A DNA stretch of 64,000 bases, taken from positions 16,430,001 to 16,494,000 of the forward strand of contig NC_091998.1 in assembly GCF_044704955.1 (NCBI RefSeq). Reading direction: 5' to 3'. The notes below the pieces were generated by a model, which did not search any database, had not been told where the DNA came from, and was given only the letters and a program-made list of their open reading frames with translations. Below are positions 1-64,000 of this stretch, piece after piece; position 1 is the stretch's first letter; each line of letters begins with the position of its first letter. Origin of the DNA: Pristiophorus japonicus. Taxonomy: Eukaryota. A program made the position numbers and the translations under genes.

Positions 1-190
1 CAACATCACTAAAAACAGATTATCAGGTCATTATCACATTGCTGTTTGTGGGAGCTTGCTGTGCGCAGATTGGTTGCCGTGTCTCCCACATCACAACAGT
101 GATTACATTTCAAAAAGTACCTCATTGGCTGTAAAGCGCTTTGGGACATCCGGTGGCTGTGAAAGGTGCTATATAAAGGTGCAAGTCCTT
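1..190 (+). mobile_element. 3' part of a DeuSINE (AmnSINE1/SacSINE1-like), cut by window start
   Basis: Contains CAGATTATC..GTCATTATCACATTGCTGTTTGTGGGAGCTTGCTGTGCGCA and ends GTGAAAGGTGCTATATAAAGGTGCAAGTC; homologous to copies at 16717, 17665 and 29860. Confidence 0.85.
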
Positions 191-480
191 TTTTTAAAGA
201 GAAATGAAGAAAGGACATGATCCAAGCTGTGATAATGTTGGGGCAAGCAGGTTATGTAAATCACTTTATTAACAGGTAAGACACACATGCAAAATGGAAA
301 TGTGTCAAGTGTTACTGGAGATTAGAAACAAATTAGTCATCAAATCGTAGCATGTTACCGGGCAGAAACAAACCATTTGATCAATTTATGTCTGGACTGG
401 TATTTTTCCCCAATCCTGATTTGAGTTGCTCTGCCCGATGCCAATGGAATAGTGGAAGCCTGAAAATCATGTGCTGTACA

Positions 481-2558
481 TGTGATATCTCCCTTTCGAC
501 ATCACAAACACACACATACAAGGTGGCTCTACAGGAACTAGTCAGGTGACTTTGTCACCTGATGCTTTTATTGTATTTACAGCAGCAGTTGCATTTCCAC
601 AGTAGTTCACGAGGTGGAGCAGTAATTATAACAAAATAATCATCAAACATAATGTGTATGGTTATACACAACAAAAGATATGAACTTATTTTGCCATATT
701 TACAAATTAAACTTAACCACTGGTTTTCTGTTTCGAAGAGAATACCTTCGCTCTCGAACAGAACTTCCCAAATATGGTGTCGAACTTTGCTCATTCGAGG
801 CTGAGCCTGAGAAGAGTTTTTCTCCAAGGGTACATTAGGACTCTACAACTGTATGTCTGCCTGACTCGGACTAAATTCTGACTTTCTCTTGGACTTGTTT
901 CTAATTCATCTGATGTAGGGTTTGCTACTGGTACCTTACTTGTAACAAGACTATCTAATGCTCAGAAATAATTGAATCATTCCAACTTTTCACTCCTTCC
1001 ACATCTGTAGGTAAAATATGATCAATGTGAACAAACCTAACATTTTCATGATCAAACAAATATTTGCGAGGACTCTGGTAACCACTTTCGCTATGGTGAT
1101 GGTTCTTCCCTCTAACCTTCTGATTCAATTTCACACTTCTCTCTCTTACTCTACCTCTATTTTGGTTCTCTTTCTGTCTTACTTGTCTGTCTTTTACTGA
1201 CTGTGCCAAGTTTGGCTTTAACAACGAGAACCTGGTTATGGCCAACCAATACTCTATCGTTTGAGAAACAACTCTGCTGATGTTCTACCAGTAGTTGTAT
1301 GAGGAGTATTACGATAAGTAATTAGAAAATTTGCCAGTTTGTGATACAACAACAAGTGCCACTTCTTTGGATTTGGATCCAACATTTGCTTGATGAGGGC
1401 ACGTTTTACAATTTGTACTGTGCGCTCTGCTGCACCATTTGAAGCAGGGTAGTCTGGTGGAGCCTTGCTATGTTTCACACCATTTCTGCTCATGAACTGT
1501 GCAAATTCTTCTGAACAAAATTGTCTTTACATATGGACAGCTTTGAGCAATGTGTTGTTCCAGACACCGATAGCATGACTTCTATGTATTGTTACCTTGG
1601 CCAGTTGTTGAGGCCTTGGGGCCCAACTGCCTTTTACTTCTAACCTGCAGGCGATTCACCTCGGTTGTCTGACGACTGGAAATGGTGCGAAATTCTCGGG
1701 AATATTGGTCGACCATGTCCATCGACATAGCTTTTGACAAGCTAAATCAAAAGTCAAGTTAGGAGTTGTCAACAACTTTCTTCTGATTGATTAATTTTTC
1801 ATCCCACAAACAAAGCGGTCACACAATGCTCGGTCCTGAATATTTCCGAAATGACAGTGAATGGATAGCTTCTTTAAAGCTACAATGTACTCACTGATAC
1901 TCTCATCAATAAATTGATCTGATATTCCAAAACGATAACTTTCAGCAATTTCCAGGAGTTCAGGACGGTAGTGCTGAGAACCTCTGGCAGTGGCCTGTCC
2001 TTCGACTCGACGGAACAAACAAATTTTTTGGGTTTCATACACCTCGGGATCTGCTTCAGTCAGGATCTAACACCACCCGTCAAACACCTTCCAGTTACAA
2101 TTTTCATCATCGGGGACTTCAACGATACTATTTGTGGTGAAAAACATATCTAGTCGCTCCACATACACTCTCGGCCGCGATGGAACTCGCCCAAGCACCC
2201 TATTATTCCCATAGGCACGGCCATCTGGACTCTGGCAATTCAGCCAAATATGCTTTTAATTTACGTTGGATTTTTAGTTGCTCTGCAAAACAAAGAATCT
2301 CTCAAAGTTGCTCTGTCAGTTGGCTGGATCATCCATCAACAAAAATTTCAGCTAGGGAATCCGATTATCCTATCCCCGTTCACCAATGTGATATATTCTT
2401 TACGACATCACAAAAACACACATACAAGATGTATGTTTTACAGGAACATGTCAGGTAACTTTGTCACCTGATGTTTTTATTGTATTTACAGCAGCAGTTG
2501 CATTTCCACAATCGTCCACTAGGTGGAGCAGTAGTCCACTAGGTGGAACTATATTACA
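481..2558 (-). mobile_element. Internally deleted, non-autonomous Gypsy LTR element
   Basis: Related LTRs at 481-632 and 2387-2558 (TGT...ACA); flanks GTACA/GTACT; gag remnant (EYIVALKKLSIHCHFG..LCDRFVCG) and zinc-knuckle remnant CYRCLEQHIAQSCPY joined near 1523 to integrase (MSRNGVKH..PASNGAAERTVQIVK..YRNTPHTTTG); no PR/RT/RNase H. Confidence 0.85.
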
Positions 2559-3314
2559 GTACTTACCGCCTCTTTTTAGTGGAAGTAGTGGGCAGTGCTA
2601 CACCACTCAATATTACATGAAACGGCATTGGTCACATTATTTAAAGGGACCCTTCACCTGCAAGTACTCAGATCACGAAAATCGGTTTGCAATTCACCTA
2701 TTTGAATTTTTCAGACGTTTTTGATTGGAAATCACTGAATTTCTGCTTTAAACCTTTAAGACCATGGAGGGGCTGCACAGTGCTCAACATGGGAGTCAAA
2801 GAGCGGAAGTTGTGGCTCTGAAGAGGCCACACATAAGGTGGAGCTGCATGGTGGTCAACATGGCAGTCATCCTGGCCACTCTACAGTACCAGGCTTTTGA
2901 GATACCCTGAGTGTGGCATGTACTGAACGTGGTGTGGAGCAAAAGAACACATAATCCAACTGCTCCAACTGACTGAACTTCAATCATCGATCAACTGCAA
3001 AACAAGTGTGTCACCAGTGGTGCAAATCAACCTGCTTGCTCTGAATAATCACTCGGCGAATGGTACCCTTGTTATCACCTAATGACAGAGAGTTGACTTC
3101 AACTTGCTTAGTTTATACTGGGAGGCCAGACATTACCTGACAATGGGCCATAGAAGGTACAGAAGAGGTTGCAGCTACTTCACTCCCACATGCCTAAAAA
3201 AGACAACGTGGATGTTTTCTTTGCCAAGAACTCACATCTGCCAGCAACTGGGTTGAGTCGTTCCAAAACCCTTTTCACACAAGACTTTTGCATCTGAGAG
3301 AGTGAAAAGACATT

Positions 3315-3490
3315 CATAACAATATAAGAAATAGAAGCAGGAGTAGGCCCTGCGTCCCTCGAGCCTGCTCCGCCATTCAATAAGATCATGGCTCATCATC
3401 AAGCGCAACTCCACTTTCCCACCTGACCTCCGTATCGCTTGATTCCCCTAGAGTCCAAAAATCTATCCATCTCAGATATCTATCTATCAT
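3315..3490 (-). mobile_element. CR1 LINE 3' end fragment
   Basis: CCTCGAGCCTGCTCCGCCATTCAATAAGATCATGGCT is the reverse complement of the 3'UTR of the CR1 copies ending near 22670, 37446 and 53864. Confidence 0.75.
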
Positions 3491-5254
3491 CTGATCAGTC
3501 TGGGCAGGGGGATTGAAGGCAGGGCCCCAGAGTTGGGAGGACAGTGAGTCGAACAGAGCCTCCGAATTTATAGTCTCCACAACGTGTCAACCCTCTATTT
3601 TAGTGAGACATCTGCAACTGATAATCGCACAATTATTTAAAAAGAAAACTGCAGGAGGATTTATAGCATTTAAAACCAGCTTCATAGCCTCTCAGCACCA
3701 TCACTAACTGATAAAGCATGAGTGCCCATTCCAGAATTATGTGTGTGCGTGTCGGCTATCAGACTGCTGTGGACTTTAGCATCTTATGGTGGACGAGGGT
3801 TAGAGAAGTGTGTGAGATCAGTGTCAAAGGTGCAGCACTAAGACTAATAGGTTTCAAATCAGTGTAGCAATATTTTCATTCTTTATTAAAAAAAGCAGCT
3901 AATGCACCACAAGAGTAATCACTAAACCCCAGAGAGCAGTATTGTCTGTAACAAGTATCGCTCCTCAAGTCCTGAATAGAGCTGGAACAAACAAAAGATT
4001 TTTTTTTAAGCTCTTCTTCCAAGTTATTCACACATTTTACATTTGTGAATGAAAATGATAAAGTTGGGATTCTAATTAAAAGGCTTTTATTCTGTTACTT
4101 TGAACAGAAGGTCTTCATTGTTTGATCTGTACGCTGGCAATTCTGTGCTTTAGACAAGGAATCTCCAGTGGGCTCAAGGCAGAAGCTGTGACCAATTAAG
4201 GTACAAAGGGAGAGGCAGGGTCCTGGTCAAGTTGAGTGCAGGGGTACCAAAACGAACATAGATAAGCCTGACAGAGGAGGTAGTGCATTACCTGTTCACA
4301 CTGGGGATTCAGTTCCGTTCAGATCAGATCAAAAGATTTGAATTGAACTTGATCTCCCGAGTGTTTGAACCGCAGTTTGGGCTGAGCCAGGACATGAGTT
4401 GGACAGCATCAAATTACCGCAAGACACATACATTGGCCAGTGATGGATGGGTATGTACGCGTGTGGTGCTGGAATTCAAAAAAAGAATCATCAGTACAAG
4501 CCTGGGTTTAAATCCGTGTCTTCTGCCTTGCTTAGAACATATTTCATTCGATGAGCATTTTTTACACACTATATACATTTTAGTTCAAATTAGCTGCACC
4601 TTTGTAACAGATGGCCATTCACAGCTGGAGTTTAAGACATGTGATACTGGAACTCTCTCTGCTTCTTTGTCCCACTTGGCAGAAGCAACAAGGAAAATGT
4701 TCAAAGGCAAGGCAGAAAACTGGACCATTGGACAAAGGCATTTCAAGGAGGCAAATAATACTGTGAGGAGAAGGGATTGGTGGGAGAACATGAAGGAATA
4801 GCTCTCCCACCACTGGATAAGGAGAAGGAAACATCATTTGTCAGGAATGGCAAGAACAAGGACACAAGAAGCCAGGAAATGGGAATGACTGAAAACAACT
4901 GTTTCCATCCATTTAATGTAGCAAAATATCCCAAGGTGCTTTGCGGCGGGGAAGGGAAGAGATTCAGACACTGAGCAGGAGTTGGTAGAAGGGCTGGGGA
5001 GGTGACTGAAGATGCAGTTGAAGATGTAGGTTTTGAGGAAGCTTTCGAATGCGGGGGAAGGTGAAGAGATTTGGGACGAGAGTTCCAGAGAGAAAACATT
5101 GCTGGCAATGGAATCGTGTCACTGATGAGAGAGTGATGGAATGGGGAGGACACAGTCGTCCAGACTCAGAGGAGAATGGGTATGAGCTGGCACAGAGGTA
5201 GGATAAAGTAAGGCCACAAATGGAATCGTAAACTAAGATTTTGAAATCAATGTT

Positions 5255-5396
5255 TGTGATATCTTAAGACACCACTACACTACAAGATGGCTCCTAACAG
5301 GACTGTGATCACATGACCTTGCCACATGACCTTTTATTGTTATTATGTCAGTAGTTGTTATTACATCAGTGGTCCGCTAGGTGGTGCTCCATTACA
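5255..5396 (-). mobile_element. Solo LTR related to the 481-2558 Gypsy family
   Basis: TGTGATATC...CAAGATGGCTC...TTTTATTG...CTAGGTGG...ATTACA; flanked by ATGTT/ATGTG (degenerate 5-bp TSD). Confidence 0.7.
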
Positions 5397-6395
5397 ATGT
5401 GGAGGGGAGTGAGGTATAATAGGAGTTCTGGATTTTGAGTTCATAAATATAGAGAATCTGTTTTGCCCAGATGCAAAGGAAAATCAACAGTGTTAGATCC
5501 AGAGACTTATACACGACACAAGAGAATGTGCCATAATTGTCAAGAAATTAATTTAACATGATTTAGAATGTTTAGAAAGAGAGATGCGGAGGGAAGCCTT
5601 ATTGGTCAGGGAACACTTGACAGTGAAATGGAAAACCTAGCCTTGTAAGTTATAATGTCCAAATCAATTATGGCTGAACATAAGAGCAGTGGAATTGTTC
5701 GAGATTACAGGACAAACAACCTGAACTGGAACGGCTCAGCAAATACCAAGGCAAATAGGAGTGGAGCAATTGTAATCATGAGCAACTTCAACTGTCTGGT
5801 GTTAAAGTGGGGTAGAACAAAGGCCACTGAGAAGATCGAAGCAACATCAACAACTTGCATTATATAGTACCTTTTAATGTAGTGAGATGTCCCCAGGGGC
5901 TTAACTGGACATTATCAAACACAATTTCACACCGAGCCACATAATTAGGACAGGAGACCAAAAGCTTGATCAAAGAGGCATCTAAGCGCGTCTTAAAGCA
6001 GGAGAGAGGTAGCGAGGCGGAGAGGTTTAGGGAGCGAAATTACCGAGCCTCATCATCATCATAGGCAATGCCTCAAAGCGAGGATGACTTGCTTTCACGC
6101 AAAAAGGAATGAGTTCACAGGTGTTTCAATGAAGGACCGAATATTCCAGATCCAGAATATTGTGTTCCTAACACAGATGAGGATGCAGGCAGTTTAAAGT
6201 AACAGTGACCTCAGTCTTTATTAAGACACTCCAGAGTGAGGAACAGGCCTTAGGGGCCGGCTTATATAGAGTGCTCCCAAAGGATGCTGGGATCCTTTGG
6301 GACTTCAGGGGATGAGCTCCCTGGTGGCGGAACATGGGAGTGCATGCTTTACAGATACACATCACTCCCCCCGCCAAAGTCAAAGTGAAAACTAT

Positions 6396-9300
6396 TTACA
6401 AGGTGAGGCAGTCAGGAGCCTTTCTTTCCCTGGTGGACCGCCTCGGTACAAATGTCTGTTCTGGTGTGTTGGCTGTGCCCTCGCTGGGCTGGCGTGTTGT
6501 TGGCCCTGCAGGGCTGCTAGGTGAGCCTGGTCTTGCTGGCCTATTGGGTGTGATGGGTTTGATTTCCTGGTCCGGCGCGGTGTCGTTGATCCTTTCGGTG
6601 TGTGTTGTGGGCTCGAACAAGGTGGTGTCTGCTGTGGGTTGTGCAGGGCAGTCTGTGAACCGCAGTCTCATTTGGTCCAGGTGCTTTCTGCAAATTTGTA
6701 CATTGTCTAGTTTAACTACAAACACCCTATTCATTTCTTTAGCTATCACTGTGCCCGTGATCCACTTGGGACCATGTCCATAGTTTAGCACATACACATG
6801 GTCATTCGGGTCAATTTCCCGTGACACAGTGGCGCGACCATCGTTTACATTTTGTTGCTGCCGCCTGCTCTCTACCTGATCATGCAGGTTGGGGTAAACC
6901 AGCGAGAGTCTGGTTTTAAGTGTCCTTTTCATGAGTAGCTCAACAGGGGCACCCCTGTGAGCGAGTGGGGTCTCGTGCGGTAGCTGAGCTGTACTCGGGA
7001 CAGGCGGGTTTGGAGTGAGCCTTCTGTGACTCGTTTAAGGCTCCGTTTGATGGTTTGTACTGCCAGCTCTGCCTGCCCATTGGAGGCTGGTTTACATGGA
7101 GCCAAGGTGACATGTTTGATCCCATTGCTGGTCATGAATTCTTTAAATTCGGGACTGGTAAAACATGGCCCATTGTCACTGACCAGTATGTCAGGCAGGC
7201 CGTGGGTGGCAAACATGGCCCTCAGGCTTTCAATGGTGGTGGTGGCGGTGCTTCCTGACATTATTTCACATTCAATCCATTTTGAAAAAGCATCCACCAC
7301 CACCAGGTACATTTTACCAAGAAACGGGCCCGCATAGTCGACATGGTTCCTCGACCATGGTCTGGAGGGCCAGGACCACAAACTTAGTGGTGCCTCTCTG
7401 GGTGCGTTGCTCAACTGAGCAAATACGCTGCATTCAGAGTCGATACCAGGCCACCACACGTGGGATCTGGCTGTCGCTTTCATCATTACTATACCCGGGT
7501 GTGTGCTGTGGAGATCCGACATGAACGTCTCCCTGCCCTTTTTGGGTAGCACTACGCGGTTACCCCACAACAGGCAGTCTGCCTGAATGGACAGCTCGTC
7601 CTTTCGCCACTGGAACGGCTAGATTGGCTCTTGCATTTCAACGGAGATGCTGGCCCAGCTCACATGCAGTACACAGTTTTTTTTACTAGGGACAGCAGAG
7701 GATCTTGGCTGGTCTAAATCCTAATCTGGCGGGCCGTGACAGGTGATTTATCATTTTCAAACGCTTCCATGACCATCAACAAGTCTACGGTCTGCGCCAC
7801 CATCAACAAGTTTGCAGGCTGCGCCATTTCCACCCCCGTGGTGGGAAATGGTAGCCGACTGAGAGCATCCGCACAGTTCTCGGTGCCTGGCCTGTGGCGG
7901 ATGGTATACTTATACGCTGATAGCGCGAGTGCCCACCTTTGTATGCGGGCTGAGGCATTAGTATTTATCCCCTTGTTTTCAGAGAACAGGGATGTGAGGG
8001 GCTTGTGATTGGCCTCAAATTTGAGCTGGAAACCAAACAGGTACTGATGCATTTTCTTTACCCCGAACACACACGCTAATGTCTCTTTCTCAATCATGCT
8101 GTAGGCCCTCTCAGCCTTAGACAAGCTCCTGGAAGCATAGGCGACAGGTTGCAACTTCCCCGCAATTGAGGGAGTGCAGCGAAGGTTCACCAGACTGATT
8201 CCCGGGATGGCGGGACTGACCTATCAAGAAAGACTGGATCAACTGGGCTTGTATTCACTGGAGTTCAGAAGAATGAGAGGGGACCTCATAGAAACATATA
8301 AAATTCTGACGGGGTTAGACAGGTTAGATGCAGGAATGGGGTACTGAAGTTGAATGTTCAGCCATGAACTCATTGAATGGCGGTGCAGGCTAGAAGGGCC
8401 GAATGGCCTACTCCTGCACCTATTTTCTATGTTTCTATGTTTCTATGTTAGCTTGTTGTAATACACACCCGACTCCATTCGACGACGCGTCACATGCTAG
8501 AACAAGTCTTTTACACGGGTTATAGAATACAAGCAGCTTGTTGGAGCATAAAATGTTTCTGGCTTTCTTAAAAGCAATTACTTGTTTTTTTTCCCCATAC
8601 CCAGTTCTCACCTTTGCGCAATAACACATGTAGGGGCTTTAAAAGGGTGCTTAACCCCGGTAGGAAGTTACCAAAATAGTTGAGGAGTCCCAGGAACGAC
8701 CGCAGCTCCGTAATGTTCTGTGGCCTGGGCACGTTCCTGATAGCCTCTGTCTTGGCGTCTGTGGGCCGAATTCCGTCCGCCGCGATCTTTCTCCCCAAAA
8801 ACTCCACTTCTGTTGCCATGAAGACGCATTTCGACCTCTTCAGCCGCAGCCCTACACGATCCAGTCGCTGGAGGACCTCCTCTAGATTTTGTAGGTGCTC
8901 GACGGTGTCCTGACCCGTGACTAATATGAAAGATCACCGTGTGTGGTACCGACTTGAGTTGGCTCTCCATGTTTCTCTGGAAGATCGCTGCAACAGACCG
9001 AATTCCAAACAGGCATCTGTTGTAGATGAACAGTCCCTTGTGCGCGTTGATGCAGGTGAGGCCCTTCGAAGACTCCTCCAGCTCCTGCGTCATGTAGGCC
9101 GAAGTCAGGTCGAGCTTGGTGAATGTCTTGTCTCCTGCCAGCGTCGCAAATAGGTATTGATCCTGTAGCGAGAAACGATTAATAGTTACTTCATAATCAC
9201 TGCAAATCCTGACCGTGCCATCACTCTTGAGTACTGGAACAATCGGGCTGGCCCACTCGCTGAATTCCATTGGGGAGATGATGCCCTCGCGTTGCAGCCT

Positions 9301-9830
9301 GTCTAGCTCAATTTCCACTCTCTCCCTCATCATGTGAGGTACCACTCGGGCCTTGTGGTGAATGGGTCGTGCCTCTGGGACCAAGTGGATCAGCACCTTC
9401 ACCCCGGAAAAGTTTCCAATGCCTGGCTCAAAAAGGGAAGGAAATTTGTTCAGAACCTGGGTACATGAGGCCTCATCGACATGTGATAGCGCTCGGATAT
9501 CATCCCAGTTCCAGCGGATTTTGCCCAGCCAGCTCCTTCCAAGCTGTGTGGGGCCATCGCCCGGGACAATCCAGAGTGGCAGTTCGTGCACCGTGCCCTC
9601 GTAGGTGACCTTGACCATGGAGCTGCCCAGGACAGTGATAAGTTCTTTGGTGTACGTTCTCAGTTTCATGTGGATGGAGCTCAGGGCTGGTCTGAATGCC
9701 TTGTTGCACCACAGTCTCTCAAACATCTTTTTATTCATGATGGATTGGCTAGCGCCAGTGTCCAGTTCCATGGCTATGGGTAAGCCATTCAATTTTACGT
9801 TCAGCATTATAGGTGGACATTTCGTCAAAA
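6396..9830 (-). pseudogene. Gypsy pol (protease, RT, RNase H, integrase) broken by frameshifts and a CR1 insertion
   Basis: MELDTGASQS (protease); EWASPIVPVLKSDGTVRIC, KLDLTSAY and LRSFLGLLNYF (RT); LACDAS and VAYASRSLSKAERAYSMIEKE (RNase H); HPGIVMMK, HVDYAGPF, VSDNG and SNGQAE (integrase). Confidence 0.92.
8165..8448 (+). mobile_element. CR1 3' fragment inserted into the Gypsy RNase H region
   Basis: Matches the 36255-37446 CR1 (GAGGGAGTGCAGCGAAGGTTCACCAGACTG...) and ends in TTTCTATG repeats; splits the peptide CVLQQANI|AGKLQPVAYAS. Confidence 0.9.
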
Positions 9831-10731
9831 ATGTGTGCACCCCATGTACTTCAGCATCTGCCTCCTCTCTCTGAGGCTCGAAATTGCTTTGATCCACCAT
9901 GGACCGATCTTCCTCTGCCATGTGGTGGTTAGCAGGTTTTGCAGAGCTTGCAGCTCGTTTGAAAGCTGTTGGAGGTGCCCCATTGTTCCACAGCTCTTGC
10001 AAACATACCCTTTGAAGCGGCATGAATAGGCTGAATGGAAGCCTCCACAAAGCCAACAAGGTGTGAATTGCCTTGCATTCATCCTTTGTTGGGGACTCTG
10101 AGTCATCTGGGTCACCTGAGGCCTGCTGGCAGTTGCAGACTCGTGGGTTCTGCCCTGTACATTTCTGCTCGCAAACACAGTTCCAATTAATTTATGAACA
10201 TTGCTAGCACTTGTGTGCTGAGAGATTTTTTTGGTGTTATCACTGGTGGACATAAACGCCTGTACTATCGCAATGGCCTTACTGTGGGTTGGTGTCTCTA
10301 CAGTCAAAAATTTTCGTAGGATTGTCTCGTAGCCAATGCCCAGTACAAAAAAGTCTCTGAGCATTTGCTCCAGGTAGCCATCAAACTCACATTGTCCTGC
10401 AAGTCGCCTTAGCTTGGCGATGTAGCTTGCCACTTCCTGACCTTCAGATTGCTGGCATGTGTAGAACCGATACCTCGCCATCAGGACGCTCTCCCTCGGG
10501 TTAAGATGCTCCCGAACCAGTGTACACAGCTCCTCATACGACTTATCTGTGGGTTTCACTGGAGCCAGAAGATTCTTCACGAGGCTGTAGGTCAGTGCCC
10601 CCCAGAATGTGAGGTGGACCGCTCTCCTTTTTCCTTCTCCAAGCACAAAGTACTGGTCTAGCCGTTCGACATAGGCTTCCCAGTCCTCACCCTCTGAGAA
10701 CTTCTCCAGGATGCCCACAGTTTGCCGCATC
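9825..10731 (-). pseudogene. Gypsy gag (frameshifted near C-terminus)
   Basis: ORF 9825-10793: EDWEAYVERLDQYF, ARYRFYTCQQSEGQEVASYIAKLRRLAGQCEF, Zn knuckles CWLCGGFH..C and CKSCGTMGHL. Confidence 0.9.
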
Positions 10732-11623
10732 TTTGCGTTAGATTCGTATTCTCGTCGCCAGTTATTGTGTTCCAAACACAGATGAGGCTGCACGCAGGGA
10801 GGTTAAAGTAATAGTGACCTCAGTCTTTGATAAGCCACTCCAGAGTGAGGAACAGGCCTTAGGGGCCGGCTTATATACAGTGCTCCCAAGGGATGCTGGG
10901 ATCCCTTGGGACTTCAGGGGATGAGCTCCCTGGTGGCGGAACATGGGAGTGCATGCTTTACAGATACACAACACAGAACTACATCTTGGAGGGCGTAAGA
11001 TGCCTGTGCTTGGATTTTTTTTAACTTGTGGTGGCCGTTGCACACCAGCCACCACACGGGCTTGACAGAGCTAGGTCTTGGTCCAATGGCAAGGATTACC
11101 CAAGACGACTGGAGACCAGCTCTGCTGCACGGACCGAGCGCGCACACATATCGCAGTGTGGGCTGGCCCGTGCTGCCCCTGGGCCCTCGCCTCTTCTGGG
11201 CCGCAGACTCTCGCCTCTCCTGGGCCCTGGTCATTTCCTTCTACAAACTCTTGCCGCTCCTGCTGTGCCTGCCCGCACTGCAATCAGCGACCTGACTTCG
11301 CAGCCGTTGCCCCCCTGCAATGTTATGTCGCCGCACGCTGCTCCCTCTGAAAGCCCCTGGCCTGCTGCATTGGTGGAGCAGAGCTGCTATGACATTGGAT
11401 TTAATATTTAACATTAGGGTGCCAGACATAGTGAGAAGATCAGATTTTAATACTATGAAGATAACCTAGGAAGCAGGAAATGGCAGATCATGAGAACATC
11501 TCGGGAGAAGCCGCTCGTGTTCCGCGAGACATTACAGGTTGATTCCACTTACAGCAGGCGTTTGCTGTGGTCAGCAGCAGTGTTGATGCCACTGGGGACT
11601 GTGTGCTTTCAAAGTGCGACATT

Positions 11624-12343
11624 GGCCCAAAAATTGCGGTCAGAGGCTTCCTTCAGGCGGACGCCCAACGACTGAAAAAGTGTTTAGGAAAATAGCTGGT
11701 GGTCCTGGAGTAACGTAGACTTACGCTCCGAGGCCTAGCTGCACAGCCCAGCGTACAGGCCCACGTCTTCCAGGAATTTACGCGTATACTGGGATCACAT
11801 GGGCCGGACTACCAATCACAACGTAGCATTCTCATTCATAGGAATGGGGGCTTCGAGCTCCCGTTACTATCAATGAGAATGCCCCTAAAATCAAATAAAA
11901 CACAAGCATAAATAAAATAAATACGTCACTTTTTTAAATTAATAGAAATTGCATTAAATTAAATGTTTGAGAAAATTTTTTTTTGAATTAAAAAAAATGT
12001 TTTAATAGTGTTAAAAATAAACTTACCTTTATAGATAGGGTTATTAATATAAAAATAACATTTAATTTTTCTATATTTTAAACTCTTATGCTGGTAAATG
12101 ATAGGCCTACTTCTACCAGGCATTAGAGTTTGAAAGACATTTGCTGGGCAGGAGTTACCTAATCTCTGCCCCACAAATGTACTTCTCCTCGGGATGCGTG
12201 CGATCTGTTAAAAGACATTTTGACAGATCACAAAAGCCGGTTCTTGGCACATGCACATCGCACGCCGAGAACCAGCATTTGCGAGGCCTCTTCGGGTCCG
12301 TGCAAACATCGTACGTACCCGGAGAGGCCGCAATATTCGGGCC
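11624..12343. mobile_element. Putative non-autonomous DNA transposon (MITE-like)
   Basis: Imperfect TIRs GGCCCAAAAATTGCGGTC / GGCCGCAATATTCGGGCC, each flanked by ATT; GC-rich arms with an AT-rich centre; no transposase. Confidence 0.6.
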
Positions 12344-12469
12344 ATTGTTTCCAAACAAGCAGCACCAAATCAATCTGTAACACAAACGCCGTCATTGAGA
12401 CAGCCACAAAAAACATCGCAGCCAAAGGACTGAGTGTTGAAGTATTCCCAGCCACCTCCATACAGGGGA

Positions 12470-12930
12470 ACGGGAGCATGGTGGTTATGTTACTGGACGA
12501 GTAATCCAGAAGCCTGGCATAATAACCCACAGATGTGAGTTGAAAGCCCACCATGGCAGCTGAGGGATTTAAATACAGTTAATTAAAAATAAAATCTGGA
12601 ATTAAATAGCTAGTATCAGTAATGGTGACCATGTAATTACCAGATTGTCGTAAAAACCCATCTGGTTCAGTAATGTCTTTTAAGGAAGGAAATCTGCCGC
12701 CCTTACCCAGTCTGGCCTATATGTGACTCCAGACCCACAGCAATGTGGTTGACTCTTAACTTCCCTCTGAAATGGCCCAGCAAGACACTCCATTGTACCA
12801 AACCGTTGTGACAAAGTCAGCACTGTGGGAGCACCTTCACCACACGGACTGCAGCGGTTCAAGGCGGCGGCTCACCACCACCTTCTCAATGGCAATTGGG
12901 GATGGACAATATGTGCTGGCCTTGCCACCA
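12470..12930 (+). mobile_element. tRNA-headed SINE with LINE-like 3' tail
   Basis: Degenerate B box GAGTTGAAAGCCC; tail GACTGCAGCGGTTCAAGGCGGCGGCTCACCACCACCTTCTC; diverged inverted relative at ~31345-31580 with B box GAGTTCAAATCCC. Confidence 0.65.
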
Positions 12931-13989
12931 CTGGCTGATGCAGACCATCCCAGTTATTGGCAAAGATAACGGTATAAGGCAAATAATTCCAAACCAAATG
13001 GAGGTGAATCATTGTTTTCCAAGTGACCTGACTGCAGAAGCTCTTCTGAAATAAGAGCAAGTGGTTTCAACAGCAGCGGGGCTGGAGTGGGTGTGGGAGA
13101 ACTGCTTCAAGCAGCTAAACATTGTCCACACAATATATTAGCGGTACTGTAAAGTTAAAAACAAAACGTCAGCCTGACTTATGCCAGAGTAGAGGTAAAA
13201 GGAAGCATAACGGACAATGATATAAAGAACAAAAGGTTAAAATAAAATAGGACTATCAGCTGAGGATTACTAAAATATCATTTAGGAAAGAAAACTAGAA
13301 ATTGTAACAATACATTTTGATAGACTGAAAGGAGAATATGAAGAAATGCTTTAGGTTCTGTTCACAGTAGGTTTGTGCCTTTAAAGAGTGAATGAGCATC
13401 AAGTCACAGATCAAGGTAAGGGGTAATTTTCAGATGGATCACGAAGGAAGCCCAAGGGACAGAAATCAATAACAAAACAACCTCTATACTGAATGTACTC
13501 CCCCCTATGCCATCTCTTTCTTTAATAATTGTCTTCTCTACACAATCCCTGATGTCCCACTCATTTTGTTTGTGGATTGAAGAACAATCCTACTATACGC
13601 CTTCACTGTTTTTGTTATTGATTTCCCACTCATTGAGAGACACCGTTCGAGATCTCCACTCACACAGCGAGACAGTTCAATGAGGTACATTAAAGGTGCA
13701 TCTATGAGTGCCTCCATTGTCTAACCTGGACAGCTGTGCTTCAGACATCTTGATGCCATTCCAGGAACAATCAGTACTGGTAGCGTACTGCTCCAAACAC
13801 ATGCATGTAATTGTTCCGTTAGTCTCCACAAAATGAGAAGAACAAATCTGTAAATGATCTAATAAGCCAACAATGTTCACACCAAAAATTTGACATCATT
13901 ACATAGTGTCGTGCGGAATGCCCAGAAAAACAAATCTGATAAATGAAAGCCGCTATTTATGAACAAACGATTAAACTGTACAAATTTAA

Positions 13990-14350
13990 CAACACTTTTT
14001 TGGAGATGTGAATAAGGTTTCAGATGGGTGCAATCCAAAAAATATGTAACTTGGCTTGCAAGAGGTATTTGGCAAAATACCTAACAAGAGATTGACAGGA
14101 ATGATGAGAGCACATGGAATTAGTGCCAACATTGTGAAATAGATAGTACGACGATGGGACGTGGAGAGTAGTTATAAATTCACACTGAAAGAAGGGAATA
14201 ATGCTGTTCCCTCGGTATCACTGCTTGCACATGTACTTTTCACAATCTATCTAAACAATCTGCACAAGAGGATTGAAACTGGAAAAGTTCTGCATATAAA
14301 TGCTGTTCAAAAGGATATGGTGAAGGCTCAAAAGCTGGGCAACTGATCGG
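13990..14350 (+). mobile_element. Highly decayed CR1 RT fragment
   Basis: Residual similarity to CR1 RT (VPSVSLL..VLFTIYLNNL versus VPQGSVLGPQLFTIYINEL). Confidence 0.45.
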
Positions 14351-15340
14351 TGAATTGTGCTTAAGGTGGATATTGTACAACAACTTGCGTTCATATAGTG
14401 CCTTTAATGTAGAAGAAGAAGACTACTTGGATTTATACAGCGCCTTTCACGACCACCGGACGTCTCAAAGCGCTTTACAGCCAAAGAAGTACTTTTTGAA
14501 GCGTAGTCACGTGGGAAAATGTAGTAAAACATCCCATGGTGCTTCACAGGTACATGATCATACAAAACTTGACACCAAGACAAATAAGGAGCTATTAGGA
14601 CAAGCGGCCAAAAGCTTGGTCAAAAGAGAGAGGTTTTAAGTGGCATCATAAAGGATGAGAGAGTGTTAGAGAAGTGGAGAGGTTGAGGGTGGGAACTCCA
14701 GGACTTGGGGCCTGTAGCTGAAGGCACGGCTGTCAATAGAGGGGTGAAGGAAGTGGGGGATGTACAAGAGGTCAGAATTGGAGGAACGCAGAGTTCTCGG
14801 AGGGGTGTAGGGCTGGAGGAGGTTTCAGAACGATGCAGAGATAAACATTTTCTTAAAAAACATATTTATTACAATGAGGGAACACACAAATATCAGAAAT
14901 AATTCAATGTCTTCACAATGGCAGGGGTCACAGATCACAAAATCGCATCTACCTGTTTCAGGTGCAGTCAAACAATGCGCTGCCGGGGACTGTGGCACTC
15001 AGGTTTGTGCAATCTAGTGCTCATTTCCTGAAAAAATGTGGACAAAGAAAATGATTTAATTAGTATGTAGGCTTTTCTTGTCTTTTAATATTGGAATATA
15101 GAACACCAAATGCATTAACTTGTTTGTTCTTTCCTGGTAAATAATTAAAACCAATTAAAATGAGACCCGCTATAAATGGAATAATTCCATTGCGAGCAGG
15201 TTTACCTGTGAGGCTACATCTACCCAGCATGTTTTTGATCTTGTCACGCACCTTAAGTAAGATATTGGAGGATTTTCTATTTGCCTATGACTAAACACAC
15301 ACTGGTCTCTATTTGACCTAAGCTTTTGAAGCCAGTTAAT

Positions 15341-16545
15341 GGGCCCAAATTTGGCCAAGAGTTGCTCCGGTTTTTTTGGAGCAATTTAATTTTTCTGGAG
15401 TATCTTAAAAATCCCCATTCTGCACATTTAATTTACTCCAGTGTAAGTGAGTTAGTTAAGATCTTTTTTGGTTTAGTTTATTTTTTCAAAAGGGGGGTGT
15501 TACCAGCCGTTTTGACCATTTAAGCCAGCTTGGACAGCTAATAGTTGCTCCAAACTAACTTGGACCAGCATATGTGGCCACTTGTGGCCGCACAGAAAAC
15601 CCTTGCAGAGAGTTAAGAAATCAGCGCAGGTAAGTACATTCTAAAGCACCAAGCACTAAACAAAGCAAAAAAAAAGCATTCAATAACAAATAAAAAATAC
15701 AAGGAAGCTGAGAGGACCTGCACCTAGCACCAAGACTTACAAAGCACAAAAAGTATTAAGCAATTAATTAATAAAAAAATAGAAGGAACCTGCACCTAAA
15801 GCACCAAGATCAAAGTAATAAGCAATCAATCGATCAACAACAAATAAAAGCAAAGTAACCTTGTCCAAACTACTCCTACACAGTCCCTTTCAGTACCTTC
15901 AATAGCATTCTTTTGCTGGCTCCTACTTTATTCTAACCAATGGCATATAAACACTCAGTACAATGTATAGATCAAGTGCAGTGCACTTACTCCATCCATT
16001 GTGTGGCCTTGTGAACACTGCCAGCATGATTTGTCTCAATGCTTCCATTTGTTTCAGACATTGGACACCTAACCTAACCCAATCTACTTCTTCTAAACTG
16101 ATTCCCTTGTGGAAACCATCAGCATACTAACCAGCTGCAGGGTTTCACTGACAAACTGCTGGGGTTTTGGTTCTCTCAGACCTCCTTTTACTGGTGTGGC
16201 TGGATAAGGCAGCGGGCCGCCGATGAGGGAGCCCATTCGGCCAGGGATAGGGGCACTTCGGGCCCCTCCCACACAGCCTGCAGAGCACACTCACAGATTC
16301 TGGGGGCGACGAGCTACTGCGCATGTGCGCACACTCTAGCATGCATGTGCAGAGGTCCCGGCACGGTTTTCAGCACCGGGACCTGGCTCTGCCCCCAAAT
16401 CCAGTTGCCACGCTACGCCACCATAGAGGAGAAGCTGGGGAGCGGCCAAACTCAGCCTGAAGATTTTTGGCACCCTTGGAGTTCAACAAAAGCGACGCAT
16501 CTCTGGTGAGTGCGTCAGAAATCTGTACTGGCCAAATTTGGGCCC
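15341..16545. mobile_element. Putative non-autonomous DNA transposon with perfect 17-bp TIRs
   Basis: GGGCCCAAATTTGGCCA (15341-15357) and its exact reverse complement TGGCCAAATTTGGGCCC (16529-16545); flanks AAT/TAT; internal ~70-bp tandem units (CCTGCACCTA..GCACCAAG). Confidence 0.7.
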
Positions 16546-16716
16546 TATGAGTGGAGTGTTATTTTGTCCGTGAATTTAAACATTCGTGCACTGCAAGTTG
16601 TTGTATTTGCTGTGAAGAAATCCTCTCTTCCATAGAAGTGGTCAGTTAATCGACAACCTTCTGCTACTCTGTCTGAGACAGAGCAATAATAAAATAAATC
16701 AAACTAAATATCTAGA

Positions 16717-17082
16717 CTGACACTCCAGTGCAGTGCTGACGATGTCCCGCATTGTCGGAGGTGCCAACATTCGGATGAGACGTTAAACCGAGGCCCCATC
16801 TGCTCTCTCAGGTGGATGTAAAAGATCCCATGGCATTATTTCAAAGAGGAGCAGGGGAGTTATCCCCGGTGTCCTGGCCAATATTTATCCCTCAATCAAC
16901 ATAACAAAAACAGATTATCTGGTCATGATCACATTGCTGTTTGTGGGAGCTTGCTGTGCGCAAATTGGCTGCCGCGTTTCCCACATTACAACAGAGACTA
17001 CACTCCAAAAGTTCCCCATTGGCTGTAAAGCACTTTGAGACGTGTGGTGGTCGTGAAAGGCGCTATATAAATCCAAGTCTCT
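16717..17082 (+). mobile_element. DeuSINE (SacSINE1/AmnSINE1-like), 5'-truncated
   Basis: Deu-type core TCGGAGGTGCC..TTCGGATGAGACGTTAAACCGAGGCCCC..GTAAAAGATCCCATGGCA; tail GTGAAAGGCGCTATATAAATCCAAGTC. Confidence 0.88.
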
Positions 17083-17664
17083 CCATTGTGGTTCTTTTCA
17101 AAAATATTTCTTTCAATTGCAAGACAAATAACCATGTTCACGGTTTGGAGATTGCTGTAGCCTCACCTTTAAATACATTCGAACAGTATGTGCAGGGTAT
17201 TAATAAGATGCACATCAGAGTTTGACAATGATGATTCCCAGGTTTCAAGCACTCTCCTATGGAAACAGTCCAAAGACAGTAAATTGATTCCTTTTCAGTA
17301 AAATAAAGGGTAAAGGGGATTATAATTTGGGTTTTTAAACTAATAAAAGGAGATCAATTTAGAGCCAGTAAATTCCTTGAATCAAAACAGGAATGGACGA
17401 CCAAAGGACATGCTGTTAAAATTAACACACTGCAGCCTCAGCCAAGATTTAGCAAGAACTTTTTTCACCGTTGATGTCTGGAAAAAATTGCCACCTGGTG
17501 CAATCAACGTGAATCCTGTTGAGCACCTGAGGAACTTGACAGTCAAAGTGAGGGTTGTCTGGAAAGAGTAACAAGGGCTTGTCTTTTTTTTCATTTCCGG
17601 AAACAGCACAATTAAACATTTGCAAAAAAGAAAAAAAATGGCATACATAATTTAGAAACACTAG

Positions 17665-18360
17665 AAAGAAAACTTGCTTTTATAATATAGCACCTTTCAT
17701 GACCAGCCGACGTCTCAAAGCGCTTTACAGCCAATGAAGTACTTTTGGAGAGTAGTCACTGTTGTAATGTGGGAAACGCGGCAGCCAATTTGTGCACAGC
17801 AAGCTCCCACAAACAGCAATGTGATATTGACCAGATAATCTGTTTTTGTTATGTTGATTGAGGGATAAATATTGGCCAGGACACCGGGGATAACTCCCCT
17901 GCTCTTCTTTGAAATAATGTCATGGGATCTTTTACGTGCACCTGAGAGAGCAGACAGGGCCTTGGTTTAATGTCTCATCCGAAAGACGGCACCTCCGACA
18001 GTTATACATTTAATGTACCTGGACAATACATAAGTACAATGGTGCGCCACAGAGGGCGCTGTGGTGGGAGACCCAAAAGTACCTCTGAGACGGAGTATAA
18101 AAGGCTGCCCACCACACCTGAGAGGCACTCTGGAGTTACACAATAAAGGACTAAGGTCACAGCAGTTACTACAACACCAGACTGTGTGGAGTCAGTGATT
18201 TGAGTGCTACATACACCACATCGACAGTGCAGCACTCCCTCAGCACTGCACTGGAGTGTCAGCCGAGATTATTGTACTCAAATCCCTGGAGTGGGATTTG
18301 AACCCACAACCTTCAGACTCAAAGGTGGATGTGCTTCCCACTGAGACACAGCTGACACAT
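17665..18360 (-). mobile_element. Full-length DeuSINE interrupted by a solo LTR
   Basis: tRNA-like head with A box TGTCTCAGTGG and B box GGTTCAAATCCC near 18290-18350; Deu core and tail as in the other copies. Confidence 0.88.
18000..18220 (+). mobile_element. Solo LTR inside the DeuSINE
   Basis: Flanks CCGAC/TCGAC; TATA-like GTATAAAAGG, AATAAA and terminal CCACA; the SINE sequence resumes exactly after it. Confidence 0.8.
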
Positions 18361-18674
18361 TAGGTAAAAGATATGATTGAACCTCCAAGCTCTACTAAAC
18401 TACAGGAAGTAGAGAAGTCTTTTGGGGTCGTGTTCGAGAATACTTAGTAACTCAAAAGCCTTGTGCTTGCATGGACCGTGTATAAAATATCTGTTGCATC
18501 TGCTGGTATTCTGAAAGGATGAGTTCAAATGTAGAGTATAGACTTACTCATCTGAACCTATCTTTGTCATCACTGCATAAATACTCCTTCATCCCCTGAG
18601 GTAATTAAAGTAAAACTCCAGCGTATTTAGTCACCCCATCATGCTAAAGACACAGTCACCTTCCAGTACCACCT

Positions 18675-18815
18675 TACCTCCCGACCCCCCCCTTCCCCAC
18701 CCCCCACCCCCCCCGCTCCACCATCATCCCCATCCAAGCCCCCCCCCCTCCCAGCCCCATGTCCCAGCCTCTCCCCCCGCTCCCCTCCCAGCCCCCCCTC
18801 CCCTCCACCCCCCTC
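18675..18815. repeat. C-rich low-complexity tract (G-runs on minus strand)
   Basis: Many runs of 3-9 C separated by short linkers. Confidence 0.85.
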
Positions 18816-20974
18816 AAGTCCCAAGGGCCATGGAGTAGTTGGGTGGCGGGAGGGGCGGGAGGCATTGAGAGATTTAGCCTACATTAAATGCAAACTATGC
18901 CCGACCTTGATATGCAGTCAGAGCTCAAAAATATTTGATACGCTTGCTGCTCCCCAGCATTTACATCTCTTCACCTTAAGTCAGCAGGGAAAGTTACATT
19001 CTAAAAAGATCGGACAGGTTTGCAAAGCAGCGTAGCACCAGACAGAAGGGCATTTTCCACGTCTGTCAGATTCAAGGCTTGTTGTGTTCTCCGACTACCA
19101 AGAGACAGGAGCTATTACAATCCTATACATTCTTGGCAGGGCCCAGGAGAGTTATACAGTGTGAAGCTTTGAGGTGATGTGGTCCCGTCACTGAGGTGAT
19201 TTGCCAAAATTCAAGCGCGGCCAGAAATGTGTTCAAACTGGAGCTAGGTTACTCAGGAGTTGCAGACCACATCAGAGAGCTTAAGGTGCCGAGATCTAGA
19301 TCATTCCGGATAAACAGATGATAAATCAAGAAGGTGTCTGCTGTTATTTTTCTTTACCACAAAGAAAAGTTTGGCTCCGAGTTTTAGGTATGACACTTTG
19401 GGTTATTTTTGACATACTCCAGCCTTAAAAACCTGAATGCAAGTAGATGTTTTTATTAGAATTGTTGCCAACTGGTTGTGTGCAATCTGTGAAGGTGTTA
19501 GTTGTGGTGCCTTTGAAGGACCATGTGTTTGAAAGTGAAAAAAAATACAAAGGTGTTGCTATTACATCAGCTTGGGGCTTTATCTGGAGAAAGCTTTGAA
19601 CTGTGATCGTGATCGGAGCAGGCCGCAGTGGCCTTCCAATACATTTTCCCACATTCAGTCCCATCGCCATGCTGCCACCTCAGTCCTCGAGGCTGGCACA
19701 GCACTTTGTGGGGCGCATGGCTCACATTCCGATAGGAGACATAATCTGTGCCAAAAGTATCCAAAATAGACCAGCAACTCCCGCAGAATGTTTGAGACAT
19801 CTGCACAGACAACAATGGTGGATTCATTTCTTTTAGACAATTATCTGTAACCTGATAATCCTGATCGGAACGTTTGTTCCGTTGTCTAAATTTCAAACTT
19901 TCCTGCTTGTGGACCGCATAAGAACAGACGAAATGGGAGCAGGAGCGGGCCCTATAGCCCCTCGAACCTGCGCCAACATTCAATAAGATCGTGGCTAATC
20001 TACGACCTCAACTCCATGTGACCTGAAATCTAGTCTGATAATGTCACCAAGCTTGATTGGAGTGTACTGGTACTGCCGGAGTATTCAGAGTCTTATCATC
20101 AAAAGAAAGCAAGAAAGAAAGATTTGGATTTATATAGCACCTTTCACCGGACCACTCAAAACGCTTTTCAGCCAATGGCATACTTTTGGGGTGAAGTGAC
20201 TGTTGTAAGGTAGGAAATGTGACAGCCAATTTGCAAACAGCAAGCTCCCACAAACAGCCAAAGGAAAGGAACCCCCACTTTATTTTGTAGCTTCAACACA
20301 CACACTGTAAGACACAAACAAAATGGTAGGAGCCCTTTGACCATTTTACGTCACCACTTCCTTTCCCAGAGCTCCCCACACAGCCCGCTCATGCTCAGTA
20401 CAGTGCTTTCTATCCCTCCCTTAGTTTTGGTTCATTGAATCATCACAAAGTCCTAGACGCAACTAGCTTTTCTTCTCACTGATACCCTTCGTGACAACTC
20501 ACCTCTAGTCTCCCTTCATGATTTTCCTTCAGCGCCTATTAACCTTCCTCATCCATCTGCCACCATTTCTATCTGGCTTTGCTCCCTGATTGATCACCCG
20601 CCTCTCCCACCCACTTCTTTATAAGGGATATGTTCTGCTCAAACTTCCCCCTGGCTGGTGACTTCTCCTCCCCCTCTCCTCACCGCAGTGTAGGGTTTGG
20701 GTTTACCAAAACCTCAACATCAACCTCAACCTTGCTTGAGGTTCCATGGCGGCACCCACATACACTCCCTCCAGGCCCTCAATTGTAATACGGCCGACGA
20801 GTCATATTTCTGGCAAAAATCATCCACAGCTTGCGTCCAAACATGAACCGAGCTGGAGTTGCGCCCATTGCTGCCTACGGGGTTACCATTTCCAGCTTCC
20901 CATCTTTGCTTTCTGCCTGCACCACTTGTAGCACCTTCATTAGAATCCTGTTTGGCCATTCCTAATCATGTGGT

Positions 20975-22670
20975 CAGTGCAGGTTCATAATTCAATGTTT
21001 CACGCCATATTTAAAAAAGGAGGCAGACAGAAAGCATGAAACTATACAATAGTTAGCCTAACATCTGTCATTAGGAAAATGCTGGAGGCTATTACTAAGG
21101 CAGCAGGATATTTGGAAAAGCATAATTCAATCAAGCAGAGTTAGCATGATTTTATGAAAGGAAAATCGTGTTTGACAAATTGCTGGAGTTCTTTGACGAT
21201 GTAACGAGCAGGGTGGATAAGGGGGAACCAGTGGATGTGGTGTATTTGGATTTCCAGAAGGCATTCGATAAGGTGCCACGTAAGAGGTTAATGCACAAGA
21301 TAAAAGTTCACAGGGTTGGGGGTAATATATTAGCATGGATCGAGGATTGGCTAACTAACAAGAAAACAGAGAGTCGGGATGAACGGGTCATATTCCGGTT
21401 GTTAAACAGTAACTAGTGGGGTGCCGCAGGGTTCGGTGCTGGGGCCTCAACTATTTACAATCTATATTAATGAATTGGATGAAGGGACCAAGTGTAATGT
21501 AGCCAAGTTTGCTGATGATACAAAAATTGGTGGGAAAGCAAATTTTGAGGAGGACATAAAAAATCTGCAAAGGGATATAGACAGGCTAAGTGAGTGGGCA
21601 AAAATTTGGCAGATGGAGTATAATGTGGGAAAGTGTGAAGTTATCCACTTTGGCAGAAAAAATAAAAAAGCAAATTGTAATTTAAATCGAGAACAATTAT
21701 AAAAGTGCTGCAGTACAGAGAGACCTGGGGGTCCTTGTGCATGAAACACAAAAAGTTAGTATGCAGGTACAGCAAGTAATCAGGAAGGCAAATGGAATGT
21801 TGGCCTTTATTGCAAGGGGGATAGAGTATAAAAGCAGAGAAGTCCTGCTACAACTGTACAGGGTATTGGTGAGGCCACACCTAGAGTACTGTGTACAGTT
21901 TTGGTCTCCGCATTTAAGGAAGGGTATACTTGCATTGGAGGCTGTACAGAGAAGGCTCACTCGGTTGATTCTGGAGATGAGGGGATTGACTTATGAAGAT
22001 AGATTGAGTAGGTTGGGACTATACTCAATGGAGTTCAGAAGCATGAGAGGTGATCTTATCAAGACATATAAGATAATGAGGGGGCTCGACAAGGTGGATG
22101 CAGAGAGGATATTTCCACTCATAGGGGAGGCTAAAACTAGGGGGCATAGTCTCAGAATAAGAGGCCGCCCATTTAAAATTGAGATGAGGAGGAAATTCTT
22201 CTCTCAGAGGGTTGTAAATCTGTGGACTACTCTGCCCCAGAGAGCTGTGGAGGCTGGGTCATTAAGAACATAAGAATTAGGAACAGGAGTCGGTCATCTA
22301 GCCCCTCGAGCCTACTCTGCCATTCAACAAGATCATGGCTGATCTGGCCGTGGACTCAGCTCCACTTACCCGCCCGCTCCCCGTAACCCTTAATTCCCTT
22401 ATTGGTTAAAAATCTATCTATCTGTGATTTGAATACATTCAATGAGCTAGCCTCAACTGCTTCCTTGGGCAGAGAATTCCACAGATTCACAACCCTCTGG
22501 GAGAAGAAAGGCGGAGATAGAGAGATTTTTGAGCGATAAAGTGATAAGGGGTTATGGGGAGCGGGCAGGGAAGTGGAACTGAGTCCATGATCAGATCAGC
22601 CATGATCTTATTGAATGACGGAGCAGGCTCGAGAGGTCAAATGGCCTACTCCTACTTCTTATGTTCTTAC
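20975..22670 (+). mobile_element. 5'-truncated CR1 LINE (RT plus 3'UTR), decayed
   Basis: DVVYLDFQKAFDKVP, PQGSVLGPQLFTIYI, KFADDTK, LYRVLVRPHLEYCVQFWSP; tail TTCTTATGTTCTTA. Confidence 0.93.
22264..22508 (-). mobile_element. Inverted CR1 3' fragment nested in the 3' end of the previous CR1
   Basis: Begins AAGAACATAAGAATTAGG (reverse of the tail); the host CR1 resumes at AAGGCGGAGATAG. Confidence 0.85.
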
Positions 22671-22967
22671 ATTCCTGCACAAATTGTTGAAACCCTACAG
22701 TCACAAATTGCCACGCATTGTCGGTTCGCAGGACCGTAGTAGTCCATGTCTACCAACAAATCTCTGCCACTGGGCAGAGATCCCAGAAGGTCTTGCCAGA
22801 TCCTGCCACAGTGCACTTGGCGCTCGGCTTCGTACCGAGAAAATCATCCTACCATTTGGCAACCACAGCAACGCTTGGACACTTGTTCCATGTCCCAATC
22901 CATTCCTGGCTAACACAGGTCAGGATGGCTTTGTTTCCTCGGACTGTATATCACCTTGAAATACTAC

Positions 22968-23216
22968 TATTGTGTATGTAGGCACTCTGTTAATGACTTC
23001 ACGAGGCAGTGGTATGGTGTTTAAACTGTGAAGACTGTAGTCCTTTATTGCAGCTCCTAGAATGAGGACACCAAGAGGTGAGCTCCCTTTTATACTGGGT
23101 TACCTGCAGTGTGCAGGTGACCCTTAGGTCTCCAGCAGCAGCACCCTCTAGTGTACAGGGTGAAGGTACATTCAGTGTTACAGTACATCATAACTTTGGG
23201 GCATGCATACATAACA
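22968..23216 (-). mobile_element. Solo or orphan LTR (Gypsy-like)
   Basis: Minus strand reads TGTTATGTATG...GTATAAAAGG...AATAAAGG...CACAATA, the same layout and ends as the 6158/10763 LTRs; no clear TSD. Confidence 0.7.
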
Positions 23217-23699
23217 ACATGGCTGTAATTGCAAAACCCAACACTCAATCTGAGCTGATACCTTCAATGTTTTGAAGTAAAGGCACACCAATGGCTCATG
23301 ACCCATTTCCAATTAAAACTCCTGGCTAAATAGGTAAATGTCGAAGCACTCACGTGCCCACAACACAGTGAGCGTCCCCTTTCCTATCTGCTCTTCCACA
23401 TGTCAAGCTCCTGCCCACAGAAATGACGGCTCTCCACACTCCATCCTGTTTCTGCATCAGCATCACACCTAATCTGATCAGACACACATTGGCCACTACT
23501 GGGAGTTCTATCTAAATGTGCCAAAACTACAGACTAGACCAAAAACCTTTCCTCTGTTGCCAATGTAAAGGTGTGCTCATCCTCGTCAGCCATTGTAAGA
23601 TTTCTGCAACTAATTCCGTCACCTATTCGGGTAAAAGCACTGGAGCTGTACCACACCAACCCCAAACCACTCTGTAGATATGATGCCCGTTTGAGTGGA

Positions 23700-24500
23700 T
23701 TCGGACTTTTAACCTCCTCTATCTTCTCCTTAGACCGGTGAATACCATTTGCTGTTAAACAGTGTCTGAATAATGTTAAGTCAGGCTGTTGAAACTCACA
23801 CTTGTCAATCCTGCCTGTTTAAATTTCTACACCACCGTAAAAAGGCGTTGGTCATGTTCAGTCACTTTCCTGCCATGCACAATCACATCATTGAGATGCT
23901 CACAACTCCCTCATAACAGGCCAGCATGCTCTGAATGATCTTTTGGGAGTGCTTAGGCTCACTAAAAGTTCCAAACAGCAAACATTTGTTTTGATGTCCT
24001 CGATCCATTCTAGACATGGTGATGAACCTTGACTCAGGATCTTTGATGAAAGCCCCATTTCAGATCTAACTTGGAAAACATTTTACTGCTGTCACATCCC
24101 TCTGCGATCTCCTCCCGCATCGGGAATGGGTGAGGTTCTGTTATCACTGCAGCATTGCCACATGCACCTATCCACGTATACTCGAACATCCCCATTAGTT
24201 TGGGGAACCATAAACAATGGACTAACCCATGGGCTCAGCACTCCAACTGCCTCCATGATAACATTGGTTAGAAACAGGTCCAGTTTTGTGCCCACCTTGT
24301 CACGAAGTACAGATGGTATCTTCCTCAATGGCAGGTGCCAATCTCGAGCTTTCGTTGGAGGTTCTTCAGCTTACCAATTCCAGTGAAATACTCCTGGAAT
24401 CTCTTAGGGATTTCACCAGAGGTATTCTCTTTCCCAGGGGTCCAACTTGTAATATGTGTAATTGCTCCACAGTCTTCTGACAAAATAATGGCCTTACTTT
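23700..24500 (-). mobile_element. Decayed Gypsy RT fragment
   Basis: ORF 24092-24328: RKIPSVLRDKV..SPWVSPLFMVPQTNGDVRVYVD, a typical Gypsy RT N-terminus; boundaries approximate. Confidence 0.7.
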
Positions 24501-24762
24501 GGAGTCAAACTCAGCCTCACACTTTACCTCGTGAAACCATACCACACATATGGAAGTCCCCAGTACTTTTACTGGCTTTGTCATTACATATGAAAAAGCT
24601 CCTTTGTGTATTTAGTGATCCTGCACTTAATCCTACTTGGCCTCACGGTTTCCCACACGGATTTGTCGATTAGCTAGTACCACTATCAAAAGGCAACGCA
24701 CCATGCCAACACCCAGATTGCAGACTCCATTTTTTCCTTTTTTCACATTCCATATAGAGCGC

Positions 24763-25062
24763 TGTGATATCTTCTCTATGACATCACAAACACATACTTA
24801 CAAGATGGCTCTAACATAGGAACTTGTCAGTTGACCTAGTCATCTGATGCTTTTATTGAATAAACATTAGCAGTTGCATTACCTCAGTAGTCCACTAGGT
24901 GGAGCAATAGTCGACTAGGTCCACTATATTACACTTCTCCCTCCTTAATGAAGAAGTAATCATAACAAAATAATTATACATAACTAGCATGGTTATACAT
25001 AACAAAAGATATGGACTTATTTTGCCATATTTGCAAATGAAACTTAACCACTTTCGGATTTC
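24763..25062 (-). mobile_element. 3' LTR, PPT and 3' internal stub of the 481-2558 Gypsy family
   Basis: LTR 24763-24933 homologous to 481-632 and 2387-2558; PPT GGAGGGAGAAG (24934-24944); following sequence matches ~632-730. Confidence 0.85.
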
Positions 25063-28000
25063 TGGTCGAGCAGCAGACAGCAGAGTTGCCAACCTTCCCT
25101 CAATTCCTGTATTTCTTTCCCTAAATCGAGCAATTTAGATCTTTTGCAAAATGTCCCTTTTGGTTACATGCAAAACAAAGCTGCTCCTTCTCCAACACCT
25201 CTCCAGTTTTCATTGGGCCATTCCTGCCAGCGGCCTCCTCAACTGCATTCATTCCTTCAGCTATTACAGAAGATCACATGGACCATGAATTATCTGTAAA
25301 GCCACTTACCTTCTATATAATGGGACCTCTGCCCCAGTCAGGAACCGGCCCAACTCCCTCTTGAAGCCAGGCAAAGAGTTAATGCCCACCGTACCAGCTG
25401 GCATTGTATTCCAGAGTCTCACTACTCCATGGTATAGGAAGAACGTCCTAACATCAGTCTATTCTTAATCTTGCATAGTTTAAACACATCTCGAAATGCT
25501 CTAATTCACCACATCCAAATTTGACCAGCTGTGTGATGCCCCCCCCTCATATCAAAATTTGGGAGTTTACCCAATTCGCCGCACCCCATGTCCTCTTTAG
25601 CAAGGTTTTAACTGTTGCTCAACAATCGTAGTGTATTTGTACCGTTGGAGTAATCAGTCATCAATTATAGAACAAACAAGCATTTTATTAAGTAGCCTCA
25701 ATACAACAAGTAATTGCCTAGCACAAACAAAATGGCAGAAGGCCTTTGACCTTTCTATGACATCACTTCCTTTTCTGGGACTCCTCATACAACGCACACA
25801 TTCTCAGTTCTGTACAGTGCTCTACATTGATTTTAAAAATGCTGCAATTCAATAAGGCTTGAAAGCAAAGACCTTTTTTTGGATTTAAGCAAAACAGGCC
25901 TCCTAGATAGGATTAACCATTGTTAATTTTGCACCATCTTCTTGCTTACACGCACTGTACATGTGGTTGTATATGAGTTAAGTTTGCATTAATCAGGTAC
26001 AATCAACATATATTAGAAAAATCAAATAGGAGTTAAAATTATGCACAATAACTGAAATTCGTGGACAGAACTCAGCCCCTCGACTATAGTGGGGATTAAA
26101 GTGGAACACAGTGTGGACATTTATTGACTTCTGGGGGATAGTGTAGTTGGAGATCATGCCCTGTTAGTGTCTCACTTTTAGTAGCTATTTAAGAGGTGTT
26201 TGGCAGGAGAAGCGGTTTGAAAGCATTACAGGATTTATAACTGAGCTGTTAATTGTGCTGTTAATCTCAGAAAGGAAAATGATGGAGACAGTTTTTTTTT
26301 CTTTTAAGTGAAACCGGTCTAAATATTTGCAATTGTCTTCTACCTAAAATAAAGAGATAAACCTGACTTTTAATTCTTCTGGAGCTGAACAGATGTTTGA
26401 ACCTCCTGCAAAGAATAGAGGTTTACTTTCCATCAAACACACAGTGGACTATTTATCACTGTTTTTATTAGGTTTGGAGGTAATACTGGGCAAGCTGAGA
26501 TGTGAATGGTCTGTAAAATGAGTATTAATTTCCTGGATTTTCAAAATTGATGTGTGTGGGTTGTAACGAAAAACATAGATGGGAGCCTGGATAGGCACAT
26601 GACATTGTTCATAACATATACAATGCAACAGACTTGTTAAACCAAGTCTACTTAATCCTGTGTTTTTATAATCAGGCAGATTGTTTGGGTAGTGTATATT
26701 GATGTGTCTTGTCACTTTTTCCATTTGTAATATGAGTTACTGAATTATCACTATATTGCAGCACTAGTTTAGTTTGCCGTGTATAACCACTTTGTCTCTC
26801 TCTTTATATATATTTTAATGCACCGTAATCTTGTCTTTCAGGAGATAATTATTGATGTAAGGCAGCCACGAAGACCGCACAAGGTTTATTTTACTCCTAA
26901 CTGGTATATTTAAGTTAAATCATCATAGAACTGCCAGTGCATGGAGCCAAGCTTTGAACTGCACTGATCCTGTAACAAAGCCAGCTTCAGATAATCCATA
27001 ACTGGACATTGTCAGAGCACAGCTACAATCACACGCTCTTCATTATAAGCAACCTTCACCTCCAGGGGGCAGTTGCTTCCTGTATACTCGGAAGAAAAAA
27101 CAGTCTCCCTCAAAGACCCTCGTGGCGACTGATAATGTGAATAAATGTCATTGTTTCCAGCAAGCTTTTCAGTGTTTGCATTTAAACTCAAGACAAACTG
27201 AAACAGGGCTCCAGGCCAGTTTAATGTTAAACACGGCGCAACATGCACTATGCTGCAGTAGATGCATCTCCATCAGTGAAGCAACACGGCCCGGGGGCAC
27301 GTTCAACACTGTGCCTATGAAAACTCCTAACTGCTAGTAATTTTCCACAACGGGTGATAAGCATAGGTGTTTGTTCACCTCATGAGCTCTCTGAATTGAA
27401 GATCCTACGGCAATATGTAGAGATGCTACTGTTATTTACTCCACACTGTACAACCACCATATTGTGCCATTTTAGACCAGTTGTTCTTCTATCATTTGAG
27501 GCAATTGATTCTTCTCCAGTAATAAATACAGTCAACTCAGCTTTCAAATAAAATGACACGCTTTCTCAATTAACGGACAGTCCAAATTTAACATTCTACT
27601 TGTAACAATTTCTCAACACCAGAATGTTATTTTATTGCATTGAAAATGAAACAATTGTACCTGTGAAAAAATAATAGGCCTGTTTGTGGGTGTCTGTGAC
27701 CTTGTTATTAACACTCAGAGCAGCGGCCTGTAGACAGAGCGAGCGGCTTGTAAAGTTTACCTCGTACTGTGCAACATTTCAAACAATTGGCTTCTGAAAA
27801 GGACAGAAGAGGCTTCAGACTGGGCTGGGAATGGTGGTCGGCCTTCATTATTCAGCAGTCATGAATCTTTCACACTCAGGAAAATACTCCACACCACACG
27901 CCCCCCACCCACCTCCACACCACCCCACTTTGCCCAGTGTATTTTTGTGAGTGTTATCTATAATGTACATGTACGGAAGGTGAACTTCGAAGCGCACAAT

Positions 28001-28639
28001 GGATTGTGTTTCCACCTTATTCCTGTCTTTGATGCCCTGTAGGATTTTATGTGGAGGGATTTCTACACAGCACTGTCGACAGGAAATAAGGCAGAAATCC
28101 AATCTCGTTCATATATTCTTCAAAGCAAGCGGCCTTTATTGAACAGTTATAAAGCTACTCCGAAGTACTGCAAAAAAAAATTCATATTATACAAGCATGT
28201 GGTAACATTTTAAGGCTTACTTTCTGCAGAAACCCATTTATGATACAACAGTGGCGCGTAAACAAAGGAATACATCCAGCTTTGGTTGCAATGGTGAAAA
28301 TGGCTTCCCCAATTGCTCCCTCGATAAATATACCACCCTGTGTGATATGGCACCAGTCAGCCCGCAACGGTCATGGGGTCAATTTCCCCGTCTGTGTTGA
28401 CCAGGATGAACAGATGGTGCAAGTGCTTAAGAGTCTTGGGATAGGAAAGTGGGGAAAAAGAAAGATTCCCAATATCAACCCAGCCATCTCTGCCAGAGAC
28501 TTCAGATCATTTTAGGAAGCGGCTTGGCCATGATGCACACTACAGTTGATCAGCATGGAGACCTTCACTGTTGAGCTCAAACCTGATGAATTACCAAGGT
28601 CAAGATACTAAAGGGCCGTTGATGCCTGTACAAATATAC

Positions 28640-28930
28640 AGCACGAGGGTCATAAATATAAGATAGTCACTAATAAATCCAATAGGGAATTCAGCAGAAA
28701 CTACGTTACCAGAGAGTGGTTTGAATGTGGGACTCGCTGCCACAGGGAGTAGTTGTGGCGAATAGTATAGATGCATTTAAGAGAAAGCTAAATACGTACA
28801 TGAGGGAGAAATGATTAGAGGATTATGCTGATCGGGTGAGATGAAGAAGGGTGAGAAGGGGCTCAAGTGAAGCATAAACAACGGCATGGCCTGGTTGGGC
28901 CGAACGGCTTGTAACTGTGCTGTAAATATT
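28640..28930 (+). mobile_element. CR1 3' fragment (older subfamily)
   Basis: CACGAGGGTCATAAATATAAG..CAGAGAGTGGT..ATGTGG..CTCGCTGCCACAGGGAGTAGTTG..GGGCCGAA. Confidence 0.65.
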
Positions 28931-29859
28931 GTGTGATGCTAGGTCACGCTATGTAATACCCTCAATAGTCACTACCTTTGGGAGAGGAGAGGGGAAAATT
29001 AGACAACTGAAAATAATACTGTGAAAAAAGCTGGAATAATTTGAACACCATATCCTGTGCATCAGAACCACAAGTGTTTATTGGGCTCACAGAACACTGG
29101 CACACATTTTTGAGATTTCAGCACACCAGATGCAAGGCCAAGCACCTGCAGGACTGCAATGAAATGTTGTGGGTCTGTTTATACCTAAAGAAAGCAATGA
29201 CATAAATGTCTATAAAGCAAAAATATTTTATTTGTCATATCGCCATTCTTTATTTCATTTTCTTGCTGATGATGCAAACCATGCAAAATGTTTTGCCTTG
29301 ATGAAAATAACAGATGTCCAAGACAGCTTGCGCGGAATAAAAAATCGAGCTGGCCACGACTGTAAGCATCCAAATATAGTGATAGATTTAAGAGGGCCCA
29401 CCATCCCATGGGAGGATAAGGAGGTGAGAGATTATGGTACCAGTTTATAACAGTTACAATAGCCTAAACTGTTGCCAATAAATACAAGATGGCAGACATT
29501 GTCAAACATGGCTGAGGAGTCTAGGTCTGCAATGGGTATTTAGAATAAAACTGAAATAAATTTAACTGTATGATGTTAACCTGGAAGGGAATCAAGCCCT
29601 TTAAGTTATGAAATGATTTGGAAAAAGATATGTTTGGTAAACATTTATTCATATGTTTATCCTCATTTCCTTCTCAAACAGAAACATTTGTCAAATATTC
29701 TGCACGAGGGCAATGCACTGCTGCAGTCACAATACCAGCCCATAATAAGCAAGTCAGAAATTACGGACGACTATGCCTGCTTGCACTACAATAGCGTGGT
29801 AATCTGCCAGCAACCCAAAGTGCGCTATGATGAGCCGTAGACCAATATAAAATAGCACG

Positions 29860-30300
29860 TGTCAACTGTGGCTCACTCTAGCCTCTGAGTCAGAAGGTTC
29901 AAGTTCCACTCCAGAGCCTTGTGCACAAAATCTAGGCTTTCGCTCCAATGTACTACTGAGGGAGTGCTACACTGTCGGAGGTGCCGTCTTTCAGATAAAA
30001 CATTAAACTGAGGCCCCGTCTGCCCTCTCAGGTAGATGTAAAAGATGATTTTGAAGAAGAGCAGGGGAGTTCTTCTCTGGTGACCTGCCCAATATTTATC
30101 CCTCAATCAACATCATTTAAAAAAGATTAACAGGTCATTATCTCCTCGCTGATTGTGGGAGCTTGCTGTGCACAAATTGGCTGCCGCGTTTCCTACATTA
30201 CATCAGCGACTATACTTCAAAAGTACTTCATTGGCTATAAAGCGCTTTGGGATGTCCTGAGGTTGTGAAAGGCGCTATATAAATGCATGTATTTCTTTCT
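29860..30300 (+). mobile_element. DeuSINE, near full length with small deletions
   Basis: Head GTGGCTCA..GGTTCAAGTTCCAC, Deu core, tail GTGAAAGGCGCTATATAAATGCA. Further partial copies at ~14420-14520 (-), 20100-20258 (-), 31750-31912 (+) and 43850-43945 (-). Confidence 0.88.
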
Positions 30301-30469
30301 TCCTTTTCGACACAGTGTGCCCTTGATGGCTGCACAATACCAGCGTGATATACCTGCTGGACTTTGGGGGAAACCACAGGCACAGATGAGGCAACGTCCA
30401 GATGGCCAAGCTTTTCATCAACCCCTCCTCACTATCTCTTTATTTTGCTCACTACCCATTTTTTTTTTA

Positions 30470-30780
30470 CATAGGATGACAAATGATATAGGACACAGAA
30501 ACAGGCCATTCGGCCCAACCAGTCCATGCCGGTGTTTATGCTCCATTCAAGCCTCCTCCTGTCTTTCCCCATCTAAATCTATCAGCACTTATTCCCTATT
30601 CCCTTCTCCCTCATATGCTTGTCTAGCCTCCCCTTAAATGCATCTATACTATTCGCTTCAACCACTCCCTGTGGTCCACATTCTCACCACTCTTTGGGTA
30701 AAGAAGTTTCTTCTGAAATCCCTTTTGGTTTTCTTGGTGACTAACTTATATTGATGGTTCCTAGTTATGCCCTTCTGATT
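30470..30780 (-). mobile_element. CR1 3' fragment
   Basis: CAGGCCATTCGGCCCAAC..CCTTAAATGCATCTATACTATTCGCTTCAACCACTCCCTGTGG..CACATTCTCACCACTCT. Confidence 0.7.
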
Positions 30781-30814
30781 ATACTTTGCAAAATAGTAAT
30801 ATGCTATTGTATGT

Positions 30815-31250
30815 TCATTCATCATTCATAGGCAGTCCCTCAGAATCGAGGAAGACTTGCTTCCACTTTTAAAAATGAGTCCTTAGGTGGCTGAACAGTC
30901 CAATATGGGAATCACAGTCCCCGTCACAAATAGTCGTTGAGGGAAAGGGTGGGTGGGACTGGTTTGCTGCACGCTCTTTTGGCTGCCTGCGCTTGATTTC
31001 TGCATGCTCTCAGCGATAAGACTCGAGGTACTCGGCGCCCTCCTGGATGCACTTCCTCCACTTAGGGCGGTCTTTGGCCAAGGACTCCCAGGTGTCCGTG
31101 GGAATGTTGCACTTTTTCATGGAGGCTTTCAGGGTGTCCCTGTAACATTTCCTCTGCCCACCTTTGGCTCGTTTGCCGTGAAGGAGTTCAGAGTAGAGCA
31201 CTTGCTTTGGGAGTCTCGTGTCAGGCATTTGAACAATGTGGCCTGCCCAG
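30815..31250 (-). mobile_element. RTE LINE 3' fragment
   Basis: WAGHIVQMPDTRLPKQVLYSELLHGKRAKGGQRKCYRDTLK; 10-bp TSD TATTGTATGT (30805-30814, 31251-31260); (ATG)-type tail. Confidence 0.9.
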
Positions 31251-33316
31251 TATTGTATGTATATGATATAAATGTAATAAAGGGTTTTATTTCCAAGAAC
31301 AAATAGCACAACATTATTCATTACAGCTGCCTACTTGCTGTGAGGATATTAAGGGTCAACCACATAGTGTGTCTCTTGTAGGGCAGACCAAGTGGGTAGC
31401 AGCGTCCCCTTCTTGAAGGACATTCGTGAATCAGTTGGGCTTTTATGACAATCTGGAAGTTTTAATGGTCATTTTCTGGTACTAGCTCACAAATGACCAG
31501 GTTTATTGAATTTAATTTCACAACTTGCCCTGGTGGGATTTGAACTCATAGCCTCTGCGCTGTTAGAATACCGGACTACCATAGTCTGTTAATCCTGAAA
31601 AAACTTTGGAAGTTGTTCTAAAGACGCAATCAGGATTTTTCTTTGGGGAGGGGAGAGAGAAAAAGGCATACTTTTGCGCGAGGTGAAAAAATAATGAACC
31701 ACATTATAATGATCAGGGACAGATTTTGCTACAACATCTTGTGCTCCATATATTATCTGGTCATTATCACACTGCTATTTGTGGGAGCTTGCTGTGCACA
31801 AATTGGCTACATTACAACAGTGTTTCCTACATTACAACAGTGACTGCACTTCAAAAGTAGGGCTGTAAAACGTCCTGAAGCCGTGAAAGGCGCTATATAA
31901 ACGCAAATCTTTTCCCCCCCCCATTTTTTCGAAGATATTTTCTATTGTGTTGTGTCCTGAATGGCAAAAAAAGAACTTAGTTCTGAATTCCAATGATAAA
32001 TGCTGAATTGGATGTCCATACAGAACTGTGCTCCCTTAGTCACACAGTGAAGATCGAGATAATTTGAAACAAAATCGTAACTGCAGCCCCTCCAGAGGTT
32101 AAAGCTAATTTATTAAGCTTTCTTTTCATTTGTTATTAGCCATTCCTTGCTCGAAATATAGTTTAATTTTACCAGTAAAAAAAATAAAGCTTAAGTGCTA
32201 ACAGATGGTTGCATGCCAGTACAGTTCTTTTGCCCATGGTACTAAAAGTGATTTGCAACCACGTCATATTATTTATCATTACTCATTTACTGTCAGCAGT
32301 GTATTAGAGGTTAATAGAAGTGCCAGAACATGTACTGATTTACTTAGTAAAATTTTTGTTCCAAGGTTCAGGGCGGCTGATTGGAGTCTGCGAGACTTTC
32401 AATATTCATACATTATGAACAGGGAACCGCAGTGACCTTGAGACAAGACTACTTGAACAGTATATTATATCAAGTTTGACCTTCAGCAGCTTATAAATAT
32501 ACTAGATGTATTTAACCAATATTTTCTTCCATATTACTGACACTGTGAAACACGCAGTCTGGAAGATTAATGCTGTGTGACAACAACAAGAACAAAAATC
32601 ATGTGACACAGATATTCCGAGTCTCCTCCAATGACCTTCAGCATTGTAAGCTGTCAATACTGAAGGACCAGAATAATCATAGGTAGCCTTTAAGGGAAAA
32701 GGGACACTTTCTTCAGTCACCTCCTGCTATTGTGCTCTGGTATATGGGGAATTGTCTTATCTTGCTTTCAGATTCCTACAATGAGAAAAAAAAAGAAATC
32801 AATAGCTGTGGTGTTAGCGGGCGTGTTAGCAAAGCTACAGCAACCTCTAAAATATCAAGTCAAATCCATTTCTTTCATAAATGTCTTCATTTCCAAATGT
32901 CACTGTTAAGTGATTTTTTTTTTACCTATCTCTAAGCTTATGCCAAATAGCATTTCACAAAAGTTTTTTTCCCCCCTCAGTTGTTTCCCAATTGGATGTA
33001 GCGGTGAGTTAACTGATTTCATTGCCCTGATTGTGCTGTACTGTGTTTTATCATTTTGTTTTTTTTGTATTTGTGAGGGGAAAAAATCCAAATTGTAGCA
33101 CGAACAGAACCATTGTATTGTAGTGCAGAATAAGAAGTAATTACTGAGAAAAATGAAAGCTGTTTCTGCTGTTCGGAGAAATGATAAGGGAATACTGTTC
33201 CTTTTCAAAGCATGGAGTCCATTTTGATATAATTGGTTCCAGAATTATTTATGACATTAATTGCTGCATTATCGACTGGCTGTCAGCTCTTCTGGCAGTC
33301 AGTCCATCTTTCTTAC

Positions 33317-33395
33317 CACTGCAAGCCAACTCAGCCCAAACTAGACTGACAAGCTAATTACACTCATCTCCTCCTCAATGACAAATGCTGCTCAT
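33317..33395 (-). CDS. Candidate host exon carrying a stop codon (DEQHLSLRRR*, TGA at 33364-33366)
   Basis: gtttcag|AT acceptor (weak pyrimidine tract) and GTG|gtaag donor; in phase with the 33737-33964 exon. Confidence 0.35.
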
Positions 33396-33736
33396 CTGAA
33401 ACCTTTCCAGAAATAGGCGTTTTTTCTTTCCTTCGAGTGAGTTCATCCTGAGCCAGTCTTTGCTGATATCTACAGGTACAGAATGCTGCTAACTCCACAC
33501 ACATGGTGATTAGTTAGAACATCTCACTCGATCCAAATACCCAAACACCTTGTGCTATCAATCTGAATGTCAGCCCATGATACGCTCCTTGCTTTCAGCG
33601 GATTTTCGACTGGTTCATATCTGTCACTCAACCCTGAAGCCCACAGCTCTGAGCCTGGTGGAAAAAAAAATGTACCATACCTTCCCCCCCACCCCCTTCC
33701 TACTTCCAGCGAACAAGGATCAAATGCGACACGTAC

Positions 33737-33964
33737 CAAACTCGGAATGTCCCGCAGCCAGCTCTATTCTCTCTGATGCTGTCATCTCGAGATACATCAG
33801 GAGCACTGGCTCAATGGCAACGTCCCTGACATCTGTCAGAAACTTTAAAAAGTCTGCTCTTTTCATTAGGATGCTTCTGTATCTCAGCCAGGGGAAAGAT
33901 GACATTTTGTAGGGGGCTAAAACTTGTTGCAGCTCCCTCTTCCACCTGTCATTCCAAGTATCCT
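33737..33964 (-). CDS. Candidate 228-nt phase 1-1 coding exon of an unidentified host gene
   Basis: gttttgatatgtttag|AG acceptor and TTG|gtacgt donor; open throughout: EDTWNDRWKRELQQVLAPYKMSSFPWLRYRSILMKRADFLKFLTDVRDVAIEPVLLMYLEMTASERIELAAGHSEF; no TE similarity recognised. Confidence 0.6.
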
Positions 33965-34639
33965 CTAAACATATCAAAACATGGGCAAATAAACATGGTC
34001 ATTTGGAAATGTACGCAGTAATGACCAAGTTTTTTTTAACATGTCAAAGCAAAATGTGCACATTTTCTCATAGGATGCAGCGCTACAGAAAATGTAGCGC
34101 TAGGCTATCTTTGACCTTTGTGATGTGCCGCTTCCAAAGATTGATGAGCACAACTCAAATACACATGAGTTCCTTAATGCTCCTGTCCTTTTTCCATTTC
34201 AATGGAATATTTGCCATATAAAAATTATCAAGTAAAAGTTGGAGAAGGTCATTTTGATCTCAACAGCAGTGGAAATATTCAGCCGAATTAACAATTCATG
34301 AACAATTATGAGCTGCGGGAAATAATAATAAAATGGCCTAAGATTTATTTGCAGCTGTTTACCAACATCAAACATGAACTTATAGTTGCGTCTGATGTAC
34401 ATCCTTCTGTGCCTTTTTTGAAGTCACTTTATAATTGACTGCTTTCCAAATTTTGTTTATTTTGTTTTCTCCTTTAAACATAAAAGACATAAGGGAAGAA
34501 AATCAGAGGAAAAATTAAAGTCTGCTGCAGATGGACCCCGGCTGTATGGGCAGTGCCAGCGCTGTGCCCTGGCCCAAGTGGTGATCCTTTGTGTGCAAGT
34601 TAAGTGTTGGTAGATATTCAACTGGGGAGACGGGGGCAG

Positions 34640-34925
34640 TGACCAAAGTCCACCCAAAGTGGAGAAAGAGCATCCAGGAGGCACTGAGCACCTCGAGTCT
34701 CGTCGCCGAGAGCATGCAGAAATCAAGTGCAGGCAGCAGAAGGAGTGTGCGGCAAACCAGTCTCCCCACCCACCCTTTCCTTCAACCACTATCTGTCCCA
34801 CCTGTGACAGAGACTGTAATTTCCATATTGGACTGTACAGCCACCTGTGAACTCACTTTTAGAGTGGAAGTAAGTCTTCCTCAATTTCGAGGGACTGCCG
34901 ATGATGATGATGATGGTGATGGTGA
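34640..34925 (+). mobile_element. RTE LINE 3' fragment
   Basis: PKWRKSIQE and TICPTCDRDC..HIGLYSHL; tail TTCCTCAATTTCGAGGGACTGCCG(ATG)n. Confidence 0.85.
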
Positions 34926-36019
34926 AACCTGAGCCCAATCCTGTCTTTGCCTGATGGCCACGATCCTGCAACAACTTGGCCAACTTTCCCCCCACCTTCT
35001 TAATCCTAAGACACTGCCACCAAGGGTGTGCCCACGTTACTGCCTTCGGCTGAGTTGAACAAACTAAGCACAGAACAGGGATCAAAATCCTGGTATCTTT
35101 CTGATCTGAATGGCTCAATGCCACATCACACTTAGCCATTGGTAAGAGAGGGTGTTAATGTCTGTATTGCATAGTTTAAGAAACTCAAATCCAAATGAAA
35201 GAAAAACCTAATTGTACATTTCCTGTCCTATTTGGTTCACCAGACACACTAACCTCAATGGCATATTGTTATTTACATGCATTGCCTCAAGCTAAAATTA
35301 GACTTGGCATGTCACACAATGGATGGAAAATAAATGGAAACATTCCTGTTCATTATTATTTGGAGATTTCTCAATACCTTCAAAAAAACTATGATTTTTG
35401 GAAGGAGATTCTTGAAGAAATGAATTGCACATGGACAAATAAGCAGTGTGCATGACAAAAGACTAATCTTTCGATGGCACATCGGGCCCAATCCTTTAGA
35501 CTGATATTGGCACTGCTGATTTCTGGGCTTGGCAAAAGGTACAGAAAAGGGAATTTGCACCGGGGATAGCAGAATTTTAATGTTTTTTTTGCATTACCTT
35601 CATTATCAACTAGCCCCATGCATAGTACAGGAGCAGGGAGAAAGGTAATAATGCCTAATGCCTCCCTGAACAATGTTACTGTATTGTGCTTTTTTTACTC
35701 TGCAAAGTAGAAGGTTCCTAATCGTAAATAGGTGACAAAGCCAAAGTGATGTTTCACAAAATATTTTGAACCAAAAGGTCATTTTCAATATACTAACATT
35801 TTGGGTTTTTTCTGGATATACTAGGGGGTGAAGCTAACCAAATGTCCAGACACATGTCCATGCCCCTCTGTAAATGTTTACTGTCGCGAAGTTTGTGATA
35901 CTATCTTGGGATGACGCACAGATGAGGGAGGCCACTCAGCCTATCTTAGTTCATCCATCCAAAAAAAAGTTTCATTCTCCATCACATTATCAAACTGCAT
36001 CTTCAATGAATCTAAGGAT

Positions 36020-36252
36020 TGAATGGTTATCGAATGGTTACAGCACAAAAGGAGGCTGCCATTCGGCCCATCATGCCTGTGTCAGCTCTCTGCAAGAGCT
36101 CTTCAGTTAGTCCCACTCCCTTCTCCTTTCCACGTAGCCCTGCAATTTATTTTCCCTTCAGGTATGTATCCAAATCCCTTTTGAAAGCCATGACTGAATT
36201 TGCCTCCACCACCCTTTCAGGCAGTGCATTCCAAGAACCCAACCACTCGCTG
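36020..36252 (-). mobile_element. CR1 3' fragment abutting the next CR1 in opposite orientation
   Basis: TACAGCACA..GGAGG..CCATTCGGCCCATC..CCACCACCCTTTCAGGCAGTGCATTCCA. Confidence 0.65.
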
Positions 36253-36254
36253 CA

Positions 36255-37446
36255 CCAGTTGATGTGGTATATTTGGACTTTCAGAAGGCTTTCGACAAGG
36301 TCCCACACACGAGATTAATGTGCAAAGTTAAAGCACATGGGATTGGGGGTAGTGTGCTGAGTCAGACAGGAAGCAAAGAGTAGGAGTAAATGGGGACTTT
36401 TCAGAATGGCAGGCAGTGACTAGTGGGGTACCGCAAGGTTCTGTGCTGGGGCCCCAGCTGTTTACACTGTACATTAATGATTTAGACGAGGGGATTAAAT
36501 GTAGTATCTCCAAATTTGCGGATGACACTAAATTGGGTGGCAGTGTGAGCTGCGAGGAGGATGCTATGAGGCTGCAGAGTGACTTGGATAGGTTAGGTGA
36601 GTGGGCAAATGCATGGCAGATGAAGTATAATGTGGATAAATGTGAGGTTATCCACTTTGGTGGTAAAAACAAAGAGACAGACTATTATCTGAATGGTGAC
36701 AGATTAGGAAAAGGGGATGTGCAACGAGACCTGGGTGTCATGGTACTTCAGTCATTGAAGGTTGGCATGCAGGTACAGCAGGCGGTTAAGAAAGCAAATG
36801 GCATGTTGGCCTTCATAGCGAAGGGATTTGAGTACAGGGGCAGGGAGGTGTTGCTACAGTTGTACAGGGTCTTGGTGAGGCCACACCTGGAGTATTGTGT
36901 ACAGTTTTGGTCTCCTAACTTGAGGAAGGACATTCTTGCTATTGAGGGAGTGCAGCGAAGGTTCACCAGACTGATTCCCGGGATGGCGGGACTGACATAT
37001 CAAGAAAGACTGGAGCAACTGGGCTTGTATTCACTGGAGTTCAGAAGAATGAGAGGGGATCTCATAGAAACGTTTAAAATTCTGACAGGTTTAGACAGGT
37101 TAGATGCAGGAAGAATGTTCCCAATGTTGGGGAAGTCCAGAACCAGGGGTCACAATCTAAGGATAAGGGGTAAGCCATTTAGGACCGAGATGAGGAGAAA
37201 CTTCTTCACCTAGAGTGTGGTGAACCTGTGGAATTCTCTACCACAGAAAGTTGTTGAGGCCAATTCACTAAATATATTCAAAAAGGAATTAGATGTAGTC
37301 CTTACTACTAGGGGGATCAAGGGGTATGGCGAGAAAGTAGGAATGGGGTATTGAAGTTGCATGTTCAGCCATGAACTCATTGAATGGCGGTGCAGGCTCG
37401 AGGGGCCGAATGGCCTACTCCTGCACCTATTTCCTATGTTTCTATG
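36255..37446 (+). mobile_element. 5'-truncated CR1 LINE (RT C-terminal half plus 3'UTR)
   Basis: ORF 36416-37213: SGVPQGSVLGPQLF, KFADDTKLGG, LYRVLVRPHLEYCVQFWSP; tail TTCCTATGTTTCTATG. Confidence 0.95.
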
Positions 37447-38193
37447 CGTAAAAAGGTCGTAAAGTGTAAATTGTAGCTATACTACCCTCCTCAGAAGACT
37501 AGGTGCTGATTACCCCGTGGGTGAAGATGTTTTTCCCAATGCAACCATTGGTTATTTTACACCACCCCTCCCTGTGGGAATGTGCCTGATGACCCAGCTG
37601 ATATCTGGCCTGTATCATTAGCACTCTATTGAGTCCTAGGACGTGCACAAGGCCAGTCCGGGCGACCCTTGCAGCCACTTTTCTGTCCCTGTCGGCAAGT
37701 GCTGAGCACCCATTTGCTACGCCCAAGCTCAGGGCCTCACTGCGAAGGGAGGATCCGCAAATAACAATGGATCTGAGATGCGAGGGGAAGGGAATAGTTA
37801 AAAAGGGATGACTTCACTGAAATTGGAGTCATCTAAATGAAGTCAACATTAAAAATGTTCACATTTGGCTCAACTTGGATTGATTTGGGCACATACTTAA
37901 AAATGAACTTCTTAGTTATTATCAAAAATGCTGTGGCAGAAAATGTGAGTCACCATGAATTATGTCTTCATTTTTGTATCCTTAAAAATAGATTGAAAAA
38001 ATATGATTTTTTTTTTTTTAAAACAGCAATTCGAGAGCTTGAGCAGGAAATGGCTACACCCTACATCAAGCACGTCCATGTGTTTATAATCCCGTACCTG
38101 CAGCTACGCTTACACACTGTCCGGAAGATCTGAAGCTGAGCTAGAAAACTGTCTTCACCACACCAAGAAAAATACAACAATTTTGTGAATGCT

Positions 38194-38199
38194 TTTATT
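38194..38199 (-). promoter_or_regulatory. Putative polyadenylation signal of the minus-strand host gene
   Basis: AATAAA followed by a GU/U-rich element (TTGTTGTATTTTTCTTGGTGTGGTG); ~1.55 kb of AT-rich sequence with no recognised TE separates it from the stop at 39740. Confidence 0.55.
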
Positions 38200-38499
38200 T
38201 TATAAAGAATTGAAACAACCATCAGAGCTAAATAACAAAGTGCATATTTTGCAAAATACAGGAATGTAATTTATTACAGTCGTATGTCATGCACAGATTA
38301 ATAAAGTTAAGAATTCTGCTTTGTTAGTTTTTAAATCCAAACACTGTAACATAATATTCTTAGCATATGTAAATAATACTTGCAATAATTTCATATTGTT
38401 TAGACAGGCTATCTGCTTTACAGTAAATTTTACTCATCACTGCTCAATGTTTTCAATGGATCCACTGAAGAACTGTAAACTCGAGATTCTTGAACCATC

Positions 38500-38765
38500 A
38501 TCTGTATTAAATACGACAGCACAGCAAAGCTTCGTAGAGAAAACATGTATCCAAACTGCATTAAATACGACAAAACCGCAATGCTGTACTGTGTAGAAAA
38601 GCATGTGAATCGAAATGTTTAGTCACTATAAAACAGCAGCATGTCCATTGTAGAAAAACACAGGTATCTGAATACAACACTATACCGCGTAGAAAACACG
38701 TGACCAAGCTCAGTGCTAACAAGGATATGCAAATGCTGTACACTGTGTAGAAAAACATGTACACC
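38500..38765. repeat. Degenerate ~58-bp tandem repeat
   Basis: GTAG(A)AAA(A/G)CA(T/C) core recurs five times; TTAAATACGACA occurs twice, 55 bp apart. Confidence 0.7.
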
Positions 38766-39739
38766 AAAAAGTTCAAATACTAAATTTAGTGCTGTCACAT
38801 TAGGACACATCTCTTACAAAAAAGTCTGACCCCAACTGAATAGGTTTTGAACACAGAAGAGGATGAACCCCAAAAGATTTTTTTTTCCATCTTTTACAGT
38901 GGGGATAAATTACAAATCCTGCTTAAATTGGGTAAGAGACAGCGAATATGACATTAAACAAAAATCTTATCACGGTTCTGAAATGGTCTGCTGCTCAAAA
39001 GAAAAGTTGCGGTAAAGGTAGACTAGGTTTTCAATACATCAAAAGTCAAAGACACACAGAGAAATAAGTACAATCTATTCAGCCTGCTAGAGTTGTCAAT
39101 TTTGTTAGTGAAACCTCACTGATCAAAGTTAAAAAGAGAATCTCATCTAATGGGGTTGATATTTAATCTTCCCAACCTCAAAATAAGACCCATAAGGCAA
39201 AAGATAAATCAGGATAAAGTCCCTGAAATAATGTTGGTCAGTCAATGGGATTTACGGTTTAATATGACTATTCATTTCATCTTGTCCACGGCCATCTATA
39301 AAATGGAGCAGAATTTTCCCATTACTCAACAACAAGTCATTGTAATGAGTGGAGTAAGGGCTTAATGTGACTTTCGAGAACTTGGTGTGATGCAATAAGC
39401 ATGCTCAGTTCAACCTCAGGTGTGACCTCTGCCCTCCCATGAGCAGCAGTTGTAGCAGGCAATCCATCATGAGGCTCATCCTGTCAGGCATGCAGCTTTG
39501 GTGCAGCTGTCTGTCATGGCGATAGAAGGGACCTGCTTAAAGGCAATCATGTCAATCTCTATGTGCCTGCTCAGACTAGACTGAAAGGTTGATCTTGACA
39601 GGCATGGCAAAGTCAGCATAAGACACTAGCAGGCTGAAGTTATATTCTCGGTGCTTTTTTTTAAATTTGGATATATGTCTTCATCTTTTTTTTTAAAATA
39701 CATAAACAGGTGAAAGCAGGTAGGCTGACAGAACCGTTC

Positions 39740-39819
39740 TTAAAGCTGATCATCGCGGATGAATCTGTTCCCCTCGGAGTGCCTTCCATGATAGACATAG
39801 CGACATTTTGCAAAAACAC
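39740..39819 (-). CDS. Candidate terminal coding exon of the unidentified host gene: (G)[25 protein letters not shown]
   Basis: Strong acceptor gctttctttttgtatttgtag|GT; phase-1 frame open to TAA; followed by 3'UTR-like sequence and a poly(A) signal. Confidence 0.65.
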
Positions 39820-42800
39820 CTACAAATACAAAAAGAAAGCCGACAGTAAATACATTGCCTTGTTAATTTTTTAAAAACGAACATATTTGCCTTTTCCAGG
39901 ATGCCTGCTCAATTGTACATAACTCTATGGTGCAAAGCTAAACTCATTGCTATTCTATGCCTCAGGAAACAGGAAGAAGGATAATCACTGAGGCAGGTAA
40001 AGTATTTTCCTCCTCTGAAGGTGGAAGACCTCATCCCAAAGCAGATTGTATCACTTCATGGTCAAACTGGGAATAAAGTTGTTCTCTCTGACACACTAAG
40101 CACTTCAATTAGCTGGCCTGTCACAATGGACCATGGAAAGACACAAAGCCTTTAGATAAGGTTATCTCAAGGAACAGAGCCTGCAGATAAAATCTGATGG
40201 TCAGGCAACTGGGCTAAGACAGTGGGTTAGAACATTCCCTTTCAGCGCAGAGTTTGAGTTTCGTCTACACGGATGAGATGAAACGCATGGCTCTGATGCC
40301 GATTTAAAGTACAAAGTGCAAAGCAGTTGAGCAGCCTCAATCAAGCTTGCAAGATGCAAGTCCACAATGTATAAATGCCTATAAATGCAACAAAAATTCA
40401 GCAATCGGGGAAGCTAGAATTCTGACATTGGACACCGAAGTAAACTAGTGGAAAGGCAGAAAATCCTCTTCCAAAGTCAAGCTTAATCTGGCTAATTTGT
40501 GGCAGTCTAGAGGCAACTTTGAAGTGTACCTAAATGTGAGGTGGCAGCAGTTATTCAGAGAGAAATAAAACATTAATACCATTATTCAATACCACAGTGC
40601 GCACAAAATACTCTCATGTATTAAATCGAAAGTCTCAGTTTAAAAAGTTGTCTTTGCTCCTCATCCCCTGACTGTGTTGATTCCTTGCTGAGGTGCAATT
40701 CCACAGCCACTCCCGTCCCCTCTGGTACCTCACACAAGTGACCTTTATTCACAGTTGAGTCTACACATTGAGTGGTGATGGGCTATTTGGCTGTGGCGGC
40801 ATCACCGCCTATACCAATCCTGACCTTACCCACACATGTACATTTACAGACTTTGACTGATATTCCTTTCTCCAGCGCAGGATCTGAGGGGCCAGGTACA
40901 GCACCTCATCGGAGACCAGTTAACTCAAAAGACACCAGGGCTGAAATCTGGATGGTCCTGGTCTTTACAACTCAGCTATCCATTGGTTCAACTGTGCTAT
41001 TAGGGGGCATCTTCGTGCTATTCTCTATTAGTTAAGAATTATTTCATCTTTACAATATTAATATCATTGGAGATTACGACCATTAATAATTTTAAAAAAT
41101 GAACCTTTAGACTAATTTCTTTTTGACTGTTATTTTCCAACATTTCACAATGTTCACAAAAGCTGGTCAACCTTTAATTTACTATGTCAGGACATTACAG
41201 TACAGCAACTCTATTATAGAACACACAGCAGTCCTCATCACAAGATAAAGCCATCACATTGTTTCCGTCTTAAAAAGCATAACTTAAATGAACTTGTACA
41301 AGTAGTTCATTGTGTAGTATGAACTCAGTGTATGATGGGGCCTGCTGGCTAATGGACAAGTAAAGGACTGCAGTGAGTCAGCACGTTGTACCTGGCCAGG
41401 CATACATCGAACATCACTTGTGGTTATTTTATCTGCAAACTAAGTCCTGTTGTATGTCTTCTTTTCACATTCAAATACATTGTGTTGCTTTCATTCTGTT
41501 TGCACTCAGACTAGGAAGGGACAGAGTAATTCGCCAAGGAAGGCAGCAGAACAAACAACTCTCATCAAATGGTCAGAGCTGTAGATGTCCTCAACATGAT
41601 TGCACAGTCAGTGCCTTGGAGTTCACATGAGGGAGGCAGCTATTGCTCAGAGTGCCAGATCTGAAGGATTCTTTCATTTAAGTGAAAGCTTTATCTTTAT
41701 AGTAGTGTATTGAAGTGTTTCATGTAATTTAAGATTCTGGACTTTTTTTCATTATTGGTCCATTTTAATTTTTTAGCAGCAGACAAGATCAGTCTATCAT
41801 TTTCTCCCCTCGATGCTGGGAAGAGCTAATCTCGGGAGAAGAAGATCACTCACGATGGTCTCCAGAAGGGACTGACAGGCTCGTGGAGGGAAGTGATGAT
41901 TGAACAGTGTCAAGGAGGGAAACGGCATCCTTGAAAAGAGTCGATGTGAGAAAATAACGACTCACGAGATGTATGGCACTATCATGTTGGTCTGGGTGGG
42001 GGGTGGGGAACAGCGGCGGTGTGTAAGGATGTGTTAACTTCGCAAAAAAATTAATTTTATTTCCCACTTATGGCACTCAAATGTTGCACACTAAATTATT
42101 GTGTAATTTTGTGCAAGAAATGTAATGCCTTTTGATCAATTCATTAAATTGCATATTACTTTTTCTCAGCCCGTAAACATACCTTACCATTACTGTAATA
42201 ATCCACAAGCAGATTTGACCCTATTTGCTCAGTCCTTCTACAGCATGCTAAATCATTGGCAAAAAAAATGCAGCAAAACTATCCGCATGTACGATAGCAG
42301 CCATAGCACTCAGTCATTGGTCAAGCTCAGAGAACGACAGTACAGTAAACCAATCAGTGGGCTGCTTGTCATTTGCACTTTGACCCATAAGGTCAGCCGA
42401 GCAGGCAGCTTCAGGTGGAACAATTCTATTGATAAGCTCGAAGCGCAGTTTCAATGGGACACAAACTGACAATTGCAGGGATATCTGGTCAATGTTTAAC
42501 ACTTGATGCCTTTAGGCTAGTCGGATCACTTCTTTGCAGAAACACTTTTGGCTTCTGCCCTTTACACGTTAGATTTATCGTGACCTTCTCCAACCCCCCC
42601 CCCCCCCATCCCCCACCAAAATAAAATAAATGAAGTGACTTGTTAAGAACATGTTTTTGTAGCCTATGTTAACAGTTGGTGATTGCAATCTGCTGGTGTT
42701 ACTGACGGATTAGAAACAGGACTGCGAACAGACATCCTGGTGAAAGAGCCACTTGAAGAATGCAAGAGACTGCAGCTAGGTGTCAGCGCTCAGAAACTGA

Positions 42801-45089
42801 AGCAAGGACATGTGGTATTAATATTGTCAATGATCTCGAGTCAGGAAAACAGATCCAGTATTCTCCGTCAGTTTTAAATAGATATCAAGTGCATTAATGA
42901 CAAAAGACCAGGCTTCAAACAAAGGAGCTGAGTGGTGATGTGCTGAGTGCACTCTGTGCTGGCAATAACGTGATCTGAAAAGACATTGTCAGTTGTGGAG
43001 ACAGGCCCGGAATTGTGAGCAGTGACAGAAAACAGAGATGAGGAGAAAGATACTGGTACCATATTAGTGCCAACCATATTCCAACATTGTCTGCGCTCCT
43101 AACTGAATCTGACATCATCTCCCATCACTTGCAGTATTCTCTGCTGCTCCTCCGCCTAGTTTTCCCCAGACATCATTACAAACTGTAGTCAAGTTTTATG
43201 TTACCAGCGGTTGTTCTGTCAGGGAGGTTGGGGCTCAGAGGCCTAGGGATAACCTTAGTCATTCTACATTGTGAGCTTGTAACGACGGGACACTCATTTT
43301 TTCTGATAACTCGCGCTACTTGAGGTGCTCTGTACAGCAACGTGTGAGCAGCTGTCACCTCGAATAAAGGGTTCGAATATTAAAGAAAGTGAATTTCTGG
43401 ATGTATCGTAAAGCAGTCGGACTGTCTGGCAGCAGGAAATAAATTCCAGCTGCTGTTGCTCGCCCGGGGATAAAGGTGCTCAAGCTAGTGACAGTAAAAG
43501 TCAGCTGAAATTTCTGAACTCCTGGGGTCTGAAACGCTTTAATTTTTTTTTTAAAGCGCTGGCTTTGCAGAGAAGCCACACCAGGCCATGCAGCTGCGAT
43601 TTGATGGCAAATCATATTTTACAACTTTCCTGTATACCTGATAAGCCTGGAGTTCAAAGGGGCAATAAAAAGATACTCATTTAAAATAGGAAGCTCAGAT
43701 ATCACGCAAATAAAGCAACAATTTACTTTATGGAAGGAAGTGTTGCAACTGAACAGTTAAACTTTAACAATTCAAAGTAGCCGAGAAATTGTTCACACTT
43801 GAAAAGTACACAAAAGTAAAAAGGCTCTGAAAACCTTGTAAAATAGAAAGGACAGACTTGCATTTATATAGCACCTTTCACAAACCCACGACGTCCCAAA
43901 GTGCTTTACAGCCAGTGAAGTACTTTTGAAGTGTAGTCACGGTTGAATCCTCGCCAAGTGGCCCCTCTTCAGGTGAACTAACAGGCTATTTGAATGTGGG
44001 CACCCTAAAAACTAAGCCTTATTTGATCTCCACACATGCACAATTTCAGGATGGCGATCAGGAGTGGGGACCTCTGCTGATTTTTACCCTCTCCAAATGC
44101 CACGGCCCACCATGTCCTTGCAGAAATCAGAGTGCAGTAAGGGACCGTCTGAGTCTATCTGGCTCACGACCAGACTAGGTGGTACTTTTGCTCAACGAGC
44201 CTTTTACATAACCTAGATTTGATTGAGTTTCCAAAGAAACTTGAAAAAAGACCTCCTGGGTGAACATTTCTCGTTTCAAGTGCCCATGGCATTGCCACAT
44301 GGTGACAAACTGATCTCTCCAACAGAAAATGGCTGCTGTATATGCTCGAGAAAAACAATGTAGATTAACTGGTAACAGCTGAATTAGTGTTAGAAGGTAG
44401 CTCTTCGATATATTTCCTATGTATTAAAGGCAACAATTCTGGCATCTGGAACTTTCCTTTGAAGCTGCCATGACCCAAAAGCGTTTTCCAACAGCTTACT
44501 GCTGTTGCTTTGCCTTTTTAGTTTTGCATTTTCAAAATGTAAAAGTAATCTTCTGGATTGCTGTGCTGGAATAACTGAACCCCCGTCACTCTCAATTCAT
44601 GTTATGGGAACATTCCCATCCATTTACTTGTATTTTCCTCACCATGCCTTTCTCTGGCAGGTTTACACATTTTGATATTGGACATATGGTTACATTTTGT
44701 ATAAAATCCTTCTCAAATTAGTGTTGCAAAAATGAACGTTGGATGAAAAAGAAAGGCACTGGCAGACTTTTTAATCACAGTAATGAATCATACAATGTCG
44801 CTGCATTTGAGAGTTTGCGATGGGAGTGCTTTACAAGTATGATTGATTATAATTCAGGAGAATCACAAGGCGCATCAGGCCAAAGAGGCTTATTTACTCC
44901 CAGGTTCCCTAATGTCCAATTTTCAGAGTCCAATTCAGTATTGAAGCAATCATGGAGAAAAACGTGGTGAAAGAGTGAATTATGCATGTGTACTGTAACA
45001 TGTGTGCAACACATGTTCTGGTCATTCCCCTGTATCCAACCTTTCAAAATGGTGGTCCAAAGCTGCCATCACATGTTCCCTCACTATTT

Positions 45090-45347
45090 GGGTTGCCAAC
45101 TCTCATTGAACATATTCCTGGAGGTTTCATCACACAACCTCCTGCTGCCAACCGCTCCGCCCACACGGTCCCGCCATTAGTCTCCCAAAGGCATTTGGAA
45201 AGCAAACTGGCTGTTAATTGGAAGATGCTTGACGGTCAGTCAAACAGCCATTTTATATTTTTCTCTAGGGTTGCTTGCAGCAGTGTCCCGGAGATTAATC
45301 TTTCATTCCTGGAGACTCCAGGTCAATCCTGGAGAGTTGTCAAACAT
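45090..45347. mobile_element. hAT-like MITE, inverted homolog of 59917-60146
   Basis: GGGTTGCCAAC terminus; TATTCCTGGAGGTTTCATCA is the reverse complement of TGATGAAACCTCCAGGAATA near 60103. Confidence 0.55.
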
Positions 45348-48300
45348 AGGCCGGCGCGGACACGATGGGCCGAAATGGTCTCCTTCCATGCTGTAAGTTT
45401 CTATGATTCTATAGTCATTATCCATACATTCTAGGCTGGCTAGGCCTAGCCACTGGAGAATGAGTGCTTCCTGCAGTATGTAGGTTGGCACAACTCTCTC
45501 TCTGCGGAGGGCATCACTACTGAGCTCCCACGTTGACATTAATCCACACGCTCTTTCAGCAGGGATCTTTGATACCAATGAGGAGTGGGAACCCCTGGTC
45601 GATTTTCCCCTTCCTACCCCACAGTAGCTCGCTTGCTGAGATTAAACTCAGCACAGACCAAGGTCCAAGGTCGTGTTACTCATGTATAGGTTGACTCGTG
45701 GTCCTAGTTGGGAGTGAGCTATGGCAGCCTTTTTCACAAGTGGGAGGATTTCAGGAACAGATTGGTCCACAGGTTTGTTCCATTAGCTTTCAAATTTTGT
45801 AACAAGCCTCATGATTCAGAACTATAATTTTAAAAATCTGAAATGATGTGAAGAGGCTTTTGAAGGTTAGAGTTTTTTTTTTTATAAACGGTCAACTCCA
45901 ACAAAAGGGACACTGTCTCTTTAAACTGTTGCTTTACCAAATGTCATAACCAATAATTGGCAGAGACCAAAGATGTATTCACTGCCAGTGCCAACTTGTT
46001 TAGTTACATGTCTCGCGTGTATAAATTGAAAATGACACTAAGAGGAATGTGCTGCAAATGCATTTTCTTAATATAAAACCGTTATGCTTTTATTGTATTT
46101 ATTTTTGTTAACTTTGATAACTTACAACTTAACAAACCAAAATTAGGTACAGATGATGCCTATTACAAATGTAAAGACTGTCAGTTTCTATTTCCATCCG
46201 TTAGTGTTCACTGAGGAGATTTAATCGGCTGCAATCTGATCTGGAAAAGTTGACATTCACATTTTCTTTTCCACATGTCTAACACAGCGTAAAGGAAAAG
46301 GCGCAGGATGGGTACAAGGGTAACCTGTGAATCATAGGCATGTGTGCACACTCAGAAAGGTTCGTGTCCCAAGGTTTCGGTGCAACTTATTCGTGATGAT
46401 GAGGTGCAGCAATATCTCTATAACTGCTAAGCAAAGAGGCCATCTCAGGCCCCCTCTTCATATAATCTGTTGCTGGAAAATTGAGAAGCAGCTCAACGTC
46501 CGTGGGAACAGAATGATGAGCTGATACACAATAATAAACCATATTGTGTCGAGCGTACAGTCATCGAGATCCTCTCGGGCCACAAGTATATTACCTTATA
46601 CAGACATGGCTGACATACATTTAAACCCCTATACACATTAAGAACCCATTAGTCTGACAGATTAAAAGTTATCTTGAAGCTAATGTTTCCATTATGTACA
46701 ATTTGGCAGCGGAACAATCAACACTTTGTTCCTCATATGTCATACTTTGTTTAAAAAAGGGAGGGCATCTCCACATCCGTGAGTGACATTGACATGTTCT
46801 GCTTTGATGTGAGCATGTGCTGTCTTCAGATTTGCTACTGGTGTTGAATGATTATTCTGCAGTAGTGATGACGGGAACAGGGATTTTTTTTGCGGGGGGG
46901 TGGGGGGCGGTTGGGGAAGAGGGAAGTGAAGAGGAGAAAATCAGTTAAGACACAATTTCCACACTGAAATATTGCTGCTCTTGAGGTTACTGAGGCCTTC
47001 TGTTTAACTAGAACCTTCAGGAAAAAACTAATTAATCAACAGCGCGCTGAAGTGGGTTTAATGATTGTATTCTGCATACAATCAGCTTTTCCCATTCCAG
47101 AGCCATCAATATGTCAAGGAAAGACATATCCAAAGGATGTAGCTCTTAACATCAAGGTTATCTGTTCTCCACAAGGCTCTCCCTCCTTACAGCCTGGTAC
47201 TTTACATTGGCTGCATTTAACATTTTCATCAACATGGCAATCAATCATGGTAATAATGCTGTGCAAAAGAAAAATCAATTAACAATGCAATTAAACTTTC
47301 CTTATTATCTGAAAGGGCTGAAATAATACCTGTAGGAAAAAGATAGACTCACAGAGCACAGACATCCATAACCACACATGAGACTGAATTATGGGGTTAG
47401 GCAGAGATCGGGCGTGTAGTGGTGTTGTTATTTTAGACTGGATATATCTCATCCAGACTGTTTATCAGTCCGCACGAACACTAGGCTTCATAGTTACTGT
47501 TCACCCTGCAGTCGTTTTAGAAAGATATGGCGAGTTTAACAAACACGTTACATCAAAGTGTGGAAAAGGTTAAACCTAGGTTACCAAAATGAAATAATCA
47601 GTTCAGGCTGTGCTTTATTGCACAGAACAGAGAAAACATTAATATGCAAAAACAAAAATCGAGAGAATTTTGCTTCATTAAAGTTAACTAACTGAAGGCT
47701 GAACCAATTAGTCATTATATTGTTTAGATTTTTGCTTCCTTACAGACTATTTGATATGGCAGCCATCTCCCTGAGACTCTATTGCTAACTTAAATCCAGA
47801 ACCTTCAAAGTTAAACTGACATTTGTTCTCTTCCAGTAAAAAATATTTAGTCCATTAAACATAAATACCTGTCATTATGATACATGTACTGAGTACAAGT
47901 CTCCAGTTTTCCTCCAATGTTTATTACATCCAAACAACTGCAGTGCCTGCATGTTTTCAACTTTAGTGTATTGATTAAACTTTTAAATGCCTGCCATATA
48001 ACCTAGGGACATCAAAAAGATTAATTTGCGTCAATGTTCATCTGTAATTCATTAGCCATTTATACTCTACAACCACATGGACTATCAAGAAAATGCATGC
48101 CATTTTTCACTGTAGCGATGCTTGGAAGCAAATCTTGGCAGTTCCACTGCATAAAATTAGGACACAGGGGCCTGTCCATTTACAGTGCAGTATTATGCAT
48201 TGCCAAAGAGCAACTAATTAAAGGAGCAGTAGATACAGAAAAATCTGAAACAGCATTCGTTTCCTATAATGTGCAATAAACAGCAACATAAATTGCTTGT

Positions 48301-48579
48301 TACTGGGAAACGAACAATTTAAGGATTTTTGCAGCCGAGGTAACCAATTAATCTACAATGCTAAATGGGTGCTCTCAATATAAAAATGATTTTGGAAGCA
48401 CGATGATATTAATCAGTAACACGTGCTCAGTCTCGCGAACAAGGTCTGGTACGATCTGCTTATTTTATTTAAAGCATAGATTTGCTCTATTGGATAAACA
48501 GTAGCAGTGGGACAAAGCACATTCATTGTTTGTGGTAACTACGTTGCTCATCAAAGCCAAAAATTAGTTGTCCTTGTAA

Positions 48580-49022
48580 TAAGAACATAAGAAATAACAG
48601 GAATGGGCCATTTGGCCCCTTGAGCTTGCTCCGCCATTCAATAAGATTAGGGCTGATCTGATCTTAGCCTCAACTCTACCTTACATATATTCAATGACCC
48701 AGCCTCCACAGCTCTCTGGGGTAGAAAATTCAAAAGATTCATGACCCTCTGGGAGAAGAAATTCCTCCTCATTTCCGTTTTAAATGGGCGACCCCTTAAT
48801 CTGAAACTATGACCCTAGTTCTAGATTCCCCCACAAGAGGAAACATCCTGTCTGCATCTATCCTGTCAAGCCCCTCAGAATCTTAAATGTTTCAATAAAA
48901 TCACCTCTCATTCTTCTAAACTCCAATGAGTATAGGCCCAATCTGTTCAACCTTTATTCATAAGACAACCCCTTCATCTCAGGAATTAACCTCGTGAACC
49001 TTGTCCGAACTGCCTCCAATAT
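48580..49022 (-). mobile_element. CR1 3' fragment with internal deletion
   Basis: TAAGAACATAAGAA tail; CCATTCAATAAGAT; ACCCTCTGGGAGAAGAAATTCCTCCTCAT; CACCTCTCATTCTTCTAAACTCCA. Confidence 0.85.
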
Positions 49023-51032
49023 TCAAGTGTGCAGATTTGTATTCTATGAATAAGGCCCACTGTACTAGAAAACAATTTGTAATATTACTGTAGTTGTTAG
49101 CTTATGGCATGGATCCTTTAAGAATGTGTACAATGCCACTTTGGAAACTAATGTGGCACCATGCTGGCGTTTAGGCCCTGTTATATATCAAAACTATCCA
49201 TTTATATTACTTGCACCAACAAGTCAGGTTGCTGTAAGTAATATAAGAATGATTCCTTGTTTCTTTTTATTTTATGAAAAATATAGAAATGTATACATTT
49301 GAATGAAACTCCTGTTCTTGCAATGCATGGCTTTATTCTTTAAGCAAAAAAAGCGTATGAAAGAAAACATTCTTAATCTTATTCCAAAAAAAATGGACAC
49401 AATTTGCCAAATAAATTAGTATGCATGAAGCCAGTTTTGGTTTAGGTTATAAATTATTCAAATAGTCACATATATGGAGGCAAATATAATATTTTAGAAA
49501 CTGGTGTGGCAGGACTGTGTCATAAATACAGAAATACCATATTAAGAGTATAGGTCAGATGAAATGCTGCCACATTGTGCAATCTATTATTGCATACACA
49601 GCTAGTGAGATCGTGTCATTTGCATCATAAAATGTCTAAGAAATGGTGGTTAATCAATAAGAGAATCAATATTGACTTACAATTTATTCACAAAAATCTG
49701 TAATGGTTGCACACTTTAAACCTATTAATTACTGAATATAGTGACTGTCTGACATACTATCATGAATTCGCATCACTAATAGTGACATATTTTTCATTAC
49801 AGTTAGTGGCCTCTGGTCTTTGAATGACCACAGCAGTGGCTCTGTCTAAAAGTAGCCTGTAATTACTTCAGGGGCTGTGGTGTTCCCCCTCACCCCCCAT
49901 TTCATGTAACTCTTAACTCTCATTCTATCATACAGACTGAAAATAATTAAATAAGGGCGAGGTATCAACAATTGCGAATTGAGTATTTGTAATGCAGCAT
50001 GTGTACTGACCTCTATCGCTTCTTTCATAATGGCCTATACACTCTAACTCGATTCATGGTGTCTGAAAACATATGAAATGCAGGAGTGAAACTGGGTTGT
50101 TGCTTCAATGTGTATTAATTGGTTTGAATATCCTTTTCCTCATTCCTGTTTGAATGGATCCTAGTGGATGTCAGCTGGTTCAAGATGGTTAGCCGATTCA
50201 GAGGTTAAACTGTGGGTACAGGGAGATCTACAATGTACTTGCTGAGTGAGAAAGATCTTATATGATTTAAGTTAACAAGCCACGTGAGTTATTAAAAGAA
50301 TGCTCCAGGTAAAACATGCACATCTCTATTTGTAAACCTTTCTCTGTTCTATGGAATTTCCTCATGCAAGACAAAAATTACATGTAATCTTCCTAGAACC
50401 CTGTATTATTTTACTTCCGGCTGCTTAATAGGCTTGTGTGTGGCCGGATGAATCTAAGTCCTGTGCTCGATGGCAGAGCGCTATTTCACTCTGTAACTGC
50501 GCTCAGTGACTCCTCCAAACTCAGCTTTGAACCAAATGCTGACAAAATATTATACGGGAACATAGCACTCCCCTTGGGTAATATTTTTCTCCCAAAGATT
50601 CCAACAATGCTGATTTTTGGACGGGTCAAATACTCCTCACAAAAATGTCTCAGAGAGCACTGGTCAGGAGATGTTGGACTTGGTATGCAGCAATGCCATA
50701 TTGTGTACCATTTCCAGGTACACAGCACTCACAAAATAAGCGTGGCATACGGCCTTCACATTTAGAATAAGCCTCTGAGAAGTATAATGAAAACCGACGA
50801 ATTTAAAGCCAAGTGCAATCTAATTGGGATGACTCGGAAGTCTGCATTGTGTGGGTCTTGCCTGAAGAAATCCTTCAAAGTGTCACACATCACTAGACCT
50901 ATAATAAGGATATTATTTACAACTGGGCACCAATGCGAACAATGGTGGAGGACTACTACACAAGTGTTAGCATAAGGTGAAGTGATCACTAGAGTGCTAA
51001 AATCCCCTAATTGTAATTCAAATTCCTTACTG

Positions 51033-53864
51033 CGCAGATAGCAGTTAACGGGTATGATGTTATTGGCATCACGGAGACATGGCTCCAGGGTGACCAAGGC
51101 TGGGAACTCAACATCCAGGGGTATTCAGCTTTTAGGAAGGATAGACAGAAAGGAAAAGGAGGCAGGGTGGCATTGCTGGTTAAAGAGGAAATTAATGCAA
51201 TAGTAAGGAGGGACATTAGCCTGGATGATGTGGAATTGGTATGGGTGGAGCTGCGGAATTCCAAAGGGCAGAAAACGCTAGTGGGAGTTGTGTACAGACC
51301 ACCAAACAGTTGTAGAGAGGTTGGGGACAGCATCAAACAAGAAATAAGGGATGTGTGCAATAAAGGTATAGCAGTTATCATGGGTGACTTTAATCTACAT
51401 ATAGATTGGGCTAACCAAACTGGTAGCAATGCGGTGGAGGAGGATTTCCTGGAGTGTATTAGGGATGGTTTTCTAGACCAATATGTTGAGGAACCAACTA
51501 GAGAGCTGGCCATCCTAGACTGGGTGATGAGTAATGAGAAGGGACTAATTAGCAATCTTGTTGTGCAAGGTCCCCTGGGGAAGAGTGACCATAATATGGC
51601 AGAATTCTTTATTAAGATGGAGAGTGACACAGTTAATTCGGAAACTAGGGTCCTGAACTTAAGGAAAGGTAACTTCGACGGTATGAGGCGTGGATTGGCT
51701 AGAATAGACTGGCAAAGGATACTTAAAGGGTTGACAGTGGCTAAGCAATGGCAAACATTTAAAGATCACATGGATGAACTTCAGCAATTGTACATCCCTG
51801 TCTGGAGTAAAAATAAAACGGGGAAGGTGGCTCAACCGTGGCTAACAAGGGAAATTAAGGTTAGTGTTAAAGCCAAGGAAGAGGCATATAATTTGGCTAG
51901 AAAAAGCAACAAACCTGAGGACTGGGAGAAATTTAGAATTCAACAGAGGAAGACTAAGGGTTTAATTAAGAGGGGGGAAATAGAGTACGAGAGGAAGCTT
52001 GCCGGGAACATAAAAATTGACTGCAAAAGCGTCTATAAATATGTGAAGAGAAAAAGATTAGTGAAGACAAATGTAGGTCCCTTGCAGTCGGATTCAGGTG
52101 AATTTATAATGGGGAATAAAGAAATGGCAGACCAATTGAAAAAATACTCCGGTTCTGTCTTCACAAAGGAAGACACAAATAACCCTCCAATTGTACTAGG
52201 GGACAGTAGGTCTAGTGAGAAGGAGGAACTGAAGGATATCCTTATTAGGTGGAAATTGTGTTAGGGCAATTGATGGGATTGAAGTCCGATAAATCCCCGG
52301 GGCCTGATAGTCTGCATCCCAGAGTACTTAAGGAAGTGGCCCTAGAAATAGTGGATGCATTGGTTATCATTTTCCAACAGTCAATCGACTCTGGATCAGT
52401 TCCTATGGACTGGAGGGTAGCTAATGTAACACCACTTTTTAAAAAAAGGAGGGAGAGAGAAAATGGGTAATTATAGACCGGTTAGCCTGACTTCAGTAGT
52501 GGGGAAAATGTTGGAATCAATCATTAAGGATGAAATAGCAGCGCATTTGGAAAGCAGTGACAGGATCGGACCAAGTCAACATGGATTTATGAAAGGGAAA
52601 ACATGCTTGATGAATCTTCTGGAATTTTTTGAGGATGTAACTAGCAGAGTGGACAAGGGAGAACCAGTGGATGTGGTGTATTTGGACTTTCAAAAGGCTT
52701 TTGACAAGGTCCCGCACAAGAGATTGGTGTGCAAAATCAAAGCGCATGGTATTGGGGGTAATGTACTGACGTGGATAGAGAACTGGTTGGCAGACAGGAT
52801 GCAGAGAGTCGGGATAAATGGGTCCTTTTCAGAATGGCAGGCACTGACTAGTGGAGTGCCACAGGGCTCAGTGCTGGAACCCCAGCTCTTTACAATATGC
52901 ATTAACAATTTAGATGAAGGAATTGAGTGTAATATCTCCAAGTTTGCGGATGACACTAAACTGGGTGGCGGTGTGAGCTGCGAGGAGGACGCTAAGAGGC
53001 TGCAGGGTGACTTGGACAAGTTAGGTGAGTGGGCAAATCATGGCAGATGCAATATAATGTGGATGCAATATAAGGTTATCCATTTTGGGGGCAAAAACAC
53101 GAAGGCAGAATATTATCTGGATGGCGGCAGATTAGGAAAAGGGGAGGTGCAACGAGACTTGGGTGTCATGGTTGATCAGTCATTGAAAGTGGGCATGCAG
53201 GTACAGCAGGCGGTGAAGGCGGCAAATGGTATGTTGGCCTTCATAGCTAGGGGATTTGAGTATAGGAGCAGGGAAGTCTTACTTCAGTTGTACAGGGTCT
53301 TGGTGAGGCCTTACCTGGAATATTGTGTACAGTTTTGGTCTCCTAATCTGAGGAAGGACGTTCTTGCTATTGAGGGAGTGCAGCGAAGGTTCACCAGACT
53401 GATTCCAGGGATGGTTGGACTGACATATGAGGAGAGACTGGATCAACTGGGCCTTTATTCACTGGAGTTTAGAAGGATGAGAGGGGATCTCATAGAAACG
53501 TATACGATTCTGACGGGACTGGACAGGTTAGATGCGGGAAGAATGTTCCCGATATTGGGGAAGTCCAGAACCAGGGGACTTGGTCTTAGGATAAGGGGTA
53601 GGCCATTTAGGACTGAGATGAGGAGAAACTTCTTCACTCAGAGAGTTGTTAACCTATGGAATTCCCTGCCGCAGAGAGTTGTTGATGCCAGTTCATTGGA
53701 TATATTCAAGAGGGAGTTAGATATGGCCCTTACGGCTAAGGGGATCAAGGGGTATGGAGAGAAAGCAGGAAAGGGGTACTGAGGGAATGATCAGCCATGA
53801 TCTTATTGAAAGACGGTGCAGGCTCGCATGGCCTATTCCTGCACCTATTTTCTATGTTTCTATG
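51033..53864 (+). mobile_element. CR1 LINE: near-complete ORF2 (APE endonuclease plus RT), 5'-truncated and frameshifted
   Basis: GITETWL, VGVVYRPP, MGDFN and GKSDHN (APE); NYRPVSLTS, YLDFQKAFDKV and KFADDTK (RT); tail TTTCTATG repeats; possible TSD TTACTG (51027-51032, 53865-53870). Confidence 0.96.
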
Positions 53865-54168
53865 TTACTGGAATGAGGTTCCATACCCAGTACAATGATC
53901 TCTGAATATTATTGAAAATTAATTACGGCTTCAAAATCAATTCAGATGAAATGCACATTCTCTATTCTAATGATATTTTCATAGCAGGTCCTCAGGGCAG
54001 GACGCTTGGACTGAAGTATGGAGAGAACACAGCCCCGATTGGGAAAGCAATGTTCTTGGTGAACAAACTGAGAGGTGGGTTGAGTTACACTAGTGTGCTG
54101 GACAAATGCTGCCTTGATAGTAAGCTCAGAGGAAACTCATCAGAATTGTATTTTTCAATGTGTAGAAC

Positions 54169-54552
54169 TCGCTTCTCGGCCTTTTGGCTAAGATCTGCAT
54201 AACTAACCTGACCAGCCACCATGACCTCCGGGTGGTTTCTCCCTGGTCAGGAAGGTATATGCTTACATTTTTGTAAACAGGAGGTGGGTGGGATGGCTTG
54301 ACCCATCCACCTCCACGGAGGTGTGTGGGGGACCTGACCCATCCACCTCCATGGCACGAACCTGGTATTGCAGTACTTCCAGGAACGGTGCAGTGGCTCT
54401 AGGCCTTTTGGCTAAGAGCATTGGCGCAGAGTGATCCTTGACTGGTGCAGGGTGACCTCTGGCGTTTGACAAAGAATTGGAACGATTGGAACGATTGGAC
54501 ACGAATAAATAAATAAATAAATAAATAAATAAATTAAAAAAATTTAAAAAAA
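54169..54552 (+). mobile_element. snRNA-derived chimeric SINE (U2/U1; SINEU-like), copy 1
   Basis: Starts TCGCTTCTCGGCCTTTTGGCTAAGATC (U2 nt 2-28); U1-like segment; ATTTTTG; U2 3' end ACCTGGTATTGCAGTACTTCCAGGAACGGTGCA; (AATA)n/A tail; 12-bp TSD AATGTGTAGAAC (54157-54168, 54553-54564). Confidence 0.9.
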
Positions 54553-54756
54553 AATGTGTAGAACAAAAATTGTTATGTATAATAATCCCCCAAAAACCTC
54601 ACTTGACAGAAAACAAAATAAGCACAATGAGTTTTTTTTACGTTTGAAGATCAGGTGATAATATTGTGAAAACCTTTACTCTGATTTTCGTCAGCACCAG
54701 TTACGTGCTGAAAGAAATCTCATGTTTCTTATATAACAGGAACAGTTTAAAGAGCA

Positions 54757-55989
54757 TCATCATCATCGGCAGTCCCTCGGAATCGAGGAAGACTTGCTTT
54801 CACTCTTAGCATGAGTTCTTAGGTGGCTGTACAGTCCAATACGTGACCCACAGTCTCTGTCACAGGTGGGACAGACAGTGGTTGAAGGGAAGGGTAGGCG
54901 GGGAGCCTGGCATGCTCCTTCCGCTGCCTGTGCTTGATTTCTGCACGTTCTCGGCGACGATACTCGAGGAGCTCAGCGCCCTCCCGGATGCACTTCCCCC
55001 ACGTAGGACGGTTTTTGGACAGCGACTCCCAGGTGTCAGTGGGGATGTTGCACTTTATCAGGGAGGCTTTGAGGATGTCCTTGTAACGTTCCCTCTGCCC
55101 ACCTTTGGCTCATTTGCCGTGGACAAGTTCCGAGTAGAGCGCTTGCTTTGGGAGTCTCGTATCTGGCATGTGAATTATGTGGCCTGCCCAGCGGAGCTGA
55201 TCAAGTGTGGTCAGTGCTTCAATGCTGGGAATGTTGGCCTGGACGAGGACATTAATGTTGGTGTGTCTGTCCTCCCAGGGGATTTGTAGGATCTTGCGGC
55301 GACATCGTTGGTGGTATTTCTCCAACGACTTGAGGTGTCTATTGTACATGGTCCATGCCTCTGAGCTACACAGGAGAGCGGGTATTACTACGGCCCTGTA
55401 CACCATGAACTTGGTGACAGTTTTGAGGGCCTGGTCTTCAAACATTTTTTTCCTCAGTCGGCTGAAGGCTGCACTGGAGGCGGTGTTGGATCTCGTTGTC
55501 AATGCCTGCTCTTGTTGATAGGACGCTCCCGAGATAAGGGAAGTGATCCACATTGTCCAGGGCCGTGCCGTCTGGGGGAGTGCTGTGCGACGAGGACAGG
55601 CTGGAGGAGGATCTTTGTCTTACTAATGTTTAGCGTAAGGCCCATGTTTTCATACGCCCTGGTAAATACGTTGGCTATGTCCTGGAGTTTAGCCTCTGTG
55701 TGTGCACAGACGCAGTCAGCGTCCGCGTACTGTAGCTCAACGACAGAGGTTGGAGTGGTCTTGGATCTGGCCTGGTGACGGCAAAGGTTGAACAGATTCC
55801 CACTGGTTCTGTAGTTAAGTTCCACTCCAGCGGGGAGCTTGTCAACTGTGAGGTGGAGCATGGCAGCGAGGAAGATTGAGAAGAGGGTTGGGGCGATGAC
55901 GCAGTCCTGCTTGACCCCGGTCTGGACATGGATTGGGTCTGTGATGGATCTGTTGGAAAGGATCACGGCCTGCATGTCGTCGTGGAGCA
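54757..55989 (-). mobile_element. 5'-truncated RTE LINE (RT C-terminal half), decayed
   Basis: TGVKQDCVIAPTLFSIF, VELQYADAD, QLRWAGHIIHMPDTRLPKQ; (ATG)n tail; 10-bp TSD TTAAAGAGCA (54747-54756, 55990-55999). Confidence 0.95.
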
Positions 55990-56454
55990 TTAAAGAGCAA
56001 TACATTGGGCAACCCCCTCATGCCCACCGCAAGGCCACAAAAGTCATCTTCGAAGCTTCCACTAAGGCTGCACAATTCACGTAGTCTGAGATCTCTCACG
56101 AGGGCATGAGTTTGAGAAGGAACAGATCGTTAAGTATCATTCATCAGCTGGGAAGGGGGAGCTTGCAGCAAGGCTGGACTGCGAAGATTACGTACTATAG
56201 TGTAAAATAATTAAACATGATGATCTTTTAAATACGGCAATTGTTACTGTCAGATTTAAATTCATCATAAATTATTTTCTGATCCACATGTTTTTATTTT
56301 TCTGGCTCAATAGTAGCACATACGTAGCAGAGGAAGCAATATATTCCATATTTAATATCCATGGGAAAGATTCAGTAACACTCACCATCAACCCCTTGCT
56401 GAGTCCCAAGGCTTTTGGAAAGGTAGTAAAAGGAAGATTTGTGCATTCTGATTT

Positions 56455-57955
56455 AAAACTTGACTTTAAAACACACATTATCTATTTTCTGTTGGCAAGC
56501 CACTAAAAAGTATTGGTCTCCAAAATAATTGTAGCTTAGGACATTCATGAGATGAACCAAATACTTTTTGGACCAAAAATATGTTTAGAACATTGCAAAT
56601 TGATTTGGTTACCATCTGAAATGATTTCGCTGGAGAACAACAGTTCAGAGGTTACCAGATGAATAATGCACAAAAAGAACATTATTTTACACTGCATCTG
56701 GTACTTGTACCAAGTAAGGATGAGCAAGATCAGACTGCCAGATTAAGAACATCAAAAACCTCTGCATAAGGAAAGCCCTGTCTGAACATTTTTAGCTGCA
56801 TTCTTCAATCCTCTCTGCAAATTTTACAAACTCTGTCTCATTCTCAGACAGATGGAATGTGTACTGGAAACCTCAGTATGGTTCCATGCAGCAAACTATC
56901 GGAACCACAGTACAGAGTGAGTGCAGGCCTATTAGGGCTGTGTAACTGAAGGCCTCAACACATATGCATAGTAACAGCAGAAGTTTGTATTAAGCTACAC
57001 TTAAAAGTGTATTATGAAACTAGTCCTTAAAACACACATTCGTGACCTCTGTAGCGAGAAGTTTACCTTTTTTGACCTTCAATTGATTTCAGCGCTATGT
57101 AATGGGAATTCTCAGCAAAGGGCTGCAGTGACGTCAACAAGCTGTCTAAGCAGCCAGCCAATCACATTGCAGAATTCTCACAAACAGGAAACAAGGAGCT
57201 ACTTTTATCCAGACTTTTAAAATAAAATATTAGAGAGTGAAATAAAGATTGGAACTCTCGCATGGGGATAAGGTAGAAGCTGAAATAGCACGACCAAACT
57301 TTTAAAGTTTTATAAAAATTACAATTTTTATCATAATGGAGAAATGTAACAACTTCAGAAATATAAAAATGAGTTTTACAGGGCCAGAATGTTTGTCTAT
57401 CAGTCAATATGCTGTTAAACCCCCAATTACACCTATTCCAACAAGACTTAACATTTAATGGGGTATTTATCAGCAATTACTGCAGAAAAGCCCAAGTTTT
57501 TGTCGGTTTCACAGATTATACTGTTTGCCGACTATGGGGGTGAGGGTTGTATCCACAGCGCAGCCAGTGTCAGAGCAGTGACCGACTGACCACAACTTCA
57601 GAATTTCCGCGTTTAGATGCACATGTGCTAAATACTGATGATACAATCAGTTTCAGAGGGATAATGACGGTGAACGCTGGTATTTCGGTGTCATTAACCA
57701 TCGCAAATTCCAAGCCATTATCTATTTTCTGCTGGTAACCCATTAAAATGCATTTGTTTCCTAAAGAATTGTAGCCTCGAACATTCATGAGATGAAACAA
57801 TTACTGTTTGTATTTTTGTATAAGAACATTGCAAATTGATTTGGTTACCATCTGAAATGATTACACTGGGGAACAGATGAATAACTGCACTAAAAGAACA
57901 TTATTTTGCACTATATCTGGTACTTGACCCAGTGAAGCTGAGAAAGATCAGACCG
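56455..57955. repeat. Local diverged duplication of ~280 bp (56455-56740; second copy 57015-57040 plus 57717-57955)
   Basis: Shared colinear blocks TTAAAACACACATT, ATCTATTTTCTG, ACATTCATGAGATGAA, AGAACATTGCAAATTGATTTGGTTACCATCTGAAATGATT, AAAAGAACATTATTTT and AAGATCAGAC. Confidence 0.85.
57041..57716. mobile_element. MITE-like insertion splitting the second duplicate
   Basis: Absent from the first duplicate; bounded by ATT/ATT; right end GCAAATTCCAAGCC resembles the ends of the 11624 and 15341 elements; left TIR not seen. Confidence 0.55.
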
Positions 57956-58306
57956 TCGAATAGTTACCCAGATTTACCTTTTTCTTCTTTCTCTTCAAAC
58001 CATCTCACCACCACCAATCCATTGGTTACGAAACATTAGACAAAGGTGTAGTAAGACACGAGATTGTACTTATAATTCAGCATACCCCGAACCTTTCAAT
58101 CTCAACCCGGTTGCTGTGGGGAAGTGAGAACTGGAAAGTGCTGTTCCACAGAAAGAGTAAAAGAAACAGAAACTGGAAAAAACACCACCCCCAATCCACT
58201 TTTGCAGCTTAAGCAGCTATACAGCATCACAGACAGAAGCCTGAGTGGGGTCTTGGCCAGAGACGGTCCAGAACATGGGAGAAATAGTAAATAATTTGGA
58301 AGTTAC

Positions 58307-58984
58307 AGGGGCCGAAGCACTCCGGGGGTTGCTAACGGGGTGCAAAACTGCTTTTGCCCGGAGTGAGCGCTACCAGCTCACGCAAAATTGCGCGAGAGTT
58401 AGTGGAGACATGAACACAATAGCGTCCCGGGCCACCGTGCCTCCGTGCCTCCAGCAATGACGCCATCATCATGCACAGCGACCCCTTTCCGCCCCATGGC
58501 GGAAATTGCCTCGCGCCCCAGGAGGTTGCTGCAAACCAGGCCGACCTCCACTCCCGGGTTGAAAGGTAAAGGGGAGGTGCACGGCGCCACACGCTGCCAT
58601 TTTTTTCTTCGGGAAACTCACTTGTTGGCCCCGTGCTCCATCATTGTCTGTTTGGGTGCGGAGCAATGGCCACGGCACCACACAGCCCTGGTGGCCCAGT
58701 GGAGGATATCAAAGGACCTGCAGAGCTCACAACGGCCCTCCCCTTTAACGGAAGGGGAGAGGCGTTGAAACGCATCAGTGCTTCATGGAGAAGCCGATCC
58801 TGTCCATGTAGTACCCCAGACACTGCCCTAACAGGAAGTGCAGTACGCGACACTGCGCTCCACTTCCTGCGAGGGGCGGGAACTTGAATTTCGCGGTTGG
58901 GGCGCGACTTCCACGTTGGGCGCAGTAAGTCCCGCCCTGAATCAGTTACCACCCCCAAACGGGGCGTTATCGAATTTCACAGCC
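58307..58984. mobile_element. GC/CpG-rich segment, probable non-autonomous DNA transposon
   Basis: Sharp compositional boundaries; ends GGGGCCGAA / GAATTTCACAGCC are only loosely inverted. Confidence 0.35.
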
Positions 58985-59009
58985 ACAATGTTTACATTTT
59001 TCCTTCTTT

Positions 59010-59368
59010 TTTTTCTTCTTTTTTTTTTATTCGTTGCCAATTTTTCCAATTCTTTGTCAAATCACAAACGCCAGAGGTCACCTTGCACACATCAAGGATC
59101 ACTCTGCGCCAATGCTCTTAGCCAAAAGGCCTAGAGCCACTGCACCGTTCCTGGAAGTACTGCAATACCAGGTTCGTGCCATGGAGGTGGATGGGTCAGG
59201 CCCCCCACACACCTCCGTGGAGGTGGATGGGTCAAGCCACCCCACCCACCTCCTATTTCCAAAAAGCATAGGAGAAACACCTTCCTGATCCAGGGAGAAC
59301 CACGTTGGGGTCATGGTTACTCCCCTGTCAGGTCAGTTACGCATGATCTTAGCCAAAAGGCCGACCCG
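59010..59368 (-). mobile_element. snRNA-derived chimeric SINE (U2/U1; SINEU-like), copy 2
   Basis: Minus strand reads TCGGCCTTTTGGCTAAGATC-ATGCG-TAACTGACCTGACAGGGGAGTAACCATGA (U1-like), then the same body as copy 1 and an A-rich tail; 15-bp TSD CATTTTTCCTTCTTT (58995-59009, 59369-59383). Confidence 0.9.
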
Positions 59369-59916
59369 CATTTTTCCTTCTTTATGCACAGCATTAGTCC
59401 TCAGCCATAACTAACAAATAACCAACTTCTCCATAGCTGCCAGTTCTAATGCTAATCAACTAACGACTCACCATTGTTAGCACGGTTAAATACAGTGCAA
59501 TGTTCCATGTAAATATAAATACGTAACTGAGAGCCAAAAACCACAGGCGAGCACATTTAAGTGTCTATTATCTGTTGGTGATCAAAACCATCAGCACACT
59601 ACAGTGATAGGAAACAGGTGTCAAGTTTTACACAGTTCAGTCAGTTTCCCAGCTTTCCTCAAAACTGGAAGGGTTAGAACTTTGGGTGCAGCAGAGAAAA
59701 TGCTCTTCTCTGGGAAACTGTCATATCTAACTTCAAAATGCAAAAAGTGAAAAATCACAACATTTGAAGCTGTCAAACATATAATTTAAGACTAGCACCG
59801 ACAAGGTTTGTGGGAAAGGGGTGGGCAGGGAAAGTTCCTTGTTATGGGGACTTGATATTCTACTTCAGTAGAAATGGTTCTAATTTTGACTCAAAGCCAG
59901 ACAAAAGATTTCAGCT

Positions 59917-60146
59917 CGGGTTGCCAACCCTCCAGGAATTACAAATTAAAATCCGAGATAATGCAGTGAGCAAACCGGGAGGAACATCATAGGAACATTA
60001 AAATAAGCTGCGTTTCTTTTTATTTTCTTTGAACACTTTTGTTTATTCGTTCTAACATTTTTGGGGATGGGTAAGAAGGCTGTTGGTGGCGGGAGGTCAC
60101 ATGATGAAACCTCCAGGAATAAGTCCAACCAGATTTGGTGACCCTA
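59917..60146. mobile_element. hAT-like MITE
   Basis: Ends GGGTTGCCAAC...ATTTGGTGACCC; homologous to 45090-45347. Confidence 0.55.
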
Positions 60147-61379
60147 TTTTCAGGGCAGCTAAATCTCCGGTTTCTCCCCCTAACTTCGAGAATTTTTATT
60201 AATTACACACCTGCAAATATGCAACAAAAAAAAAGCCGACAAAAGGGGCAGTGTCATTTTCTAATTTCTCCTTTGCTGGGATAATTGTCTCCAGTTTAAA
60301 ACAGGCGTCAATGGACCAGTGCTGTGATGATGTCATTGCCCCCGAGACTGCAAATTCATCTTTGTTTTTTTTAATGAAAACTGAGATTTAAAAAAAAATC
60401 TCTCAAAGTTTCTGCTGCAACAGATAAGTCATTTGCCGCAGCGCAAATTTATTATGCTGGTCCAAAAACTGGTGATGAGGCAGCACAATTTGTAGAGTTG
60501 GCTGCTCTCTGGCTCTCCCAATTTTACAGATTGTAAACCTGGTCAATGTACGTGCCCTCATCAGTGTCACCCGGAGCCCCTTTCTGCGGGAGCTGGAAGC
60601 CTATTTTGTGTATATCCGACAAAGCAATGAAAAAAAAATCCAACAATAAAAAAAAAATCCAGCCAGTATGTGCCAGGTTTTGCTTAAATTTGAAAAAGAG
60701 AAATCGTTGCAAACAATACAAACAGCAATACGGGGCAATCGGCTCCTGCTGGACCGATCAACTAACATAAAAAGATTCGAAAGTGCATGCCAAAGAAAGT
60801 ATGCTCATCTGATAGAAATTTAGAAAGAAAGGATGCCAGAAGCCAGGAGAGACACCAAGGAGCGATTTGAGGAGGTGATTGCTGCCACAGTTGTCATTCA
60901 TGTCAGTTGGAAGATGCCAAATTCGAAATAAAAATGGTGTCAGCTGAATAGCAGAATCTGTTTACCATGTGTTTCCAGTCAAGAAATATTATGGATGAAA
61001 TTGTGGGCAAATATAAAAAGCACTACAGGTCAACTCCAGGGGATTAGACACACGGTTTTTATAAATTTAAAATAAAACAACAGGAGCTACTTAAGAGTTC
61101 TAACTATATTGCATGACAGTTGTTACTAAACAATATATACTTTCCTTGCCAATTTACCAACACAGAAAGTGATTTTGAGCACAAATTTGCATTGAAGTGT
61201 TAGATTATTCTTAATCTCAAAACGTTTCTAAACCTTGAGATTAATGTATTTATTCATCAGATGGCAGATACCCAGCCATTTTATGAATGCAGTATAGGCG
61301 CTGTTACATGAATGCAGCACCACAGGCGGTTGGTATACGGCTGCCATGTTGTCGATGGCACCAGCAAATATGAACTTAC

Positions 61380-61717
61380 CGGCCTTCATTCTGTTGACTG
61401 CTGCCACCAGTGCTACAGTCTCCCACGATGACCTCGGAAACATGCTGAGCTGGTTCAGCACATCAGCATGTCTGCATTGTGACATTAAGTTGCATTTTGA
61501 CCTGAGCATGTATGACACACTGGGATCATTCAGCATCTGTTGCCCATCTGCACTTGGATTTTTTTTTTAAAAAAGGTTGAAGAAGAATCAAATTGTTGTT
61601 GCTCTTCTGTACTGCTACTCTCCTGCAGGTTTGTTGGCGAAGGCTACGTTGGAAAAACAGAGGCCCAGTATAGTGAGTGTGCCCACAATACTGAGTCTTC
61701 CTTGTGTGAATTGTGAC
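61380..61717 (-). CDS. Candidate host exon (338 nt); 3' half open: MLNDPSVSYMLRSKCNLMSQCRHADVLNQLSMFPRSSWETVALVAAVNRMKA
   Basis: Acceptor cttctgctctcccgtag|G and donor GCCG|gtaagt; ATG at 61536; phase-1 end fits both the 39819 and 33964 acceptors. Confidence 0.55.
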
Positions 61718-62840
61718 CTACGGGAGAGCAGAAGTACAGGCTACTGAATGCCTGGGAGAGAACAGCACAGAGAACAGCTTGGTATCACGCGCCCAAAACT
61801 TGGGGCAGCTAAAAAAAAATCCCCTTCATTGATTTAAAGGTATTCATTCACCTTTAGTTTAGCACCGCAATAATGAGGGCATCAGGTGACAGTGAGTGAT
61901 AATATGAATACTTAACAAAAAATGCAAACATAAAATTTGTCGGTGTTCCATGCCTTCAAATATTTTTTTGGGTTTCAACGGTCAGGTGCCAAGATGTAAA
62001 TTCTTCTGAGGAACAATAGTAGCTTGGCCATCTAGTAAATGGCAATAGCCAGGATATATCAAATTCAGATGTTCCCTATTGGTATCAGCACATTTTAAAA
62101 TGGTTCAAATTAGTTCACAGGTTGCTCATCTTGGGTCTGTGCCGAGAGCACACAATGCCCTTATTTTCTTCGGTTAATGTAAGTCTTTTTTTTCCTTTCG
62201 TTCTACCGCTTGCCACCAGTTCACACTGGCATTCTTTCTCCCCCCATCACCCATGTACGCCTGGATTCTTTCCTCTCTCATTTATAAAAGTGTCACATCC
62301 TTCTGCTTTCCTACATCTCAAAAGTACTCTCCCAACTTCCACACACCACCCAGCTTCTTCCATCCTCTCCCACCCGAAAAGTGCTCCAAAAACTCTGCTC
62401 CTGGCTTCTTCCTTGCCCCAAAATTGCTCGACTGGATTTTCCCCTCTCCCCACCCCCCTCCCTTAACTCCATCCTGTGCCACTTGCTCAGAGTAAACCTG
62501 ACCATGCACAAACTCAATGGGACCAATTTTAACCTAGCCTGCCCGTCGGGAAGCTGACAGGTGAGTAATGGATTCAACGGAGAATAATATTGGACGGGGT
62601 GTAACACCAGCCTTCCAACGATTCCAGTGAGTTAGTTTAAAATGAACCCCAATGTCTTCTTTGACTATGAGCTGAGCTTTAGATTTTATACATCACCAAG
62701 GCCACTTAATTCCTGCTCCATAACTCCCATCTAGTCCTTACCTAACCCCACTACACTATTAGTTCACCGGCTACCCTTTCCCCAACACATTCAATTCAGA
62801 ATCCTTGTCCTCGTTGACAAATCCTTCCACAGCCTCACAC

Positions 62841-64000
62841 TGTCATGTATGTAACCTTTATGTAACAACACTGCAATACTGTATATATGTAAGAAATGCA
62901 CGCCTTGACCACAGGGGGTGAACTTGTGGGAGACACTCCTCACCTGGTCACCCAGGTATATAAAGGGAGGTCCCACGCAAGGTCATCACTTCTGGGTCCT
63001 GTGAATAAAGGTTCAGGTCATGGAGTGACCTTGTCCATAGAATGTGCCTCGTGTTGATTTGTGGTATTGCGTAAGGCCTTTACATTGGCGACGAGAAACG
63101 GGAAGCAATGACCCATGAGAATGGCCACTGGCAGCACAGATGAACGGTACTGTGTTGGTGAGGACTGGGCTGATTTCATTGAGAGGCTCCAGCAGAGTTT
63201 TGTCATGAAGGACTGGCTGGGAGACGCAGCAGCCGACAAGTGAAGGGCTCATCTGCTGACCAGCTGTGGACCTAAGACTTACGCGCTGATGAAAGATCTG
63301 CTAAGTTCACAGATGCCTGCAGGAGGGGGAGATGCTAAGGGATTTCTTTATTGAGGGCATCGGTCATGCTGGGATATTCAGAAAGCTAACTGAGACCAAG
63401 GACTTGACCTTGGAAGCAGCGGCATTGATGGCTCAGACTTTTATGGCGGGGGAGGAGGAAACCAAGATAATATACTCACGCAATCCTGCCTCCAACATCA
63501 TAAACGCGACACAGAGCCCAGCAGGCAGGCAAGGGCAGTTCGAGACACCCAAGGCAGCAACAGACCCAGAAGTAAGTGTCCAACAGAGACAATGGCAGGC
63601 TGAACGGACATTTATGCCGCCCCCCCGCCCCCCGCAGTGGACAATGCGGCCTGGGATGGGGCCATTGATACCCACTAACAGGGTGCTCAAGAGTAGTCAA
63701 AGGGACAATCAGCAAGGAATGCCTTGCAACAAGCTCTTTTGTTCACAACAATGGGAATCTCAGTTCATGCAGGAGGTGTGGGGGCAGACATGCTGCCAGG
63801 GCTTGCAGGTTTCAACAGTTCGCCTGCAGAAATTGTAACCTCAGTGGCCATTTAGCCAGAATGTGCAGAAAGCCTGTAACCAGGCTAATATATGAGACGG
63901 ATGAACCAGATGAGGGGTCTGCAAGGCAGGATGACGCTTGGAGAAAATCAATGGACGCTGAAGTTCAGCGGGTTCAAATGGAAAACATTCACAGTTCATA
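62841..64000 (+). mobile_element. 5' part of a Gypsy element (LTR, PBS, decayed gag) running off the window
   Basis: LTR 62841-63084 (TGT..TATATAAAG..AATAAA..TACA); PBS TGGCGACGAG (63086-63095); gag GEDWADFIERLQQSF with stop at 63241; MLRDFFIEGIG; CCHC knuckle CRNCNLSGHLARMC. Confidence 0.92.

Follow-up and report, generated by a model that had tools for sequence, protein, structure and literature searches.

Two retroposon copies in the window (the whole stretch of 64,000 nucleotides analysed here) are young elements derived from the U2 and U1 snRNAs. Their family also sits at nucleotide (nt) 38 of U2 genes, and we think it probable that it is transcribed there from the U2 promoter and copied by a Keno-type LINE. 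Because the family sits in U2 genes exactly at the RNA start, it likely borrows the U2 promoter together with the enzymes of a U2-targeting LINE. The best reading of the sequences is a SINEU-type retroposon whose masters would lie under an external U2 promoter, with transcription judged from position.

Both copies are real and, as the earlier note had described, each has an A-rich tail and is flanked by its own target-site duplication (12 bp for copy 1, 15 bp for copy 2). They are 90% identical (296/329) and belong to different subfamilies. Their parts are as follows.

54169-54552 (+), copy 1, whole element
54157-54168 (+), copy 1 target-site duplication, 5', 12 bp
54169-54195 (+), copy 1 U2 head, stem-loop I (U2 nt 2-28; 27/27 against the host U2 gene)
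54201-54253 (+), copy 1 U1 5' module (about U1 nt 3-57) in a decayed state, now folding as a long hairpin; significant via the copy 2 subfamily only
54267-54273 (+), copy 1 Sm-site-like U-run (U2 nt 99-105)
54280-54314 (+), copy 1 first hairpin derived from stem-loop III (U2 nt 99-147, 71%; 13-bp stem in the predicted fold)
54317-54350 (+), copy 1 second hairpin derived from stem-loop III, an internal duplication
54352-54393 (+), copy 1 U2 stem-loop IV module (U2 nt 153-186, 32/34)
54398-54420 (+), copy 1 second U2 head (U2 nt 7-29, 21/23)
54421-54505 (+), copy 1 family-specific tail; the tail end is the mark of a young sub-lineage of 50 copies
54506-54552 (+), copy 1 A-rich tail
54553-54564 (+), copy 1 target-site duplication, 3', 12 bp
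59010-59368 (-), copy 2, whole element
58995-59009 (-), copy 2 target-site duplication, 3', 15 bp
59010-59029 (-), copy 2 A-rich tail
59030-59112 (-), copy 2 family-specific tail, A2 type
59113-59135 (-), copy 2 second U2 head (U2 nt 7-29, 21/23)
59140-59268 (-), copy 2 block of the Sm-like site, the pair of stem-loop III hairpins and stem-loop IV (74% to U2 nt 97-147; 76% to nt 109-186)
59284-59337 (-), copy 2 U1 5' module (U1 nt 3-57; 45/55, E 1e-10)
59344-59364 (-), copy 2 U2 head (U2 nt 9-29, 21/21)
59365-59368 (-), copy 2, four extra bases 5' of the U2 head
59369-59383 (-), copy 2 target-site duplication, 5', 15 bp

The modules were compared with the U2 and U1 genes of the same genome, and by this measure the 5' heads derive from U1 and U2. 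The Rfam check proposed in the earlier note gave 52.9 and 39.4 bits for the U2 model on the copies (gathering threshold 46), and 21.1 bits (E 0.35) for the U1 model. Copy 1 is 75% identical to host U2 nt 109-186, a stretch that includes the 32/34 match of stem-loop IV. For the U1 module of copy 2, none of 2000 shuffles equalled the score against host U1, while 700 of 2000 did so for copy 1, where the module alone is not significant; we recognise it there because the subfamily of copy 2 shows the same module significantly. Rfam found no tRNA, 5S or 7SL head, the mark of classical polymerase III SINEs, in either copy; matches to Prion-pseudoknot and mir-214 fell below cut-off and were taken as chance.

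The family is young and comprises several thousand copies, and it looks still active. A tail 24-mer has 3,505 exact matches genome-wide (control 0), in line with the claim of a multi-copy snRNA-derived retroposon family rather than two strays, and the 40 best-matching places are 98-100% identical. The 111 units extracted have their modules in common, and elements are under 500 bp, with poly(A) and target alterations. Subfamily turnover is fast. Variants with a single stem-loop III hairpin occur, and one A subfamily has the same head variant as the LINE described below. The sister families B and C are simpler. In family C a complete type-1 U2, with 5 bases of 3' flanking sequence, is joined to U2 nt 7-38 (a second U2 head that reaches nt 38) and the tail. 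These simpler relatives suggest stepwise assembly starting from a U2 gene. What had been described as shuffled modules is indeed a composite of U2 and U1 parts, best read as a series of edits to a U2 gene and not as free shuffling.

The tail is not a LINE 3' end, since 30/30 loci with its most primitive form, that of C, are U2-based. The search of the tail against the partner LINE 3' end, which the earlier note had recommended, yielded no robust match (65-352 of 400 shuffles gave an equal score). Together these results argue that the element is not simply the 3'UTR of a LINE. A remnant of the LINE 5'UTR was also considered and dropped as weak and inconsistent (6/400 shuffles for B, but 75/400 and 243/400 for the primitive C). 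Because the tail has no robust LINE match, we infer recognition by the LINE from shared insertion sites alone. Nor do both ends come from an autonomous element, as in a SIDE; only the U2 head is common to SINE and LINE.

The U2 arrays bear on transcription, which the earlier note had left as an open question. At 58 sites a poly(A) stretch leads into U2 nt 38; 57 of these sites could be classed (29 LINE, 21 SINE A and 7 family B). Occupied array units (n = 17) consist of the U2 upstream region, the SINE from +1, poly(A), and U2 nt 38-191; unit counts are soft because the arrays are incompletely assembled, with an N run and breaks at contig ends, and small contigs may in part be redundant. The type-1 upstream region passes directly into the SINE in 17/18 matches, the 240 bp upstream of occupied units is identical to that of intact units in 13/15, and one type-2 U2 gene has the same layout (locus L129). 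Copies seated at +1 of U2 genes are thus a candidate answer to the question of transcription. A proximal promoter element was not recognisable in the type-1 upstream region, which does not clearly resemble the proximal element of U1 or of type-2 genes, and the case for its activity therefore rests on its place upstream of a uniform intact array.

In the master-locus search suggested earlier, 0/50 copies of the copy 1 sub-lineage in this assembly lie in an array or under a U2 upstream region; likewise no A2 copy was found under a U2 promoter, and the one at L127 has the nt-38 junction but foreign upstream sequence. Private marks of the array occur in 29 copies, 18 of them array units and 11 dispersed. 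Eight of the 11 dispersed copies show no difference from an array unit, and 2 of these 8 match the derived variant that fills 16/18 array units. This identity leaves the direction of copying unfixed; a dispersed master could feed both.

The LINE that shares these sites is 5.7 kb long, has U2 nt 1-38 as its head, and encodes an ORF2 with EN, RT and zf-RVT domains (PF03372, PF00078, PF13966), that is, an AP-type endonuclease and a reverse transcriptase; the nearest solved structures to the endonuclease are L1 endonucleases. Both ORFs are open in 5/5 array copies examined. The LINE is inserted after nt 37 of U2 genes at 29 of the 57 classed sites (with a 16-bp duplication in contig C1003), and U2 nt 38 is the Keno site quoted in PMC6136364. 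The order LINE 3' end, short duplication, U2 head occurs at 18 places (15 with duplicates collapsed), where at most about one such place is expected. With at least 2,103 3' ends genome-wide, the LINE is only weakly site-specific. There was no named Keno among 78 ORF2 matches. From its sequence, the LINE is likely a U2-headed, AP-endonuclease, Keno/Tx1-type partner of the SINE. The proposal that an L1/Tx1-type LINE mobilises the family gains support here, through shared insertion sites only. The closest named relatives of LINE ORF1 are from cartilaginous fish, consistent with the earlier guess of a shark genome.

A scripted search found target-site duplications at 39/58 loci (median 14 bp), those of dispersed copies being 6-23 bp. 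Dispersed sites show a weak A-T-(C) preference, in which the A is confounded with poly(A), and we rejected strong sequence specificity there. The AT-rich targets claimed earlier did not hold up: mean GC in the 100 bp upstream of 30 copies was 0.46, against 0.43 for the window. There was no enrichment near U1 gene clusters, with 0 copies in 16 stretches of 10 kb. New insertions are drawn to old SINE copies. Origin of tandem arrays from a single event is not favoured. Of all 30 arrays, 19 have the longer tail first and 10 the shorter (p 0.14); in a subset picked post hoc, the arrays starting with SINE A (n = 21), the split is 18 versus 3. SINE A is upstream of B or C in 6/6 cases.

We propose the following cycle. 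RNA polymerase II would initiate at +1 of an occupied unit and transcribe past the encoded A-tract, through U2 nt 38-191, to end at the normal 3' signal of the gene. The LINE ORF2 protein would then nick DNA and prime on the internal A-tract. At a U2 gene, the U2 head of the cDNA could pair with nt 1-37 of the gene, which would join the two seamlessly and create a new master; insertions elsewhere would yield copies without a promoter, flanked by a duplication of 6-23 bp. Unit turnover in the tandem array would replace masters, giving rise to successive subfamilies.

In a bolder version, which we hold only tentatively and rather doubt, the element would parasitise both ends of the U2 pathway. 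It would home to the array for a promoter, and its RNA would keep the U2 chassis, drop both splice-signal readers, be loaded with Sm like an snRNP, and meet the Keno enzyme along that route. The 5' ends of truncated copies cluster just 3' of the Sm-like site (10/12, then 6/14), which might be the footprint of the Sm ring on reverse transcription, and concerted evolution of the array might set the active subfamily.

A possible objection is that the masters lie among the dispersed copies and are transcribed by read-through from nearby promoters or an upstream tandem copy, Keno targeting having produced the array copies as a side effect. This would suit the lack of array masters for A2 and for the 50-copy sub-lineage, the finding of 8/30 unselected copies in tandem arrays, one locus (L050) where about 200 bp of other sequence separates the likely duplication from the head, and the 5' extensions in SINEU-2 (Kojima 2015, PMC4494074). 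Read-through RNAs, however, should leave 5' transductions, yet full-length copies begin at nt 1-23 with no 5' extension in common, and upstream sequence common to loci (among 55) is confined to neighbouring repeats or duplicated segments. Dispersed copies also exactly equal the derived array variant, and we consider this objection unlikely to be right.

A putative promoter within the element, either polymerase III or the repeated tail words that we take to be inverted CCAAT-like, is very improbable. The tail repeats are more numerous in the youngest subfamilies than in C or B and similar words occur in the LINE 5'UTR, but about 250 nt separate the start from the tail downstream of it, and the Rfam result on heads disfavours polymerase III, as do runs of 4-5 T within the first 110 nt, at which that polymerase tends to stop. 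Hardly credible, to our minds, is the idea of a variant U2 RNA that is functional or domesticated, not primarily selfish, and whose processed pseudogenes are spread by LINE enzymes. The predicted fold is strong (z -4.7 to -7.3), retains the Sm-like site and stem-loops III and IV, and re-forms hairpins with new sequence, and the element spreads inside the array; against this, the part of U2 that pairs with the branch point has been swapped out, the U1 5' bases that pair with the 5' splice site are altered, subfamilies turn over rapidly, and in the array the SINE, like the LINE, breaks up the U2 genes it occupies. We retain U2-seated masters as the preferred reading.

Candidate source loci can be named here, namely SINE units at U2 +1 beside intact copies of a U2-targeting LINE, and a seat at the U2 promoter would explain how promoterless snRNA-headed SINEs get made. 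The class of snRNA-headed SINEs is extended beyond crocodilians, with a stepwise series from U2 gene to composite SINE on display, and the element provides a naturally occurring small RNA, apparently inserted by a LINE enzyme at a single precise position in a multicopy RNA gene. In a literature search of titles and abstract openings (Repbase and Dfam were beyond reach), we found no printed shark SINEU or U2-array master.

SINEU-1, -2 and -3 were reported from crocodilians and none was found elsewhere (Kojima 2015, PMC4494074). Both SINEU and the present SINE have U1/U2-derived heads, are under 500 bp with poly(A), show repeated head additions and swaps as well as tandem copies sandwiching a duplication, lack a LINE-shared tail so that a Tx1 partner is deduced from shared targets, and have partner LINEs headed by U1 or U2. 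They differ in host (crocodilian versus likely cartilaginous fish) and in preferred target (Mariner-N4 versus U2 nt 38), and in the present SINE, unlike SINEU, stem-loop III is duplicated and a second U2 head lies internally. SINEU transcription is left open in that text, with read-through from neighbouring promoters or an upstream tandem copy proposed for its masters, whereas the present SINE is found at +1 of U2 genes. The likeness drawn here is one of structure and description.

Keno is a U2-targeting, AP-endonuclease LINE of the Tx1 clade (PMC4640811, PMC6136364, PMC4494074). The partner LINE resembles it in EN and RT and in the published insertion site and 3' flank (PMC6136364), a likeness of domains and site, and differs in its only weak site specificity, in its U2 head that restores +1 and in its non-autonomous passengers. 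Utopia, also autonomous and U2-targeting, has the site in common with the partner LINE but uses a restriction-like endonuclease instead of an AP-type one (PMC4640811). In Drosophila, R2 SIDE elements are internally deleted forms of R2/R1, with a ribozyme that releases the 5' end (Eickbush and Eickbush 2012, PMC3414825). Like the present SINE they are non-autonomous and occupy their partner's site in a tandem RNA-gene array, and their expression from the host gene promoter parallels the transcription that we propose; the present SINE differs in being built from snRNA and lying mostly outside the array, and would need no 5' cleavage because its head replaces the first bases of the gene.

Both window copies of the U2/U1-derived retroposon, here called family A, were confirmed where the earlier note had placed them, each with a separate duplication and an A-rich tail; the AT-rich targets that it had also claimed were not borne out, since the flanks, when measured, are not AT-rich. 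The copies and their repeat neighbors are:

8668-10802 (−): LTR-type gag-protease-RT remnant, farther left of copy 1
51017-53850 (+): LINE whose EN and RT frames are open, on one side of copy 1
54169-54552 (+): copy 1, with its own 12-bp target-site duplication and A-rich tail
54755-56020 (−): decayed LINE bearing RT, on the other side of copy 1
59010-59368 (−): copy 2, with its own 15-bp target-site duplication and A-rich tail

No host-gene domain was matched among the 18 window frames scanned (54 listed). The two copies are identical at 296 of 329 positions. With the host genome's own U2 and U1 genes as reference, the module order is U2 nt 2-28, U1 nt 3-57, U2 nt 97-147, U2 nt 109-186, U2 nt 7-29 and then the tail, the family-specific part preceding the poly(A). 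The U1 module of copy 2 matches at 45 of 55 positions, a score attained by 0 of 2000 shuffles; in copy 1 alone this module is not significant (700 of 2000 shuffles attain its score). The RNA fold is much stronger than that of shuffled sequence (z −4.7 to −7.3), and pairing is complete in the U1 hairpin and in both stem-loop III copies despite drifted sequence. A tail unit with ATTGG (window 54470-54505 and family tails), which we take to resemble an inverted CCAAT box, has more repeats in younger subfamilies than in the simpler sister families B or C.

The possibility that only these two copies exist was dispelled by the 3,505 genomic occurrences of a tail 24-mer (0 for the reversed control), which gives a minimum for copy number. 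Copy 1 is 98-100% identical to its 40 best genomic matches, and its sub-lineage comprises 50 copies. A script detected target-site duplications, 6-23 bp long with a median of 14 bp, at 39 of 58 loci; several of the 19 where it missed one are tandem arrays. Such arrays, which hold 8 of 30 unselected copies, re-use one nick, and this sequence does not explain because dispersed insertion sites show only a weak sequence preference. The lengths of the tails tilt toward sequential growth of the arrays on the 5′ side, in an overall test that was not significant. Independent insertions at the identical position of other repeats were seen at different loci (L015/L039, L020/L030, L022/L062/L067/L269), and older SINE copies host further SINE insertions away from nt 38 (L111, minus, ~2990-3260; L014). 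Three of ~70 insertions examined lie within core histone sequences (L191:1740-2033; L207 and L024, both minus), read as H4, H2B and H2A, with histone folds confirmed for two by Pfam; histone sequences are possibly enriched for the SINE.

Families B and C occur in the same arrays as A. Family C, whose tail has 172 matches, consists of a near-whole type-1 U2 minus 9 bases, continued by 5 bases of U2 3′ flank, by U2 nt 7-38 and by a tail of 45 bases; all 30 of its fetched loci are U2-based. Family B has diverged further. In family A, U2 nt 29-96 is replaced by U1 nt 3-57 and stem-loop III is duplicated, single-hairpin variants also being found; one A subfamily carries the head version of the partner LINE. 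The nesting of modules, together with the position of A upstream of B/C in all six mixed arrays, suggests that assembly proceeded from C to B to A.

The partner LINE was met at L015, where a LINE 3′ end adjoins two SINE copies. A pattern search found 18 such junctions, or 15 once four duplicates were collapsed, against a chance expectation, with counts generous, of at most about 1; two are 30-base LINE ends lying between the same duplication as the neighboring SINEs. The full element is 5.7 kb and has U2 nt 1-38 at its start; its ORF1 is of zinc-knuckle type, and its ORF2, of 1,147 residues, contains endonuclease, RT and zf-RVT domains. Both ORFs are open in 5 of 5 array copies examined. In the C1003 U2 array the element interrupts U2 at nt 38, and U2 nt 38-53 are duplicated around it. 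This is the Keno insertion site as quoted in PMC6136364, and Keno is of AP-endonuclease type according to an excerpt of PMC4640811. With no named Keno in the set of 78 protein matches, the label Keno-type reflects site and domains. The best named relatives of ORF1 are from sharks and rays in 8 of 12 matches (best 82% and 64%), which makes a cartilaginous fish the probable host. An older relative (~88%; L222:9556-10000, G000:C2321) is headed by U1 nt 1-37 rather than U2. The collapsed junctions and the nt-38 site common to the SINE and this AP-endonuclease LINE speak, at the sequence level, for a Tx1-type partner, in line with the L1/Tx1-type LINE that the earlier note had proposed.

At 58 places genome-wide, true U2 nt 38 comes after poly(A); 57 of them were classed (29 LINE, 21 SINE A, 7 family B). 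In seventeen type-1 array units the upstream region leads into the SINE at +1, after which come poly(A), U2 nt 38-191 and the normal 3′ flank; the remaining one of 18 upstream-region/SINE hits is an intact U2 variant. Over the 240 bp upstream, 13 of 15 SINE units agree fully with intact units, as do 123 of 126 U2 units. Occupancy is 5 of 29 units on contig C1832, 4 of 30 on C1868 and none on C1003. Separate nt-38 insertions were also noted at L129, a type-2 gene, where the gene's own upstream region precedes the insertion; at L127, within a second type-2 body; at L150, behind a LINE; and at L104, L240 and L247, which are dispersed B/C copies. Type-1 U2 (L031-L038, L117-L120) forms a 764-bp GC-rich tandem unit; in the type-2 unit (L121, L122, L126), which is 18-21 kb, U2 precedes a LINE 3′ end, pieces of family B and a further stretch of U2 nt 38-191. 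A type-1 array edge (G000:C19 ~69.62-69.72 Mb) is near-saturated by full-length LINEs, some tandem at the same nick, plus SINE units.

Private marks of the array units recur genome-wide in 29 copies, of which 18 belong to arrays. Of the other 11, which are dispersed, eight match an array unit exactly along their own length, six agreeing with the older variant and two with a derived variant present in 16 of 18 units; several of the dispersed copies show duplications, with pure A-tails as long as ~75 bases. Such identity would be compatible with copying in either direction. What stands out is that candidate masters occupy +1 of U2 genes and have candidate progeny that match them among the dispersed copies. 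A master locus with upstream elements, as the earlier note envisaged, is matched in part: SINE units stand at +1 under the U2 upstream region, but no proximal element is recognisable in the type-1 upstream region, and in the incompletely assembled arrays no master was found for A2 (the subfamily of copy 2) or, across all 50 copies (25 + 25), for the sub-lineage of copy 1.

We consider it probable, judging from sequence, that occupied units are transcribed from the U2 promoter and copied by ORF2, with homing to U2 genes. The steps of transcription, priming and pairing, which we infer from the observed structure, sites and identities, would be as follows. Polymerase II would produce an RNA of ~520-570 nt ending in U2 nt 38-191. 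The upstream polyadenylation word present in the LINE is absent from the SINE, so we take the A-tract to be encoded; ORF2 would prime on it. The U2 sequence 3′ of the A-tract could pair with the target and so sharpen homing; targeting can be strengthened by co-transcription, according to an excerpt of Kojima 2015 (PMC4494074). Annealing of the U2 head to gene nt 1-37 would rebuild +1.

The 30 unselected copies comprise 18 full-length and 12 truncated, and 10 of the 12 truncated starts fall in an interval of −2 to +11 relative to where the Sm-like site ends. This interval was fixed before it was applied to the young sub-lineage, where it holds the starts of 6 of 14 independent truncated copies (p 3e-5); in family C it holds those of 3 of 6, one start being read by eye. 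The A2 site lacks what we take to be the usual leading purine. An Sm ring blocking reverse transcriptase and a shorter RNA trimmed to the hairpin base would account about equally well for the pile-up.

Among the papers listed by literature searches there was no shark SINEU or U2-array master; Repbase and Dfam lay outside this search, so an unpublished repeat-database entry for the family is possible. In the excerpted part of PMC4494074, crocodilian SINEU works alike and likewise forms tandems, and the class features that could be compared are found here, a likeness of features. Like the R2 SIDEs, as excerpted from PMC3414825, the present family probably draws on the promoter of a host array, but it differs in not being a deleted LINE. 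Within the known SINEU-like kind, it is the U2-array candidate masters that set this family apart.
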